Shown: positions 1-64,000, counted from the stretch's first letter. The stretch: DNA of 64,000 nt from a virus (IMGVR_UViG_3300028583_002208); one strand, 5' to 3'. Numbers and translations are program-made. Notes: generated by a model not told the origin, from the letters alone.

Positions 1-1336
1 AACCTCCCTTTCTCCCTGTTTTCTGTGGAGGTGGTAGGTTTATCTTATGTGAATAGTCTATCACTGCCTCATCAAACCATGTACTTTTTAAATATTCTGC
101 ACATTTCTTGTCACCTACTATAAGCTTCACTGGATGAGTGCTATCGTGTTTTCGTATACTTACTCTAGATACTGCTTGAAAGGTGTATTCTAAGTAATAA
201 CTGGTTATGTAAGCTTCTACAAAAGTTTCTTCTGGTAATTTGAAGTGTTCAGCTAAATCAACTAATAAATCTCTTGTAAATTTGTTGGGATTGTAAGAGA
301 ATAGACATACACAAGAGTGTACATCGGAAAACTTGTTTAATCCGTGTGTAATTACAGGTATTCTTTCTCCCAGAGGTAAATTTCTTTCCCTGTAGTTGTT
401 AAAAGAGTATATGTATTCCTCATCACCTACAATTTTATGAACTTCCTTCAACATCAATTCAAAGTTAGTAGATTCATTTTTATCTAGTAAGTTTCTGGAT
501 AAGTCTGCACTCTCTAGCATAGGGTATATAGTTATCTTACTGGTGTTCGGTATTTTATCGTACCTAAGTTTAATATTTTCAGCGTCCACCAAAGAAACCT
601 TGAATATTTTAGTCCACATCTGACCTACCATAGTTTTCTCTATGTTTGCTGCAATCAGTGTGACTGTCTTAAATGGATTGAATAATTCTAAAGGACTTAA
701 CACTTTCAAAAACATGTACCTACACTTGTTAGGGTCTTTTTCATCTTGCCATCTTTGAATAGCCCCTCCTAAAAGTAGGTATTCGTATGCATCAAGTACG
801 TTTTCCCTTAGACTGGAGTCTCTACTTTTCCTCATGTGCTCTAATCTCTCTTCCAGCTTCTTTCTTACACCCTGCTTTAGTCTGTACACCTCTCTAACCC
901 AAGACCCAGAAATTTTAACCCCTGTATTAGTTATGAATTGTTGTATGATGGTGGTTTCATCTTCTGAATACTGCTCGAAAGATGTAACTTCTATAAAACT
1001 GTTAGGTACTTCATCTACTATCAGCTCCCATTCAGAGAAATCATAACCTTGCTTATAGGTCATTTCTAATAATTTATGTGTTATTATAATAACTCTCGCT
1101 TCTTTCTCCTCTATTGCTTCTAGAAACCTACCCATCACACCATTAATATATTTCACTTCGGAATTAACTAGGAGTACACCACCTACCCCTAATTCTTTCA
1201 ATAATTTGTAAGTTTGTTTACCCAGTTCTTTAGAAATAGAAGCTATTATAAAATTACCACCTGACTCTCTTATATGTAAAGCCGCCCCATAAGTTTTCCC
1301 CAAAGAAGGGGCAGCCTCTTTTATATTTATTATCAA
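1..1336 (-). CDS. P-loop NTPase (Walker A and Walker B; helicase- or ATPase-like), 5'-partial and continuing beyond the window start; probable TTG start at 1336
   Basis: Open minus-strand frame of more than 440 codons with no stop from 1336 to position 1. Translation '...GKGLIINIKEAAPSLGKTYGAALHI...LIVDEVPNSF...' shows Walker A (AxxxxGKT) and Walker B (hhhhDE). The only in-frame start is TTG at 1336-1334, preceded by GGAGGA (plus 1344-1349). It is missing from the ORF track because it has no ATG. Confidence 0.5.
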   Translation of the reverse strand, partial: MIINIKEAAPSLGKTYGAALHIRESGGNFIIASISKELGKQTYKLLKELGVGGVLLVNSEVKYINGVMGRFLEAIEEKEARVIIITHKLLEMTYKQGYDFSEWELIVDEVPNSFIEVTSFEQYSEDETTIIQQFITNTGVKISGSWVREVYRLKQGVRKKLEERLEHMRKSRDSSLRENVLDAYEYLLLGGAIQRWQDEKDPNKCRYMFLKVLSPLELFNPFKTVTLIAANIEKTMVGQMWTKIFKVSLVDAENIKLRYDKIPNTSKITIYPMLESADLSRNLLDKNESTNFELMLKEVHKIVGDEEYIYSFNNYRERNLPLGERIPVITHGLNKFSDVHSCVCLFSYNPNKFTRDLLVDLAEHFKLPEETFVEAYITSYYLEYTFQAVSRVSIRKHDSTHPVKLIVGDKKCAEYLKSTWFDEAVIDYSHKINLPPPQKTGRKGG

Positions 1337-1354
1337 ACCCTTTCCTCCAACGAC

Positions 1355-1374
1355 AAAAAGCCCCTCACGGGGCT
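1355..1374 (-). terminator. Rho-independent terminator (minus orientation)
   Basis: Hairpin agcccc-tcac-ggggct at 1359-1374, followed on the minus strand by UUUUU (plus aaaaa 1355-1359). It lies directly downstream of the HTH gene(s). Confidence 0.55.
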
Positions 1375-1562
1375 AAATATTCATCCAAATCCTCTTTTGT
1401 ATAAAACTTATGATTAGAAGGTGTTCTCCTTGCCACAAGCTTTCCACTCTTAAAACTATTTACTTTTACCCAACCTTTCCTGAAATTCTTCCAAACTGGA
1501 AACCCTACCTTCTGCAATATCCTCTTTTGCCAACTCCATGAACACTTGCAAAGATTCTCCAT
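1365..1562 (-). CDS. Second, divergent MerR/excisionase-like HTH copy; its N-terminal third overlaps the C-terminus of the upstream gene in another frame
   Basis: C-terminal 'GKLVARRTPSNHKFYTKEDLDEYL' parallels 'GKFKARKNPSGHRFYTEGDLKRYV' of ORF 1456..1743. The N-terminal 30 aa are W/C-rich, as expected for out-of-frame reading of the neighbour, so the true start is uncertain. Confidence 0.3.
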   Translation of the reverse strand: MENLCKCSWSWQKRILQKVGFPVWKNFRKGWVKVNSFKSGKLVARRTPSNHKFYTKEDLDEYLAP

Positions 1563-1743
1563 CTAGTAGAATGTAATCTTTCCCTTCTACATAACGTTTT
1601 AAATCCCCCTCAGTATAAAACCTATGCCCACTAGGGTTTTTCCTTGCCTTAAATTTCCCCTCTTCGTCCCATCGGACAAGTGTACGTTCTGAAACCTTGA
1701 TTAATTGTGCAAATTCTTTCTGTTTATAAATTTTATCTGTCAT
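1456..1743 (-). CDS. MerR/excisionase-family HTH DNA-binding protein
   Basis: 'EFAQLIKVSERTLVRWDEEGKFKARKNPSGHRFYTEGDL' matches the HTH_17/excisionase-type helix-turn-helix pattern. Confidence 0.55.
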   Translation of the reverse strand: MTDKIYKQKEFAQLIKVSERTLVRWDEEGKFKARKNPSGHRFYTEGDLKRYVEGKDYILLDGESLQVFMELAKEDIAEGRVSSLEEFQERLGKSK

Positions 1744-1789
1744 AAATGTTCCTATTTTGTTATGGTATTCTTATATTGTATAGGGATTG

Positions 1790-2620
1790 TCATTGTTTGT
1801 CAACCACTCTTTTCCTAGCCAAGTTTATATAACTTTCATCCATTTCTATACCTATGAAATCTCTTTTTAAATTATCAGAGGCAACACCAGTACTGCCGCT
1901 ACCCATGAAAGGGTCTAATATGACATCTCCTTCTTCAGAAAACGCTTTTATAAACCATTCAGGAAGTTGCCAAGGAAATACTGCAGGATGTGCCTTCTCT
2001 ATTGCATGTTGATTCACTTTCTGTGGCATATGTATGTGGTTACTTGGTAAGGCTAGGTTAGAGGTTATTTCCTTCCTCATTCCAGCAAAACCACTACCAT
2101 TCTTCGACTCTCCGCAAGCCTTCCTTTTGTACCTTTTCTTACTTTCTTCTGTGGCCTCTGTAGCTACATTGTAGGGAAAATGTTTATAACCTTTTTCTTT
2201 GGTAAAGTGGTATATAGGTTCGTGCGCGTTTTTAAACCTGCCTATAAACTTCCCTGCAACTCCTAATTTAGTCCAACAGAATTCATCTGTGTACCTGAAA
2301 CCTACATCTTCTTTTAAGGCTATAACTAATTTCATGACATAAAGATCCCTTTCCCCTTTATCACAGTGTGCCTTTATATTCAAGAAAAAGCTACCTGTAG
2401 GTGACAGTACTCTCTTTATCTCTACTGCCACTTCCTTGAACCAGTCTACGTACTTAGAAGAATGATAACCTTCGTAACAATTCTTTCTCCTATCTGCATA
2501 AGGCGGAGAAGTGAATATCATATCAACACTCCCATCAGGAATCTCTTTCATCCTTTCTAAACAGTCTCCCTGCATTAACCAAATGTCATTACCTTTCTCG
2601 CTTGTATATTTATAATCCAC
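1790..2620 (-). CDS. DNA methyltransferase, beta-class (N4-cytosine or N6-adenine), orphan
   Basis: Motif IV 'MIFTSPPYADRR' near the N-terminus, and AdoMet motif I 'LDPFMGSGSTGVAS' near the C-terminus. No cognate restriction-enzyme ORF is adjacent. Confidence 0.8.
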   Translation of the reverse strand: MDYKYTSEKGNDIWLMQGDCLERMKEIPDGSVDMIFTSPPYADRRKNCYEGYHSSKYVDWFKEVAVEIKRVLSPTGSFFLNIKAHCDKGERDLYVMKLVIALKEDVGFRYTDEFCWTKLGVAGKFIGRFKNAHEPIYHFTKEKGYKHFPYNVATEATEESKKRYKRKACGESKNGSGFAGMRKEITSNLALPSNHIHMPQKVNQHAIEKAHPAVFPWQLPEWFIKAFSEEGDVILDPFMGSGSTGVASDNLKRDFIGIEMDESYINLARKRVVDKQ

Positions 2621-2631
2621 TTAATATCCTC

Positions 2632-2964
2632 CTACTTAACCCCAGCCACAACCCTTTCCAAATGTTCCTTTCTCAACACTTGAATACGATTTTGTGCCAT
2701 ACGAAATATTTCTGCATCATGATTCTTAGGTACAATGTCTCCATTAATCATAACATCTACTACATCCTTTATACTATGATACCAACTAATGTATAAAGTG
2801 TTTCCTTTATCATCTTTAAATTTAACAGAAGGTATACTTCTAGATGAAGTGTTATCTTCTACAATTTCTCCATTATTAATAATATCCTTTGCACAAAGTA
2901 ATGCTTTACTTAAAGTGTCCTCTTCCTTTGAAAACAAGGATATTATTCTTTTTACAATATTCAT
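2632..2964 (-). CDS. hypothetical protein
   Basis: 110-aa ORF in operon-like tandem with its neighbours. Confidence 0.4.
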   Translation of the reverse strand: MNIVKRIISLFSKEEDTLSKALLCAKDIINNGEIVEDNTSSRSIPSVKFKDDKGNTLYISWYHSIKDVVDVMINGDIVPKNHDAEIFRMAQNRIQVLRKEHLERVVAGVK

Positions 2965-2976
2965 ATTATTTCTCCT

Positions 2977-3888
2977 CTAATTCAACATTTTCGTATCAGC
3001 AATTCTTTTCATAATATCTACTTTACTGCCAATACTTTCTTCCGCCTCTTTAAACTTATTTATAATTTGCAAATTAAGTTCTTCGTGACGTTTAGCACTA
3101 TTTTCTAATCGTAACAGTTGCTCTTTTGACTTAACCTGTCTACCAATAGCCCCTAGTTGAGCCGCTGCAGCACTTTCTCGGTTTTCCTCACGTATCACAC
3201 CACAGAGTTCTTCTAAGTCTGCACAAGTGGTGTTCAACTCTTCTAATTCATTCAATGTTACTAGAATACTTAGACCATCATCAAGTTGTGCTTTTAATTT
3301 AGGCTGCAATGCCACTATTTGGTGAACAGACACTTGTGCTGCTTGAATTGTATTCTTGGCAGATTGCATATTCTCTTTCATAATGGTTTGATACTCTAAT
3401 AATTCCGCAAGAAGAGTGTTTACATTAAACAATTCTGCCTTTTCAAACTCATTATTATCTATTGATAGGCGTATATCATCAGTGAGGGTAACTGTATCTT
3501 GGTAAGTGGTTTCAATGTTGTCATAAAGTTGAAATAAGCTACCTACAATCGATTCTACTGCATCTCTCTTGTTGCTCACTGCATCCATTAGGTTCTTTGT
3601 CACCTCAGATACACTACTACCTTTTGCAGCAGCTTTTTCTATGTTCTCCTCTACTTGGTTCACTGTATCCACAAAGGGGATCATACCTCTTAGTTTAGAT
3701 ATAAACCCGCTCTCTTCTTTCTTACGATGTAATATTTTTAATTTAGCTAAACTACTGGCAATGAGTTCCGCAGTTTCACCTGCACTGATTAGTTTGGCAT
3801 TATCTGCTATCGCACTAGAATGTGTACTTGACGCTTGCATAAGCTCGTCTCTTTTCTTACGTAATACTTGTGATCTTGTTAATTCCAT
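2977..3888 (-). CDS. Coiled-coil protein, possibly TelA/KlaA-like
   Basis: 303 aa, highly helical, with E/K/L-rich heptad-like periodicity. Weak resemblance to the TelA toxic-anion-resistance family, not verified. Confidence 0.3.
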   Translation of the reverse strand: MELTRSQVLRKKRDELMQASSTHSSAIADNAKLISAGETAELIASSLAKLKILHRKKEESGFISKLRGMIPFVDTVNQVEENIEKAAAKGSSVSEVTKNLMDAVSNKRDAVESIVGSLFQLYDNIETTYQDTVTLTDDIRLSIDNNEFEKAELFNVNTLLAELLEYQTIMKENMQSAKNTIQAAQVSVHQIVALQPKLKAQLDDGLSILVTLNELEELNTTCADLEELCGVIREENRESAAAAQLGAIGRQVKSKEQLLRLENSAKRHEELNLQIINKFKEAEESIGSKVDIMKRIADTKMLN

Positions 3889-3911
3889 AAAACACCTCTT
3901 CTGTAAATTAT

Positions 3912-4586
3912 TTAAATCTTGTTCAACCAGTTTGTAACAAACCTTTCTAAATGTGTAGGTTTCTCTTCTATAATTTTAAAATTAATAGCGGATTTCTCAC
4001 ACAACCCTTTTACAAACTCACTTTTTGTATGTATTTCAACCTCCTCTTCAAGGACAACACCTATTTTCAGTAGTTTATCATAAATCACTTCAGAAATGTT
4101 GTAGGTTTTCTTATTCCTTGAGTCTCCATAAAACCTTTCTAAACTTCTCATGCAAACCTCTGCTAGACTTTCCAGTAAAGCTTCCTCTCCCTTCCATGTG
4201 TCGTCCTCATAAGAATACCTGCCCAAAGAATTATTAACCATCTTCCAAATGGTAGGATATCTTGCCTTATTAGATATCTTGGATAAATCAGAGTTAGCTC
4301 GCTCCAAAGGACATTCCATCGGTGCATACTTGTTACTATCATAGAAAGGTAATTTTAGTATTGCAGGAGAATCTAACTCCTCTGCTAACAGGAGTAAGTC
4401 TTTCATATCTTCCATGTGGACTTTTATACTTAATACCACTGGAGTTTTATCTGTCACTTTATCGTGTAATACTACCAAATCCCATAACTTATCTGTGTAA
4501 GTTTTAGACAAAGAAAGTATTAATTCTTCTAAAGAAGGTTCTTCCTTAAAATCTCTTTTTGAGTATTCTTTTTTCACCTTAATCAA
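3912..4586 (-). CDS. hypothetical protein
   Basis: 224-aa ORF; stop overlaps the downstream start. Confidence 0.45.
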   Translation of the reverse strand: MIKVKKEYSKRDFKEEPSLEELILSLSKTYTDKLWDLVVLHDKVTDKTPVVLSIKVHMEDMKDLLLLAEELDSPAILKLPFYDSNKYAPMECPLERANSDLSKISNKARYPTIWKMVNNSLGRYSYEDDTWKGEEALLESLAEVCMRSLERFYGDSRNKKTYNISEVIYDKLLKIGVVLEEEVEIHTKSEFVKGLCEKSAINFKIIEEKPTHLERFVTNWLNKI

Positions 4587-4966
4587 TCCTTATCCCGTCT
4601 ACTCAAAAACACAGTTTCATCTGTACATACTACAGAACAACTTCCCGCATGTAAACCTTTAATCAACAATTCACCTAACTCAACACCCTTTTGTTTAATT
4701 TCATCTTGTGTCCGAGGGAATCTTGGGTAATTGATGATCCTCACCACCATACCACTCTCTTCCTCCATAGTGTATACATAATGCACAGGTTCAATTGACA
4801 CACAGAACCCTTGTAAACAATACTCTCTCAGAAGTTGTTTTGCCACAGGAATATCACCTGCAATGTATATTTCCGCTGTGTACGTAGTACATGTTAACCT
4901 TTTCATATTTTCTCCTCTACTCTGTAGATTAAAGTTTTCATGTTCACCTTTAATGAATCTCATCAC
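4583..4966 (-). CDS. hypothetical protein
   Basis: 127-aa ORF; start overlaps the upstream stop (ATGA-type coupling). Confidence 0.4.
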   Translation of the reverse strand: MMRFIKGEHENFNLQSRGENMKRLTCTTYTAEIYIAGDIPVAKQLLREYCLQGFCVSIEPVHYVYTMEEESGMVVRIINYPRFPRTQDEIKQKGVELGELLIKGLHAGSCSVVCTDETVFLSRRDKD

Positions 4967-5578
4967 TTACTTCAAAAACTTCCTTAATTTCTAAACCAGC
5001 ATCTTCCCACTTCCTGTAAGCACTAACTGCTTCCCTCCAACGGGCGAACACCTCTTTTGAAGGAGGTGTCTCATTTTCTAATGCTTCTACTAAGGCTAGT
5101 TGGTCTTCTTCACTTAATTTTAATTCTTTCATATTAATATCCTCTATAAATTTTCCACTTAGTTTTCCAATCCATGTTCTCTAAATCTTCAACACTTTCA
5201 AAATGTGCAATTAACTTGCGTTTACGACCCTCCCTTCTTGACCTAACATTACCTTGATCAAAAGTAAAAACTCTGCTACCAAGGCTGACATTGTAACAAC
5301 CTTGATCCTCCGACCTATAAGCTTCCACTTCCATATTTTCAAACTTAATCTTTTGAAGTAGGATATATGTTACAACAACCATTACCAAAAGTATATAACT
5401 CATGTTCAATCCTCCAAAAATACCCACTCATACTCATCAATAGGGTAATACTCCAATGCTTCTTTTAATGTGAGTTTATCTTCGTCCCATTCTCCATCGG
5501 GAAAGAATTGGAACATTGTACCTACACCTTCTGACCATTGGTATTTATAACAAATGAAACCTACTTCTCTTTTACCAT

Positions 5579-5971
5579 TCATAAACATTCTCCCACAATA
5601 CCACACCATTCCCGAAATACCACCCACTTATCAAAAGTTTCTCTGTCCACTTCAATAAATTCCACTTCATCTAAGGACATCACTTTTACAATTTCTGTTG
5701 CTGCTGCTAAAACCTCCCTTAACTTCCACAACATACCCTCAGTGTCTTCTCTTGTAAAAATATTTGAATTTGGTTCATAATCGAACACTTTACCAAGTAT
5801 TTTATATTCAAAAGGGGTTATTAACACATCTGTGTGCAGTATATTATCAACATAAGGATTACTATGATTGTAGGGTACAGAAAACTTCAACACAAAAGGT
5901 TTCTCCTCCTGTTCATGAAAATTAAAATCTTTGAACAAAGGTTGATTTTTGATTCTAATGTTATTTAGCAT
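5579..5971 (-). CDS. hypothetical protein
   Basis: 130-aa ORF in a co-directional array. Confidence 0.4.
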   Translation of the reverse strand: MLNNIRIKNQPLFKDFNFHEQEEKPFVLKFSVPYNHSNPYVDNILHTDVLITPFEYKILGKVFDYEPNSNIFTREDTEGMLWKLREVLAAATEIVKVMSLDEVEFIEVDRETFDKWVVFREWCGIVGECL

Positions 5972-6219
5972 AATCCGATTCCTCTATAGCAGGCATTTCT
6001 ACCCAACGTATAAGTGATGGCATAGAGAATAGACCTCTATCAACAAATTCGGCTTTTCTGACACCATCCTCTTTCCTTGCATAGAAGAATATATCCCAAT
6101 AAACATTTTCACCAGACTTAACTAATCCTAGGAAGTCTCTATTTTTAGGAGGGTTCTTTTTATTCATAATCGCACCTTAATACAAGTTTTATCTTTCACA
6201 TATGTTAAATCTAATTCTT

Positions 6220-6831
6220 TCATAATATTTCTCCTAGGGTTTCCAAGGTTTCAAGTTCTTGTATAAGTTTTAATTCTTCATCACTAAGTGTTACTGTCTC
6301 CACATTGTATTCCTCTAATAAGAGTAGTTTATTTTTCAATTCAAGTAAATACTTGTGTTCATAAGTATCTTCATAAGATAGACAAGGATCTTCGTTTAAT
6401 AACAGTGATTCTATATGGAAAGATTCTTGTCTAGTACGTAGTTTTCCCTGCACGTCAATAGTTTGTGTTGTGTAAGGTATCTCTCTTAAGTTGTTATAAG
6501 AAGGCCAATTAGCAAATAGTAAACCTGCGGGTAACGTGATATCTACTTCCTTCTTTAATTTCACAGACTTATAACTACGACAAGTATCCCAAAATAAGCT
6601 CTCCACCATTTTATTTTTGTATTCTTCCTGCAAGAAGATTTCTCTTAATTGCTCATCAGAATATTTCTTTAGGAAACTCTCCACTTCCCCTTTTAGAGCT
6701 TTATTCTGAAAGGATATTTCCTTATTAGCTTCTTCTGCTGCGATATTATAATCTTCTATCAAACTTTTCCATTTTACCATGAGGTTTTCCACTCGTAGTG
6801 ATACATCTTCCACTTGGAAGGTAGCTTCCAT
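6220..6831 (-). CDS. hypothetical protein
   Basis: 203-aa ORF. Confidence 0.4.
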   Translation of the reverse strand: MEATFQVEDVSLRVENLMVKWKSLIEDYNIAAEEANKEISFQNKALKGEVESFLKKYSDEQLREIFLQEEYKNKMVESLFWDTCRSYKSVKLKKEVDITLPAGLLFANWPSYNNLREIPYTTQTIDVQGKLRTRQESFHIESLLLNEDPCLSYEDTYEHKYLLELKNKLLLLEEYNVETVTLSDEELKLIQELETLETLGEIL

Positions 6832-6875
6832 AATATTTCTCCTCTTAAATAACTATTGTGTGAATGATAGACCTA

Positions 6876-7334
6876 TTAGCCGCAAGTGTCAACACTTTTA
6901 TAAAACGTATTCACAAAATCTGCTTGTTCTGGGTTAAGGTAAACTGGTGACCCTGCTTGCACTAGGGTTTTTAAAGTTTTATAAAGCTCCTTCTTGGTGT
7001 AGTGGTTGTCATACTTCTCTACGGTACGGTATTTATACAAAGTCTCTTTGTCGATAAGTCCGATTTTATAAAACTTATATAAATAACTGAAGTAAAAATC
7101 AGGGTCTTTTATCGTGATCAGGTGCGAGTACTTGCAAAGGTAAACCTTCTCCCAACTTTCACCCCTACTATCACATTTGAAGTTTTCCCACCAAGTAAGG
7201 TCACCCACTTCTTCTGCGAGTTTGTCTTGACAACCTTTCTCTATTTTTAAATACTCTTCCTTCAAAATTTTATAATTTTCCAAAGCATTCTCAATCTTCT
7301 GGTTATCAACCAGCACAGCACCATTAAACTCCAT
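6876..7334 (-). CDS. hypothetical protein
   Basis: 152-aa ORF. Confidence 0.4.
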   Translation of the reverse strand: MEFNGAVLVDNQKIENALENYKILKEEYLKIEKGCQDKLAEEVGDLTWWENFKCDSRGESWEKVYLCKYSHLITIKDPDFYFSYLYKFYKIGLIDKETLYKYRTVEKYDNHYTKKELYKTLKTLVQAGSPVYLNPEQADFVNTFYKSVDTCG

Positions 7335-7336
7335 AA

Positions 7337-7753
7337 CTACTCTCCTTCTAAAAGTTTTAATAATTCATTGCGGGTAACTTCATCCACTTCCACCTCAATT
7401 TCATTCACTTCGTCAACATGCTGAAACTTTGGTTGAAGGTGGTTCTTACTCGCCCACTGTGTGATCATCTCTGTCAATTCATCTCGTTGAGGTGTGGTGA
7501 CATAATCTAACCACCCTTCCGCAAATTCACCTACTTCGTCACAAGCGTTATTCTCTGCCATATCAAGCATGTAATCTACATCGATATAATCGGACATGTA
7601 TTTCTTAACAGGGACACCTTCATAAAGGAACACACTTTTTACAGCGAGTAATTCTTCTTTGGTGAAGTCTTCTAAGAATTGGTAAACAATTTCATCGACA
7701 TCTTCTGATGCATCGTTCCAATCATTTTCACATAAGTTATAAATTTTATTCAT
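7337..7753 (-). CDS. hypothetical acidic protein
   Basis: 138 aa, D/E-rich. Confidence 0.4.
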   Translation of the reverse strand: MNKIYNLCENDWNDASEDVDEIVYQFLEDFTKEELLAVKSVFLYEGVPVKKYMSDYIDVDYMLDMAENNACDEVGEFAEGWLDYVTTPQRDELTEMITQWASKNHLQPKFQHVDEVNEIEVEVDEVTRNELLKLLEGE

Positions 7754-8109
7754 TTGTGTTCTCCTCTTTGAGAACTGCTTCCTGAATGTAACCTTCTTTT
7801 ATTAAAACTTCCAGTAATATTCTACTGTCTGTTAAATTAAATTCTTCAGTGGTGAACAGCACTTTAGATACGGTTTTGTGTATAATTTCAACACATTTTT
7901 CTTTATTCACGATTTTCCTCTCAATTCTTCTAAAGGGGTGCATTGCCAAAAGTCTTCCACATAACCTGCAAATTCACCTTTGATGTAAACTACATCTTCT
8001 CCACAATTGTTATTGTAATCAATGCGGATATCATTGTAGGTTATATTTAATATTCGGCAGAGTTCCTGTATTAAAGTTTTATTTCTCATTCACCCAAAAA
8101 CTCCTTTCA

Positions 8110-8520
8110 TTAATATTCAAACACTTTAACAGGTTTCCCCAGTTTTGTCATGTAATTTATCATATCTTTCGTACCACGAGACTTCTTATTCCAAAAGGCA
8201 ATCAAATGCGTGGCAGTGTTTCCCATTGCGTGATTACGATCCATTCCCGCTTTGGCATTGTACTCTTTTCCAAACTTATTAATTTTAATAACAGCGTCTG
8301 GTGCAGAAGTGTCATCCCACTTCGGGATAAAGTATTCTATTTGCACACCATCTTCTTTGTGAAGTTTGTACCACTCTTCCCCGCAAGTGTCACCACCTGC
8401 GGCCTTGCCGCAAATGATGGTTATTTCGGATTTAGGAGTGTTTTTTGTCATGTGGTCAATACATTTGAAACCGTATTCAAAATTTGAAAAGGTTCTTCCT
8501 CCTGCGATGATTAGTCTCAT
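8110..8520 (-). CDS. SLOG-superfamily protein (DUF2493/YspA-like, phage-associated LOG/DprA-like fold)
   Basis: 'MRLIIAGGRTFSNFEYGF...ITIICGKAAGGDTCGEEWY...NHAMGNTATHLIAFWNKKSRGTKDM' fits the DUF2493 pattern (GxR...GGAxGAD...RN..M). The likely start ATG at 8520 overlaps the helicase TGA (ATGA). The ORF track extends to 8556. Confidence 0.5.
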   Translation of the reverse strand: MRLIIAGGRTFSNFEYGFKCIDHMTKNTPKSEITIICGKAAGGDTCGEEWYKLHKEDGVQIEYFIPKWDDTSAPDAVIKINKFGKEYNAKAGMDRNHAMGNTATHLIAFWNKKSRGTKDMINYMTKLGKPVKVFEY

Positions 8521-9869
8521 ATGTAATCCTTGTAGAACTCCACAGCATGAGGACAAACCTTGATATCAGATTTTCTCAGTGGACGTACTAAATATAAATC
8601 TTCCAGACTACGAGTACGACTTAACATAACATACGCTTGTCCTTCTGCAAAGCAACCTGACTCGAAATCTACTATAACTTTGTAAAGTGTCTTACCTTGA
8701 GTTTTATTGGCGGTTAATCCACTACTACCAACTAAACCTATTTGCTCAAAACTACCAACCTCTCTCGTCTTTAATTCATCATTATCATCTGTGTAATACT
8801 CTATCTCCGTATCTTTTGCATACTCTACCATTACCTCTTCATCGTTCCTGTCTAATTTAACTATGACAGCTTCGGGGAGTGTCATAATAACAGTACCTGT
8901 ATCTCCGTTTACGAAACATTTTTCTGGTTCAGGATCGTTTTTCAATATCATAACCTTTAAACCTTCTTTTAGTCTTAATATCTCTGGTAAATTAGTATTG
9001 TTTTTATTAAACCTACCCTTGGTCTTAGAATGATATAACCATTCTGGATTAGTATTTCTGGCGTAAATTATCGCATTTACCTTAGCCACTTGTTTATTTG
9101 TAGTTGCTACGTATATAGCATCTTTAGGCATATCTGATTTAGGTGTAACCCTTTGGTTAAAGTAAGGTACAGCTATATCAAGTTCTTGTCCGAAACGTAT
9201 ACGTTGTAAATTATCTTGAAACTCCTTATCTTCACCCGCACGTTTGTTTTGGTCTAACACTACCACCTCAAAACCATAGTTCTTGAAGATATCGCTTGCC
9301 ATAAGCTTAGTAGTACCATACTTACTCTCTATAAGCATAGCCTCTTGTGACCTGCTTTTAACTACATTGCCCAGTTGAGTAGGGTCTCCAAACAGGATAG
9401 GTACAGTTTTCTTGTGTTTAGATGTTTTACTGATCCTAGTTATCCTTTGAAAATATGCATCAATAGTGTGAGGGCCTAACATGCTGAACTCATCTGTCAC
9501 TATACGTTTTATAGGGTGATTCTTTTTAAATAAAGCTTTATAAGCAGACCAAACTTTCTTCATATTATCTTTTGTCGGTATTTCTCTAGGAAGTGAAAGG
9601 AGGGAATAACAAGTCACTCCTTCTATATCCACCGCAGACGCTCCTGTTGTACTGGTAAAGGCTGTACTCTCTGCTGCAAAAGCTTTTAATCCTAAAATTA
9701 CATAAGACTTACCACCGCCCCCTAAGCCACTGATAATTAAGGGTTTTTTAGCTTCCATAGCTTTTTCAAACGCTATTAATTGGTTAGGGTACAATGTATC
9801 TTTGTAAGATTCCAATCCAAGTTCCCGTATTCTCTCTACTTCTGTCATAACATCTCCTCTCATTAACAA
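8517..9869 (-). CDS. dda: Dda/RecD-like SF1B DNA helicase
   Basis: Walker A 'ISGLGGGGKSYVIL'; motif II 'RIVTDEFSMLG'; motif III 'FGDPTQLGNV'; motif VI 'VMLSRTRSLEDLYLV'. Confidence 0.8.
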   Translation of the reverse strand: MLMRGDVMTEVERIRELGLESYKDTLYPNQLIAFEKAMEAKKPLIISGLGGGGKSYVILGLKAFAAESTAFTSTTGASAVDIEGVTCYSLLSLPREIPTKDNMKKVWSAYKALFKKNHPIKRIVTDEFSMLGPHTIDAYFQRITRISKTSKHKKTVPILFGDPTQLGNVVKSRSQEAMLIESKYGTTKLMASDIFKNYGFEVVVLDQNKRAGEDKEFQDNLQRIRFGQELDIAVPYFNQRVTPKSDMPKDAIYVATTNKQVAKVNAIIYARNTNPEWLYHSKTKGRFNKNNTNLPEILRLKEGLKVMILKNDPEPEKCFVNGDTGTVIMTLPEAVIVKLDRNDEEVMVEYAKDTEIEYYTDDNDELKTREVGSFEQIGLVGSSGLTANKTQGKTLYKVIVDFESGCFAEGQAYVMLSRTRSLEDLYLVRPLRKSDIKVCPHAVEFYKDYI

Positions 9870-9878
9870 TAAACCTTA

Positions 9879-9906
9879 ATTCTACACTAATATTCCCACA
9901 AGTCAA
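9879..9906 (-). promoter_or_regulatory. sigma70-like promoter for the leftward helicase operon
   Basis: Minus strand: TTGACT (plus 9901-9906), 16-nt spacer, TAGAAT (plus 9879-9884). RBS GAGGAG sits just before the start at 9869. Confidence 0.45.
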
Positions 9907-9932
9907 CACCTTGTTTAAAAGTATTTTCCCTG

Positions 9933-9960
9933 TTGACATAAAGTAGTTACATGCTACAAT
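9933..9960 (+). promoter_or_regulatory. sigma70-like promoter for the rightward mini-operon
   Basis: TTGACA 9933-9938, 16-nt spacer, TACAAT 9955-9960. RBS AAGGAG precedes the ATG at 9990. Confidence 0.5.
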
Positions 9961-9989
9961 GGTGGTAAGATTAACAAAAAGGAGAATAT

Positions 9990-10262
9990 ATGTCCAGTGT
10001 TGAAGAAGCTTTAGCAGATTTACAAGCTTTTGCGGATAAGATGAAAGAAGATGCCAGAAAGAATGCTCCTGCTAAAAAGGAAATTCCTTTGGTTGAAAGT
10101 AAATGGGATTCTTTGCCCGAAGAGGAATACACATTATTCATGGCAGAAGTTGGTGATGAGTGGGAATGTGAGCAATATAAGGAAAAATATTTGAGAAGTT
10201 ATTCACAAGTGATGAATGATGTTTGGAAGAAGTGGATGATTAAACTAGAGGAGAATAAGTGA
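9990..10262 (+). CDS. hypothetical protein
   Basis: 90-aa ORF with strong RBS, the first gene of a two-gene plus-strand island inside the minus-strand block. Confidence 0.5.
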   Translation: MSSVEEALADLQAFADKMKEDARKNAPAKKEIPLVESKWDSLPEEEYTLFMAEVGDEWECEQYKEKYLRSYSQVMNDVWKKWMIKLEENK

Positions 10263-10537
10263 TGTTTATTAATAAAACATGGAGTACAGAGTACAAAAAC
10301 GGATACTACCTTTTACACCATCATAAAGTGGCAGAAGATTCGGGCAATTGGTATAAAGCTTCAACCAAAACATTCCCTAATTTAGGAAGTGTATCTCGTT
10401 TTATGGAAAGGGAGAGTATTGTTTCAAATGTTGATTTGGAAAAGAGTTATAATGCTTTGATAAAGGAATATGATATTGAGCAAAGTGCTGTTTGGATAAA
10501 TAATAAGAAGCGGAAGGAGGATAAGAAGGGTAAATAA
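10259..10537 (+). CDS. hypothetical protein
   Basis: 92-aa ORF overlapping the previous stop (ATGA). Confidence 0.45.
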   Translation: MMFINKTWSTEYKNGYYLLHHHKVAEDSGNWYKASTKTFPNLGSVSRFMERESIVSNVDLEKSYNALIKEYDIEQSAVWINNKKRKEDKKGK

Positions 10538-10542
10538 TTTCC

Positions 10543-10566
10543 ACATAGCAAAAAGGGAGCTTTCGC
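10543..10566. terminator. Bidirectional hairpin terminator between convergent units
   Basis: aaaaa-gggagc-tttc-gctccc, with A-run on one side and an 'ttcc' run on the other. It lies at the convergence point of the plus island and minus genes. Confidence 0.45.
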
Positions 10567-10972
10567 TCCCTTCCATTTCAACTAAGATTTCTTCAAATTA
10601 GCTAATTTAATAACACATTCTTCCCCAGTGGAAATATTTTCCGCAATGCAATACACTTCACCAATATATTTCAATTTGAAAAGCCTACTTCCTGCTAATT
10701 TGCGTCCCACCACTTCACCAACTTCGTACATGTGCATAAATATATCCTTTGAAACGAAAATAACCCCTTAAACAGAACGTCTAAGAGGTTTTTGTGATAA
10801 TAGGTAAGCTACCCTACCATAAGGGAATCAATTGCGTCTGAAACGTTCTGTTTAGTAAGGCACTCTTCTAGCACAATATCCAACACTTGCATAGGAAGTA
10901 GTCCATGTGACAGGATCATACTTTCCAAAGTACCATTTTGCTGAAAACGTTTCAATTCATCTAATGTGAAAT

Positions 10973-11464
10973 TCATTTTTCCTCCAATTTAAACTTTTCT
11001 AAAATATCTGTTGTAATAGAGTCGATATCCGATTCACGAATATCTGTTTCCGCAACAGTGTCCCATACTTTTGCACGAAGTCTTTGTTCAGGGGTTAATT
11101 TATAGACTTCGGATAATCTCCAAAGTTCAGTCACCATTTTCCCAAGGGTACTCTGATGCTCCTCATCTTCCATTGAACAAGAGACATTGTGCAAAAGGTT
11201 ACCTATTGATGAAAGTTGCCCTTGCAGGGAATCTTCATCCATCAGAGAATGTTCTACTTCATCTTCTTTTTCTTGATAAGGTCTTTCTGTTACAGTTCCA
11301 TCTAAGATACAAAGATCTAAATTCACAGTATAATCACCATACAATAATCGAGCAAAACCATCGCGTACCTTTTTAGCAAAACTATTAATATAAACCCCCC
11401 TAGTTACCTTTATATGCAAATCAAAACCTTCAGGAGCTTCTTCCCAATTTACTTCTTCATTCAT
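10973..11464 (-). CDS. hypothetical protein
   Basis: 163-aa ORF. Confidence 0.4.
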   Translation of the reverse strand: MNEEVNWEEAPEGFDLHIKVTRGVYINSFAKKVRDGFARLLYGDYTVNLDLCILDGTVTERPYQEKEDEVEHSLMDEDSLQGQLSSIGNLLHNVSCSMEDEEHQSTLGKMVTELWRLSEVYKLTPEQRLRAKVWDTVAETDIRESDIDSITTDILEKFKLEEK

Positions 11465-11750
11465 AATTGTTTCTCCTAATAACTTGTCACACAGAGGTAA
11501 ACTTTACACTTGTCATAATTTTTAATGACATCAGCTACACTATGATCTTTCATAAAAGTGTTCATATCCACCCCAACAAGGCAACCTTCTTCAGAAGACT
11601 CTAGTTCCACTCCAAATAATCCCGCATCGTAAAAGTAAGATACTAAGTTTACATCGCAATCATTTTTCAAATCAAGTTTATCTTGTTGCGAGTAGAATTC
11701 TGCTTCTGACTCAGGTATTCCGTATATTAGTTTTGCTACGTGCGTTGTGC

Positions 11751-12185
11751 TCATGTTATTTCTCCTTCTAAAAACTGTTGTATCGCTGGTATTAACAGTC
11801 TCATATCAAACTTTTCTTTTAAAAGTTGCTTTCCTTCATAATACAATCCGCAGGAGTCTATTTCCACTGGGTTATGTTTCCACCATGCCGCTCTAATACT
11901 ACTCCCCCACTCAAGCTTATCTTCGAAGAAAGGGTAGCTTACTGTCCTTAAATAGAGTTCATAACTTTCCTCTGACTCAATGAATTGAAAGTTGTTTCTT
12001 TTAGTGATAACATCACAAATTTTAAGAAACTCTAACCCCATCTTATCCTCGATACTGCTGTCATATGTCCATATTAAGAATACTTGGGTAGCAATGAAAT
12101 TTAATTTTGAAGGTGGTTCACAAGTAAAACAATTCTCTTTGCTCTCTTGGTAACTTTCTTCTAACATTTCAAGGTAATCCATCAT
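11751..12185 (-). CDS. hypothetical protein
   Basis: 144-aa ORF. Confidence 0.4.
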   Translation of the reverse strand: MMDYLEMLEESYQESKENCFTCEPPSKLNFIATQVFLIWTYDSSIEDKMGLEFLKICDVITKRNNFQFIESEESYELYLRTVSYPFFEDKLEWGSSIRAAWWKHNPVEIDSCGLYYEGKQLLKEKFDMRLLIPAIQQFLEGEIT

Positions 12186-12759
12186 ATTTCTCCTTCTCCA
12201 ATTGTAATGTACTCATCTGAAAAATACCCTTACCGCCAACACTCACTACCATCGAAGGAAATGGTGCTGGGTTCATTTTTCCAAACTTTTGATAAAGGGA
12301 ATTCTTCTTTCCATCAATAAACTCTTGTTTCCACACCCATTGCCAATAAGCATCATCTCCGAATGTAATACGACCTTTTATAAAATAGACAGCATTCGCC
12401 TTGGGAAGAATAACATCGTGGAAAAGTTGTGTGTCTGTGCGAGAAGGGATTAATATATCCGCAAACACGTTTTCTTCTTCACACAAAGTGATTACCTTTT
12501 CTACAAACTTCTTCTGCATTGTTCCATAAGGCGGATTGACAAACATTTCCACTTTAGGGAGGTTAAACTTTTCTCGTATACTATCCACTTTAAACAAGTC
12601 ATCTTCTTGTGTGATGAATAACTTACATTTTGCGGTAGATTCTTCGCAGCAGGGGTCAACATTGTAAGAACGTCCTAATTGCTGTTCTATACTTCGAAAA
12701 GTGACCTCTCTAGTTGCCCATTTTTGGTTGTCGCTGCTAAACATTAAACTTTTATTCAA
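12169..12759 (-). CDS. dam: Phage Dam-type DNA N6-adenine methyltransferase, orphan
   Basis: 'KVEMFVNPPYGTMQKKFVEK' gives the NPPY catalytic motif of the phage Dam_MT family. The 196-aa size is typical. Confidence 0.65.
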   Translation of the reverse strand: MNKSLMFSSDNQKWATREVTFRSIEQQLGRSYNVDPCCEESTAKCKLFITQEDDLFKVDSIREKFNLPKVEMFVNPPYGTMQKKFVEKVITLCEEENVFADILIPSRTDTQLFHDVILPKANAVYFIKGRITFGDDAYWQWVWKQEFIDGKKNSLYQKFGKMNPAPFPSMVVSVGGKGIFQMSTLQLEKEKYDGLP

Positions 12760-12760
12760 A

Positions 12761-13297
12761 TTATTCTCCTTCTACCAAAGCATCTTCACACATGAACACA
12801 TTTTGCAGCACACGTGATGTATCTTTCCCTTCTAAAATAAATAAACTTTCACTAGGTGTATCCAATGTAGTGTAAATTATTCTCATTGTTGTAACAGGGT
12901 CAATTCCCCAAGATTGCAACTTGCTGCCAATGTACATTAAAAGGTTGCGGTATTCTAGTACAGTCATATCCATTTTAACGTCACCTATCACTCTGTAGGG
13001 AGAATGGTATCCTATAACACTTTCCTCAAAGATACAAGCTTGTTTGGCAGAAGATGCCATATAACCTGCTGCGGAAAGTGCTTTCCATATTACAAGGTTA
13101 ACTTCTTTTTCATTTATACAATCACCTGCTTTCATAAAAGCGAATAAATTTCCGCCATTACTATCTACTGCAACAACTTGGTGAGGCTCTAACACTTCGC
13201 AAAACTCTTCTGCTTCTGTCATAGTGTTCATGGAGGTGATGGTGAGCATTGATGCAAACATAATACTTATCATAGTATTTCCTCCAATTCTACCCAA
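12761..13297 (-). CDS. hypothetical protein
   Basis: 178-aa ORF. Confidence 0.4.
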   Translation of the reverse strand: MGRIGGNTMISIMFASMLTITSMNTMTEAEEFCEVLEPHQVVAVDSNGGNLFAFMKAGDCINEKEVNLVIWKALSAAGYMASSAKQACIFEESVIGYHSPYRVIGDVKMDMTVLEYRNLLMYIGSKLQSWGIDPVTTMRIIYTTLDTPSESLFILEGKDTSRVLQNVFMCEDALVEGE

Positions 13298-14742
13298 CCA
13301 TTCCCTACATTTACAATGAACTTTTCTGAAAGGATAAATAAATCTTTGATATCAATCTTAACTTTTACATGAGGTACTTGCACATAATACTCATCGTAAG
13401 TTTTCCTCTGCGTAAAGAAATCATTAGCTACATAGGGTTCTAATAAACGTTTAGCATCACCTTCGATAATACCTAATCTTCCTAAATGTAAATCAATCAT
13501 CACCATCGGTCATCTCCCTAATTTCAATATCGGCTGTATCTGTAAGAATGAAAAGACGCGCTCCACAACTTAACGGCTTATCAGGAGAATATATCACCTT
13601 CGCCACAACTTTACCAGTGTCTTTACAAACTAATTCTGCATTGTTGAAATAGTTATTTTCTTTATAAGTTTTACTTGTCACAACAGGTAACCTTTCTTCT
13701 GGTGGAAGTTTTATATTTTTCCTGATGTGATTTTGATTTACGTGGGTATACTGTTTCATAATTAATCATCCTCTTCATTATCATTCTTATCGAAAAAGTC
13801 AAAACCCTTATCCGATAATATTACACTTCCCATCACAAGGAGTAACCACATTCCCACACTAGGGACTGGATACTGCTCAACTGGAACACCTGTGTGATAA
13901 AATATCCCTAGCCACAAAACTGCAAATAGGAAAGGCGAACTATTTTTAAATTGGTCTCTCTTTCTCATTTGGAGCACTCCTTTTTAACAATAGTGGATTC
14001 TTCTTCAAACACCTCTTCAAAGAATTGGAATTCGTTTCTGGCTATCAGAGTCATGGGTAATCCTTTTAAATATAAAAGACATCCCTCATCCACAAACCCT
14101 TCAAAACAATTATTCTTTAAGTGCTCCCTCAACAAAACATAGTTTAAATGGTGAGAGGATTTAAAACCCTCTTCATCAATCAACTTAAACTTTCGTAATT
14201 TATCTTCACTCATAATATTCTCCTAAGTATATTGCAAGTATTTCTGCTGGTGTTTTAAAGCTTAATCTAGTGGAACGCAACGGTTCAACCCATTCTACCC
14301 ATTTCCCTTCTTCTAAAGCATACCATTTCTCTTCTACCGTATGGTAAAATCTATCCCTTTCTGTAGAATAATTCTCCCATCCGAAAGGAGCTTTTGATAA
14401 AATATCTTCTGCCTCTTGTCTAGTCATAATACCTCCCGCTTAATTAAATTTAATCTTCTTATATAAAAACACTTTTATGCTTCTCATACAAAGACACCCT
14501 CTCACCAATAAGTAAATATTAGCAAAAGGGTGTTATGGTGTCAAATGTTATTTAACAATTTAATGAAATTAATTCTTCGTAAAAAGAGATAACTTCTTTT
14601 ATGTAATATACTTTTTCTATTGAAAGGTTTTCGTTCAAGTCTAATGAGGTGGTATTGTTTACTCTTCGGTATTCAAACAAATTACCCCTGACATGAATAA
14701 CATCACCAACAGACTCACACTTTATTCCAGTTAACTTTTCCA

Positions 14743-15807
14743 CTATGAGTTTTCCTCTTTTTCAATAAGACAATCTACGTAATTGATAATCTTATTTATA
14801 ATAACATTAACATCTTTTGTATTATGTGCAACACTCTTGACACCAATATCTTTTGCTAAAGTGATCAGCTCACTTCGGTCAAGGTTATCCTCTAGCCAAA
14901 TATTAGAAACAACCACCTCATCGTCATATTCTGCAATATCTAACACCGCTTCCGTGATAACACCATCTTCATCTAAAGTGTACATACATATCGCCGCAAT
15001 TTCATCTTTCACTTTGATGGTAAATGCATTTGAATAATCAGAAGACTCTTCTTCCGAAGTTTCCACACTTTTAGGAAGGTTATCCAAATCAATTTCACCA
15101 GATTCGAAAGCTTCATCTAAAAGTGGGGTAATCTTCTTAATGGCATCCACTTCTGCTTGAGTTACCTTTCCACTTGTTAGAAGGTGATTCAATCCTGCAT
15201 CAAGGGCTTCATCTTCGGCGGCAATTTGTTGGTCGAACATTTGGTTCATGGCTTCTTTGTATGAACCTTCACGGTACTTGTACATTCGTTGTAAACGTTC
15301 TTCTATTTCTTCTCCGCAAAAGATAAAATCTTTATCATGGTCAATCATTAATGAAAGTTCTTCCTCACTTAAGAAACCAAGATATACAGTTTCAAAAAGG
15401 CTTCGTACTTGTCGCTTGTAGCTTTCTGCACGTTGGATAGATTGTGATGGTGTTCCATAATTACCACCTGAACCACTGTGTAATAACATTTCAGAAGCAA
15501 TACCTACTTCGTGAGTCGTACACGCTAAAAAGATAATACTTCCGCAAGAGTGACATGAGCTACGAAGGATACCATGCACACCAGCTTTGCAATTTACAAT
15601 GGCGTTGGTCATTTCGATACCTGTAGCGAGAGAACCTCCATTTGAGTTAGTGGTAATAGCCACTTCATCCCCTTGACGAGCTTGTTCCAAAGCTTCCAAT
15701 TCGAAACGGTAATATGATGGTTCTATTATCTCATCATCAAAACGTAGTTTGAATCGTTGGGTTAGTGGTTCTACTACTACAGAATTATTTAAACTTTGCG
15801 TTTGCAT
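14743..15807 (-). CDS. ClpP-family (S14) serine peptidase-like protein with a ~150-aa acidic C-terminal extension
   Basis: 'TNSNGGSLATGIEMTNAI', 'GILRSSCHSCGSIIFLAC' and 'MLLHSGSGG' align to the ClpP nucleophile, His and oxyanion regions. The C-terminal 150 aa are D/E-rich. Confidence 0.55.
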   Translation of the reverse strand: MQTQSLNNSVVVEPLTQRFKLRFDDEIIEPSYYRFELEALEQARQGDEVAITTNSNGGSLATGIEMTNAIVNCKAGVHGILRSSCHSCGSIIFLACTTHEVGIASEMLLHSGSGGNYGTPSQSIQRAESYKRQVRSLFETVYLGFLSEEELSLMIDHDKDFIFCGEEIEERLQRMYKYREGSYKEAMNQMFDQQIAAEDEALDAGLNHLLTSGKVTQAEVDAIKKITPLLDEAFESGEIDLDNLPKSVETSEEESSDYSNAFTIKVKDEIAAICMYTLDEDGVITEAVLDIAEYDDEVVVSNIWLEDNLDRSELITLAKDIGVKSVAHNTKDVNVIINKIINYVDCLIEKEENS

Positions 15808-15809
15808 GG

Positions 15810-16538
15810 TTATTCTCCTTCATTGTTTTGATCTTTTATTGCTAAAGCGTCTATGTGCTTTTCAAAATTATTAAGGTATTCATAAACCCTATCGTCTACA
15901 AGACCACGGTATCTTTTAGCCAACACTTTCGCTAATCTAACTTTCTCTTTTCTGTAAAGCTCATAACCCTCTTTTGGACAAGTTGTTCTCCCCAGTGTTT
16001 TATTCTTACCGTCTAGTTGGGCACAAGATACTATATATTTTCCACCTGACTTAGTGTACCCCTTCTGCCACGAAACCCCTGCATAACCAGATTTACTTGA
16101 CCTCCGTCTGAAAGTTAAAAAACTATTTATAACTATAGGGATGAATACACAAGTGTCTTCTGAATATACCTTACCTTCTTCCGATAAAATATCCTTGTCC
16201 AAAACCCAACCTTTGTTATTGAAACCTGTTTGTTGTCTACACCACTCCACAAAATAATTATAATCTTTGAAGTTATCTGATAAAGAAACTCCTGTATAAC
16301 AGAAGTCTCCTTTTCCCGTATGCTGGGATCTAACTCTGCTACACATATTAGTATGCAGACAGCCCTCTTTAGTCTGTAAGTTTCTACCACAAGAACCCTT
16401 ATAGACTTTATTATATTTACCATCTACGAAGGTTGCAGGTAACCTTTCTCTGTGATCACTTCTTATATTTTCCAAGAGATACCTCTCGTTCCTTAGCTTT
16501 AACAACTGTCTTACATAAACCACCACGAACAATGTCAT
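15810..16538 (-). CDS. AP2-domain endonuclease-like protein (HNH-AP2 homing-endonuclease type)
   Basis: 'SGYAGVSWQKGYTKSGGKYIVSCAQLDGKNKTLGRT...YELYRKEKVRLAKVL' is an AP2 DNA-binding domain. The N-terminal Cys/His-rich segment is compatible with HNH. It overlaps the 3' end of phoH. Confidence 0.5.
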   Translation of the reverse strand: MTLFVVVYVRQLLKLRNERYLLENIRSDHRERLPATFVDGKYNKVYKGSCGRNLQTKEGCLHTNMCSRVRSQHTGKGDFCYTGVSLSDNFKDYNYFVEWCRQQTGFNNKGWVLDKDILSEEGKVYSEDTCVFIPIVINSFLTFRRRSSKSGYAGVSWQKGYTKSGGKYIVSCAQLDGKNKTLGRTTCPKEGYELYRKEKVRLAKVLAKRYRGLVDDRVYEYLNNFEKHIDALAIKDQNNEGE

Positions 16539-17223
16539 CTGATGTAGCTCGAATAACCTCTACAAACTCTTCAAGTTCAGGGTTATTCTTAACAAATTCT
16601 ACCAACCACTGAATACCATTTTGACCTTTTATGTCGTTTTGGGTCGGATCACCAATACATATGAGGCATCCTCCTTCCGCGATCCTTGTCAACATAGTGT
16701 ACATCTCTTCTGGCTTAGTGTTCTGGCATTCTTCTAAAACCACTACTTGGTCAATACTACGTCCACGAATATACTCTAAGAGTGCAAATTGAATAGTACC
16801 ATTGTTCAAACTACTCTCATAAAAACCGTGACCGTATCTCTCTGAAATAACATCCACTAAAGGAAGTAAATATGGTTCATATTTCTCTCTTAAACCACCT
16901 TTAAGTAAGCCTACTGAAGAACCCATACCTACAGCGGGACGAGTTAGGTAACAAGTGTCGTAAATCCCCTTTTTAAGCCAGTCAGTAACTTCTGACATAG
17001 TTAAGTAACTTTTACCAACACCAGCGGGTGCATCAAATACAATACAAGACTTAGTCTGTAGTGCTTGAAGGAATTGTCTTTGCACATCATTCTTAGCCTG
17101 TACAGGAGGTTTTAGGTAAGTGTGATTTTCATCTCGAACGACTTTCCCTTTTTCCGATTTCTTTTCCCAACGTTCTTGAACAACTTTTTGTTTATTACGT
17201 TTACCTGAACGATTACGAGCCAT
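16456..17223 (-). CDS. phoH: PhoH-like P-loop ATPase
   Basis: 'IVFDAPAGVGKSYLT' P-loop, and the overall PhoH layout '...VVLEECQN...IGDPTQNDI'. Confidence 0.8.
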   Translation of the reverse strand: MARNRSGKRNKQKVVQERWEKKSEKGKVVRDENHTYLKPPVQAKNDVQRQFLQALQTKSCIVFDAPAGVGKSYLTMSEVTDWLKKGIYDTCYLTRPAVGMGSSVGLLKGGLREKYEPYLLPLVDVISERYGHGFYESSLNNGTIQFALLEYIRGRSIDQVVVLEECQNTKPEEMYTMLTRIAEGGCLICIGDPTQNDIKGQNGIQWLVEFVKNNPELEEFVEVIRATSDDIVRGGLCKTVVKAKEREVSLGKYKK

Positions 17224-17289
17224 ATATCACCTCTTAATTAATAATTATTATGAAAAAACTGCTTAACCTTTAAACTGTAACCTCCTCCT

Positions 17290-17871
17290 CTAAAAGGGAA
17301 GATACTCTACTCTGTTTACAATTTGCCCATAAACAAAAGTTTCATCCTTCTCTCTACGCTCTGCCAATTCAACATAGTACACTTGCTGAAAACTATTCAA
17401 CCCATTAAAAATGTATCTCTCTGCTTCAAGTTCTCCTCTTCTTTTGCACAAAGCTGTATATGCACCAATAGATTTACTACCTAAGTATCCATCCACTTCT
17501 ATGTCTTTGTAATACTTCTGCTTACAATTGGATACATTCAGTAAACGTTGAAACCACTTTATAGGAGCACGATAACCTACATTAACACCAGAGTCCATCA
17601 TTTCTTTTGCTAAAGTTTCTGACACTTCTGCAACAAGGTTAAATTTAGGGGTAAGGTAATATTCGGTGACATATAAATCTTGTGCAAAGGTTATTGGTAA
17701 TTCTGACATATGTCCTTTGTAACCATTAGCTCTTGCCACCTTCTCCGTCACACCATATTTGGTTGCACCACCAGAATCATCCTTGTTATCAACATAACCT
17801 CCTTCCACATCAATAATATGGTCAACTATTTCCTGCACAAAATGGGGTGCATTTTTGTAACTATTCTTCAC
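17290..17871 (-). CDS. GH108 muramidase with PG_binding_3 domain (TtsA/endolysin-like)
   Basis: 'IIDVEGGYVDNKDDSGGATKYGVTEKVARANGY' matches the GH108 signature. Confidence 0.7.
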   Translation of the reverse strand: MKNSYKNAPHFVQEIVDHIIDVEGGYVDNKDDSGGATKYGVTEKVARANGYKGHMSELPITFAQDLYVTEYYLTPKFNLVAEVSETLAKEMMDSGVNVGYRAPIKWFQRLLNVSNCKQKYYKDIEVDGYLGSKSIGAYTALCKRRGELEAERYIFNGLNSFQQVYYVELAERREKDETFVYGQIVNRVEYLPF

Positions 17872-18590
17872 TCTCTTTCCTCCGTTTTCTCACCAGTTTT
17901 AACAATCGTTTCCTCTTCTCCCTTTTGTTCACCTTCTTTTTGCTTATCGGCTTTTTCTTTAGCATATACTTCCATCTTAGCTTGGTATTGTTCTTCTGTC
18001 AAACGTCTAAGCTTACCTTCTTTGAACAATCTTTTCAAAATGTCCAACCCCATCTTAATAATAGTAGCTTTACTACGAGTAGATACTTCTATAACAGTGG
18101 TGTTCTTAGCTTTTAAGTGTTTATCCTCTTCCACATTAAAAGTATTAAACCATCTAGCAACTTTCTCTCTTGATAAATCACCTGTCTTAAGTTTGTGAAT
18201 ATAAGCGTTGATAGTAGCCCATGTTATAGGATTACCTGTCCTATTGTTAATATTATTAGCAATAAGTTCGGCTCTCTTCTGCTTACGGTCATCTTTCAAT
18301 TCACGTAAAGTTTTCTTAATTAACCTAAAGGCTTCCACTTTTTCCATATCAGTAGGAGGATGGACAAATAACATATTCTTATGTATCTCACTCCTACTTT
18401 CTGAAATCTCAAACCCCCTTATACCAAAGTGGTGTGCCGTTAGGACAAGGGAGTGAGAAGATGGACAAAAGACTTCCCCAGTGTAAGGATAATATTTAAA
18501 CTGGATATTACCTTCTGAGAAATTAACTATATCATCAGAAGCTGTTTTCCTCTTAACAATATTTCTTTTCTTTTTTGTCATAGTGCCCAA
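17868..18590 (-). CDS. Basic DNA-binding protein, possibly a homing-endonuclease-like accessory protein
   Basis: 'TWATINAYIHKLKTGDLSREKVARWF' resembles NUMOD/IENR-type HTH modules. The N-terminal His-rich region and K/E-rich tail are uninformative; no clear catalytic motif. Confidence 0.3.
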   Translation of the reverse strand: MGTMTKKKRNIVKRKTASDDIVNFSEGNIQFKYYPYTGEVFCPSSHSLVLTAHHFGIRGFEISESRSEIHKNMLFVHPPTDMEKVEAFRLIKKTLRELKDDRKQKRAELIANNINNRTGNPITWATINAYIHKLKTGDLSREKVARWFNTFNVEEDKHLKAKNTTVIEVSTRSKATIIKMGLDILKRLFKEGKLRRLTEEQYQAKMEVYAKEKADKQKEGEQKGEEETIVKTGEKTEERE

Positions 18591-18601
18591 TCTTCCTAAT
18601 A

Positions 18602-18943
18602 TTAACCTTTCTGTGGTAATGAAGCTTTTAAAGAAGCTTTCACCCCTTTAGAACAATTAAGCTCCTCGATAACAGTGTCCATATTTTCCAAAGTGTGATT
18701 ATACTTTTGGATGTTTTGGTCATACATTGTCAGGAGGTATTTAACTTGACCAACAACCTCATAAACGAAATCGTTTAAAGTATCCTGTAATTCTTGGTCA
18801 ACATTATCCAATGCCGAAACGTGTTCTAACATTTTGATAATGATTGCTTCTAGTTTGGCGTAATCTTCTTGGTAATTTGAGCCATTTGATTCTTGTGTCA
18901 TGGTTTCTCCTTTTATGAATATTTGTTGATTATAGAAGTACAA
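18602..18943 (-). CDS. hypothetical protein
   Basis: 113-aa ORF between nrdB and the DNA-binding ORF. Confidence 0.4.
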   Translation of the reverse strand: MYFYNQQIFIKGETMTQESNGSNYQEDYAKLEAIIIKMLEHVSALDNVDQELQDTLNDFVYEVVGQVKYLLTMYDQNIQKYNHTLENMDTVIEELNCSKGVKASLKASLPQKG

Positions 18944-20250
18944 TCACCTAAGTAGTATCCCTCTTGGGTAAATACTTGAGGTACTGTAGTTAATCCTTTG
19001 TTTATCAAACTTTGTTTAGCGTATTCTCTTTCTACATCAACCTCTGTTACATTGATCCCCTTATCTTTAAGGAATTGTTTAACCTTATCACAAAAAGGGC
19101 AAGACTCTTTTGTATAAACCACAACATCAGAGGGCAATGTGTTTTCCCTATTACCGAAGTCATAAATAATATCTTCGCTAGTATCATCAATAACAGAGTT
19201 TAAGCGGTAATTGTTCAAACTAACCTCTTGAGCTGACTGTTGATTAGAATCTATATCTAACCACTTATCCATCCAAGGTAAAGGGTTTTCCTCTACAACA
19301 TCATAAGGTTTAACCAATCCTAGCTTATTGTATACAGCATCCGTTCGGTATGTAACCCAATCCTTAAGGAGTCCTGATGTCAAACCAAGAACACTACGTC
19401 CTTCACTGAATATATACTCTGACCAAGAAACCTCTTGATGGTAGACGCTATCCACTAACTCTTGTACTTGAGGTTTAATCTTCTCAAAAGTAGCTTTCCA
19501 TTCTGATTCTTTAAACAGGATATCAATAATAGCTTCATCCATTTGAGTATGAATAGTCTCATCTACCATTATTTTCTGTACTAAACTTGCCACGCCCTCA
19601 AATAGGTCTCTTTCCGCTAAACTAAAAGTACATGCGAAGGAGGCCATAAATTCCATTGCTTCTAGACAGTATAGAGCTACTAAGCTTAAAAGTAGAGTTT
19701 CTCTTACTTCTTCTGAAGATACTGAGTTTTTATCCAAAGAGTATTTAGCACCAAGTATTTTTAACTTAGAAAAACTTTTAGCAATAACATCTGAACGATC
19801 AGTTATATTCTTATCGGACAGTATCTCGTTAAATATATCGTCAGGGTTAGAAATACATTGCCTAATTATTTCAGAGTACGTTAATGCATGGAGGGATTCG
19901 TTTTCGCTCCACTTTAGCATCATTTGACTCAGGTCACTATTGGAAATAAATGGTGCAAACAATGCAATTATAGATCTAGATGCAAGGCTATCCGCTTCGT
20001 ATTGAAAGGATAAGGTTTTTATCATAACATCGTAACTATTTTTATCACAACTTGCAAAATCTAACCTTGATTTCTCTAAGTCTATCTCATCTTCTGCCCA
20101 ATCTAAACTTTTAAGCTTTTTGAATAGTTTGAATAACTCTGGGTAAGGTCTGTTCATGGTATCATGTAAACCTAACCCCTCTCCCATAAATAAAGGGTAT
20201 TTTCCTGTTTTCCATCCTGTGTTAGAACGATTCAATACATTATCTATCAC
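18913..20250 (-). CDS. nrdB: Class I RNR small subunit NrdB with a C-terminal glutaredoxin (NrdH/Grx-like) domain fusion
   Basis: The N-terminal ~360 aa show an NrdB-like ferritin fold ('LFMGEGLGLHDTMNRPYPELFKLFKK...W.EDEID'). The C-terminal ~75 aa, 'VVVYTKESCPFCDKVKQFLKDKGINVTEVDV...TVPQVF', give a CPFC glutaredoxin motif. Confidence 0.8.
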   Translation of the reverse strand: MIDNVLNRSNTGWKTGKYPLFMGEGLGLHDTMNRPYPELFKLFKKLKSLDWAEDEIDLEKSRLDFASCDKNSYDVMIKTLSFQYEADSLASRSIIALFAPFISNSDLSQMMLKWSENESLHALTYSEIIRQCISNPDDIFNEILSDKNITDRSDVIAKSFSKLKILGAKYSLDKNSVSSEEVRETLLLSLVALYCLEAMEFMASFACTFSLAERDLFEGVASLVQKIMVDETIHTQMDEAIIDILFKESEWKATFEKIKPQVQELVDSVYHQEVSWSEYIFSEGRSVLGLTSGLLKDWVTYRTDAVYNKLGLVKPYDVVEENPLPWMDKWLDIDSNQQSAQEVSLNNYRLNSVIDDTSEDIIYDFGNRENTLPSDVVVYTKESCPFCDKVKQFLKDKGINVTEVDVEREYAKQSLINKGLTTVPQVFTQEGYYLGDCTSIINKYS

Positions 20251-20274
20251 TAATATGATTCCTCTTTAAATGAT

Positions 20275-20296
20275 AGGCTGTATTTTACTACAGCCT
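20275..20296. other. Stable hairpin in the nrdA-nrdB intergenic spacer
   Basis: aggctgta-ttttac-tacagcct (8-bp stem) between the nrdA stop (20303) and the nrdB start (20250). Possible processing or attenuation site. Confidence 0.35.
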
Positions 20297-20302
20297 TTAC
20301 AA

Positions 20303-21312
20303 TTACATGCGGCAACTTTCACAGTCGTCTTCTTCATCTTCTAAAATAGAAGTTGCTGCAACCGTGGCCTTAGTCTCATCTTCTTTGATACCACCTTTAC
20401 TATTCTGATAGTATAAACTTTTAAGCCCCATTTTAGTAGCGTAGAAGTAATCTTTCATCATTACAGTAAGAGGTACTTTTTCACCTTCATACTTACTGTA
20501 GTTTGTGTAAAGGTCACAACTAATACCTTGTCCATGAAACTTTTGGAAGATAGCATAACAATCTATAATATCCTTAGTAGGTACATTATAAGCAAGTTCA
20601 TAACTATTCTTAACTTCTTCCTTCTCAATATCAGGTGCTGCAAAAGTATTCACTGTACTACCAGAACGCTTAACAGTGTAAAATTCACGTATAGGGTATA
20701 AGCTGTTGGTAGTCTCGCTTGCTTGAGAGCTACTTTCAGCAGGAGGAGTTGCCTCTAGTACCGAGTTACGTATACCACCTTGCCTTATGATTCCCTTACG
20801 TAAACTTTCCCAATCAAATTTCAAACCTTGGCTATGTACATCATCTACGTTTTTATTGTACGTGTCAATAGGTAGCCAACCTTCAGGATACTTAGTCCTA
20901 TCTATTAAAGAACAGTTACCCTTTTCTTTTGCTAAACGTAAACTTGCACTGTGTAAGTAGAAGCTGTGCATTTCAGCCAAAGAGTGCATGTAATTCTTAC
21001 CCTCTAAGCTACTATAACTCAAACCTCTTACTGCCATATCATGTGCTAGATTGGTAATACCTATACCTACACTACGTCTACCTTTAGCAGTGTTCTCCAC
21101 TTGAGGGAAAGGATACTCCATCAAATCGATAACATTATCAACTGCTAGAAGAGAATAATAAGCTACATCTTCATATTCTTCTTCTGAAATTCTTCCTGCA
21201 ACTAAACAACTTAGGAAACATAAAGCAATTTCACCTGCCTCAACTCCTTTATTCTTATCATACATATCTACAACGTTTAAATAACCTTTAGTAGGTAAAA
21301 ATATTTCTTGAC
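20303..21312 (-). CDS. nrdA: Class Ia RNR large subunit NrdA, exon 2 (C-terminal half)
   Basis: Upstream of the annotated ATG the frame stays open and reads 'QEIFLPTKGYLNVVDMYDKNKGVEAGEIALCFLS...', aligning with E. coli NrdA 'LEIALPTKPLNDVNDENGEIALCTLS'. It ends with the KSLYYQN and C-terminal CxxC tail. Confidence 0.85.
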
Positions 21313-21566
21313 TATAAGATCCCCTATTTTAATAAGGGTATGGATCATATCATCATCCGTTCTGGATGTCGGGCGCTAATGTGGTTATTAAGTTCTCAAA
21401 CCCCACTGATCTCTGGACGTTCTCTATCCTTAGAGCTTCGCTGCTGATTGCCATCTACTAACTAAAACACACTCGCTTCTCAGCGATAATGCAAAGCCTA
21501 GTTAAGGTTTCCAGTCAATTCACCCAATTATTCAATACGTGTCCCCACGTAAGGCTGCGTCATTTC
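21313..21566 (-). mobile_element. Group I-type self-splicing intron (ORF-less, ~254 nt) in nrdA
   Basis: The exon-1 frame hits TGA 3 nt past the conserved 'SSNL'. Joining ...aatctgt | gtcaagaa... restores 'SSNLCQEIFLPTK' (the NLC-EI radical-site motif). P1 can form between exon 'cugu' and intron 'gcag' with a U-G pair at the junction. R-like 'cagagaucag' and S-like 'gauaugaucc' elements are present. Boundaries are good to +/-1 nt. Confidence 0.7.
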
Positions 21567-22833
21567 ACAGATTGCTACTATAGATTGTATCTTTAAAAGG
21601 AGTATGCAAATTCATTTCATCTAACCAAGTGTGGTATTTACGGCCTGTATCACCACGTTGAGTTAAGAATAGTTTTAATACTTCAAAAGAGTTAACAAAC
21701 CTCTTCTTTCCTTCACTCTTTTCATAAGATTGATAAGCTTTCTTAAACTCGTCATAGCCTTTAAAATGTGCTTCATATAATTCAGGAGAATCATAATAAG
21801 ATACCAACATCCAAGGTTCTTTTCTAGAAGCTTTTTCAGCTAATAGTTTTGTTGCTCCCATCGAATAATCAAGTCCACGTATACGCTTATCTTCTATCGT
21901 GGTAGGATGCTTCAATCGTAACAAGGTTTCTACTTCTGGGTCAAGTACTGTGTAATGTACTGTCGCACCACCACCTCTAACTTCCTGCTTAGTAGACTTA
22001 ACCGCCCCTTGTAAATAACGGTAGTAAGGTATCTTTCCTGTATGTTTATCGGGCTGAGATCTTATAGGGTCTTTAACAGAACGAGTAGTTAAAGTACAAC
22101 CGATACCAGAGGATGCATTAGTAAACTTATAAGCAGCATGTACTAAATTCTCAATAGAGTCTGCAGTATCTTCTGACTTAATTACACAACAGCTAGCAAA
22201 ACCTTTAAAAGAAGTTCTCAAACCTGCTAAGAAAGGTGTTGGCATATTGATCTTCAAGTCGCTTAAATATGTGTATAGCTTCTCAACATCTTCTAATCTA
22301 CGCTCATCAGGTTGTGTTTCCATCACCTTCATTGCAATGCCCATGAAAGCATATTGAGGTGTTTCACAAACTACACCATTTAGCTTCTTCGCATACTTAG
22401 TGCTTATTTGTTTTACTGTAGATAACTTATAATTCAAATCTTTGTCATTATCTAAAACACTATCAAGATAATCTAAGTCAGAGTCATCATAATCCATGTA
22501 CTCCCATACACCAGCAGATGTCATTTTATAATAGAAGTCTGGTAAAGATGGCCTCTCTTCGAAACCCCCGTGTACAGTTTTATACAAAGAACCTAAATAT
22601 AACCTAGCTGCCATATCTAAATGTTCAGGAGTTTTCTTATCAGAGCAAGCGTCAATTAATGCTTGTTGCAACTCTTGTGTTGAACACTTATCTTCTACTT
22701 TACGTAATGCATCAAAAACTAACCCTGACCAACAAATACCTATTGTTGAACCCCACTCTGCCATACGGTTCAATTTGTCAGGAGAAAACTCTACAACATC
22801 ACCATTACTTTTAGTAACATAGTTTATACTCAA
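21567..22833 (-). CDS. nrdA: Class Ia RNR large subunit NrdA, exon 1 (ATP-cone plus N-terminal catalytic half)
   Basis: 'VTKSNGDVVEFSPDKLNR' is an ATP-cone. '...RKYHTWLDEMNLHTPFKDTIYSSNL' aligns to E. coli '...RIYIQNVDHCNTHSPFDPAIAPVRQSNLC'. Confidence 0.85.
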
Positions 22834-22843
22834 AATCTACCCC

Positions 22844-23101
22844 TTATAAACCATTAACTAAAATATGACGAACATCTTCCGCTTCTTTAGCATTTACTAA
22901 AATGTAACTCTCTTTCTTGTCCCAAGCAGATTTAATATCACCTACAAGTTTATTGAAATCTTCCGCATAAGGAGCTTTTCTGCCATGTGTATCTTTGTAA
23001 ACTTCTAAATGGTTTTGCAGAAGCATCACCGTTTCTGGAAAGTCCTTGCTATCTAATTTAAAATCCACTAAACCTTCCATCTCAATCTTCGCTGTTGTCA
23101 T
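22844..23101 (-). CDS. hypothetical protein (immediately upstream of nrdA)
   Basis: 85-aa ORF with no recognisable motif. Confidence 0.4.
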   Translation of the reverse strand: MTTAKIEMEGLVDFKLDSKDFPETVMLLQNHLEVYKDTHGRKAPYAEDFNKLVGDIKSAWDKKESYILVNAKEAEDVRHILVNGL

Positions 23102-23534
23102 AATTATATTTCCTTCTTCTTAATCAAAATCGTATTCATCTTCTACAAAAACATCATTGGCAGGACGATCATACATTCTGCGATGTGTGTACTCATATTC
23201 ACTTGGGAAACCCATTATTTTCCAAGTGGGAGGAGATTTTTTACGATCACCTCCTTTATCTGAATTGTTATTCTTCTTAGGCAATGACTGCTTCTTCATT
23301 CAAAATGAATCTCCTTTATTCTCAAACTGGGCGCTTATTATCTCACAAGGGTTTCTTATTGTCAATAGGTTTTTGTGGTTAATTGTCACTAACTCGGGAA
23401 GTATTTATCACTGTAGAATTCCTCTCCATCAGTTGCAACCCACTTGTAATTAACACCTTCACTATTTTTAACCCCGTGAATTGTTTTTCCTTCTTTAACA
23501 CATTTACGAAAACACCACTCGTTATAACTTTCTT

Positions 23535-24041
23535 TCATAATCTTCTCCAAACTTGAACACTTGCCTTCAAATCCCCCTCACTTACCTCCAAAGGTTCTCC
23601 TACTTTCTCAAACCCTGTTAAATCTGGTTTGAAATGTGTATCCGCTTCTGGGTAAGATTGTTCTACTGTTGTCAAGTGTACTTCTTGCACCAAAGGCCAC
23701 AACTGTTCATAAATGGTTGCCCCTCCTATTACCCAAACACCCCAAAAGTTGAAAATACTTACTTCGCTTTTCCAACACTTTTCAAAGTTTGCCAAAGGTA
23801 ATTTAACAATACCATCCACTTGTTCACCATAGCCAGTATTTGTAATAATATAATTTCTACGCTTAGGTAAACCTTTCGGGTAAAAGGGTAAACTTTGGTG
23901 CGTTTTATTTCCCATAAGGATAACACTACCATCAGAAGTAACCTTTTTAAAGTAAGCTAAATCTTTTGGAAGGTGCCATAGGAGAGAATTGTCCTTTCCT
24001 ATTTCACCATTGATCCCTGTTGCAAGGATTGCTTTAATCAT
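23535..24041 (-). CDS. frd: Dihydrofolate reductase
   Basis: 'MIKAILATGINGEIGKDNSLLWHLPKDLAYFKK', 'VIGGATIYEQLWP' and 'EADTHFKPD' are DHFR signatures, collinear with E. coli FolA. Confidence 0.85.
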   Translation of the reverse strand: MIKAILATGINGEIGKDNSLLWHLPKDLAYFKKVTSDGSVILMGNKTHQSLPFYPKGLPKRRNYIITNTGYGEQVDGIVKLPLANFEKCWKSEVSIFNFWGVWVIGGATIYEQLWPLVQEVHLTTVEQSYPEADTHFKPDLTGFEKVGEPLEVSEGDLKASVQVWRRL

Positions 24042-24346
24042 AATAATGCTTCCAGTTGCATTAAATGTTGAAGGTCTTTTATTTCAACTTCGTAACCATA
24101 ATCTAGTTCATCACCTAAACCGCTCCATGCATAAAGTACATTATACTCTTTATGGTAGTACAAAGTCCCTCCACTTTTACTAGATAGTGAAAATCCTTGT
24201 AGGTATTCTTCCCAGTACCCTTCTAAATAAGCAATAATATCTTTCTTATCGTCCTTGTCTTTAATATGCTTTTGATAGGCCGCTTTAGCCTTAGGACAAA
24301 TCTCTGGGCACAAAGCATCACCGCAATACTCACATTCGTAACTCAT
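24038..24346 (-). CDS. Hypothetical Cys-rich small protein
   Basis: N-terminal 'CEYCGDALCPEICP' is a possible metal-binding knuckle. Confidence 0.35.
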   Translation of the reverse strand: MSYECEYCGDALCPEICPKAKAAYQKHIKDKDDKKDIIAYLEGYWEEYLQGFSLSSKSGGTLYYHKEYNVLYAWSGLGDELDYGYEVEIKDLQHLMQLEALL

Positions 24347-24563
24347 AAAACTAACCTTGCGTGGGATATACCTTCTGAGTAAGCAGAGTACATAATACTA
24401 ATAAAATCCTCTGCGTAATATTTATCCTCTTCATCATCTAAAGATACAACCAGTAACTGAGATAATTGATCTTCCTCCCATACCAACTTATCTGAGAGGT
24501 CTTTATCTCCTTCAAAGTTCTTGAAAACTTCTACTATTTTATAATCTTTTATCATAGTACCTC

Positions 24564-25415
24564 CTATTCACTAAATGGAAAACTAATCTTACCTAAATGT
24601 TCATAGTTTGTCAACGTGAATTTATCAGTATTTTCCAATTTCATAATATCTTCCCAAGATTGGATACTTTCACAAATCGTTAATTCAGGTTTGCATTCCA
24701 TAAAACCCCTTTTCATTTGTATTGTAAAGTTTTCTATTTGATCCTCGTAAATATGAGGTTGATTTATAACATGAGTCACCTTACCTGCTTTATTATCTGT
24801 AATACGTGCCATCAATTCTAACATAATCCAACACTCTTGTGTATTTGCAACCAAGCCAAGAGGTACATCGCACGAACGTTGAGTTGCCGTCATATGTAAT
24901 ACATCACCTAAAAGGTTAAACTGGATAGAGTGAAGACATGGGCGCAAGCAACCCTCATCAAATTGGTCAGGCTTCCAATAAGTTATAATCTCTCCTCGGT
25001 CATCTATACCAAAGCGAAGGTTATTATACACTTTATCAAATTGGTTCACCCCACCAAAGTTATGACCAAAGTAACCATATACCTTGCCCATATCATCCTC
25101 ACCTTTACGAGAAGGATTATTTAACCAAGATTTATTTAAGTTAGCATTAGCATCCCAGCTTTTAGTACCGAGTTTACGGAAAGCTGCAGCACTAGTTTTA
25201 CCTTGCCAATAGCCCAACACTTCGGCAACACCCAGTTTAAATGGTGCCTGTCGGGATGTTATAATCGGGAAACTTTCTGTACGTAGGTCATAGTTAAAAA
25301 TAACCGTTTCTCCAGTAAGACACTTCTTACCAGTACGTTCATTTGTTACCCAAACACCATTTTCCAACAAGTCTTTGCCTAGAGTGTTATATTGTCTATC
25401 TACACTGCTGATCAA
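24564..25415 (-). CDS. td: ThyA-family enzyme (thymidylate synthase, or possibly a pyrimidine hydroxymethylase)
   Basis: 'ERTGKKCLTGETVIFNYDL', 'LRPCLHSIQF' (catalytic Cys), 'QRSCDVPLGLVANTQ' and 'QPHIYEDQ' match ThyA core motifs. The DSRR phosphate-binding motif is replaced by 'DDRGEI'. Confidence 0.75.
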   Translation of the reverse strand: MISSVDRQYNTLGKDLLENGVWVTNERTGKKCLTGETVIFNYDLRTESFPIITSRQAPFKLGVAEVLGYWQGKTSAAAFRKLGTKSWDANANLNKSWLNNPSRKGEDDMGKVYGYFGHNFGGVNQFDKVYNNLRFGIDDRGEIITYWKPDQFDEGCLRPCLHSIQFNLLGDVLHMTATQRSCDVPLGLVANTQECWIMLELMARITDNKAGKVTHVINQPHIYEDQIENFTIQMKRGFMECKPELTICESIQSWEDIMKLENTDKFTLTNYEHLGKISFPFSE

Positions 25416-26043
25416 TGTACTTCACCTCCATCTAATAATTTACTCAAGTAATCTTCATTATCATAAAGAACTGTTGCTAAAGCTTTTTCCATATTATCCG
25501 AAATGGTGTGAATCTTTTTGCTGAAATCTTTAGTAACACTTTCAAAATTTTCTTTTACTAAAACTTGATACAACATTTCCACATCTTCGTCATCTTTAAA
25601 TATTTCCAACTCCTTTTTAATAACCTTATCCGCTTCATCTGAAACGAAATCAATTGCAGCTACAGGCATATCTTTGAAAATACCCTTTAGTAAGTTGTAA
25701 TAGGTATTTGAAAAAGAGTTAATACATTTATCTAATTTTTCATTGTTATTCATAATCATTTTCTCCAAAGGTTAACTCTCTCAAATAGTCACTTTTCTGC
25801 ATACTTTCTAAAGAGGTTTCTTTCAAAACAGCCAATTGACCATCAGATAATTCTTTTTCTAAATCACCCACTGTGCGGAAAGTGTTTTGTCTTGGGTGAA
25901 GCATAAATCCACTTAGACCATCTTTCGTTGATTGGAAGCCACCACCTTTATTCCAAAGTGCATCCAAGTATCCGCAACGTGAATCCCGTTCTTGGCGAGT
26001 GTACTCATTTAATTGTGAGGCTGTTTTGCAAAGTTTATACGAT

Positions 26044-26382
26044 TTATTCATAATTGATATCTCCATTTACTGAACTTACATTGCCTGCTATTTTAAGAGA
26101 AGATACATCTCCATTTACAGTGCTAACAGTACCTTCTATAACGTCAGCTTTAATATTACCGTTGGTGGTGGTAACATTCTTTATAAGGTTAGCTGTTACA
26201 TTACCATTCTCATTATTTAATGTTTCTATGTCACCAATCACTGTCACATGTACAACACCAGTGAGTTTTTGTTCCATAGTTTTTCCATCTACAACAACTT
26301 CTCCATTATTTATAGAAATATTACTACCTGAGTAAGATGTTCCATTAACTTCTATACTCCCGTTATTCATAGTTATATTCAA
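26044..26382 (-). CDS. Bactofilin-like / beta-helical repeat protein
   Basis: A 112-aa protein built from about 10 repeats of the form NG.I/V...V.G.V (for example 'NGEVVVDGKT', 'NGNIKADVIEGTVSTVNGDVSSLKIAGNVSSVNGDI'). Confidence 0.4.
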   Translation of the reverse strand: MNITMNNGSIEVNGTSYSGSNISINNGEVVVDGKTMEQKLTGVVHVTVIGDIETLNNENGNVTANLIKNVTTTNGNIKADVIEGTVSTVNGDVSSLKIAGNVSSVNGDINYE

Positions 26383-26685
26383 TATTATCTCTCCTGTTTA
26401 TTCAATGTGGTAATTGTAGCAGAATCCTTCCCGCTGTCAATATATTATTTAGGTTTATTTCATACCTATCTTATCTTTGAAATCTTCTTTACTTAGGGCA
26501 TCTTCATAACAAATATGAGGTTGCATTTCAAACAACCAGAACTCTCCGCAAGACGGTTGATATTCTAAATAAGGATTATCCCCTTCACCTACCAAATTAG
26601 AATCTAGTTCAAAGTTCTCTCTTATGAACATGAGCATTTCCTCATCATAATCTAGCGTATAAAATGCATCTTCACCTAACATAAA

Positions 26686-27378
26686 CTACTCCTCTAAATA
26701 ACCATCTTTTCTAATGAGTAGTTCTTCTTTATGGTTACGTAAATATTCAAATATTTGTAACTTCCTTGAAGCTGCATTCTTTTCAGGGACTATACCTTTT
26801 TTCTTCAAGAAAGTGTTTTGTCCTTTGGCTGTTTTACTTTCCGCAATCATTTGTTTATGTGCCGATGCATCGTTAAAACTTTTAAACCCGTATTTATCTT
26901 TATACTTGTCATAATGAGAAATCACTTTGTGAAACTCAGTATCAATTATCTGCATATTATCCTGACTTGTCAATAGTCTTAGAAAATATATCAGAGCCTC
27001 TGGGACATTTGTACAACTTCCTGCGGGGTCTATATGATCAACATTATAAGTAGCAAACCTTTGCCCTTTAGGTTTTGAAGCTTTTAAAATCTTACCTGTT
27101 TGTTCACATATATAAGCTTTATAGGTTACTTGTTGCCCTTTCCTTTTACCCGTTTTAAAGTAAGTAGGGTTACCTTTGTCATCTAACTTAGGGATATCTA
27201 CTTTCCTTTTAGCTTGGTAATCGTTTTTGAGAATCCAATCTGACCAAATACTTCTGAATTGGCTCCTCAACCAATCTACATACTGACCTTCTGTAGTCCA
27301 GATAGATCCTTCCCACTTCCAAGGTTGATGGTGTTGTATTTCCTTTAACAACTTGTTAATGAATTCATCTTCTTTCAA
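26686..27378 (-). CDS. HNH endonuclease-like protein
   Basis: 'CEQTGKIL...ATYNVDHIDPAGSC' fits the C-x2-C ... VDHIxP HNH core. Basic overall. Confidence 0.45.
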   Translation of the reverse strand: MKEDEFINKLLKEIQHHQPWKWEGSIWTTEGQYVDWLRSQFRSIWSDWILKNDYQAKRKVDIPKLDDKGNPTYFKTGKRKGQQVTYKAYICEQTGKILKASKPKGQRFATYNVDHIDPAGSCTNVPEALIYFLRLLTSQDNMQIIDTEFHKVISHYDKYKDKYGFKSFNDASAHKQMIAESKTAKGQNTFLKKKGIVPEKNAASRKLQIFEYLRNHKEELLIRKDGYLEE

Positions 27379-27851
27379 ATCAAACCCCTTCTACATAAGA
27401 AATAATTTCCACATCAGTGATATTTGCACAAGCTTCATAATTTTCCGTCAAGTCCATATACCAAAGTGTATCACCTTCTAAAGAGTAAGGTTTTACAAGG
27501 TTACCCTCAAAGAACAAAAGGTCATTTGTTTCAATGGCAGTATTTATTAAAGCTTTATTACCCATTACATGAAGTCCTCGTACTTATCATAAAATTCATC
27601 TTCGGTAAGTTGATTCTTTGTAAGCAACACCTTTGTAATTGTTTCACCACAACCCGTATCATAGTTTATGAAAGTGCAATCATCTTTAATGGAAACGCCT
27701 TCTTTTACCTCACCAGAGTATACATCACCTCTTGACACATAATAAAAATCACTTTCGTCTACAAAGAATTCACCTTCGCAATATTCCATGTAAGGATAGA
27801 AATCCTCATTTACTTCCTCTAGTACAGATTTAATCTTATCAAATAATGACA

Positions 27852-28529
27852 TTACACTTCCTCCAATAATTCCTGTGGCTCACGGAAACTACTCGGTTTA
27901 AGGTATTTACCTTTTGGAAAACGTTCATTGTTTTTAGAATCATATTTACTCTTGAAAATGTAAACCTGTTTACCTAAAAGTTCACCTTCTTCAAAATATA
28001 CATCTTTGTAGCGACCTTTTTCCTCAATCTTATCTGCTTCTACTTCTGGGTCAACTGTACCAACCTCAGGGAATTTAGAAAGATTACTTTTGTTCACAGC
28101 ATGTAGATAAGCAACAATATCACCTTCCACCGAATCGACAGCATCTTCAATAGCACCTAATGCATCCACATAGTTACGTTCACGGAAGAATCGGTAACCT
28201 TCGTACACAAGATCATCAACACTTCGCTCAGATTCATTTAGGTAAAGTGGTGCATTCTTGGTTAAGTAATCATCCCCATCAACAATACACACCAATTCTG
28301 AAAGGGTTGTTAAAATATCCCCAAGGCCATCATGCAGCTCAACAATATCATTTTCATTAATAGCTTTCACCGTTTCTAAAAATTCACTCTCTGTTAGTGC
28401 AAATTGATTATCTTCATATTCAGCAGTTAATTCATTTCCAACACAAGCATTAATATTTCGTGCAGTGATATATACTTGTTGGATTGCTGCTGCTTTCTCT
28501 GCTTTGTTGCTACGTGATAATTTTGTCAT
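27852..28529 (-). CDS. Possible MazG-like nucleotide pyrophosphohydrolase
   Basis: 'ESEFLETVKAINENDIVELHDGLGDILTTLSELVCI' resembles the EExxE...ELGDxL helix pair of MazG and dCTPase-type enzymes. Weak. Confidence 0.3.
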   Translation of the reverse strand: MTKLSRSNKAEKAAAIQQVYITARNINACVGNELTAEYEDNQFALTESEFLETVKAINENDIVELHDGLGDILTTLSELVCIVDGDDYLTKNAPLYLNESERSVDDLVYEGYRFFRERNYVDALGAIEDAVDSVEGDIVAYLHAVNKSNLSKFPEVGTVDPEVEADKIEEKGRYKDVYFEEGELLGKQVYIFKSKYDSKNNERFPKGKYLKPSSFREPQELLEEV

Positions 28530-28789
28530 AATACTATTCTCCTACTTTTACATAAATTAAATTTGTGTTGAAAAGGTTTTCCAATTCATCTTCACCCTTT
28601 CCTGATAAATACCAATCATAAAAGAAGCCACAATCCCATTGATAAACTATGCCATTTTCAGGAATATCTTCTGGAGAAGTGATCTGTTTGTACTTAGAAT
28701 AAGGTGTAGATAACTGTTCCCCAGTACCTGAGAGAGGTTTACCATTAATCGTCACAACTGCGTCTTCTGGACTGTAACTTTTCATAATA

Positions 28790-30343
28790 TTATTCTCCTT
28801 CGATGTGATCAATAATTTCGCCAGTGGATTTATTCTTTTGTACAAGTTTTGTCTTACCTTCTGAAGAAAGTTTTCTTTGCTCAAGTAATATCTCTTTAAT
28901 GGAATCCATTGCGTCCACTAGGTCTTGCTTCTTACCAGATTTATATGCTTTCAGGTTATTATTCAAAATATGATCAATAACACTATCATAAGATTCGATT
29001 ATAACTTCTGCATTATCCTTATCGAACACTTCATAAGGTGCTGTAAAAAGGTTATTGTTTTCAATTGCAGAAGTATCTACTTTGAAAGCTTTACACAATT
29101 TATAAAAATCCATCTTATCGTCATACGATCTTGTCATGTATGCTACAAGAAAGTAAGTATTCATATAAGTCATGGTATCAACGTCATGAAAATCTCCGTG
29201 ACAGTCTGTGTATTCTACACCATTAGAAAGTAATTTTGCAAAGGTATCTATAGTAGCTTGTAAAACTTCTTTAGCCGTAGTACAAGGTTGTAATACTCTA
29301 TAGGCTGCTTGAACACCAAAGTTCATATTGTAACCGCAATCTACTAGATGCCCTAATGCGTTGTAATTATCGGCTTGATCTGAATTCAGAGCAGCTTGTG
29401 CCATTAAGAATTTAAAACCATACCCCTTAAGTTCAGGACTCCCTGATGTGGATACTAATTCTAAATTACCTGCACACTTATCTGTGGCAGGAATAAGCAT
29501 CAGTTGTGGATATTTAAAAGTGCCTTTCAAAGGATTATTCTCACCTGTGTGCAAATCAGCGTTTATAACACCTCCTGCACTATTTAGGGAATCCTTATCT
29601 GACGAAACTAAGACGTAAGATAACCATCCGTTTTTAATATAATTCTTGTAACCCTCAGCTTTATAAAATTCACAAAGGTCATCACACTCTATATTCTCCC
29701 CGTCATAACGACTTACAGGTAACTCTGCTCCTAATTCTTCAACACACCAATCTCTCAACTTCTGTAGTAGTAACGGTCTTAAGGAGTCTACACGATTTCC
29801 TTTGTAAGCTCTCACTGTTGGTAGCTTGTCTCTAAATGTTTTACCTTTACCAAACAGAAGTTTGGTTTTATCTAATCCATACTGAAGCTTAATTTGCTTA
29901 AGCTTTTTGTATACAAGTATCTTAGCCTGTTCCATAGCTTTGTCTTCATCGTACTTTAGTTTTTGTTTTTCCGTGATAACAAAATCTTCGACCTTTAATG
30001 GTTCTAATCCTTCTACTTCCCTCTCTGTGTTAAGTAAGCCCAACCAAGAAGATTCTGAAATCTTTTTACCCTTTCCTTTGAACTCTGTCTTATTCTTCAA
30101 GTCGGCAGTGATGTCTCCACACACTACAGTTATAAACTTATTTTCCATTTGTTGTGCAATTCTATACGCTGGAGTATCAAAATCGAACACTGCAATGGTT
30201 TCGTCTGTTATTACACCTTCTTTACGGGGGTCTTTCACTTGAATCTCAGGAAACAATTTATTATCCGAATCATCTCTTACAAAAGGTTTTTCCTCACCTT
30301 CCACCTTAGGAACATTCCCCATCACAAAACTAAATTCACTCAC
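28790..30343 (-). CDS. FEN / 5'-3' exonuclease (RNase H-like PIN domain), large form
   Basis: 'TIAVFDFDTPAYRIA' (N-terminal Asp cluster) and 'YVLVSSDKDSLNS' match T5-exo/Pol I 5'-nuclease motifs. Confidence 0.55.
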   Translation of the reverse strand: MSEFSFVMGNVPKVEGEEKPFVRDDSDNKLFPEIQVKDPRKEGVITDETIAVFDFDTPAYRIAQQMENKFITVVCGDITADLKNKTEFKGKGKKISESSWLGLLNTEREVEGLEPLKVEDFVITEKQKLKYDEDKAMEQAKILVYKKLKQIKLQYGLDKTKLLFGKGKTFRDKLPTVRAYKGNRVDSLRPLLLQKLRDWCVEELGAELPVSRYDGENIECDDLCEFYKAEGYKNYIKNGWLSYVLVSSDKDSLNSAGGVINADLHTGENNPLKGTFKYPQLMLIPATDKCAGNLELVSTSGSPELKGYGFKFLMAQAALNSDQADNYNALGHLVDCGYNMNFGVQAAYRVLQPCTTAKEVLQATIDTFAKLLSNGVEYTDCHGDFHDVDTMTYMNTYFLVAYMTRSYDDKMDFYKLCKAFKVDTSAIENNNLFTAPYEVFDKDNAEVIIESYDSVIDHILNNNLKAYKSGKKQDLVDAMDSIKEILLEQRKLSSEGKTKLVQKNKSTGEIIDHIEGE

Positions 30344-30761
30344 TAAACACCCCCTTTAAAATTTCTCTCTGTTGCTGCCCATCTATCCACTTTCTGGCAA
30401 TTATATACGCTTTTACCAAAATAGTCTTCTCTTCTGAAGTGTTGTAAATTTCAGGGTAAATACCTATACCTCCAAAATCTTCACTGTGAAAAAGTAATTC
30501 TACTTCACCAAAACTAAATTTATAAGTGTAGTTATCTACTTTCTCCAAGTCTTCTGGACAATCCAAAATAGATTCCACCACTTCCCAAATAGGAGAACTA
30601 ATTTCAGATAAGTGTTTCTCCACTTCTGCGGCTTGTTCTTCTTTGGTTAAATGAATCTGCCTACTCCAAAGGTTTGTCCAATGGTACTCTAGTTTAAATT
30701 GTTTAGCCACTTCTGCTGAAAAATAATCTTCTGCTAATTTACGTGCCTTTGGTGTAATCAT
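30336..30761 (-). CDS. hypothetical protein
   Basis: 141-aa ORF. Confidence 0.4.
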   Translation of the reverse strand: MITPKARKLAEDYFSAEVAKQFKLEYHWTNLWSRQIHLTKEEQAAEVEKHLSEISSPIWEVVESILDCPEDLEKVDNYTYKFSFGEVELLFHSEDFGGIGIYPEIYNTSEEKTILVKAYIIARKWIDGQQQREILKGVFSE

Positions 30762-31527
30762 TCTCCACTCTCCATTTCCATAACAGAAAAAATATGGTCA
30801 ACATGTTTACATAACTTTTTCCACTCTTTCTTATTTAAACAAGGTAAAGTTTGGGCAGGGATATCTTCTTCTTTGTAAGATATCTGCACATAACCACCTA
30901 CTTCAACCCATTCTTCTATTTCAAAATGTCCATCTTCTGTCTGTACTTTAATTTCAATCATAATACATCCTATACAATAAAATAAATACTAACCATCTCA
31001 CCTATAGTGTTTGAAAAACTCTCGTAAAACCCGAATAGATTACCTTTCTTGTCGTAATAACTTGTCTTGTAGTGAAAGTCGCTCACTTCTATAATCTTTT
31101 TATCGTAAGCTGTTTTGTCAATATCTATCCAATCTTCTCTACTCACTAATTTCACAATAACACCTCTTTCAAAATTTCAATAAACCTTTCCTTGATATTC
31201 CTTGCAGCAAACAATTCCTCTGCTGTTAAATGACAACCAGTATAGAAATGGTATTTTTCTAAACGTTCAACCACTTCCGCAAACTGGTTATCCTTTTCCT
31301 TCCAAGCTGCTTCTGCTGCAAGGTATTTCTCTTGGTAACATCCGTCATCTTCTATAAAGGAGATTTCTTCCCACCAAGTATTAAAATCATTTTTCATAAT
31401 TATAACCCCTTCCACCAATCACCACTTGCAGAAGTATCATTTTGGGTAAAGTAATTATCGCTACTGTGGTAATAGTTGTTGAACAAGGTGAATAACTTTT
31501 TCATAATAGTTTCCTTTTAAGGTAGTA

Positions 31528-31558
31528 GCCCTTCCCAAAAGTGGAAGGGCTTTTGTTG
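31528..31558. terminator. GC-rich hairpin with T-run, downstream of the SPFH gene
   Basis: agcccttcc-caaaagt-ggaagggct, then tttgtt. It is a perfect intrinsic terminator on the plus strand and a weaker one on the minus strand. Confidence 0.4.
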
Positions 31559-31559
31559 G

Positions 31560-32423
31560 TTACTGTTTACCAAACATGCGATTGCTTACACCCGAAGAGT
31601 TACCAAATTCAACAGGGACATACACTGTACCGTCACCTGCATTCTCTGCTAAAGTTTGCTGTACTTCTAGTTGCTTGAGTTGTAATAGTGCTGGTGTAAT
31701 ACCTTCTGCTAACATTTTATTCTCGTCACGGATAGTTTTTGCTTTAGTCATACGTACTTGGTATTCAGCTTCAGCGATCAACCGATCATTCTCCTTCTTG
31801 GTAAGCTCAATTTCACGGTTAGCCTCTTCCTTCGTAATAGCAAGCCTACGTTCCTCAGCAGCTTCAATAGCCTTTGTAACAACATCAGGGTACTGGATAT
31901 TACCGACTGCAACACTACTAATTTCCAGAGGTGTATTTGTTAAAGAAGTTATTAACACTTTACTAATCTCACCTGATAATCGAGCGTAATTCTTATGAAC
32001 ATCATCTACAGAATATTGACTTACAATCTCACGAACTTTATTCTGAACTGCCATCTTACCATAAACTGCATACACTTCACGGAATTGTACTAATTTATCT
32101 GGACCTGCTGTAATATCATTAAACATTGCGTTCAAAGTGTTCTTATCACCTTTCAATCGACCTTGGAAACGGACTTCAACACGAAGGGTTAGCTTATCCT
32201 TCAACACAACTTTTACGTTTTCAGTGTACGTGTCCGTCTTTGTCTCAATAAGAACCAACTCTTCTCGCATACCTTCCCAATATTTACCTGATGGTAGGAT
32301 TTCTGGCTGATAACCACTCGGTGTTAAAAGTTTACCTACGTGGGCTGGTGGTACAGTTACTGGACTACAACCTGATAACACCATTGCACCTACTAATACA
32401 AACATTGCCATAACTTTATTCAT
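31560..32423 (-). CDS. SPFH/band-7 (prohibitin/HflC-like) lipoprotein
   Basis: Lipoprotein signal 'MNKVMAMFVLVGAMVLSGCSP', then an SPFH domain and the coiled-coil 'KAIEAAEERRLAITKEEANREIELTKKENDRLIAEAEYQ'. Confidence 0.75.
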   Translation of the reverse strand: MNKVMAMFVLVGAMVLSGCSPVTVPPAHVGKLLTPSGYQPEILPSGKYWEGMREELVLIETKTDTYTENVKVVLKDKLTLRVEVRFQGRLKGDKNTLNAMFNDITAGPDKLVQFREVYAVYGKMAVQNKVREIVSQYSVDDVHKNYARLSGEISKVLITSLTNTPLEISSVAVGNIQYPDVVTKAIEAAEERRLAITKEEANREIELTKKENDRLIAEAEYQVRMTKAKTIRDENKMLAEGITPALLQLKQLEVQQTLAENAGDGTVYVPVEFGNSSGVSNRMFGKQ

Positions 32424-32721
32424 TGATACTCTCCTCTGTTAATTTACTTTCTTGTTTAAGTTTTTCAAGCTTCTGCGCTTGCTTTTCTTCAAAAGATACA
32501 CTTTCCACAATAACCTTTTCAGGTAATGGTGCTGGTGTAGATGTGAACCTTGAGTTGCTGGGTGTTTCCATTACAACAGGTGAAGTGAACCAAAATACAA
32601 CAACTGCTAGTCCTGTAACAACCAAACTTTTGTACATCTTCTTTGTGTAAAAGATATAACCTAAATAGCAAATAACTAATGTTGCCACGATTTGCATTAT
32701 ATCAAAATAATTAAAACTCAA
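32416..32721 (-). CDS. Small two-TM membrane protein, candidate NfeD-like partner of the SPFH protein
   Basis: Two hydrophobic helices (IMQIVATLVICYLGYIFY; LVVTGLAVVVFWFTSPVV). Its stop overlaps the SPFH start, suggesting translational coupling. Confidence 0.4.
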   Translation of the reverse strand: MSFNYFDIMQIVATLVICYLGYIFYTKKMYKSLVVTGLAVVVFWFTSPVVMETPSNSRFTSTPAPLPEKVIVESVSFEEKQAQKLEKLKQESKLTEESINE

Positions 32722-32782
32722 CTTCCTCTCCTCTTCAAAATAGAGACCCCATATTACAGAAGTCTCACCTTCATGTCAAATG

Positions 32783-33667
32783 TTATTTTACAATAACTTC
32801 TTCCAAACGATTAATCACATCAAACACCACTGGCAATTGTAATTGATACTGTGTCAAAAAGTTAACACTGTCCGAAGTATCCTCATCTGGTTTAAATTTT
32901 AAATCTTCTAAAAACTTAACCGACTCAATTGATAAAGTGTTCGTCACATCACACTCAAATATTCCGTCGAATTCGATTTGTACGCTTTTGACCACATTAC
33001 CTAAATCAGTCACCAATGATAAAATCTCATCCACTGCTGGGTAAGTTTTAGAAACTTTAATTGTAGAAGAAGATGGTTTTTTATCAAGAACACTCTTCTT
33101 ACCTAGTGATACCTTTTCCACAAGAGTGAACGGGTCAGGAAGATTCTTACGTTCATCTAATAGGAAATCTGTTAGGATAGTTTCCGTTGCAACAGGTTCT
33201 GTTGAAAGTAATTCCAATTCAGAATAATCACCTTCGAAACAAGATAACAAATCTCCCATAATCATATCAGCAAAGTTACGTGCTTCTGCAATCACCACTT
33301 TGCCCGTAGAGTTGTCAACAGCCACGATAGCAGCCTTTGAAGTATAACCAGTGTATTGCATTAACTCAAGGCGTTTCTCCTCTTGTACCGCGTTGTAGGT
33401 ATCTTCATCTTGTGGTAAAGCTTTGTCTTCTATATGGGCAGCAGTTTGTTCTGCTAAAATAGTTTTATCTGGCTCTTTTCGAGAAGTGAATCGAATTTTG
33501 GCAACTTGGTAACCATTTACGTCTTGGATGTACGTTTCATCGAAAAGTGGATCAAATGAAACTAAAGTGGTTTGTTCTTTTGTAAGGGTGTTGACAGTTT
33601 TAGCAAGGATTGCTTCTTCGTTTAATTGGATATCACCTTTGAAATTGTACACTGCGAATTTTTTCAT
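32783..33667 (-). CDS. Possible RdgC-like recombination-associated protein
   Basis: 294 aa, an RdgC-like size. The N-terminus 'MKKFAVYNFKGDI' parallels RdgC 'MLWFKNLMVYRL'. Acidic. No decisive motif. Confidence 0.3.
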   Translation of the reverse strand: MKKFAVYNFKGDIQLNEEAILAKTVNTLTKEQTTLVSFDPLFDETYIQDVNGYQVAKIRFTSRKEPDKTILAEQTAAHIEDKALPQDEDTYNAVQEEKRLELMQYTGYTSKAAIVAVDNSTGKVVIAEARNFADMIMGDLLSCFEGDYSELELLSTEPVATETILTDFLLDERKNLPDPFTLVEKVSLGKKSVLDKKPSSSTIKVSKTYPAVDEILSLVTDLGNVVKSVQIEFDGIFECDVTNTLSIESVKFLEDLKFKPDEDTSDSVNFLTQYQLQLPVVFDVINRLEEVIVK

Positions 33668-34023
33668 AAATATTATTCTCCTATTTGATTATCAACTTTA
33701 AGCTAAATCTATTCTGCAATTTCGGACGAGGATGTATGCTTCCTCTATCTTATGCAAATCTTCTAAACTTTCTATTTCTAGTGTATCCTCTATCTCTAAG
33801 AATTTATCTTGGAAATGTTCTACTACACCTTCTAGGTAATCTAGTATCTCCTCTTTCTGCTCATCAGATACTTCTTCGTTAAAAGGTATTCCTGATAAAA
33901 TTTCATATCTATTCATAAAAACATCCTATTTGATTGTATTATCCTTCTATTCTACAGGAAGGAGATATTTTGTAAAGGGTTATTTGCAACAAATTTCCGA
34001 TTATTTGTGGTCAATTCTGTGAT

Positions 34024-34239
34024 CTACCACTTCTTCTTACTTGGATCAAAGAACCAAAATCCAATTCCGAAAAGTATGATTGATATTGCCATATGGAGTA
34101 ACCACCAACCAAAGTTTGTTGCTGCGATAGTGAAAAACCCTTGATCAGTTTTAACCAATTCATAAATTGCGTGACCAATCCAAAATAGGTTACCTGATAT
34201 TAAACCTAACCAACCCATTGCAATCATTAAAATTCTCAT
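34024..34239 (-). CDS. Small membrane protein
   Basis: 71 aa with two predicted TM helices. Confidence 0.4.
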   Translation of the reverse strand: MRILMIAMGWLGLISGNLFWIGHAIYELVKTDQGFFTIAATNFGWWLLHMAISIILFGIGFWFFDPSKKKW

Positions 34240-34254
34240 CCTATTCTCCTATAA

Positions 34255-34443
34255 TTAATCGTTACCAGTGTAAGAACTTTTAAACAACACCGATGATAAA
34301 ATTGAAATCCAAATACTGTCCAAAAAGGTTACATCTGGTAGATTGAAAAACTTCACCATAACGTCATCCCATAGACAATAGATGATTGTTGGGCAAATTA
34401 GAAGTATTGCCATAACCGTGATTAAAATTCCGATAATTTTCAT
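34255..34443 (-). CDS. Small membrane protein
   Basis: 62 aa and hydrophobic. Confidence 0.35.
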   Translation of the reverse strand: MKIIGILITVMAILLICPTIIYCLWDDVMVKFFNLPDVTFLDSIWISILSSVLFKSSYTGND

Positions 34444-34454
34444 AAACTTTTCTC

Positions 34455-34787
34455 CTACAAGTAATTTTCATTTAAAACTAATTCAAAACCGTCTGTGGTG
34501 CATTTATACCCTTCTATACGTGATCCACAATTTCCTTCGTATGCTAGAAATAATTCTTCATCCCCATCCATTGTAAAATCACCACCTTTGTAACCTGTGA
34601 ATGTTTCACCAACTGCATTTGCTAAACAATCCATCATTTCGGTAACAGGCACTTCACCACAAGGTTCTACTGCCAAATTGTCATAACTTCCACGATAGCT
34701 GTGTGCATTGGTGAATCCATTTTCAAAAACTGTATCCTTTGGTAATTCGGATAGCATATCATAAATTTCATATACTGTTGCGTACAT
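34455..34787 (-). CDS. hypothetical protein
   Basis: 110-aa ORF. RBS AAGGAGAG lies immediately downstream of the hairpin. Confidence 0.45.
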   Translation of the reverse strand: MYATVYEIYDMLSELPKDTVFENGFTNAHSYRGSYDNLAVEPCGEVPVTEMMDCLANAVGETFTGYKGGDFTMDGDEELFLAYEGNCGSRIEGYKCTTDGFELVLNENYL

Positions 34788-34806
34788 TGTTCTCTCCTTT
34801 TAAAAT

Positions 34807-34838
34807 GGAAGCTCTTAACACTTTGGATAAGAGCTTCC
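34807..34838 (-). terminator. Hairpin (terminator/5'-UTR stem-loop), copy 1 of a repeated cassette
   Basis: ggaagctctta...taagagcttcc (11-bp stem), followed on the minus strand by CCAUUUU and then the RBS. Confidence 0.45.
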
Positions 34839-34854
34839 TTGTTGCGATAGGTGT

Positions 34855-34883
34855 ATCTTAGTGGAGGGGTGGGTTGTTGTCAA
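34855..34883 (-). promoter_or_regulatory. sigma70-like promoter (minus), copy 1 of the repeated cassette
   Basis: Minus: TTGACA (plus 34878-34883), 17-nt spacer, TAAGAT (plus 34855-34860). It sits in the conserved block 'gggttgttgtcaaggg'. Confidence 0.4.
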
Positions 34884-34900
34884 GGGTTTGTTTAAAAACT

Positions 34901-36502
34901 TTAGAGCTGTGCCTTCCACTTACCATTTTTAATAGTGATAATACACCGTTTACCATTACTGTAGGTTATAATGTGACTATTACTCCATGAAGATCCTCCT
35001 TTATTGTACCCCATATCGAGACAACCACTTACCCCCGCAGTGTAAACCCCGTCTTTTATCCCTGCTGAATGAGTATGACCTGTGTTGAACCTTCCGCCTT
35101 GCATTTGGAAAGCTCTTACACCGCCTCTGGCACCATTATTTCCAACGTGCCCATGTTGACCACACTCTATATCTCCACATATTTTGAAGCTTTCATCCTC
35201 CGACAAGAATATCACGTCATCTAAGTTATCATTGACTAAATTACAGGCAGTTTTGAATGTGTGCAATTTTCTACCCTCATCCATAGCATAATAATTTTGA
35301 AGCTGCAGTTCTAAGAAGAAGATAGCATTAACAGGGTCATTTTTATAATCCTGTTCCCTGAGGTATTTTTCTAAAGCTAAGTCATGGTTCGACTCAACTA
35401 CAACCACCTTTTCACAAACTTTATTCATTTCTTCTATAAGGTTGGCAGTTAAGGTTACTTCATCTTTAACACTCTCTGTACCTTTCTTGTACATCTGAAA
35501 CTTGAAGTAAGGGTCTTTGATATTGTGGTGATTGCGTGATTGCTGGTCGAAAACATCATGTAAGAACACGTAGTTAGGTAAAAGTTCACTTGCCATACTA
35601 TCAGTTCTCTTACCCCAACTAATATCTGCTACAACAGGGTCTAACTTAGCGGTATGAATATCACCCCAATTTATAGATTCCACACAGTAAGGTTCTTGTT
35701 CTTTACCCTCGGGAGTATAGTACCAACCTAAATCGAAGAATTTACCTGTCTCTGATTCTGCTACCAGTTGTCTAACAAACCAATCGCCATCACTGTCAAT
35801 CTCTACAACCAAAGCGCTAAACACATGATTATGAGATGCTTTCTGTCCTGCTTTCATTTTAACGTAGTTACGTTGGGTTACCGTGCCTGTTGTATACATC
35901 ATCTTTGCTGGATCATTCTTAGGTGTTGGCAGACTCTCCAATTGCAACTTGGCGTGAGGTATGATAGCGGAATCTTTATTGGTGTAGTTTTGTAACCCTG
36001 AAATAGGATTAACTGCAGTAGGTAATATATTCAACTCCCCGCAATAAATCAATTGATCCGCAAGTACACAACTTTCATCTAAAATATAATCACGTATTTT
36101 AGGATCGAACCACACTTCCTCAGATTTACCATTCTGGAAACCGTTCTTATTATAATGATATGTTCCTACAATTAATTCTGCGTCTTCTTCTTCACAGTAG
36201 TGCAATAAGCTTCTCAAGAATTTATCATGTACATAAGTATTATTTTGTGCAGAAGTTATTACAAACTTGTTACCGCTAAGGATTTTCCTCTTTGTAGTAG
36301 GACAAACCACTTCACCACTAGCAACAGGTTTATCCTCATAAGACTCCCAAAAATCAGTATAAGTTTCTTTACGTAAAAAATCACCTATCGTAGATTTACC
36401 TACACCATACATTTCTGCAATATACCTACTGCTCCGTTTCTCTTGATAAGTTAGTCGTAAAATCTCCACCAACTCATCATTTGAAAAAATAGTTTTACTC
36501 AA
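34901..36502 (-). CDS. N-terminal HTH domain fused to a calcineurin-like metallophosphoesterase
   Basis: 'SSRYIAEMYGVGKSTIGDFLRK' is a sigma-r4/transposase-like HTH. Later come 'INWGDIHTAKLDP', 'VVVVESNHD' and 'GHTHSAG', the GDxH / GNHD / GHxH metallophosphoesterase motifs. Confidence 0.55.
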   Translation of the reverse strand: MSKTIFSNDELVEILRLTYQEKRSSRYIAEMYGVGKSTIGDFLRKETYTDFWESYEDKPVASGEVVCPTTKRKILSGNKFVITSAQNNTYVHDKFLRSLLHYCEEEDAELIVGTYHYNKNGFQNGKSEEVWFDPKIRDYILDESCVLADQLIYCGELNILPTAVNPISGLQNYTNKDSAIIPHAKLQLESLPTPKNDPAKMMYTTGTVTQRNYVKMKAGQKASHNHVFSALVVEIDSDGDWFVRQLVAESETGKFFDLGWYYTPEGKEQEPYCVESINWGDIHTAKLDPVVADISWGKRTDSMASELLPNYVFLHDVFDQQSRNHHNIKDPYFKFQMYKKGTESVKDEVTLTANLIEEMNKVCEKVVVVESNHDLALEKYLREQDYKNDPVNAIFFLELQLQNYYAMDEGRKLHTFKTACNLVNDNLDDVIFLSEDESFKICGDIECGQHGHVGNNGARGGVRAFQMQGGRFNTGHTHSAGIKDGVYTAGVSGCLDMGYNKGGSSWSNSHIITYSNGKRCIITIKNGKWKAQL

Positions 36503-36710
36503 ATCTTCTCTCCCCTTCAGTTATTCTAACAAAAGTTCCCACTTTGGTGAATGATAAAACTCACTCTCAGAACCATCTTCATACAAAAACTTAACACTGG
36601 TATCTTCCATATCACCATCAAAAATAGTAAACATTACTTTAACTATATCACACCCCATAAAAGTAATACCTGTATCCTCTATAGGTATCCATTCATCAAG
36701 TCTATACAAA

Positions 36711-37139
36711 TCAATCCTCTCTCATAAAAGTTCTTTGCACAACAGTGATCACTTCCTCAGATTGCACCTTTACAAACTCAGCATCCCCAATCCAATCAAT
36801 AGCCTCTGGTTCAGCATGTTTACCACCACCATACCAATAGTTCCAACCTATCCACTTACCATCAATCTCTTTTACAACGTAGTCCACTTCATAATGACGA
36901 GAATAACTTTTAGGAAGTATATTACACTCTTCACCCGAACTACGATAATCTTGATATACTTCATAAACAACATCACTTGGGTAATCCGTATCTGAAAGAT
37001 ATTCCTCTGGGTCATTGTAAATTTCCGAAGCATTATCCAATGTCAACTCACCGTTAAGGGTGACATCTCCCCAAGCAAGCACTTCTTCAATAATACCTTT
37101 GTGAATGTAATCCTGTGGTGTAAGTTTTCTATTGCTCAA
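36711..37139 (-). CDS. hypothetical protein
   Basis: 142 aa with W/G-rich 'WIGWNYWYGGGKH'. Confidence 0.4.
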   Translation of the reverse strand: MSNRKLTPQDYIHKGIIEEVLAWGDVTLNGELTLDNASEIYNDPEEYLSDTDYPSDVVYEVYQDYRSSGEECNILPKSYSRHYEVDYVVKEIDGKWIGWNYWYGGGKHAEPEAIDWIGDAEFVKVQSEEVITVVQRTFMRED

Positions 37140-38302
37140 ATTATTTCTCCTGTTTAAGCTTAGTCATAAACCTGTGAGGGTATATTAAATCGTCAATAAT
37201 ACCATTCCTTAAATACCCATAGACCGATGCTTGAAAATCTGTTACTTTAGATACCCATATGGTATCATCTGGTGTGTTTAAAACGTAATCTATCCTACCC
37301 ATAGATTCTTTTAACAGTTCTTCCAATATATCTTCTCTTGTCATAATCACTCTCCTCTAACCTACCCTATTTGACACTTTAACCCCTATTTCCGCAGCTA
37401 AAGTGCCATATTTGTCACATTAAGAATTCCCTACGTAAACACAATCCTAGGCACAAGTAGTTTTAAATTCTGGAAATAAAGACTCAATTTCCTCATAATC
37501 ACCATTGTGCCAAAGTTCCAAGAATAACTTTACGTGATATGTGTTCAATTCTAACGCAAACTCAATCGCTTTGTTATAAACATTACACACTTCCTCAATA
37601 TCACTACCCACTATCATCTTCTTTATAATCTTTATACTCTTGTAAAAACCACTCATACGCAGATTCTGTACTTCTAACAACTTTCTTCTTTTCTTCCCAA
37701 TTGGAAATCGCTTTACGAAGGTTTTCTTCTGCTAATTCCACCTCTTGTTCCGAAAGGATCATCTCCTGCTCAGCATCCTGTAATTCTCCCAAAACACCCT
37801 CCAAGTCAATTACTAATATGTTATAAAGGTTTTGTTCCTCTTCGGATAATGTCCTTTCTTTTTCAGATGGATTATTCTTCCTCGAAGGTGATCTCATCCG
37901 AAATCTCCTCTTCCACCTCATTAGACTTTTCTAAATTGGCAGTGATATCTTTCAAATGAGAAACAATTCTCTCACGTAAATCCTCTGGTGTCAATACTTC
38001 CTCTTCTTCTGAAGCTTGTTCATCCATTACACCCGCTAGGTACATTTGTTCCAAAGTAAATAAGAATTGTTCTGTGCTTGCTGTTATTTCTTTTGTCAAA
38101 ATATTTCTCCTATTGTTAATAATGTTATTGTTTAATTGGTTTAGCTAGTGAAAAACGTTCCACATCTTTTTCGAATTGATCTGCCACTTTTGAAACAACA
38201 GATTCAATGTTCACAGTAGAAACCCCTTTCTTCCCATCGGAATATGCTTTCACATAAAGTTGTTCTGCCACATAAAGTAACACCTCTTTTGAAACTTGAA
38301 TC

Positions 38303-38581
38303 TTATTTTGCATTAATTTTCTCCTTCTTAAAAATTTTACTCACCCACATCGCAATAAAGCAACCTAACGCTCCACCAGTCCCTGTGCTTAACACTAACC
38401 ACACTTTATCCAAATCTGATGTAGCTATCATATGAATAACATAAACCTCGCACAAAGCTATACATAGGCTTGTAGGAAGTATCAACCACCATTGACTATT
38501 TGTTATATTGATCACCTGCATGGAACGGAAACTCACATAACCTGCAGATGCCAACATTTGAATAAAGAATAATGTTATCAC
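38303..38581 (-). CDS. Small membrane protein
   Basis: 92 aa with three hydrophobic segments. Confidence 0.35.
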   Translation of the reverse strand: MITLFFIQMLASAGYVSFRSMQVINITNSQWWLILPTSLCIALCEVYVIHMIATSDLDKVWLVLSTGTGGALGCFIAMWVSKIFKKEKINAK

Positions 38582-39795
38582 TTTTTATTCCTGTTGAAAA
38601 CTTCCACTTGCTTATCGGTGTAATATTTACACTTAGTGGCATCATATTCAAAATCATTACCTGCCTTACCTTGACCTTTTGTTAATTCGAACATACGCTT
38701 CTGTGCTTTGAACACATTAGTAAAATTGAAATCATTTTCAAACATAATCTCAGCTAAATCCTCTAACATGATAAAACCCTTTTCAGAATGTTTATCCAGT
38801 AACCACTTAGGTAATTCTATCTTATAATAGTCACTCTTACCACCATCGGATTTAATTGGTGCTGTGGAAGGTTTTTGCTCGACCTTATTCTTTACCCTTT
38901 CCGAACTATCAAGTTGTTTCAGGTAAGAGTTGATCCTCCTAGCCTCATCTTCAACTTTGTTTGTCGTGCATTTATACGACCCTTCTCCTAATAAGTGGTC
39001 AGGAACACCAAATGTTGCAAGTATTTTATCTTCACTACTTAACTCTTTTAACAAGGCAGCTTTCTTCTCCTCAAGGGTTCCTTTTAAGGTTATACGTTTT
39101 GTATCATCTAAAGAATTAACCATATTACTAAAATCTCTGTACGGTTGGTCAGAAACACTCGGGGAATCAAGTACACTCTCTCCCGTCAAAGTAAATTCAC
39201 CTAAATCTACCACCTTCTTTACTCCTGCCACTCCATACTCGGCAGGAGTAATCACTTGTTCCCAAAGGCCAACTTTTTGATAATTAGCTTCCACCCAAGA
39301 TTTCTCACCTCGGAAAAAGATCAATTCATTTTTACTATTATAATCTTCCCAATAGTAATATTTTCCACAATCAGATTCCGACATGAATAAAATACCATTT
39401 CCACTGTAGAATTGTTCACATTGAGAAGGAGCGCCTTTTGAACAACGATAATACTTTTCAATAGAAATGTTTTTAACAGGGTTGTATGGGATGCTGAAAT
39501 TTTCTTTCTCAGCTACTTTAAAACTTGCCAAAATACCTTCTCTACTCTTATTCAAGTGTTCCACCAACTTCTCCCATGTAAAGACCCCTATATTAATCCA
39601 ATCATTGTCGGTAATGTAATATCCTGTTTCCAATTCTACAAATTCTCGGAAATCAATGGCATGTGTACCAAGGTTAATTTCTGTGTGAGTGTAACAATTA
39701 TCGAAAACGTAAGTGAAATCCACGCCGCAATAGTCACTAAACCTTTTCATAATTTCATCTACTTTATCACCGTTAATTTTTGTATAAACCATCAA
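38578..39795 (-). CDS. Hypothetical protein translationally coupled to the nucleotidyltransferase
   Basis: 405 aa. Its start overlaps the nucleotidyltransferase stop by 4 nt. No motif recognised. Confidence 0.45.
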   Translation of the reverse strand: MMVYTKINGDKVDEIMKRFSDYCGVDFTYVFDNCYTHTEINLGTHAIDFREFVELETGYYITDNDWINIGVFTWEKLVEHLNKSREGILASFKVAEKENFSIPYNPVKNISIEKYYRCSKGAPSQCEQFYSGNGILFMSESDCGKYYYWEDYNSKNELIFFRGEKSWVEANYQKVGLWEQVITPAEYGVAGVKKVVDLGEFTLTGESVLDSPSVSDQPYRDFSNMVNSLDDTKRITLKGTLEEKKAALLKELSSEDKILATFGVPDHLLGEGSYKCTTNKVEDEARRINSYLKQLDSSERVKNKVEQKPSTAPIKSDGGKSDYYKIELPKWLLDKHSEKGFIMLEDLAEIMFENDFNFTNVFKAQKRMFELTKGQGKAGNDFEYDATKCKYYTDKQVEVFNRNKK

Positions 39796-40997
39796 ATATC
39801 CTCCAAATCAATCTCACCAACAACTGTTAATTTTGTACAAGTGGAATACTTACCACCACCATCAGATTCAAGTTTAGCGCGAGTTTTCCCTGATGTCAAC
39901 TTAATAATTGCGGAATTGTCATTGCTTCCTAATCCATAATGATTCTTTGCCTTCTCAGCACTCTTATAAAGGAATACACCTCGACCAGAATTGTCAGGAC
40001 TTTCTCCTACAATATATTTAAAATCTCTGGCATAAATACTTGTGTAAACACCATATTCCGAAGTTTTTAACACTTTCTTATAATAGAAATACTCTTTATT
40101 AGGATCATTTGGTTCATGTTGTTCTTCGATAAACTCTAATAAATCTTCTAAATCAGTAGCTGGAATTTTAGCAGTTGTACCTTCTAAATTACATTCCAAC
40201 TCTTCTAATTGTTCAAACACTTCCTCTATTGTAAAATCTTTATCTTCATCGAAGAGGTCATCCATGTTATAACCGTACATACCTCCGATAGCATTTTTAA
40301 CATCGTCCCAAGAAGAAAGATTCAAACTTGCAACAGATAAACATAGTTTAATAAATTCCTTTCGATTAATTGAATAACCTCGTTGCTGGTATTTAGCTAA
40401 GCGAAGTTGACTAATAATTGGGAAAGATGTCCCCTCGTTAACACGTAGCTTTCGTGAAGCATTATCTGTTAGGAAATCATCATCTAGGACGAAACACCCC
40501 TGTGCAAAATCGTACACACCCATGTTAATAGTGAAATCAAAACTTTTAAAAATATCTTCCACTGTTGGATAGAATCCACAATGAATAGCTTGCACCTGCA
40601 TACCACTTCCGTCAAGGAACATAACACTTTTATCAGTGTGACCCACATAACGTAAGGCAAAGGTATCTAATTCTACAGGAGAGGGTGTTACATCTTGGTC
40701 AAAGTTAATAGCACTTGGAGTACAAGGTACACAAGGTTTTTCACCAAAAGTTACTTTTATAAATTTAATCAAACTTTCCTTATCACGGAAATAAATATCC
40801 AAATCGTTCACTTCTTTATTAGTGAATACACTTGTCACAGCTCCACCTGCTACAAAGCATCCTAACTCTTTGAACAATTCTTCCAACCCTTCTGTCTCAC
40901 TAACTAAACTTAAAAGTTGTTTCTTTTGTCGTGAATGCTTGCCCTTGTTTGATCGGGTGATCACTTCTTGGATTTCATTTAACACTTGTTCCCTCAT
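39792..40997 (-). CDS. Pol-beta-superfamily nucleotidyltransferase with CCA-adding-enzyme/poly(A)-polymerase head-domain motifs
   Basis: 'GCFVAGGAVTSVFTNKEVNDLDIYF' matches GGAVRD...DxD of class II CCA-adding enzymes, and 'FDFTINMGVYDF' matches their RDFTINA motif. No HD domain. Confidence 0.55.
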   Translation of the reverse strand: MREQVLNEIQEVITRSNKGKHSRQKKQLLSLVSETEGLEELFKELGCFVAGGAVTSVFTNKEVNDLDIYFRDKESLIKFIKVTFGEKPCVPCTPSAINFDQDVTPSPVELDTFALRYVGHTDKSVMFLDGSGMQVQAIHCGFYPTVEDIFKSFDFTINMGVYDFAQGCFVLDDDFLTDNASRKLRVNEGTSFPIISQLRLAKYQQRGYSINRKEFIKLCLSVASLNLSSWDDVKNAIGGMYGYNMDDLFDEDKDFTIEEVFEQLEELECNLEGTTAKIPATDLEDLLEFIEEQHEPNDPNKEYFYYKKVLKTSEYGVYTSIYARDFKYIVGESPDNSGRGVFLYKSAEKAKNHYGLGSNDNSAIIKLTSGKTRAKLESDGGGKYSTCTKLTVVGEIDLEDI

Positions 40998-41093
40998 AAA
41001 ATCTCCTCTTTTAATATTTATTTCGGTAAAGTTTAATTGACTTATGAAAGGTATTCTACGTTAAATTTTACATAAGTCAATTAGTTTTTACTT

Positions 41094-42200
41094 TTATTCT
41101 AAAGGTGCTCCACTGTCATCACATTTACGGAAGTATAAACCTCTTGCAAATGTAGGGATACCATCTTCGGTTAAATCTTGATATTTGAAATTAACCCATT
41201 CACCTAAACGTTTACTAAGTTTCTCATAAGTGTTTTCCTCATGGCTGCCGTTCATTGCTAATTCAAAAACAACTTTACTGTTTGTCTCAGGATTTGTCCA
41301 CTCTACTGTAAATAAACCTTGTCCATTCTTATCCTCTTTACAAGATAACACCTTACATTCAGAATCTTCCATCAACTTATATTTAAGTAGGTCATTTGAA
41401 CGTTTATTCTGGAACTCATAAAACCCTTGCGGGTTTCTTAGCATGATCCCCTCAAATCCTTCTAACAGATACTGGTAAAGCTTCTCCTCAAGTCCTGACT
41501 TTGTTATAAGCTCTTGCTCTACAATGTTTACATGTAAAAGTTCTGCCGCTGTTTCTTTGAAGCTTTCCATAGTACAATTGCGATTTACAAAAGGTTCATA
41601 CAACACGGGGACATCAAATACCTCGTATGTAACTTTCTTTGTTAAATCATTAGGTTTCTTAACACAGGATTGTATCTTTTGGAGCTTGTACCCAGATACG
41701 TAAGCTTCACCATCTAAAGATTCAACACCTGTAACCTCGTGTAGACGCTTTAATTGAGGAATTAAGTGTTCTGGTACAGGGTAGGTTTTACCACCACGAG
41801 AATGCCACTCAGGTTCTCCATTTACGAATACAGTTTTACACCTCAGTCCATCAATTTTTCTAGAAGCATAGAAGGTGTCTTCTAAAAAGTGAGGTTTCTT
41901 AGTGTAATCCTGTGCAAGCATAACACCTTCTGTTAAAAGTAATCTGGACTCTTCAATAGATTCACGGTAATATTTATCGTATTGTTTATTCCACTTAGAT
42001 TGTGCTTCCAGTTCCGCTTGTTGAGAAGGTGTTGTCTCATTAGAACGTCCTACATTTTTAGGTTTGCAAACTGTTTTCTTAATTTGCTTCTTACCTGCAA
42101 GCTTGCCCCATTCCACAATAACAGTGGCATCTTCTGTCCAAACAGACCATGATTTTACTTCTAAAGTTTTGTCAACTCCGTACAATGTTTTCTTATCCAT
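41094..42200 (-). CDS. ATP-dependent DNA ligase (T7-like)
   Basis: Motif I 'ASRKIDGLRCKTVFVNGEPEWHSRGGKTYPVPEHL' parallels T7 ligase 'KYDGVR...SRVSKTIPALEHL'. 'EGIMLR' is motif IV-like. Confidence 0.8.
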   Translation of the reverse strand: MDKKTLYGVDKTLEVKSWSVWTEDATVIVEWGKLAGKKQIKKTVCKPKNVGRSNETTPSQQAELEAQSKWNKQYDKYYRESIEESRLLLTEGVMLAQDYTKKPHFLEDTFYASRKIDGLRCKTVFVNGEPEWHSRGGKTYPVPEHLIPQLKRLHEVTGVESLDGEAYVSGYKLQKIQSCVKKPNDLTKKVTYEVFDVPVLYEPFVNRNCTMESFKETAAELLHVNIVEQELITKSGLEEKLYQYLLEGFEGIMLRNPQGFYEFQNKRSNDLLKYKLMEDSECKVLSCKEDKNGQGLFTVEWTNPETNSKVVFELAMNGSHEENTYEKLSKRLGEWVNFKYQDLTEDGIPTFARGLYFRKCDDSGAPLE

Positions 42201-42823
42201 TATTCACTTTCCTCCATAATAACATTCCTAACAACTTCCACTATTCGGCAAAGATAATTATATTTATGATTTGGTTCATATTCAAAAGGTACGTTGTCCC
42301 AAAGCCATTGCCCAAACTCTTCCTCATAGTATTCATCCTCCACACCATAACCACCAAATAAAGGCTTCCACACAGAAGATTCTACTGTCCAATGGTCAAC
42401 ATTCCAATTAAAACATTCATGATCATGTTCAGGTGAAATAACCTCCATATCAATATTATCAATTTCGTCCCAAGCTTTACGAGCGTCCTCTTTTAAAATG
42501 TAATATGCTCTTCGTTGATATAGAATATACTCTCGCATCTTCTTTCTAAAGGTATCCTGCATTACGGAAGTATCTTTCACATCAGAATCAGCACGAATAC
42601 CTCTTTCAAAACAATTTACCAGATACCCTACGTTTGTACGAGTGAAAAACTCCTTAACATTGCCACCCATACTTCCCCAATAAGAAGTCCAGCTTTCACC
42701 ATAACATTTAATTGTTACATCTGCAGAACCTTCTCCGTATTCGGAGATAAGTATTTCAATCGGGTCAAGTGAATCTAATTCTGAAACTTTGATACTTTTA
42801 ACTAATTTATGTTCAATTTTCAC
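42200..42823 (-). CDS. hypothetical protein
   Basis: 207-aa ORF; start overlaps the ligase stop. Confidence 0.4.
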   Translation of the reverse strand: MKIEHKLVKSIKVSELDSLDPIEILISEYGEGSADVTIKCYGESWTSYWGSMGGNVKEFFTRTNVGYLVNCFERGIRADSDVKDTSVMQDTFRKKMREYILYQRRAYYILKEDARKAWDEIDNIDMEVISPEHDHECFNWNVDHWTVESSVWKPLFGGYGVEDEYYEEEFGQWLWDNVPFEYEPNHKYNYLCRIVEVVRNVIMEESE

Positions 42824-43359
42824 AAATCACCCTTCCAATCAAATTTATTAAACACATAATCACCATCACTATCCAAATACGCATCCTCTGGTAGCACAAA
42901 TTCAGATAAATCTCCTTCATCCTCAAACATTTGTTTAAAGTATTCCTCTGGCTGATATGTGATCCCTTCATTTGTAATATGTTCCAATCTTCTCTCCTCA
43001 AGTATTCTTTTAATATTTATTTCTTGTCAGCAATCATAGCAAATTCTGTACGAGTGATCAATGCCTTTTTATAGTTCCCATTCACCACTTCATTCACATA
43101 CATCTGTAAAGCTGAAAATTTATAAATGTCACTCTCTTTCCAATTACGTTTATATTTCATCGTATGATTAAACCTGTACACCAACCAATCAGCATTCACC
43201 ATCAAATCATACACCACTTCCCTCTCAGGATAACTCCCACCGTTGTCATCTTCTCTCACTCTTTTCTGGAAGTAGGAGATCACTTTTGCGACAGGAGAAT
43301 CACCATCAGGGAAAGAGACATCATTGAAATATGATTTCCACCCATTTTCCCTGAAATCC

Positions 43360-43818
43360 TCATACTTCCTCAATATCATATTCATTATCCTCGACAGGAA
43401 TATAATCCCAATCTGAAATATTCACTTTTACCACTTTGTCCTGCAGGTGTGGAGGTATCATTGAAATAGCTTTGATTGCGAACATGTCAGGTTCATCTTG
43501 CACACTTGGGATTTTTCCATCTTTAACTTTGTAAAAAGGGACTTCTGATAGGAAATTTACTTCCACTGGACAAGGATTACCCTGTTTATCAAATCCGCCT
43601 GTAAACACCTCTACAAGGAACTCCTCTCCATTAGCTTGGTATTCACCTTCCCACCATGTAATAACGTCCTCTGTGTGCTCTACAGGAAGGATTAATTGCA
43701 CAATAGCTTCACTGTATTGTAAAATGTTCATCTTCTTACGTTGACGGGTGTTATGCTTCGTAAAATTGTTTGGATACTCTGGTAGCACTATTTCAATTTC
43801 TGGTAATTGTTCAATCAT
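43360..43818 (-). CDS. hypothetical protein
   Basis: 152-aa ORF. Confidence 0.35.
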   Translation of the reverse strand: MIEQLPEIEIVLPEYPNNFTKHNTRQRKKMNILQYSEAIVQLILPVEHTEDVITWWEGEYQANGEEFLVEVFTGGFDKQGNPCPVEVNFLSEVPFYKVKDGKIPSVQDEPDMFAIKAISMIPPHLQDKVVKVNISDWDYIPVEDNEYDIEEV

Positions 43819-44311
43819 AAATTTTCTCCAATTCTAAATATTCACCTAGGGTTATGTTAATGTAATTATTACAAGAGTTCTCAAGTATTACAATCGGATG
43901 TTCTGGATGGTACCCTATAAACAGGTAGGACTCACCTCCTTTCATAACTAGTCGGGGTTTGTCGTCGAAAAAATCTTCTGCTTGTTTTCTAGTGATATAG
44001 ATAGCACCCTCTTCTGCACAAATTACCATCATCTTCCCAAAACGATCTGAGTCCATAGAAAACACTTCTGTACTGTAGTCATACTTTCCTTGTACCATTG
44101 CCTCAAATTCAACCTTCATAAGATATTCTCCTGTTTAATTAATGTGTAGTCTACCACTGTGATAAATTTACTATCTATTTCATAAGTGGATGCAATATCA
44201 TAAGCTTGTTCCTTCACCTTATCCAAAGTAACAGGATACTCACTTACAAAATTAACATTTATAGAAAGTTCACTTCCATCATCAGATGACAAAGTAATCT
44301 TAGTGTAATAC

Positions 44312-44797
44312 TTAGTTTTCATTTAAACTCTCCTCGTATTGTAATTGTTTACAAAAATCTTCCATAAATATAGCTTCATCATAAAGGGTATCCCTGTTGT
44401 CGCTAACCATGTTTACGTAATCGTCAAAACTGATTGTTTTTAAAGTATCTCCTTCTTGGATAACAATGTCAACACTTTTATAACCATCTTGATGAAAATT
44501 ATTCTGCATTATCTCCAAACTTGTCAGAAACTCTAGTGAATAATGGTACTCTGTCCAAACTTGAATTGTTTCATCAAAGTGGGAGCACTCTTTAACAAGC
44601 CTGTTTATGGAAAGGTAATCTAAATTATCCTCTAATTCTTGTATCTCCTTGTACAAAGTGACCCAACCCTTGGATAAAAGTATATGATTCTTACCTAAAC
44701 GTTTACTTTTGGAAACTGCTACCACCCCTGAGGCAGCATGACCAATTAATTTTGTTAAAAGGTATAAACTTATTGCAAAAATACTAAAATAAATCAT
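44312..44797 (-). CDS. N-terminally membrane-anchored hypothetical protein
   Basis: 161 aa with TM helix 'IYFSIFAISLYLLTKLIG'. Confidence 0.4.
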   Translation of the reverse strand: MIYFSIFAISLYLLTKLIGHAASGVVAVSKSKRLGKNHILLSKGWVTLYKEIQELEDNLDYLSINRLVKECSHFDETIQVWTEYHYSLEFLTSLEIMQNNFHQDGYKSVDIVIQEGDTLKTISFDDYVNMVSDNRDTLYDEAIFMEDFCKQLQYEESLNEN

Positions 44798-45188
44798 TTA
44801 TTAAATCCTCCTCTAAAAAGTTTAATTCTTCATCTGATATTGAATTTTCTTGCTCCAATCTCATTTCTAAAGTTGATTCTAATGTAGCAAGTTCCTCTTG
44901 TAAAGAATTAATTGACATTCGGATAAACATTTCCTTGTGTGCAGATATGCTTGTGTGAATTTCTCCATCAGATAATCGAAGTGGATTCTCATTTGGATAA
45001 TCTTTCATTGCTTTGAATTGAACTAACATTGCTTTAATGGCAGCTATCTCTTTTAGTAAAGGGATATAATCTTCCACACAAGAGTCAGGATTATCCGCAA
45101 GGAAACATTTGATCTCAATTTGTTCTTCTGGTTGAAGTGATTCATCTGAGAACCAATAGGCTTTGTCCAAAGTGTGTACTTTTGGCAT
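44784..45188 (-). CDS. hypothetical protein
   Basis: 134-aa ORF, the first gene after the terminator/promoter cassette. Confidence 0.4.
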   Translation of the reverse strand: MPKVHTLDKAYWFSDESLQPEEQIEIKCFLADNPDSCVEDYIPLLKEIAAIKAMLVQFKAMKDYPNENPLRLSDGEIHTSISAHKEMFIRMSINSLQEELATLESTLEMRLEQENSISDEELNFLEEDLINDLF

Positions 45189-45230
45189 AATTTTTATCCT
45201 TTTTAACAGAGTGAATTAAATTTTAGGCAA

Positions 45231-45267
45231 TAAAAAAGCTCTTACCCGTTTGATTAGGTAAGAGCTT
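45231..45267 (-). terminator. Rho-independent terminator, copy 2 of the repeated cassette
   Basis: aagctcttacc...ggtaagagctt (11-bp stem), followed on the minus strand by UUUUUU. Confidence 0.6.
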
Positions 45268-45291
45268 ATGTTATGTTGGGGTTGTTGTCAA
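45263..45291 (-). promoter_or_regulatory. sigma70-like promoter (minus) overlapping the terminator, copy 2 of the cassette
   Basis: Minus: TTGACA (plus 45286-45291), 17-nt spacer, TAAGCT (plus 45263-45268). The conserved block 'gggttgttgtcaagaggg' is shared with 34871-34886. Confidence 0.4.
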
Positions 45292-45519
45292 GAGGGTTTT
45301 ATGTTTTATATGGGGATTGTGTGTTAGGATTTTACTTTGCTGTGGATATTGGCAGCAAGATTAAAAAATAGCCAACGTAAAAACAAAACTAGCAAATACA
45401 TTTACACCAGCATCAACGGCATTTGGTTTAATTGGTCATCTTGTATGACAGCATCTGCTAGCTTCGGTGTTAATTTTTACAATGTTAAGAAAGGATAAGT
45501 AGACTCATTGATGGTTTTT

Positions 45520-47442
45520 CTAGTTTTGGTTGTTAGATCTACTAAGCTCGCACCACAACCCAAGCCTGTTATACATCAATTCTATTTTATCAAGCTCATG
45601 AGTCATTGAAAAATCCCCCTTGTCAACATCTAACCTTATATTGTCAGATGAGTTTATGGTAACTGTACGGGATGAGTTTTTGGCGTTTAAAATAAGCCTC
45701 ATACCCTCAAAACCCCCATTTATTGTGGTTAGAGTATCGGTTGCTGCGCCACCTTCCGTGTCAACGTTATGATATGATTTTGTGGCGTTTATAGACCCGC
45801 TAGATATTGTCTTATCCTCAGCCATTCCAAATGAAAAATAATTAGATTCGACCCCGCTTTTTGAGCTATCCCCATTGTTTGTAATTATAGCAGCACCGTT
45901 ACCTATCATGTTAAATCTAGGGCTGTATAATTCTTCTCCATACCCAGTTACACTTGGGCTTTCATAATTAACCTTACCTGTACCTATCGCTCTAGCTATA
46001 TACTGCCCAGTCGCATTTGTTACAGTTGCAAGTTCAGCATTTACTTCACCTCCACCAAGCGCGTACATGGCTATACCTGCCACTCCATCTATAGATACCT
46101 CGTCTGCGTTTATGATACCTCCAAATGATGTTGTTAGGGCTGATTGCATAGAGTTAGAGATAGATGCAAATTTAACAAATATAGCTCCACCACTTTCGCA
46201 GGTTACGCTTGACTGTGCCGTATCATTAATAGTTGCGTTTGTAGCTTCTATGCTGCCTCCGTAATTAACAACAAGACCGTGCCCACTGGTCTTGTCTATT
46301 TCACCACTGGACACGTTTATATTGCCACCATAAAGTATGGCTACAGCATCCGTTCCTGTGTCGTAAACTTTAGCATTTACAGCGCTTATAGTGCCCCCAT
46401 GCTGACAATATAATCCTCTGTTAGATGAACCGACAATAACGCAGTTATCAACTATAGACATTCCAGATTTGTGAGCGTGTATGCCTACGCCTGTAGAGTT
46501 TACCGAATATATATCATCAGCCACTGTCACGCCTCCATCTTCCGCTTTAAACTGACTACCTAGAGTGCTGCACCCTGCGGCTGTTATCTTTCCAGAGTTA
46601 AATGGGTTTGATGTAATCTTAATGTCTTTTAGCTTAACATCTCCGATAAATCCGCCGTCAAACGATAGTGAGGATAACCAGTAAGAATTAATAAGGTTAG
46701 CCCTTCCCGTTACATCTTCAAGCTTTAATTCTTCATACGTTGGCTTTACCCCTGATACGTAGCCAGCAATTTCACCCCCACCTATTGTTTTATTATTTAA
46801 CCCATCAACACTGTTGACCAAGAAACTATTCCCGAAAGGTATTTCCAAAGGGAGGCCGAGAGATTTAGACTTATTATTTGCTTCATTTACTGCCGCACCA
46901 GAGTTAGCGCCATCAACTGCACCGAAGTTAATTACATTACACACATCACGTATCTCTAAATCATAGCTGTATGATGAATTTGCAGAACTCTGAATAACAT
47001 CAAGATCGTTAGGTGTTACCGATGACGTTTCAACAACACTAAAATAAGCTTGGCGGTCTTTTAGGTAAACCCTACAACCCAACAACTTATCAATTTTACT
47101 ATAAGATTTAGCATCCTCTACAGTATCGAATTCCAATCCATCAAATTTATCCTTTACGCTAAAACCTTCCTCCAAAACCACCTTCTCAGCACTCTTCTCT
47201 AATCCCTTAACAGCTTCCACCAATTGACTACTATTAGCATTATCCACATCCCCATCAGGAGTGACACCTGCTTCAAGTAGCAACCCTTGCAAAAACCCCT
47301 CTAGGTTATTATACCAATCTGCTTCAAATGGAGTCCCTGTACCCTCAACCCCGCCTACAACATTCCTGCCTTTTCCATAAGGATAATTTGGGTCAGTGGT
47401 ATCTGTACGTCCACTGTACGTATTTTTAATCTGTATTGCCAT
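45520..47442 (-). CDS. Tail fibre/tailspike protein with beta-helix (pectate-lyase-like) repeats
   Basis: A conserved phage fibre N-terminus 'YSGRTDTTDPNYPYGKGRNVVGGVEGTGTPFEADWYNNLEGF' is followed by about 450 aa of G/S/N/T-rich beta-helix-type repeats. Confidence 0.6.
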   Translation of the reverse strand: MAIQIKNTYSGRTDTTDPNYPYGKGRNVVGGVEGTGTPFEADWYNNLEGFLQGLLLEAGVTPDGDVDNANSSQLVEAVKGLEKSAEKVVLEEGFSVKDKFDGLEFDTVEDAKSYSKIDKLLGCRVYLKDRQAYFSVVETSSVTPNDLDVIQSSANSSYSYDLEIRDVCNVINFGAVDGANSGAAVNEANNKSKSLGLPLEIPFGNSFLVNSVDGLNNKTIGGGEIAGYVSGVKPTYEELKLEDVTGRANLINSYWLSSLSFDGGFIGDVKLKDIKITSNPFNSGKITAAGCSTLGSQFKAEDGGVTVADDIYSVNSTGVGIHAHKSGMSIVDNCVIVGSSNRGLYCQHGGTISAVNAKVYDTGTDAVAILYGGNINVSSGEIDKTSGHGLVVNYGGSIEATNATINDTAQSSVTCESGGAIFVKFASISNSMQSALTTSFGGIINADEVSIDGVAGIAMYALGGGEVNAELATVTNATGQYIARAIGTGKVNYESPSVTGYGEELYSPRFNMIGNGAAIITNNGDSSKSGVESNYFSFGMAEDKTISSGSINATKSYHNVDTEGGAATDTLTTINGGFEGMRLILNAKNSSRTVTINSSDNIRLDVDKGDFSMTHELDKIELMYNRLGLWCELSRSNNQN

Positions 47443-47471
47443 TATTTAATTTCCTATTTTATTTACGTAAA

Positions 47472-48224
47472 TTACGCTACACGTTCCCAAACATTCATCG
47501 CTTCATAAGGGGGTAACACTGTTGCATTAGAAACACCACCACTTAATCCATGAGAGTGACTTCCACCACCACCAAAGCTGCTATCTTCTGTAGTAGTGTC
47601 ATAATATAGCCAAACAGAATTATCACCATCTGTACCTTGAGCACCACGCCCCGAGTTATAATTAGAAGGAGTGGATTCTTTATAAACAGATTGACTCACT
47701 TCACTAGGAGTATCTACATGGTAACGATCCCTATATTCATGACTGTGAACATATGTAGGCACCTGCGCTTCTGTTAAAGTGTGGCTGTTTACAGAAAGGT
47801 TATCATTATGTGTATGGGTTTTTACACCGCCAGTCTTACCTGCTGGACTAAAATCAGTGTCTGTTGAAGAAGTAGAAACAATAAACTTCCCTTCCACTTT
47901 CTCCCATGTACCAAAACCAAACCTAACAGCAGGATCATCTTCCGATTTAGTCACCCACACATCACCCACACTGAATATCAATTGCAATAACGCTTGGTTA
48001 TCAGGTTCTTGTTGTGTTAAATTGGTGATCTGGTCTTGAAGGGATTTAATTGCCTCATACGTTTCATACTTTAAATAATTATTCCATTGACGAGGTTCCG
48101 CTTGGTAACGTTTTAATCCACTTGTTTTAACTTGAGCAGGAGGAGCTGATTTATTATTCTCTCCTGAAATGGGGTCAGTTTCATTAACGCTCGCCCATCT
48201 TAGCTTTTCGTAATCATACGCCAT
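47472..48224 (-). CDS. Tail fibre protein with phage tail-collar domain
   Basis: 'THTHNDNLSVNSHTL', 'HSHEY' and 'GGGGSHSHGLSGGVS' are His-rich collar repeats. The C-terminal 'LPPYEAMNVWERVA' is a tail-collar signature. Confidence 0.6.
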   Translation of the reverse strand: MAYDYEKLRWASVNETDPISGENNKSAPPAQVKTSGLKRYQAEPRQWNNYLKYETYEAIKSLQDQITNLTQQEPDNQALLQLIFSVGDVWVTKSEDDPAVRFGFGTWEKVEGKFIVSTSSTDTDFSPAGKTGGVKTHTHNDNLSVNSHTLTEAQVPTYVHSHEYRDRYHVDTPSEVSQSVYKESTPSNYNSGRGAQGTDGDNSVWLYYDTTTEDSSFGGGGSHSHGLSGGVSNATVLPPYEAMNVWERVA

Positions 48225-48226
48225 TA

Positions 48227-48463
48227 TTATTTTTCCTTATGTTCTTCTTTATTTCTGCTAAATTCATATGTAAATTTATAAGTAGCAGCTATTGACGCAA
48301 ATATTCCACTTATGGCAACACCTGCTCCTGCACTCAACGCATTTAATTCTTCCACCCCGAATGAAGTAATCCATGTTACGATGTAATAAAACATCCATGA
48401 AATGAATAGACATGCACTGATGCTAAAAATTCTATATTCTTTTATCTTTTCTGGGAAGCTCAT
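48227..48463 (-). CDS. Small membrane protein
   Basis: 78 aa with two TM helices. Confidence 0.4.
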   Translation of the reverse strand: MSFPEKIKEYRIFSISACLFISWMFYYIVTWITSFGVEELNALSAGAGVAISGIFASIAATYKFTYEFSRNKEEHKEK

Positions 48464-48954
48464 GACTTAGGTGCTCCCACCATTCTGAATGTTTGTGATG
48501 GACGTTGACCAAACCAGAATGTGATTGCCGTAATTGTAAGATATATTATACTAAAGATTATCTGACCGTACATATCAATTAATACATCCATAGGAAGCGT
48601 TTCTAAGCCACCAATAAGGGTATTAACCTCATAGGCTAAGTAGGTCATGAAAATAAGCAGGTACGTTGTTACAAGGACTCTCACGGCACTCATTAATCCT
48701 GCTGCCCATCCAGTTTTAGGAGTGTCTTGTGCTTTTACAAACGCTTCTCCATCTAAACGCTCTCCATCTGCTTTAGATTGAGATTCAATTTCTCTGCGTT
48801 TATTCTCACTATCCAACATGGACATTTTATACTGTTGGTTATTCTGTTCTTTAATTATTTCTATTTCTTGCTTCTTTTGTATCCAATTCCCAATCATACC
48901 AGATATACTACCTAGGACGGGACTAGCAAGAAGTGTTAAAATACTTTCAATCAT
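48460..48954 (-). CDS. Membrane protein (N- and C-terminal TM helices, central charged region)
   Basis: 164 aa. Hydrophobic N-terminus 'LTLLASPVLGSISGMIG' and C-terminal helices. Confidence 0.4.
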   Translation of the reverse strand: MIESILTLLASPVLGSISGMIGNWIQKKQEIEIIKEQNNQQYKMSMLDSENKRREIESQSKADGERLDGEAFVKAQDTPKTGWAAGLMSAVRVLVTTYLLIFMTYLAYEVNTLIGGLETLPMDVLIDMYGQIIFSIIYLTITAITFWFGQRPSQTFRMVGAPKS

Positions 48955-49438
48955 TATTTCTTCCTCTTCGAATATTCTTTATGTAAGTGTCAACTTTTGT
49001 TTTAATAAGAACATCCATTTTCTTTATGTGAGGTGCAAATCGTGAATTGATCAAACATGTCCACACTAATATTTCAAAGAATAATACATTCCAAAATACA
49101 TAAGTTTCTTGGTAATAAATGTAGAATTCATGAAGTGGTATCCAATACCCAACAAAGTTAACGAAGAAGGATATACAAGACACTACAGCTAACATAACAC
49201 CTATTCTTGATCCAATTATCAACACTGAGAAAAAGAACACCAGTGCCTCGAAGAACATCACAGCTTCATAGTAAGTACAATTATACTCTGTCATAAAGTA
49301 AAGAGGAACAGTTTCACTTAAGAAACTCATGAAGAGGCAACTAACTGTAGATATAAAGTCCTTAATGTGTTCTTGAGCAAAAATCAAAACAAAGAATACA
49401 ACCTCATAATACCCTACGTGGAAAGTTGCCTCTTCCAT
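48947..49438 (-). CDS. Multi-pass membrane protein
   Basis: 163 aa with at least four hydrophobic helices. Confidence 0.4.
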   Translation of the reverse strand: MEEATFHVGYYEVVFFVLIFAQEHIKDFISTVSCLFMSFLSETVPLYFMTEYNCTYYEAVMFFEALVFFFSVLIIGSRIGVMLAVVSCISFFVNFVGYWIPLHEFYIYYQETYVFWNVLFFEILVWTCLINSRFAPHIKKMDVLIKTKVDTYIKNIRRGRNND

Positions 49439-49513
49439 TATTTATCTTTCTTCTTAGTCTTTTCTCGTGGAGTTTTAGGCTGTGTCTTAGGTGGCTTTAA
49501 TTTAGTAGGCATT

Positions 49514-49912
49514 CTAGTTCCCTTGATTTTCTAGACGTTTTTCTATGTTTACCAATGCATTGTTTGTAACAGCTACATCAGTGGAGAGTTTATTAACTGT
49601 GCTTAGGATTATGTCAAGTTTATGATCGTATTCTCTACGGCCTTCGTTAACACTTCTACGATCTTCTGCTTGCTGATAAAGTGCATTTTCAATCGTCACT
49701 AACAACTTTTCATAACGAGCATCCATTTCCTGCTGGACATTCTCCTTATGATTTTTTATGATAGTGTCAGTTTCTTTCTTTGTGTAAGTGTTGTCTAGCT
49801 TTTCTTTATCCTTTCGGACATAATGAATCAAGCCGCCCCACATTACAGTGAAGATTGCACAAACAATGTAGAAGAGGTATTTGAATCCGATCAAAGCTGC
49901 TTCTGGACTCAT
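49514..49912 (-). CDS. Membrane-anchored coiled-coil protein
   Basis: N-terminal TM 'FKYLFYIVCAIFTVMWGGLI', then a charged helical domain. Confidence 0.4.
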   Translation of the reverse strand: MSPEAALIGFKYLFYIVCAIFTVMWGGLIHYVRKDKEKLDNTYTKKETDTIIKNHKENVQQEMDARYEKLLVTIENALYQQAEDRRSVNEGRREYDHKLDIILSTVNKLSTDVAVTNNALVNIEKRLENQGN

Positions 49913-49951
49913 TTATCTTTTCCTTAAAAGGTTGTTTTGTGGTAGGATACG

Positions 49952-49980
49952 GGATTGTATCCATAAGATACATTATAACA
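49952..49980 (-). promoter_or_regulatory. sigma70-like promoter for the leftward block
   Basis: Minus: TTGTAA (plus 49975-49980), 17-nt spacer, TATAAT (plus 49952-49957). Confidence 0.45.
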
Positions 49981-49986
49981 GAATAT

Positions 49987-50015
49987 AATTATTTTTACAA
50001 TCACACTTGACAACA
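49987..50015 (+). promoter_or_regulatory. sigma70-like promoter for the rightward block
   Basis: TTGACA 49987-49992, 17-nt spacer, tgTAAATT 50008-50015. RBS GGAGGGAG precedes the ATG at 50076. Confidence 0.45.
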
Positions 50016-50075
50016 AGGTAATCTTTGTGTAAATTGTACAGCACATTATGAAAATGTTTAATTAGGAGGGAGATT

Positions 50076-50381
50076 ATGATAAGAAAGAATAAGGCATTTT
50101 TAAGTAATACTCATGGTGAAGGTGGAAGTATTAATTGGTACATAGCCACAGGTAATTGTATTGATGAGGATTTTAATATATTTTCAAATATAGTAGAAGG
50201 GGAGTTGAAACTATCAGATTGTTATAGAACAATAACCTTGGACTTTGATTGCGAGAATACAAACCAGCTTGATAAACGTATTATTAAAGTTCAAACACTT
50301 ATTGATAATCTTTTAGAAATGAAGCAAGGTTTACTTGAGGCTAGAGAGAGTATCAATACGAAGAATAAATTTTATTACTAA
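50076..50381 (+). CDS. hypothetical protein
   Basis: 101 aa; the first gene of the rightward block. Confidence 0.45.
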   Translation: MIRKNKAFLSNTHGEGGSINWYIATGNCIDEDFNIFSNIVEGELKLSDCYRTITLDFDCENTNQLDKRIIKVQTLIDNLLEMKQGLLEARESINTKNKFYY

Positions 50382-50392
50382 AGGAGAATACA

Positions 50393-50686
50393 ATGAATAA
50401 GACAACTAAGGCACAATTGGAATACAATTCACGTAAAGTGGGTTATGGTTGGGCATATGTCGGTGGTGCCTTGTTAGGAGGTTTATACTTACACTATGCG
50501 ATCATTAAGGAATGGGATTTCTTTTTAGCAGGGATTGCCGTTTTGGTGGCGAGTTTTTATCAACCAATTTTCATTTGGGTACATTTGATCTTTGTGTTAG
50601 GCGGGGTGTTCCATACAAAATGGTTAATTGATCAGCAGAATAAGAAGATCATGAAGGATTGTGAGGATGTTTTTGGGGAGGAGTGA
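50393..50686 (+). CDS. Small membrane protein
   Basis: 97 aa with two TM helices. Confidence 0.4.
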   Translation: MNKTTKAQLEYNSRKVGYGWAYVGGALLGGLYLHYAIIKEWDFFLAGIAVLVASFYQPIFIWVHLIFVLGGVFHTKWLIDQQNKKIMKDCEDVFGEE

Positions 50687-50937
50687 TGAGTAGGTATGGA
50701 ACTAGGACAGTACCCTATAAACATAACACATCCTTTCATCAATACATTTATTGTAGGGGTGGTAGACACTTGTTATGGAGTTATGATCCTTCTAAGATAA
50801 CCGTGTTGGATACAAGGAACCCAACTGGAATACACGATCATGGTTGTCAGATGGGTGACTTTGATGAAAGTGTTTTAGATGAGGTTGAGGTTTATTGCCC
50901 TCATAGGTATATTTATCCTAGAGTTAGGGGTAGGTAG
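50683..50937 (+). CDS. hypothetical protein
   Basis: 84 aa; overlaps the upstream stop. Confidence 0.35.
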   Translation: MMSRYGTRTVPYKHNTSFHQYIYCRGGRHLLWSYDPSKITVLDTRNPTGIHDHGCQMGDFDESVLDEVEVYCPHRYIYPRVRGR

Positions 50938-50961
50938 TGTAGGATATTTATACCAAGTTTG

Positions 50962-50990
50962 TTGACATATACTAAGTTTCTTGGTATAAT
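50962..50990 (+). promoter_or_regulatory. Consensus sigma70 promoter flanked by an inverted repeat (candidate operator)
   Basis: TTGACA 50962-50967, 17-nt spacer, TATAAT 50985-50990. The inverted repeat accaag (50952-50957) / cttggt (50979-50984) brackets the -35 and spacer. Confidence 0.55.
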
Positions 50991-51010
50991 AGAGTTAAAT
51001 AGGAGAATGT

Positions 51011-51253
51011 ATGAGTATCAAAACGCAACTTTGCAATATAGTTATAACTTTGAAAAAGGATAAAAATCTAACATATGACCAGATATTAGACAAAGGTGAA
51101 GGAGCATTTCACAGGTCACAATTAGTATCTATTTTAAAAAGAGATGGTACATCTGTGAGTGTTAATGTGATAGAAGATGTTATAAAATGTTTAGGGGGTA
51201 ATTTGTCTATTATTTGCTCAACCGATCCGACCTTCGAGAATTTCAGAGAGTAA
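51011..51253 (+). CDS. XRE/Cro-type HTH transcriptional regulator
   Basis: 'LTYDQILDKGEGAFHRSQLVSILKRDGTSVSVNVIEDVIKCLGGNLSI' fits the HTH_XRE pattern. Confidence 0.5.
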   Translation: MSIKTQLCNIVITLKKDKNLTYDQILDKGEGAFHRSQLVSILKRDGTSVSVNVIEDVIKCLGGNLSIICSTDPTFENFRE

Positions 51254-51490
51254 GGTAAAGCCTTATAGGGTACGGCCTGTAGAGGGATTTTATAAGTTTA
51301 AATTCCCTCTTAGCGAACCATATGATACTCTATCTATAATTACATAGGATTATTACTATGCTTAAACTTATAATACCTCGTCCCTTATTGGAGTATATCG
51401 ATAGGTGTAGAGGTTATAGATCTAGACCTAGTTTTATACTAGCATGTGTGAATTACATTATGATTAACAATATAAACCTAAATAACGAAG

Positions 51491-52771
51491 GTGAATGTAA
51501 TGATGAACTTAAAAGAACTCTCAATAGAGGAGAGAACATTAATAACGATAGGGTGTGACCCATTCTATATAGGATTTACCCAAGACAATAAACTTAAACC
51601 CGTGCATAATGAATTGAGTAAATATTTCCCCAGTAACCACAAAAAAGAGTTGTGGGTTTTTATAACTGCTGCAGTAAGTCCTATAAAAAATAATTTATCT
51701 GGTAGTATATTCTCTATGAGAAAGGAGGACTACACAAAAGCCAATAAATTAAATAACAGTAAGATTAGTTACGTAAAGTGTAAGCGTATAATTGATAAAC
51801 TTGATGAATTAGGTTACATAACTTTTTACAAGGGTTTTTATGACCACAGTGAAAGTTTAAGTTTAAAAAGTTGTTTTATTATCAACGATAAATTAAGACT
51901 TTTGTTTGATAGAATTAATATAGAGAAAGTAGGTAGACCTTTACCTATAGAAACTTATGTAGAATTAAAAGATTCTAAAACAAAGGAAATAATAACAGAA
52001 CTCAGCAAACTTAAAGGTATTAAAAATAAAAGGGAATTAGTAAAGAAGTATAATGAGATGCTTTTGAAATTTGATATAAGGTGTAAGTCTCATCGGGTTT
52101 CTGCTGTATATAAAAGAGTGTTTACTGATCTACTTGATCTGCATGGTCGTTGGTATAGCCACGGTTCTTTCCAAACAACCAGCTCTTTACTAAGACCTTT
52201 TATAACGATAAATGGAGTTAAGACTACAGAAGTAGATTTCAGGCAAATGCACCCTAGAATATTAATGGAGTTAGATGGTATTAAAAAACCTATGACTTGG
52301 GAACCATATACCGATATTTCAGACATCACAGGAGGTTGTAAAAAGGAGTCAAGAACATTAAGCAAGTTTGCTCTTATGTGTCTACTTAATTGTGAGACTA
52401 CAAGTAAGGCTAAGTCGGCTTTATTTAAATATTTCTGTGATGATAAAAATAAGGAAAATAAGGTAATACCAAGTTTAAAGTTACCTAAGGGTTCTGTAAA
52501 TACAATATTTGAAAGACTCCTTGAGAAGAATAAAGAAATATCTCATTGGTTTGGGAAAGATAAGCTATGGGCTGTGTTGCAGCACTACGATTCTGAAATT
52601 GCATCTTTCATTATTGATAAGTTTATAAAACTTGGTAAATGTATACTTCCTTGGCATGACAGTTTTGTGGTGCAGGTGGGTGATAGAGATTTACTGATTA
52701 ATATTATGAGAGAAGCATGGGAAAGTGTTTTAGGTAAACGAGATAATTGTTTTTACGATATTGAATTTTAA
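51491..52771 (+). CDS. Large hypothetical protein (candidate replication-initiation or defence/anti-defence factor)
   Basis: 426 aa and K-rich, with His/Trp-containing blocks ('GRWYSHGSFQ', 'ILPWHDSFVVQ'). No confident family assignment. Confidence 0.45.
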   Translation: MNVMMNLKELSIEERTLITIGCDPFYIGFTQDNKLKPVHNELSKYFPSNHKKELWVFITAAVSPIKNNLSGSIFSMRKEDYTKANKLNNSKISYVKCKRIIDKLDELGYITFYKGFYDHSESLSLKSCFIINDKLRLLFDRINIEKVGRPLPIETYVELKDSKTKEIITELSKLKGIKNKRELVKKYNEMLLKFDIRCKSHRVSAVYKRVFTDLLDLHGRWYSHGSFQTTSSLLRPFITINGVKTTEVDFRQMHPRILMELDGIKKPMTWEPYTDISDITGGCKKESRTLSKFALMCLLNCETTSKAKSALFKYFCDDKNKENKVIPSLKLPKGSVNTIFERLLEKNKEISHWFGKDKLWAVLQHYDSEIASFIIDKFIKLGKCILPWHDSFVVQVGDRDLLINIMREAWESVLGKRDNCFYDIEF

Positions 52772-52792
52772 TAAGAAGAGAGGAAAATAAAA

Positions 52793-53740
52793 ATGAAATT
52801 AAAGAGTTTAGAAGGTGAAACTGTAATTTTTAGAGCTAAAATAGAAAGGATCTATCTAATTAAAAGCACATCTAGCAAAAATTACCCAAATAGATGGGCT
52901 GCCACATTGACAAATTTACGTTGTAAAGGTCAGCCAGTAAAACTAAACTGCCGTAATATGGAATTAGATGTAACTAAGCATTATCACAATCTACTTAAAG
53001 GAGATGTAATAAAGTTCAAGAGTAAGGTATCTTTAAATGTTGATAATAGATTTAAAAATGTAAACAAGATTGAAATAGTAAAGTCCCCTCTTGTAGATAA
53101 AATAGGTAACGATTACTTTGAAACTTTATCGGAGGTTTGTGATAAGGTATCTACAAGGAAGAATGGAGATAAGTTAAATACAAAAATAAATAAAGAAGAT
53201 GTTTTTCCTCTTATAGTTAAGAGTAATAGAGAGAATGGTACAGTATATACATTCACGTACTTACTTGAGAATATAAAAATAGTAGGCTGGGGTTATAAGA
53301 CATTATACAAGGAAATGTTATTTAAAAGTAAACCCGAGATGTATTTTGTATACCAATTAAAAAGAGGTGAAGATATTGTTTATGTAGGATCTAGCAAAGG
53401 ATTAGGTAGTAGGCTAACCTCTCATAAGAAAGATAAAGATTTTGACCAAGTTCTTATCTGTTTGTGTAAGGATGAAGAAGATATGTTGATTCTTGAAAAC
53501 GGAAAAATACAAGAACTTCAACCAGAATATAACAAAAGTATAAACCTTAAGTTAGCTCGTATCTATAAAGAAAGCCCAGATCACATTTTTGAGAGCTTAG
53601 AAGACCACACTCTTGATTTTATCCCTTCTATACCTCTTCACAAAGAATTTGGATTTAATAATGAAGGTTATTGGTATGAAGTTCCGTTAGGTTTGTTCAT
53701 AAGAAAAGAATTATGCCCTCTATCTTGGAAACCTACATAA
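52793..53740 (+). CDS. GIY-YIG nuclease-domain protein with an unknown ~180-aa N-terminal domain
   Basis: Residues ~185-250, 'MYFVYQLKRGEDIVYVGSSKGLGSRLTSHKK...ENGKIQELQPEYN', contain the GIY...YVG, R, H and E...N elements of the GIY-YIG fold. Confidence 0.55.
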   Translation: MKLKSLEGETVIFRAKIERIYLIKSTSSKNYPNRWAATLTNLRCKGQPVKLNCRNMELDVTKHYHNLLKGDVIKFKSKVSLNVDNRFKNVNKIEIVKSPLVDKIGNDYFETLSEVCDKVSTRKNGDKLNTKINKEDVFPLIVKSNRENGTVYTFTYLLENIKIVGWGYKTLYKEMLFKSKPEMYFVYQLKRGEDIVYVGSSKGLGSRLTSHKKDKDFDQVLICLCKDEEDMLILENGKIQELQPEYNKSINLKLARIYKESPDHIFESLEDHTLDFIPSIPLHKEFGFNNEGYWYEVPLGLFIRKELCPLSWKPT

Positions 53741-55225
53741 ATTAAACTGTAAAATTAAATAGGAGAAACCATGAAAGCATTAAAAGGGAACCTAGCAAAA
53801 ATAATACTATCTGATGAAAAGGGTAAAATTGCTATGAAAGAGTTTATTGCAAGCGGAGAATCTTCTGCAATAATAACTTTATCAAATAGTAAATCTTATC
53901 GAGTTTTTAATAAATAAATAGGAGAATATTATGAGGAAACAAACTATTCATACGGTTAACGGCAGTAAGATAAAATTATGGCACCCAAATAAAAACTCAG
54001 AAGGATACTCTATATCGTTTGCAAGTGGGGGTTGGATGTGTGGATTGTATGCAACCGTAGAAGCAGCGCTACTTGGTGCAAGCTATGATCTGGAGTGTAG
54101 TGAAGATTTTTATGAAATGCAGGAGAGGGTCAATTCTGTTTATAAAGAGAACAGATTAATAATTATTGAAGATATCATGAACCTTCCTTAAAATAACCCT
54201 TGACACAACACAAAACCTTCCGTAGAATCACCTCTATTGAAGGTTTTCTCGTTTCTGGGGAAGCTAATTATGAGGAGAAATATTATGAATAAAGATATGA
54301 ACGGTCACCCATTATCAGAATACCAAGTGGTAGTTGATCCATACGGAAACCTTCTTACAGTGGAAACCTTCCTGCCAAGTGGTAATGTTAAATGCCGTAA
54401 TGGTTGTGTATTTATCAACTGGGAGCCAGAACGGTTGAAACGTGTTAATTATACAGAGGACTTATTATGAAACTTATTAGACTATTCCAACAAGATGATT
54501 GTGCTCCAGATTCTTTGGAACATTTTGAAAGTAAACTTTATGAAGAAGTCGGTGTTTCTTTGAAAGGTTTTAAAGATCAAGGGGAATTTACTTGTGGACT
54601 TAACTTTATGGATTGGGTACTTGATGGTTATGTGTTGTCTGTTTCAGCAGAAGATCCTTTCTACCTTTTACAAAAGGAACATATAACATGAAACAAGATT
54701 CAATTATCAAAAATAAACCCCTTTTAACGCAATCTCGATTGTTTTTAGAAGTATCAGGTGTCATCGGAAAGGTGGCTGCTTTAGAAGAGCTTACACTTGC
54801 TTACAGAGAGTATAAGTATTGGAAGGATAAAGAAGATTTTGACTGGAGTGTAACACTTCTAGACTCTTTCATTTGGGAGGGAACACCTCAAGGTTTTGAA
54901 TACTGGGATAAGATTCGTACTGAGATAGTTAGAAGGGCACCTTTCTAATGGACGATTACATTTACAAGGATAACGGAGTTTTCACCCGAACAGTGGAATC
55001 CATTCACAGAACACGTTTGGAAAAAGACGAATGTGCCTTGAAGGATTACATTTTCGAAAATTACAAACTTTCAGAAGAAGATATTATACTTTTCTTCCAA
55101 AGGTTTAATAATGTGAGGTTGAAGTTTTTGTAAAAATTTGAATTCCCTTGTGGAAATACACAGTACGTAGATAAACTTAAAGGTGCAGTGGTTATTGTGT
55201 GCCAAGGGGATTACGTTTATGAATA

Positions 55226-55765
55226 TTGGAGGGAGGAAGGATGACGTTCCACGAACATATAAAACTTAGGGGTGGTGGATTCTGCAAACAAAGGGTAAAC
55301 TGTTTTGTAGATAGTGAAAATCAAATAATCACCTTTCCTTTGTGGACAACCAACGGTAAACTAGTAGGTTATCAGAGGTATGATTGGAGAGCTGATAAAT
55401 TAAGGAGTAACTCTACCAAAGGTAAATATTACACTTACCGTGATAAGAATATACTTTCCTGTTGGGGTGTTGATTGTAACGATTTAACTTCAACAGAAGA
55501 TTTATTTGTTGTGGAAGGGGTTTGGGATGCGATAAGTGTTATTAATACAGGTAGACGATGTGTAGCAGTGTTATCTAATAACCCACAAAACCTCAAAGTT
55601 TGGTTCAGAACACTACCTTGTAAAACTATTGCATTGTGCGATGGAGATAAAGCAGGTAAAATGTTATCTAAAGTTTGTGATAAATCTATAATTCTACCAG
55701 AAGGTGTAGATTGTAATGATATGACGTTGACAGTATTAGATAATTATTTAAAGGAGAATTTATGA
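55226..55765 (+). CDS. Toprim-domain protein (DnaG-primase-like catalytic core)
   Basis: 'LFVVEGVWDAISV' (E and D), 'AVLSNNPQ' and 'IALCDGDKAG' (DxD) are Toprim motifs. Confidence 0.55.
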   Translation: MEGGRMTFHEHIKLRGGGFCKQRVNCFVDSENQIITFPLWTTNGKLVGYQRYDWRADKLRSNSTKGKYYTYRDKNILSCWGVDCNDLTSTEDLFVVEGVWDAISVINTGRRCVAVLSNNPQNLKVWFRTLPCKTIALCDGDKAGKMLSKVCDKSIILPEGVDCNDMTLTVLDNYLKENL

Positions 55766-56241
55766 AACCAGTACAAGTGTTCAGCATAAATAAAGATGAT
55801 GCTCAAGTATATCCAATGGTTACTGATATCGAATATGCGGATATGAGTTTCCTAGGAAGAGAGCCTTACGTTTTACAACACGGAGATAAAGTCTTTTTAG
55901 AAGATTATATCAATTATACGAGGACTCCTGTTATCGAATTTCATGATTGTGGAAGTGATATTTCATCCTATGTAAACTTTACTCCTGATTTGGATAAGTT
56001 TGTAAATGTTCTTTTGGAACAGAAAGCAACTTCCGTAGAATTTGAAATTTCCTCTCACTATCAGAAGAGACTTTCTGAATTAAGTAAACAACTTAACAAA
56101 GTTATTTTTGAAAAGGAAACACTTGTTGAGAAGGATTATCAACGTAGACAAAGTGATATTAAACAAATGAATAATGATGTTAAACTAGTGGGATGGTTGT
56201 TGGCAGGTGTTATTACCTTAGCAGGAGTGTTATTTTTATGA
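55762..56241 (+). CDS. C-terminally membrane-anchored hypothetical protein
   Basis: 159 aa, ending with TM 'LVGWLLAGVITLAGVLFL'. Confidence 0.4.
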   Translation: MKPVQVFSINKDDAQVYPMVTDIEYADMSFLGREPYVLQHGDKVFLEDYINYTRTPVIEFHDCGSDISSYVNFTPDLDKFVNVLLEQKATSVEFEISSHYQKRLSELSKQLNKVIFEKETLVEKDYQRRQSDIKQMNNDVKLVGWLLAGVITLAGVLFL

Positions 56242-56275
56242 AAGTGAGAGATGATATTATTAAAGAGGAGAAAAC

Positions 56276-56992
56276 ATGATAGAAGTATTTGATTTTGAGG
56301 CAACAGGATTAGGTGATCCGAAAGCAACTCAAATTGGTAAATGTCGATTGGATAAGAAATACCAACTTATCAAAAGTACATGTAAAAGTAGTTACATCAA
56401 TCCAGAAAAGGATATCACATGGGGTGCAATGGGAATCACAGGTATCACAAATGAAATGGTGGCAAATAAACCTACTATTGATAAAGTGTTACCTAAGTTT
56501 AAAATCCACCCTTCAACAAAATATGTAGTTTGCCACAATATGTCATTTGATGAAAAGTTCTTTCCAGAAGGGTTTATTCCTGATGATGTGAAATTGTTAT
56601 GCACTTTGAAACTAGCGAGGAAACTTATACCCAAAGGTGAATCTGGTGATCATAAAAACACCACTTTATTTTATTATCTGAGTTGCCACAAAGACCCTTT
56701 TGGCAAGGAGTTTATTGAGAAGGCGCACGATTCTTTGTCAGATGTTTTGATGACAGCTAACGTATTGGTTGCCATGTTGGAAAAGTATAATCTCACTATT
56801 GACGAAGCGTATACACTTATTGCACCAAAGGTTAATAATATTGAAGTGTGTGATTTCAACAAGTATAAAGACCAAGGTAAGAAGTGGGTTGATTTGGTGC
56901 AGGAGGATCTTTCTTATGTACAATGGTTACTTGCCAATGTGAAATGGAATGATGAAAAGGAGCAAGCATTTGTTGAAAGCTTGATTAATTAA
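56276..56992 (+). CDS. DnaQ-like DEDDh 3'-5' exonuclease
   Basis: Exo I 'IEVFDFEATGL', Exo II 'VVCHNMSFDEKF', Exo III 'AHDSLSDVLMTANV'. Confidence 0.75.
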   Translation: MIEVFDFEATGLGDPKATQIGKCRLDKKYQLIKSTCKSSYINPEKDITWGAMGITGITNEMVANKPTIDKVLPKFKIHPSTKYVVCHNMSFDEKFFPEGFIPDDVKLLCTLKLARKLIPKGESGDHKNTTLFYYLSCHKDPFGKEFIEKAHDSLSDVLMTANVLVAMLEKYNLTIDEAYTLIAPKVNNIEVCDFNKYKDQGKKWVDLVQEDLSYVQWLLANVKWNDEKEQAFVESLIN

Positions 56993-57013
56993 ATATAGTT
57001 TAACTAAGGATAG

Positions 57014-57041
57014 TTGACAACATTTCAAATTAGTGTATACT
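57014..57041 (+). promoter_or_regulatory. sigma70-like promoter upstream of the tRNA pair
   Basis: TTGACA 57014-57019, 16-nt spacer, tgTATACT 57034-57041. Confidence 0.45.
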
Positions 57042-57250
57042 TAATCGTATAAGGTGAATTGTGCAGCAGGATTTGACTTTGCACCTAAATTCATCACAAT
57101 GTAACTAACATCGGTTACTTCTGTAAAAGGGAGTGGATTTGGTTACATGGAGAATACCTTAGGAACCGTTGTCTTTATTGGCATCAGGTGTCTTTATGCA
57201 AGAGTTAACCCGACTTGCACAAGTTTCGCTGCTTGGATAGGGTTATTTTC

Positions 57251-57327
57251 GGGACATTAGCTCAATTGGACAGAGCAAGGTGTTTCTACCGCCTAGGTTG
57301 CAGATTCGAGTTCTGCATGTCCCACCA
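57251..57327 (+). tRNA. tRNA-Arg (anticodon UCU), CCA encoded
   Basis: Manual cloverleaf: acceptor gggacat/atgtccc, D-arm gctc-aattggaca-gagc, anticodon arm aggtg-ttTCTac-cgcct, T-arm gcaga-ttcgagt-tctgc, discriminator A, then CCA. Confidence 0.8.
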
Positions 57328-57331
57328 CATT

Positions 57332-57406
57332 GCGAGATTAGTTTAATTGGTAAAATAGTAGCCTTCCAAGCTTCAGTCATGGGATCGTAACCCATATCTC
57401 GCTCCA
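57332..57406 (+). tRNA. tRNA-Gly (anticodon UCC), CCA encoded; slightly non-canonical
   Basis: Acceptor gcgagat/atctcgc (7 bp). D-arm gttt/aaat. Anticodon arm gtagc-ctTCCaa-gcttc with one U-U mismatch. T-arm atggg-atcgtaa-cccat. Discriminator U, then CCA. Confidence 0.6.
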
Positions 57407-57408
57407 AT

Positions 57409-57438
57409 TTGACACACACTTAAACAAAGTGTTATAAT
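57409..57438 (+). promoter_or_regulatory. Extended -10 sigma70 promoter for the packaging-region genes
   Basis: TTGACA 57409-57414, then TGtTATAAT 57430-57438. Confidence 0.5.
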
Positions 57439-57582
57439 ACTCATACAAACAGAGATACATTAATAAAGATTTCATAATACTATTTTCATAATAGACCTCC
57501 TCAAGAGCCTTGTGCTCTTTATTAATATATTTTACAATAATAAGAGCTGTTTTAACAGCCTTCCAAATTCAAGAGGTATTCC

Positions 57583-57864
57583 ATGTGTAGATGTGTAAGC
57601 TGCAACAAAGAATTACCACGCACCAGACAATTCAAGAAAATAGTAGTCCCACATAAAACTAATCCGAATAAAGTCACTAAGATCACATTAGATGGTAGCA
57701 ATGGTAATTATCCGATCGTAGAAGAAGATATGTGCTCACGTTGTCAATCTTCAACAGGTAGCGATTATTCTGAGTATGAAGGTATTCATGAAAGTGAGTA
57801 TGATTTGATGGAAGAGATTGCTACTTTGATTGAAGTGAATATTGATAGAAGTGTAGATTACTAA
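57583..57864 (+). CDS. Zinc-ribbon protein
   Basis: 'CRCVSCNK...' and 'CSRCQS' form two CxxC pairs. Confidence 0.45.
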   Translation: MCRCVSCNKELPRTRQFKKIVVPHKTNPNKVTKITLDGSNGNYPIVEEDMCSRCQSSTGSDYSEYEGIHESEYDLMEEIATLIEVNIDRSVDY

Positions 57865-57876
57865 AAGGAAATCCTT

Positions 57877-58386
57877 ATGGCAGATGATAAAACCAACAAA
57901 GGTGGTGCTCCTTTATTAGAAGATCAAATGAAGAATGCTCATCAGATAGCTTATGTACGTGTACAAAAACGTATGGCAAAACTTTCTGGTAAGAGTATGG
58001 ACATTTTAGAAAGACTTGTTTTAGATATTGATGAAAGTACTGATCCTGCTAACATAGGTAAGGCTAATATTGTACAAGTACAGAATCCTAATTTTGATGC
58101 ATCTAAGAAACCTTCTAAAGATAATCCTATGTTCCTAAATGAATATGTTCCAGCATATAATCCAACTAAGTACAAAGAGAACACACAGTTAACAGTGGTA
58201 TCTAAAGTGTTGGATAATAATAATGCTTTTGAAAAGGAACAGAAAGCTTTAGCAGAGGCAGAGCGTAAACTTAAACTTGCTCAAGAGAAAGCTAATTCTA
58301 ACCTTGAGGAAGAAGAAATTGATGAAGAGTTTGCCCCTTATTTAGATATTCAATTTGATAATGATGAACCTTCTTCTGTAAACTGA
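57877..58386 (+). CDS. Candidate small terminase subunit (by position and size only)
   Basis: 169 aa: basic/helical N-terminus, acidic C-terminus. It is in the same rightward unit upstream of terL, with a terminator after it. Confidence 0.3.
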   Translation: MADDKTNKGGAPLLEDQMKNAHQIAYVRVQKRMAKLSGKSMDILERLVLDIDESTDPANIGKANIVQVQNPNFDASKKPSKDNPMFLNEYVPAYNPTKYKENTQLTVVSKVLDNNNAFEKEQKALAEAERKLKLAQEKANSNLEEEEIDEEFAPYLDIQFDNDEPSSVN

Positions 58387-58510
58387 TTACATTTATAAAA
58401 ATTTCCCTACTATATTAAAATAATAATTCTAAAAACTTTTCATAAAAAGAAGACTTCCAAGTCTCTCCTCGTACCATTCCACATGGTGCATCCCTTTTAA
58501 GGGAACCCTC

Positions 58511-58547
58511 AAGCCCCAGTCGCCTCTCCTCGGCTGGGGCTTTTTCT
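58511..58547 (+). terminator. Rho-independent terminator
   Basis: aagccccagtcg...cggctggggctt, then TTTTTC. Confidence 0.6.
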
Positions 58548-58621
58548 TGCCTAAAATTTGACATACTTTAATAATAGGAATATAATCCTCACAATTAGAT
58601 GTCTAAGAGAGCGACAGAGCA

Positions 58622-59047
58622 ATGAACAAACTTAACGAGTATGATTACACCACTTACTGTGAAATAACGTTCCACACGCCTCAATATAACGGTATTCCTC
58701 ATTATATTTATTCAAGGCAAGGGAATTTATTAGCCGAGATATGTCCTGAAGGTAAGCTTACTATTTACAGAGGGTATAGTTGGAATGTTTGGAGATGTAT
58801 TGGAGAAGAGGAGATCACTGTTCATGGCGAAAGTGTGATGTATTTGCCAAGTTTAGTGTTAGACGTTTTACGCCAAATGTATAGACATTCTCACGGATTG
58901 GACGGTTATGATAAGATCACCATTCACAAATATTATAAACAACTTATGAAAGAGTGTGGACTTTGTAAAGGAAAAACTTTTATAAATTATTCTTTTGTGA
59001 GAATAGCTGCTTTTTGGCGTAAGGTGAGTTGCAAGTGGAGGTGTTGA
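58622..59047 (+). CDS. hypothetical protein
   Basis: 141 aa, Cys/Trp-rich. Confidence 0.4.
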   Translation: MNKLNEYDYTTYCEITFHTPQYNGIPHYIYSRQGNLLAEICPEGKLTIYRGYSWNVWRCIGEEEITVHGESVMYLPSLVLDVLRQMYRHSHGLDGYDKITIHKYYKQLMKECGLCKGKTFINYSFVRIAAFWRKVSCKWRC

Positions 59048-59123
59048 CTTTGTTGGGATGGTGTGGTAGTATTGGGTAAATGATGATAGTTTTTAATAAT
59101 GTTAATTTTATGGGGAGAGGAAT

Positions 59124-59435
59124 ATGAAAGAGTTTAAATTTATGAATGGTTGTGAATTAGAAGCAACAAAAGAAGTGTTTCAACTTTTAGAAGGTAATCC
59201 GTTTTGCCATACATGGGGTATGTATAGAGAAGGTGATTTGGAAAAGGTTTGTATTTGTTTCAAGGATATTTCAGGAGAAGAGTATTTACTGGAATGGTAC
59301 AGCAATCAAGAAGACCTTTTTGAAGTTTATTCTGATTTAACAGATATTGATTTGGGTATGGAGTTTTATGATTATAAACTTGTCAAGGATGTAGTAAATT
59401 ACCTAAACAGTTTACCACACTTTAGAAAGATTTAG
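59124..59435 (+). CDS. hypothetical protein
   Basis: 103 aa. Confidence 0.4.
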   Translation: MKEFKFMNGCELEATKEVFQLLEGNPFCHTWGMYREGDLEKVCICFKDISGEEYLLEWYSNQEDLFEVYSDLTDIDLGMEFYDYKLVKDVVNYLNSLPHFRKI

Positions 59436-59451
59436 TCTTGGAGGAGTAGAT

Positions 59452-60261
59452 ATGATCTGGAATAATATCACCTTTCCTGTCAAAGAAGAGTGGAAAGATA
59501 TCGAAGGTTACGAAGGTATTTATAAAGTTAGTAATTATGGCAGGGTGAAGAGTCTGTCCAGAGATATTCACTACCACAGGAACGGAAAAATGACTTCTAT
59601 CTTTAAGAAAGGAAGGTTACTTAAACCCAAGACAGACAAGGATGGTTATAAAGAGTTATGTATGACTTCCTCTGAAGGTATTAGGAAATACAAGAGAGTG
59701 CACCGTATCGTGGCAGAAGCTTTCTTAGAAGAAACTCACATAGATAACGCTGTGATAGACCACATAGATAATACCAAAGACAATAATATTTGGTACAATC
59801 TGCAATGGATGACTTCTACTCAGAATACTATAAAGTATTACGCAGAAGATTACAGTAAAAGTAGAACTTTAAGTTCCTTAACAAAAGAGGAGTTTGCTAG
59901 GATAGGTGAACTTTACAATAAAGGTTTACTTTACCCTGAGATTATAGATGAAATGGGTTTGACGGTAGAAAGTCCCTCCACTTTATGGGAAGTTCTATGT
60001 GGGAGAAGGTTGTCTAGCGTATCTGGTTTTAAAGAGGGAGATTTTAAAACAAGACCTCACCCTACTACGAAATTAACTGAAGATGATGTAGTACAAATAA
60101 TTAAAGAAAGAATTATAGATAAACAAAAGTTAAAAGTGTTGTCAGAGAAATGGGGTGTAGCTGAGTCCATGATAAGTAGATTTACTAAAGGTACTCGACA
60201 ACCTTCCGCTTATATTAAATTCAAAGAAAGGTATAATTATGACAAAGAAAAAGAAGAGTGA
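59452..60261 (+). CDS. HNH homing endonuclease with NUMOD4-type N-terminal module; free-standing, abutting terL exon 1
   Basis: 'IEGYEGIYKVSNYGRVKS' is NUMOD4. 'HRIVAEAF...IDHIDNTKDNNIWYNLQWMTSTQN' is the HNH core. The C-terminal region is HTH-like. Its 3' end overlaps the terL exon-1 start in another frame. Confidence 0.75.
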   Translation: MIWNNITFPVKEEWKDIEGYEGIYKVSNYGRVKSLSRDIHYHRNGKMTSIFKKGRLLKPKTDKDGYKELCMTSSEGIRKYKRVHRIVAEAFLEETHIDNAVIDHIDNTKDNNIWYNLQWMTSTQNTIKYYAEDYSKSRTLSSLTKEEFARIGELYNKGLLYPEIIDEMGLTVESPSTLWEVLCGRRLSSVSGFKEGDFKTRPHPTTKLTEDDVVQIIKERIIDKQKLKVLSEKWGVAESMISRFTKGTRQPSAYIKFKERYNYDKEKEE

Positions 60262-60346
60262 ACCACTCTTCAAACCCGCCAGTGAGAAGCAAGCTCTTAT
60301 TCTTAAAAGGGCTTCTGACACACAGGTGACTATTATTGGTGGAGCT
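60239..60346 (+). CDS. terL: Large terminase subunit TerL, exon 1 (N-terminus up to the first half of Walker A)
   Basis: ATG at 60239 with a GAAAGG RBS. Translation 'MTKKKKSEPLFKPASEKQALILKRASDTQVTIIGGA' then hits TAA. 'Q..L......Q..IIGGA' is the typical TerL region before the P-loop, and it is missing from the ORF track. Confidence 0.7.
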
Positions 60347-60592
60347 TAAAAATCCAGTGGTTCCACATTAAATAACCCTGCTAATTCGATGAAGGCTAAG
60401 TGTACTACATAAGCTAATATCGAGCCGAATGATTAAATTCATGGGTGTAGAGATCAATCGTGATGAGTGTAACGATGTAGGGGCCAAGTGGCTTCCAAAC
60501 GTAGGGCTATGTTATAACATAGAAGATATGATCCGACAACACAGGAAACTGTGGAAAGAGAGTAACGCCTCTAAAACTGATCCTGAAAAATG
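60347..60592 (+). mobile_element. Group I-type intron A in terL (ORF-less, ~246 nt), splitting the Walker A motif
   Basis: Exon 1 ends ...GGA, exon 2 begins (A)GSGKS. P1 forms between exon 'ggagcu' and intron 'gguucc' with a terminal U-G, and the intron ends in G (60592). R-like 'gagaucaa' and S-like 'aagauaugauccg' elements are present. Confidence 0.65.
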
Positions 60593-60928
60593 GCTGGTTC
60601 AGGAAAAAGTTATCTATTGCAAATGATCCCTTTAATGTTAATAGATGATCCCAATTCGGAAATGGTAATGTTCCGTAGAACTAATCCCCAGATAAAAGGT
60701 GCGGGTGGTATATTTAGCACAGGTTGCGGAATATACAATCAGCTCCCTCCTAATATAAGACCAAAGATTAAAACAGGTGACCTAGAAGTTATATTCCCTA
60801 CCAAAGACGAGAAAGGTAGGCGTAGTTATAATGGTGCCAAGATAAAATATCAACAAGCAGAAAATGTAGAACAAAGTAAACTAAATGCCCAAGGTTTGCA
60901 ATGGACTTTTGTTGGTATAGATGAGGGT
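60593..60928 (+). CDS. terL: TerL exon 2 (ATPase: Walker A second half to Walker B)
   Basis: '(A)GSGKSYLLQMIPLM...' completes the P-loop, and '...LQWTFVGIDEG' is Walker B. The frame then hits TAA at 60929. Confidence 0.8.
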
Positions 60929-61182
60929 TAATTGTAGCCCCTTAATGTAGGAATACATTTAGAAAATCCCGTGAATTCAGGGGAAGCCTCTAGTAGGTAA
61001 TCCTGAGCGAAGCTCGAAAGAGAACGTGCAACGACTATCCTGAAAAGGAGTACACAACAAGCTAATGGTTGTGGAAGCGCGGGACACCTAGAACAGGTGA
61101 TGATATAGTCTGAACTTCTATGGTGACATAGAGCAGCCATAATAGGCGGAAGATGACTTGCAAACATCTTTGAACACAATTG
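60929..61182 (+). mobile_element. Group I intron B in terL (ORF-less, ~254 nt), inserted just after Walker B
   Basis: Canonical group IA-type core: R element 'caacgacuauccug' and S element 'gaugauauagucug' (P7 GACUA/UAGUC). A U-G P1 forms between exon 'gggu' and intron 'gccc'. It ends in G (61182). Joining gives '...VGIDEG|TQFEWSQIEYF...'. Confidence 0.75.
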
Positions 61183-62298
61183 ACACAATTCGAATGGAGT
61201 CAGATAGAATATTTCATGTCTCGACTCAGGTCACAATCAAAACATTTCTCCCGTATGGTTATATCTTGTAACCCGTCACCCTCTCATGAGATTAAGAAGA
61301 TGATCTCATTCTACTTGACAGATGACGGATATCCTGACCCTAAAAAGGACGGTTTAGTTAGGTATTTCATACAAAGAGACGGTGAGTACATATGGGGAGA
61401 AACAAGGGAAGAATTAGGAACAAGGTTTGATATTCCTGAAAAAGATTGGGAAAACTTAATTCTATCTTTCAGCTTCGTGAGCGCAAATATTTATGATAAT
61501 CCTCCGATGATTGAGAGCAACCCAGCTTACCTCGGCTTCTTAGAAGGTTTGAATGAAATTGACAAAGCTCAACTATTACATGGTTGCTGGGCAGAATTTG
61601 CATTCGGAAGTAAATACTTTAAACGTGATTGGATAGATCACGTAGATAAAGTACCTACAGATGGTCTCACTGTTAGGGCATACGATTTCGGAGCATCTGA
61701 AAGAACCATGTCAAACAAGAACCCCGATCCAACAGTAAGTATAAAAATGCATAAAAGTAAAGATGGCTATTATACTTTAATGGGTGATTACCACGAAGAC
61801 TTCTATGACAAAGTGGATGATATTCAAGGGGCAATGTATCTCAGTTCTGGGGAAAGGGATAGAGTAATGTTAAAACAGGCTGCATTTGACGGTTCAGAAG
61901 TTTACCTTGTTGGTCCGCAAGATCCTGCTGCGGCTGGAAAAGCCCTTTGGAATCAACAAGCTAAGTACTTTGCAGAAGAAGGTTATATTTATAAAAAAGA
62001 CCCCATGCCTATAACAAAGAATAAACTTACCAAGTTCTTACCTTTTGCAACAAGTGCAGAGAATGGTTTGATACGTATAGTTAAGTCCACTTTTTCAGAG
62101 AACACTTATAATCATATAATGAAACAGTTGGAAAACTTTGATGGTGAAAGATCAACCAAAACCAAAAAGGATGACTTTGCAGATGCTATAGCTTCGGCTT
62201 ACAACTTCCTATCCAAAGAAAGAGTAATCCGCGCCTACAGCCTCCCAGACACCACTTCTCCAACAGCTTACACCTCTTACCGCAAGTCTATCCGATGA
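61183..62298 (+). CDS. terL: TerL exon 3 (ATPase C-motif plus RNase H-like nuclease domain)
   Basis: 'SRMVISCNPSPSHE' is the TerL coupling motif (ISTP-like). 'RAYDFGAS' and 'KDDFADAIASAYNF' carry the nuclease acidic residues. Confidence 0.8.
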   Translation, partial: TQFEWSQIEYFMSRLRSQSKHFSRMVISCNPSPSHEIKKMISFYLTDDGYPDPKKDGLVRYFIQRDGEYIWGETREELGTRFDIPEKDWENLILSFSFVSANIYDNPPMIESNPAYLGFLEGLNEIDKAQLLHGCWAEFAFGSKYFKRDWIDHVDKVPTDGLTVRAYDFGASERTMSNKNPDPTVSIKMHKSKDGYYTLMGDYHEDFYDKVDDIQGAMYLSSGERDRVMLKQAAFDGSEVYLVGPQDPAAAGKALWNQQAKYFAEEGYIYKKDPMPITKNKLTKFLPFATSAENGLIRIVKSTFSENTYNHIMKQLENFDGERSTKTKKDDFADAIASAYNFLSKERVIRAYSLPDTTSPTAYTSYRKSIR

Positions 62299-62443
62299 CG
62301 GGAAGTGGGTTCTGTTGCCAAAATAAACCCCTTGTGTTATAATATCTCTTATAACAAGAATTAATAAAGTTTCCGTAATAATATAACATTGCGGGAACAT
62401 CTACATTTAGGAGAAATGTTCTCCTTTCCTAACAGGAGATACA

Positions 62444-63997
62444 ATGGCTAATAAGACTAGGCGCAGACGGAAGAAAAATAACTCTTCTGAACGTGCTAAC
62501 ATGGCTGCAACAAATGCCACTCCCCCTAATTCAACTCGTGAACAACGTTCCGCTAATAAGCAATTATCCACTGCAGCAATAGAGTTTGTCAAGCGTCAAA
62601 TTGATATCCTTAAACCTTGGGAACTCAGTCGGACGCAACGACTCACCACTTACCAGCAAATGTTAAACGATGATGCAATAGCTACTTGTTTTTCTGCAAG
62701 AAGTATGGCTGTTGCAAAAGCTCAAGCTAAAGGTAAGTTCAAATATGATGTAAACTCAGAAGAGTCACTTCGCATCAAAGAGTTCCTTGAATATAACATG
62801 GAAAACCTTTTTGGACAAACCCCTTTAGTTGTAGGTATGTGTTCTGCTGCAATGATCCGTGATGGATGGTCACCTTTTGAGATGGTGTTTGAAAATGGTG
62901 ATGCAGAATGGAATGATAAGTGGAAGCTTAAAAAACTTGCTTATATCCATCCTCTCACTTTAGATAAGATCACTCCTTGGACAACTACACCTAATGGAGA
63001 CAGAATAACCTCTTTGAATCAATCGCAATCAGCTTTTGAAGGTGTGGATGGTGTTCGTTCAATAGGGTTCAATGGATTCAAAGGTAATACAGGTGTGCAA
63101 CCTATCTCCTTTAATCGAGTAGCTTATTGCTCATATTCATCGACTCCTACACAACCTGCTGGAATTTCAGTATTTGATTCAGCTTATATCCCTTGGAAAG
63201 AGAAACAACTTTTACAAGATTTAACATTGATTGGTGTTCAAAAGGATATGGCGGGTATGCCTGTTCTTGGTGCTCCAAGTTCATTGTTAGCTGCGGCCTC
63301 TGATAACCCAACGGGACCAGAAGCTAGAATGGTTGAACAATTGAAAGATAACCTTGCCAACTTACATGCTGGTGACCAAAGTTATTGTGTTCTTCCAACA
63401 GATACACATTCTGAAAATGGTGCAGGTGCAGCGCAGTTCAAACTTCAATTCTTAGGGATCGAAGGAAGCGGGAAAAACTTTGATATAATGGAATTAGTTG
63501 AACAACGTAAACGTGCAATATACAACTGTTTCGCATGTCAGAATATGTTATCAGGTGAAAACGGTGGCGGAAGTTACAACCTTTTAGAAGGGCAATCTTC
63601 TATACAAGCACACTTTGTTGAACTAGATACCATGATCATAGATGATATGTGGAATAAGCAAATTTTCCCTAAGTTGATGAAACTTAACAATTGGGATTAT
63701 AAAGCTTCGGACATGCCTAAATGGAAAGCGGGTAATGTTCAGAAGATATCTGCTGATGAAGCGGGTAAGCTTGTTTCACGTACAAAGAGTATTCTACCAG
63801 CGCATCCAGACGTTATAAACTATGTTCTCGATATGATGGATGTAGACTACCGTGTTCCAATTGATACACCTGCGGAAGTGTTAAGAGAAATGCTTTTCGA
63901 TATACAGGATAATCAAGGAGAAGATAATGGTGGTACATCAGGATCTGGGAACAATGCACAGGATAATTCAGATGTTAACAATGAAAATGCGGCATAA
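62444..63997 (+). CDS. Portal protein (by synteny and size)
   Basis: 517 aa, immediately downstream of terL. Basic N-terminus and acidic G/S/N/D-rich C-terminal tail are typical of portals. No decisive motif. Confidence 0.5.
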   Translation: MANKTRRRRKKNNSSERANMAATNATPPNSTREQRSANKQLSTAAIEFVKRQIDILKPWELSRTQRLTTYQQMLNDDAIATCFSARSMAVAKAQAKGKFKYDVNSEESLRIKEFLEYNMENLFGQTPLVVGMCSAAMIRDGWSPFEMVFENGDAEWNDKWKLKKLAYIHPLTLDKITPWTTTPNGDRITSLNQSQSAFEGVDGVRSIGFNGFKGNTGVQPISFNRVAYCSYSSTPTQPAGISVFDSAYIPWKEKQLLQDLTLIGVQKDMAGMPVLGAPSSLLAAASDNPTGPEARMVEQLKDNLANLHAGDQSYCVLPTDTHSENGAGAAQFKLQFLGIEGSGKNFDIMELVEQRKRAIYNCFACQNMLSGENGGGSYNLLEGQSSIQAHFVELDTMIIDDMWNKQIFPKLMKLNNWDYKASDMPKWKAGNVQKISADEAGKLVSRTKSILPAHPDVINYVLDMMDVDYRVPIDTPAEVLREMLFDIQDNQGEDNGGTSGSGNNAQDNSDVNNENAA

Positions 63998-64000
63998 TAT

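What the first reader, a model, noticed from the sequence alone, without database searches (positions are those of the whole stretch)
59452..60346. Free-standing HNH endonuclease overlapping terL exon 1, next to ORF-less introns
None of the three introns encodes its own endonuclease. However, an NUMOD4-HNH gene ends 20 nt inside terL exon 1, and other HNH-family genes (15810-16538 HNH-AP2; 26686-27378) are scattered in the early region. This is the arrangement seen where free-standing endonucleases mobilise nearby introns or adjacent DNA.
Basis: inference. Interest (0 to 1): 0.55.

Follow-up and report, generated by a model that had tools for sequence, protein, structure and literature searches.

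The report
Homing endonuclease slot beside terminase gene
A selfish DNA-cutting enzyme gene sits directly in front of a marine phage's DNA-packaging gene, which is split by two self-splicing introns; close relatives carry other nuclease genes or nothing in that spot, so this is a clear but already known kind of mobile-element hot spot.

Summary
ORF 59452-60261 encodes an intact 269-aa I-HmuI-like NUMOD4-HNH endonuclease. Its last 23 nt overlap the start of terL.

The gene lies in a fast-changing slot. Phages with 89-95% identical flanks carry a GIY-YIG gene, a 78-aa fragment, a zinc-finger nuclease-like gene, or nothing. The breakpoints fall at start codons. One HNH-bearing relative lacks intron 2 exactly.

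HNH homologues (42-93% identity) sit upstream of terL in all ten other lineages checked. In eight of those ten the P-loop codons are interrupted by an intron or intein. The same intron family also occurs behind GIY-YIG, T5orf172 and short NUMOD4 nucleases, and an HNH homologue sits beside an uninterrupted terL. The HNH is therefore a free-standing homing endonuclease, not a dedicated partner of these introns.

Cleavage and splicing were not tested. The arrangement matches the published terL locus of Vibrio phage ICP1. It is a new member of a known kind, of moderate interest.

The parts
58558..58586 (+). Perfect sigma-70 consensus promoter (TTGACA-17-TATAAT), just after a terminator-like hairpin at 58511-58542. 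It could drive ORF141-ORF103-HNH-terL as one transcript.
   Evidence: pattern match only
58622..59047 (+). ORF141, a conserved upstream gene of unknown function. It is the left anchor of homology with HM1, J2-1, L010, L029 and L042.
59094..59123 (.). Left breakpoint zone. Homology with HM1 and J2-1 ends at 59093. Homology with the GIY-YIG-bearing L009 and L010 ends at 59118.
59124..59435 (+). ORF103, an orphan protein-coding gene with no Pfam or PHROG match. Against L029 its dN/dS is 0.06. It occurs with the HNH (window, L029, L043/44) and without it (L042). It is absent from other HNH loci (L031).
59452..60261 (+). Free-standing NUMOD4-HNH homing-endonuclease gene of 269 aa, I-HmuI-like, with two C-terminal helical HTH-like modules.
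   Evidence: dN/dS 0.087 against the L029 copy
60253..60271 (+). 8-bp inverted repeat (GAAGAGTG-aac-CACTCTTC) spanning the HNH stop codon, 15 nt into terL. In relatives it is kept with one A-to-G change that would still form a G-U pair in RNA.
60239..60346 (+). terL exon 1 (MTKKKKSEPLF...TIIGGA). All slot variants rejoin homology exactly at this ATG.
60347..60592 (+). Group I intron 1, ORF-less, inserted in the Walker A codons (GGA^AGSGKS). P1 is GUGGAGCU/GGUUCCAC with a U-G pair at -1. P10 is GCUGG/CCAGU.
   Evidence: 48.6 bits; homologues up to 75 bits; hand pairing; intronless orthologues read GGAAGSGKS; alignment
60593..60928 (+). terL exon 2 (AGSGKSYLLQ...FVGIDEG), running from Walker A to Walker B.
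60929..61182 (+). Group I intron 2, ORF-less, inserted after Walker B (IDEG^TQF). It is exactly absent from relative L029, where the junction reads GATGAGGGG|ACACAA.
   Evidence: 97.1 bits
61183..62298 (+). terL exon 3 (rest of the ATPase domain plus the nuclease domain). The spliced TerL is 519 aa.
62224..62298 (+). 3' end of terL, encoding the lineage-specific C-terminal tail (IRAYSLPDTTSPTAYTSYRKSIR). It is the right breakpoint where homology with J2-1 resumes (62224; for HM1 it resumes at 62143).

Best explanation
The ORF is an intact, selected, free-standing I-HmuI-like HNH homing endonuclease gene. It occupies a dedicated, fast-turning-over slot between the upstream genes and the terL start codon.

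Proposed mechanism: during mixed infection the enzyme nicks or cuts terL DNA of relatives that lack it. The cut is probably in the conserved 5' part of terL, near the Walker A codons about 100 nt downstream of the HNH stop codon. Recombinational repair then copies the HNH gene in, together with adjacent terL sequence (exon 1 and intron 1, sometimes more).

The two ORF-less introns are independent, older residents of terL's two most conserved motifs. They are carried along passively (homing in trans). The P-loop intron may also break up the nuclease target and so protect its own genome. The introns are not tied to this particular nuclease, because several unrelated nuclease genes replace each other in the same slot.

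Shown here: domain identity and fold; kept catalytic residues; purifying selection; exact presence/absence boundaries for the HNH and for intron 2; the constant position of the family upstream of terL; uneven divergence around the slot.

Inferred only: cleavage activity; the target site; the direction of transfer; intron-based immunity; splicing.
For: Identity and integrity of the protein:
- NUMOD4 and HNH_3 domains.
- Sequence match to I-HmuI at 1.2e-14.
- The AlphaFold model (pLDDT 84) has I-HmuI as its only significant PDB fold match, E=1e-8.
- H104, N112, N116 and N125 are invariant in 28 homologues.
- dN/dS is 0.087 against the L029 copy.

The gene is optional, with exact boundaries:
- L009 and L010 are 95% identical in the flanks and carry both introns. 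They have a 295-aa GIY-YIG gene in place of 59119-60238.
- L042 replaces 59456-60238 with a 78-aa ORF.
- L050 has a zinc-finger nuclease-like gene in the slot.
- HM1 has nothing in the slot.

The family is specific to this position. In all ten other lineages examined, the homologue lies directly upstream of terL.

Tract-like divergence:
- Window against L029, dS is 0.35 for the HNH and 0.19 for exon 1, and intron 1 differs by 3.7%. Flanking genes give dS 0.57-0.76.
- L029 and L042 differ by 1.5% in the flanks but 4.4% across terL (Fisher p=2e-9). They also differ in slot content and in intron 2.

Intron mobility:
- Intron 1 is 83% identical to an intron at the same GGTGGAGCT^GCTGG site in the terL of Vibrio phage 1.161.O. 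That terL matches the window's only weakly at protein level (26% identity where tested on the near-identical L042 copy).

Published precedent: the same layout in Vibrio phage ICP1, and the region upstream of terminase described as a nuclease hot spot (PMC10055350).
Against: - No cleavage or splicing data exist.
- Three- and four-way comparisons did not give a clean, polarised co-conversion tract next to the slot.
- The low divergence of intron 1 could reflect structural constraint on the ribozyme rather than recent transfer.
- Exon 1 is only 36 codons, so its dS is noisy.
- The loci examined were found through the HNH or through the intron. The co-occurrence counts are therefore biased by how the loci were sampled.
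Confidence: 0.6

Rival explanations
1. Strict collaborative homing. The HNH cuts intronless terL exactly at the intron 1 insertion site in the Walker A codons. Intron 1 protects the HNH-bearing genome. HNH and intron spread together as a unit, as F-CphI and the psbA intron do in cyanophage S-PM2.
For: - The layout matches the published model (PMC6083498; PMC10055350).
- Eight of the ten other HNH-family lineages have the P-loop codons interrupted by an intron or intein.
- Divergence between window and L029 is lowest over HNH, exon 1 and intron 1.
- In every intron-1-family locus found by an intron-based search that held enough upstream sequence (6 of 8 stretches), a nuclease gene lies directly upstream.
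Against: - The same intron sits behind GIY-YIG, T5orf172, short NUMOD4 and fragment ORFs, so it is not tied to this HNH.
- HNH homologues in 184E37.1 and F88 sit beside an uninterrupted terL.
- P-loop insertions in HNH-bearing loci fall at three different intron positions plus an intein position. One shared recognition site is therefore unlikely.
- L029 carries the HNH without intron 2.
Confidence: 0.25
2. Packaging accessory. The HNH is a working partner of the terminase, needed for genome end formation, as HK97 gp74-type HNH proteins encoded next to terminase genes are.
For: - The position directly upstream of terL is conserved across the family.
- The literature notes that a packaging role and a homing role need not exclude each other (PMC10055350).
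Against: - The gene is dispensable. Relatives with the same terL at 91-95% nucleotide identity lack it (L009, L010, L042, L050), and HM1 has an empty slot.
- Its architecture is that of homing enzymes (NUMOD4 + HNH + HTH modules, I-HmuI fold), not the small HK97-type HNH.
Confidence: 0.05
3. Inactive passenger. The gene is a decaying remnant that no longer cuts DNA and is merely linked to terL.
For: Decay does happen in this slot. L042 holds only a 78-aa fragment with a weak HNH-family match.
Against: - The ORF is full length.
- Catalytic His and Asn residues are invariant across 28 homologues.
- dN/dS is 0.087.
- A good Shine-Dalgarno sequence (GGAGGA) lies upstream of the ATG.
Confidence: 0.05

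Closest known systems
Vibrio phage ICP1 terL locus (T5orf172 nuclease gene next to the N-terminal exon of a spliced terL; Barth, Dunham & Seed 2023, PMC10055350)
   Same: A free-standing nuclease gene lies directly upstream of terL exon 1, and an ORF-less intron splits terL. The authors also call the region upstream of terminase a hot spot for different nuclease classes, and offer nuclease turnover as an alternative to partnership.
   Different: The nuclease here is a NUMOD4-HNH, not T5orf172, although T5orf172 genes fill the same slot in relatives L046 and L051. terL here has two introns. Splicing was shown by RT-PCR in ICP1 and is not shown here. I did not test whether the ICP1 intron belongs to the same family or sits at the same site.
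F-CphI and the psbA intron of cyanophage S-PM2 ('collaborative homing'; Zeng, Bonocora & Shub 2009, cited through PMC6083498)
   Same: A free-standing endonuclease gene lies beside a gene that holds an ORF-less group I intron.
   Different: F-CphI has an Endo VII-type fold, and it was shown to cut the intronless allele while the intron blocks self-cutting. Neither point is shown here, and HNH-intron linkage is loose in this group.
I-HmuI (Bacillus phage SPO1 intron-encoded HNH nicking enzyme, PDB 1U3E)
   Same: Same N-terminal DNA-binding domain and HNH core. It is the best sequence match and the only significant fold match. The D-H...N...N catalytic residues are kept.
   Different: I-HmuI is encoded inside an intron of the DNA polymerase gene and is 174 aa. 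This protein is free-standing, is 269 aa with two extra C-terminal helical modules, and sits next to terL.
T4 free-standing homing endonucleases (SegF, SegG; MobE, which mobilises the defunct I-TevIII intron in trans; PMC2790892, PMC2988022)
   Same: Optional genes lying between conserved genes. They spread by cutting the neighbouring gene in genomes that lack them and drag flanking DNA, including a neighbouring intron, along with them.
   Different: Different loci (nrd genes, gene 56, gene 32). Their cleavage and marker exclusion were shown experimentally.
TerL intein hot spots in mycobacteriophages (Kelley et al. 2016, PMC5050341)
   Same: Selfish elements insert in the Walker A (P-loop) and Walker B motifs of TerL. 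The HM1 intein lies between the invariant Lys and Thr, which is the classic P-loop intein site.
   Different: Those are inteins removed at protein level. The window has group I introns removed at RNA level.

Membership tests
I-HmuI-like HNH homing endonuclease (NUMOD4 + HNH_3) | N-terminal NUMOD4 DNA-binding module | tested here: met
   Pfam PF07463, E=4.2e-14, residues 12-68
I-HmuI-like HNH homing endonuclease (NUMOD4 + HNH_3) | HNH motif with the catalytic His and metal-binding Asn kept | tested here: met
   PF13392, E=1.3e-7. D103-H104 and N125 align with I-HmuI D74-H75 and N96. H104, N112, N116 and N125 are invariant in 28 homologues.
I-HmuI-like HNH homing endonuclease (NUMOD4 + HNH_3) | Overall fold like I-HmuI, with a C-terminal helical DNA-binding part | tested here: met
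   The model has pLDDT 83.8. Foldseek gives 1U3E at E=1e-8 over 189 columns as the only hit below 1e-3. The C-terminal modules give only weak HTH matches.
I-HmuI-like HNH homing endonuclease (NUMOD4 + HNH_3) | Site-specific nicking or cutting of a cognate DNA site | not testable with these tools
   Needs purified protein and substrate DNA.
Free-standing homing endonuclease gene (intronless homing) | Optional gene between conserved genes, with exact presence/absence boundaries in close relatives | tested here: met
   L042: homology breaks at 59455 and resumes at 60239. L009 and L010: breaks at 59118 and resumes at 60239. HM1: empty slot.
Free-standing homing endonuclease gene (intronless homing) | Same genomic position across divergent hosts (site specificity) | tested here: met
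   Directly upstream of terL in all ten other lineages examined.
Free-standing homing endonuclease gene (intronless homing) | Co-conversion of flanking markers | tested here: inconclusive
   dS dips over HNH and exon 1 (0.35 and 0.19, against 0.57-0.76 in flanks). L029 against L042 gives 4.4% in terL and 1.5% in flanks, p=2e-9. The polarity could not be resolved.
Collaborative homing pair (free-standing nuclease plus ORF-less intron) | ORF-less self-splicing intron in the gene next to the nuclease gene | tested here: met
   Two introns without ORFs lie 86 nt and 668 nt downstream of the HNH stop codon. Splicing itself was not tested.
Collaborative homing pair (free-standing nuclease plus ORF-less intron) | Nuclease cuts the intronless allele at the intron insertion site, and the intron blocks self-cutting | not testable with these tools
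   Needs cleavage mapping.
Collaborative homing pair (free-standing nuclease plus ORF-less intron) | Nuclease gene and intron are inherited together | tested here: not met
   The same introns occur with GIY-YIG (L009, L010) and a 78-aa fragment (L042), and at least intron 1 occurs with a zinc-finger nuclease-like gene (L050). The HNH occurs without intron 2 (L029). An HNH homologue sits beside an uninterrupted terL (184E37.1).
Group I intron (Rfam RF00028) | Match to the covariance model at or above the gathering score | tested here: met
   Intron 2 scores 97.1 bits. Intron 1 scores 48.6 bits, just under the cut-off of 50. Other P-loop introns in this alignment reach 75 bits: 75.4 at the same site (L013) and 75.7 three nt downstream (L036).
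Group I intron (Rfam RF00028) | U before the 5' splice site, G as last intron base, P1 and P10 pairing, and an intact reading frame after removal | tested here: met
   Read from the sequence. The spliced protein reads GGAAGSGKS, as in intronless RYC and Shewanella phage 1/4. L029 lacks intron 2 exactly and reads IDEGTQF.
Group I intron (Rfam RF00028) | Self-splicing of the transcript | not testable with these tools
   Needs RT-PCR or in vitro splicing.
HK97 gp74-type packaging HNH | Conserved, required component of the packaging module in all close relatives | tested here: not met
   Absent from L009, L010, L042, L050, HM1 and J2-1.

The most novel reading that the evidence does not exclude
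The 5' end of terL in these marine phages may be a standing battleground.

- At least four unrelated nuclease families compete for one slot at the terL start codon and aim at the nearby Walker A codons.
- Introns (three positions) and inteins (two positions) within those nine codons could persist because they break up the nuclease targets, acting as armour rather than as pure parasites.
- As a by-product, whole terL 'bodies' of three very different types (about 26-32% identity in pairwise protein matches) are exchanged between phage genera. Each lineage keeps its own last ~25 residues of TerL, perhaps the part that docks on the portal.

The body-and-tail pattern is seen twice. In the Pseudoalteromonas (Qingdaovirus) group the window, HM1 and J2-1 carry types A, B and C. 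In a Vibrio phage group 1.187.O, 184E37.1 and 1.161.O carry types A, B and C. In both groups homology resumes about 75-155 nt before the terL stop codon.
Probability: 0.3. Interest if true: 0.65.

Novelty: new member of a known kind. Interest (0 to 1): 0.42.

Why it matters
Free-standing homing endonucleases are thought to shape phage genomes by forcing gene conversion at essential genes, but few natural loci show the process in close relatives. This locus offers:
- four alternative occupants of one slot in phages with nearly identical flanks;
- an exact intron presence/absence pair;
- two assemblies (L029 and L042) that differ almost only here.

It is a ready test bed for three questions. Do such nucleases mobilise neighbouring introns? 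Do P-loop introns protect against them? Can the enzymatic body of the terminase be swapped between phage lineages while a short lineage-specific tail is kept?

There is also a practical point for annotation. terL in these genomes is called only as its last exon in J2-1 and is split into several fragment CDSs in the other Vibrio and Shewanella phage records.

Tried and rejected
- IMG/VR scans with the HNH protein found only distant homologues (42% identity or less). Scans with ORF103 found nothing. Useful relatives came from the large protein search and contig look-ups instead.
- A three-way informative-site test (window, L009/L010, L029) looked for a co-conversion tract next to the slot. The apparent L029-like sites at 60230-60238 lie inside the HNH gene itself. 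Exon 1 and intron 1 have too few informative sites, so no clean tract emerged.
- A four-way test asked whether intron 2 travels with flanking exon markers. The result was mixed and no polarity could be assigned.
- Rfam did not report the J2-1 terL introns or L029 intron 1 at E<=0.01 and E<=0.001 respectively, even though alignment shows they are homologous. Rfam misses are therefore not evidence of absence here.
- The idea that ORF103 belongs to the HNH cassette was rejected. L042 has ORF103 without the HNH, and L031 has the HNH without ORF103.
- The packaging-HNH idea was rejected because the gene is optional.
PHROGs did.

Full report
**What is there.**
The window is part of a marine phage of about 130 kb. 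Its closest GenBank relatives are Pseudoalteromonas phages HM1 and J2-1 (genus Qingdaovirus), at 87-90% nucleotide identity over about half of the last 24 kb. ORF 59452-60261 (+) encodes a 269-aa protein.
- Pfam gives NUMOD4 (E=4e-14) and HNH_3 (E=1e-7).
- The best solved-structure match by sequence is the SPO1 homing enzyme I-HmuI (1U3E, E=1e-14).
- An AlphaFold model built on 28 homologues (pLDDT 84) has I-HmuI as its only significant PDB fold match (E=1e-8).
- The catalytic D-H and Asn residues align with those of I-HmuI. H104, N112, N116 and N125 are invariant in the family alignment.

**The terL gene.**
I worked out the splice sites from the sequence.
- Exon 1 is 60239-60346.
- Intron 1 is 60347-60592. 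The 5' exon ends in U, paired with G in an 8-bp P1 (GUGGAGCU/GGUUCCAC). A 5-bp P10 (GCUGG/CCAGU) fixes the 3' site.
- Exon 2 is 60593-60928.
- Intron 2 is 60929-61182 and ends in G.
- Exon 3 is 61183-62298.

The spliced protein is 519 aa. Its P-loop reads IIGGAAGSGKS, exactly as in the intronless terL of Vibrio phage RYC and Shewanella phage 1/4. Intron 1 therefore lies inside the Walker A codons, and intron 2 lies directly after Walker B (IDEG^TQF).

Rfam scores intron 2 at 97 bits and intron 1 at 48.6 bits, just under the cut-off of 50. P-loop introns in relatives, one at the same site and one three nt downstream, reach 75 bits. Neither intron holds a credible ORF.

The HNH stop codon (60259-60261) lies 23 nt inside terL.

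**The slot is polymorphic, with exact boundaries.**
Homology with HM1 and J2-1 ends at 59093. It resumes only at 62143 (HM1) or 62224 (J2-1), inside the last 155 or 75 nt of terL.
- HM1 has no gene in the slot. Its terL is a different type (type B) with a LAGLIDADG intein between the P-loop Lys and Thr.
- J2-1 has a GIY-YIG gene in the slot. This gene is split across the ends of the record and is not annotated. Its terL is a third type (type C), with a P-loop intron and a second intron that holds a LAGLIDADG ORF.
- Two IMG/VR contigs (L009, L010) are 95% identical to the window and carry the same terL with both introns. They have a 295-aa GIY-YIG gene in place of 59119-60238, and homology resumes exactly at the terL ATG.
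- L029, a 137-kb contig in assembly GCA_022075445.1, has ORF103, a 93%-identical HNH and intron 1. It lacks intron 2 exactly; the junction reads GATGAGGGG|ACACAA, still encoding IDEGTQF.
- L042 (GCA_022075865.1) has ORF103 and both introns. The HNH ORF is replaced, from its ATG to the terL ATG, by a 78-aa ORF whose sequence looks to me like the tail of an AP2 domain and which gives a weak HNH-family PHROG match (E=0.009).
- A short metagenome contig (L050) carries the same terL 5' part (exon 1, intron 1, exon 2). Upstream it has the C-terminal end of a gene with a weak treble-clef zinc-finger match; I read it as a T5orf172-like nuclease gene, but Pfam gave no T5orf172 hit.

**The HNH family is tied to terL, not to these introns.**
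A search of 5.8 billion proteins found 46 homologues at E<1e-20. In all ten other lineages I looked up, the gene lies directly upstream of terL, usually overlapping its start codon by a few bases. The downstream terL varies:

| Locus | What lies downstream of the HNH homologue |
|---|---|
| L031, L043/44, L048/52 | type A terL with two introns |
| L029 | type A terL with intron 1 only |
| L034 | type B terL with an intron |
| L035 | terL with three or more introns, one holding an HNH ORF |
| L036 | a T5orf172 nuclease gene, then terL with a P-loop intron |
| L038 | type C-like terL with two introns |
| L040 | terL with a probable P-loop intein |
| Vibrio phages 184E37.1, F88 | uninterrupted type B terL (read in 184E37.1; the F88 record ends at the HNH gene) |

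Eight of these ten lineages therefore have interrupted P-loop codons. The interruptions fall at different codon positions: GGA^A, GGAA^G, GGSRFGG^K, and an intein at GGSAG^C.

I also searched for the intron itself. A 22-nt core of the intron 1 family found eight stretches in IMG/VR and metagenomes. Of these, L052 repeats L048 (the same P0002-type locus as L031) and the GIY-YIG pair is L009's contig and L010. In each locus a nuclease gene lies directly upstream of terL exon 1. These were a T5orf172 gene twice, the GIY-YIG gene, the long HNH, a short NUMOD4 gene (HNH domain not detected by Pfam) and the zinc-finger type. Vibrio phages F100 (short NUMOD4-HNH), K470 (zinc-finger 'endonuclease') and 1.187.O (GIY-YIG, three introns) repeat the pattern.

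The intron is thus always found with a nuclease gene, but with any of several.

**Signs of transfer.**
- Intron 1 is 83% identical over 243 nt to the intron at the same GGTGGAGCT^GCTGG site in Vibrio phage 1.161.O. That phage's terL exons are unalignable at nucleotide level and show only about 26% protein identity to type A where tested.
- Window against L029: synonymous divergence is 0.64 (ORF141), 0.57 (ORF103), 0.35 (HNH), 0.19 (exon 1), 0.59 (exon 2) and 0.76 (exon 3). Intron 1 differs by 3.7%. The HNH-exon 1-intron 1 block therefore looks more recently shared than its surroundings. Ribozyme constraint and the small size of exon 1 weaken this inference.
- L029 against L042: these are nearly the same phage, with 1.5% divergence in 4 kb of flanks. 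They differ by 4.4% across terL (p=2e-9). Mismatches cluster on both sides of the intron 2 site, and the two contigs differ in slot content and in intron 2. I could not assign a direction.
- The HNH is under purifying selection (dN/dS 0.087).

**Interpretation.**
The gene is a working free-standing homing endonuclease in a terL-specific slot. The most economical mechanism is intronless homing. The enzyme cuts terL of co-infecting relatives, and repair copies in the nuclease gene and neighbouring terL DNA. The introns ride along and may protect the resident P-loop.

Strict collaborative homing would mean the HNH cuts the intron 1 insertion site and the intron shields its own genome. That remains possible but is not favoured, because linkage between this HNH and these introns is loose.

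A packaging role like that of HK97 gp74 is unlikely because the gene is optional.

**Comparison with what is known.**
Barth, Dunham and Seed described the same layout in Vibrio phage ICP1: a T5orf172 gene beside the N-terminal exon of a spliced terL. They called the region upstream of terminase a hot spot for nuclease genes. They proposed nuclease turnover as an alternative to collaborative homing (PMC10055350). The collaborative homing model itself comes from F-CphI and the psbA intron (PMC6083498). TerL P-loop and Walker B motifs are known intein sites (PMC5050341). Splicing HNH-bearing terL introns are known in Certrevirus phage CB7 (PMC7344957). This finding is a well-documented new example, not a new kind.

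**Beyond the finding.**
TerL 'bodies' of three very different types occur in both the Pseudoalteromonas phage group and a Vibrio phage group. Each group keeps its own C-terminal tail of about 25 residues, and nucleotide homology resumes about 75-155 nt before the stop codon in both groups. This suggests cassette exchange of the enzymatic part of terminase with a lineage-specific tail kept. It is the most novel lead here.

Noticed in passing
window 62143-62298; L001, L002, L004, L005, L013: TerL bodies of three very different types (A, B, C; about 26-32% identity in pairwise protein matches) are swapped within two phage groups, while each group keeps its own ~25-aa C-terminal tail. The Qingdaovirus group tail is IRAYSLPDTTSPTAYTSYRKSIR and the Vibrio group tail is RGRFSGSGLSSGSSKLSAHKSRIQ. 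Nucleotide homology resumes about 75-155 nt before the terL stop codon in both groups.
   Followed up: partly
L002 3444-6074 (HM1); L040 4294-6102: HM1 terL is an 876-aa ORF with a LAGLIDADG intein between the P-loop Lys and Thr. It starts with Val rather than Cys or Ser, which is unusual. L040 terL appears to carry a short intein after YGGSAG (starting with Cys).
   Followed up: partly
window ~21266-21605 (- strand): [quoted passage not shown] The exon ORFs are 21565-22833 and 20303-21265.
   Followed up: partly
window 15810-16538 (-) and 26686-27378 (-): Two further free-standing HNH-type genes. They have no Pfam hit but match phrog_953 (3e-45) and phrog_1985 (4e-26). The first looks to me as if it has an AP2-like DNA-binding part.
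   Followed up: partly
window 59124-59435: ORF103 is an orphan gene with only four homologue clusters among 5.8 billion proteins, all in this slot region. It is under purifying selection (dN/dS 0.06). Its function is unknown and it is not strictly linked to the HNH.
   Followed up: yes
window 58511-58586: A strong terminator-like hairpin (12 bp) is followed directly by a perfect sigma-70 consensus promoter, upstream of ORF141. A second near-consensus promoter (11 of 12 positions) lies at 62315-62343, upstream of the portal gene.
   Followed up: no
window 60253-60271: An 8-bp inverted repeat spans the HNH stop codon just inside terL. It is kept in relatives with one change that would give a G-U pair in RNA. 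It may affect terL translation or mark the recombination joint.
   Followed up: no
L002 7240-8297 (HM1), matching window ~63466-63470: The HM1 portal gene carries an insertion of about 1.06 kb with a weak group I intron match (36 bits). The insertion is absent from the window's portal gene.
   Followed up: no
L029 9311-10501: In the close relative L029, a 396-aa CapR/DUF723 gene lies between the portal and protease genes. Other genes with CapR/DUF723 matches examined here (K470's 'endonuclease', L036 4368-5552) match nuclease PHROGs, so it may be a nuclease gene; I did not test it. The site lies just beyond the end of the window. terL and portal may thus be bracketed by nuclease genes, as in the published 'HEG islands'.
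   Followed up: no
L003 1-560 plus L001 1-457 (J2-1 record ends): The J2-1 GenBank record has a short terminal overlap. It splits an unannotated GIY-YIG gene across its two ends. Its terL is annotated only as the last exon.
   Followed up: partly
L045 4001-6374: In another relative, homology with the window ends in the middle of ORF103 (59255). It is followed by a 439-aa protein of unknown function (phrog_4756) and a 135-aa HNH fragment (phrog_953). No terL was found within the contig part held.
   Followed up: no
window 57332-57403: A tRNA gene (Rfam 57 bits) lies about 2 kb upstream of the slot. Vibrio relatives also have a tRNA near their slot.
   Followed up: no
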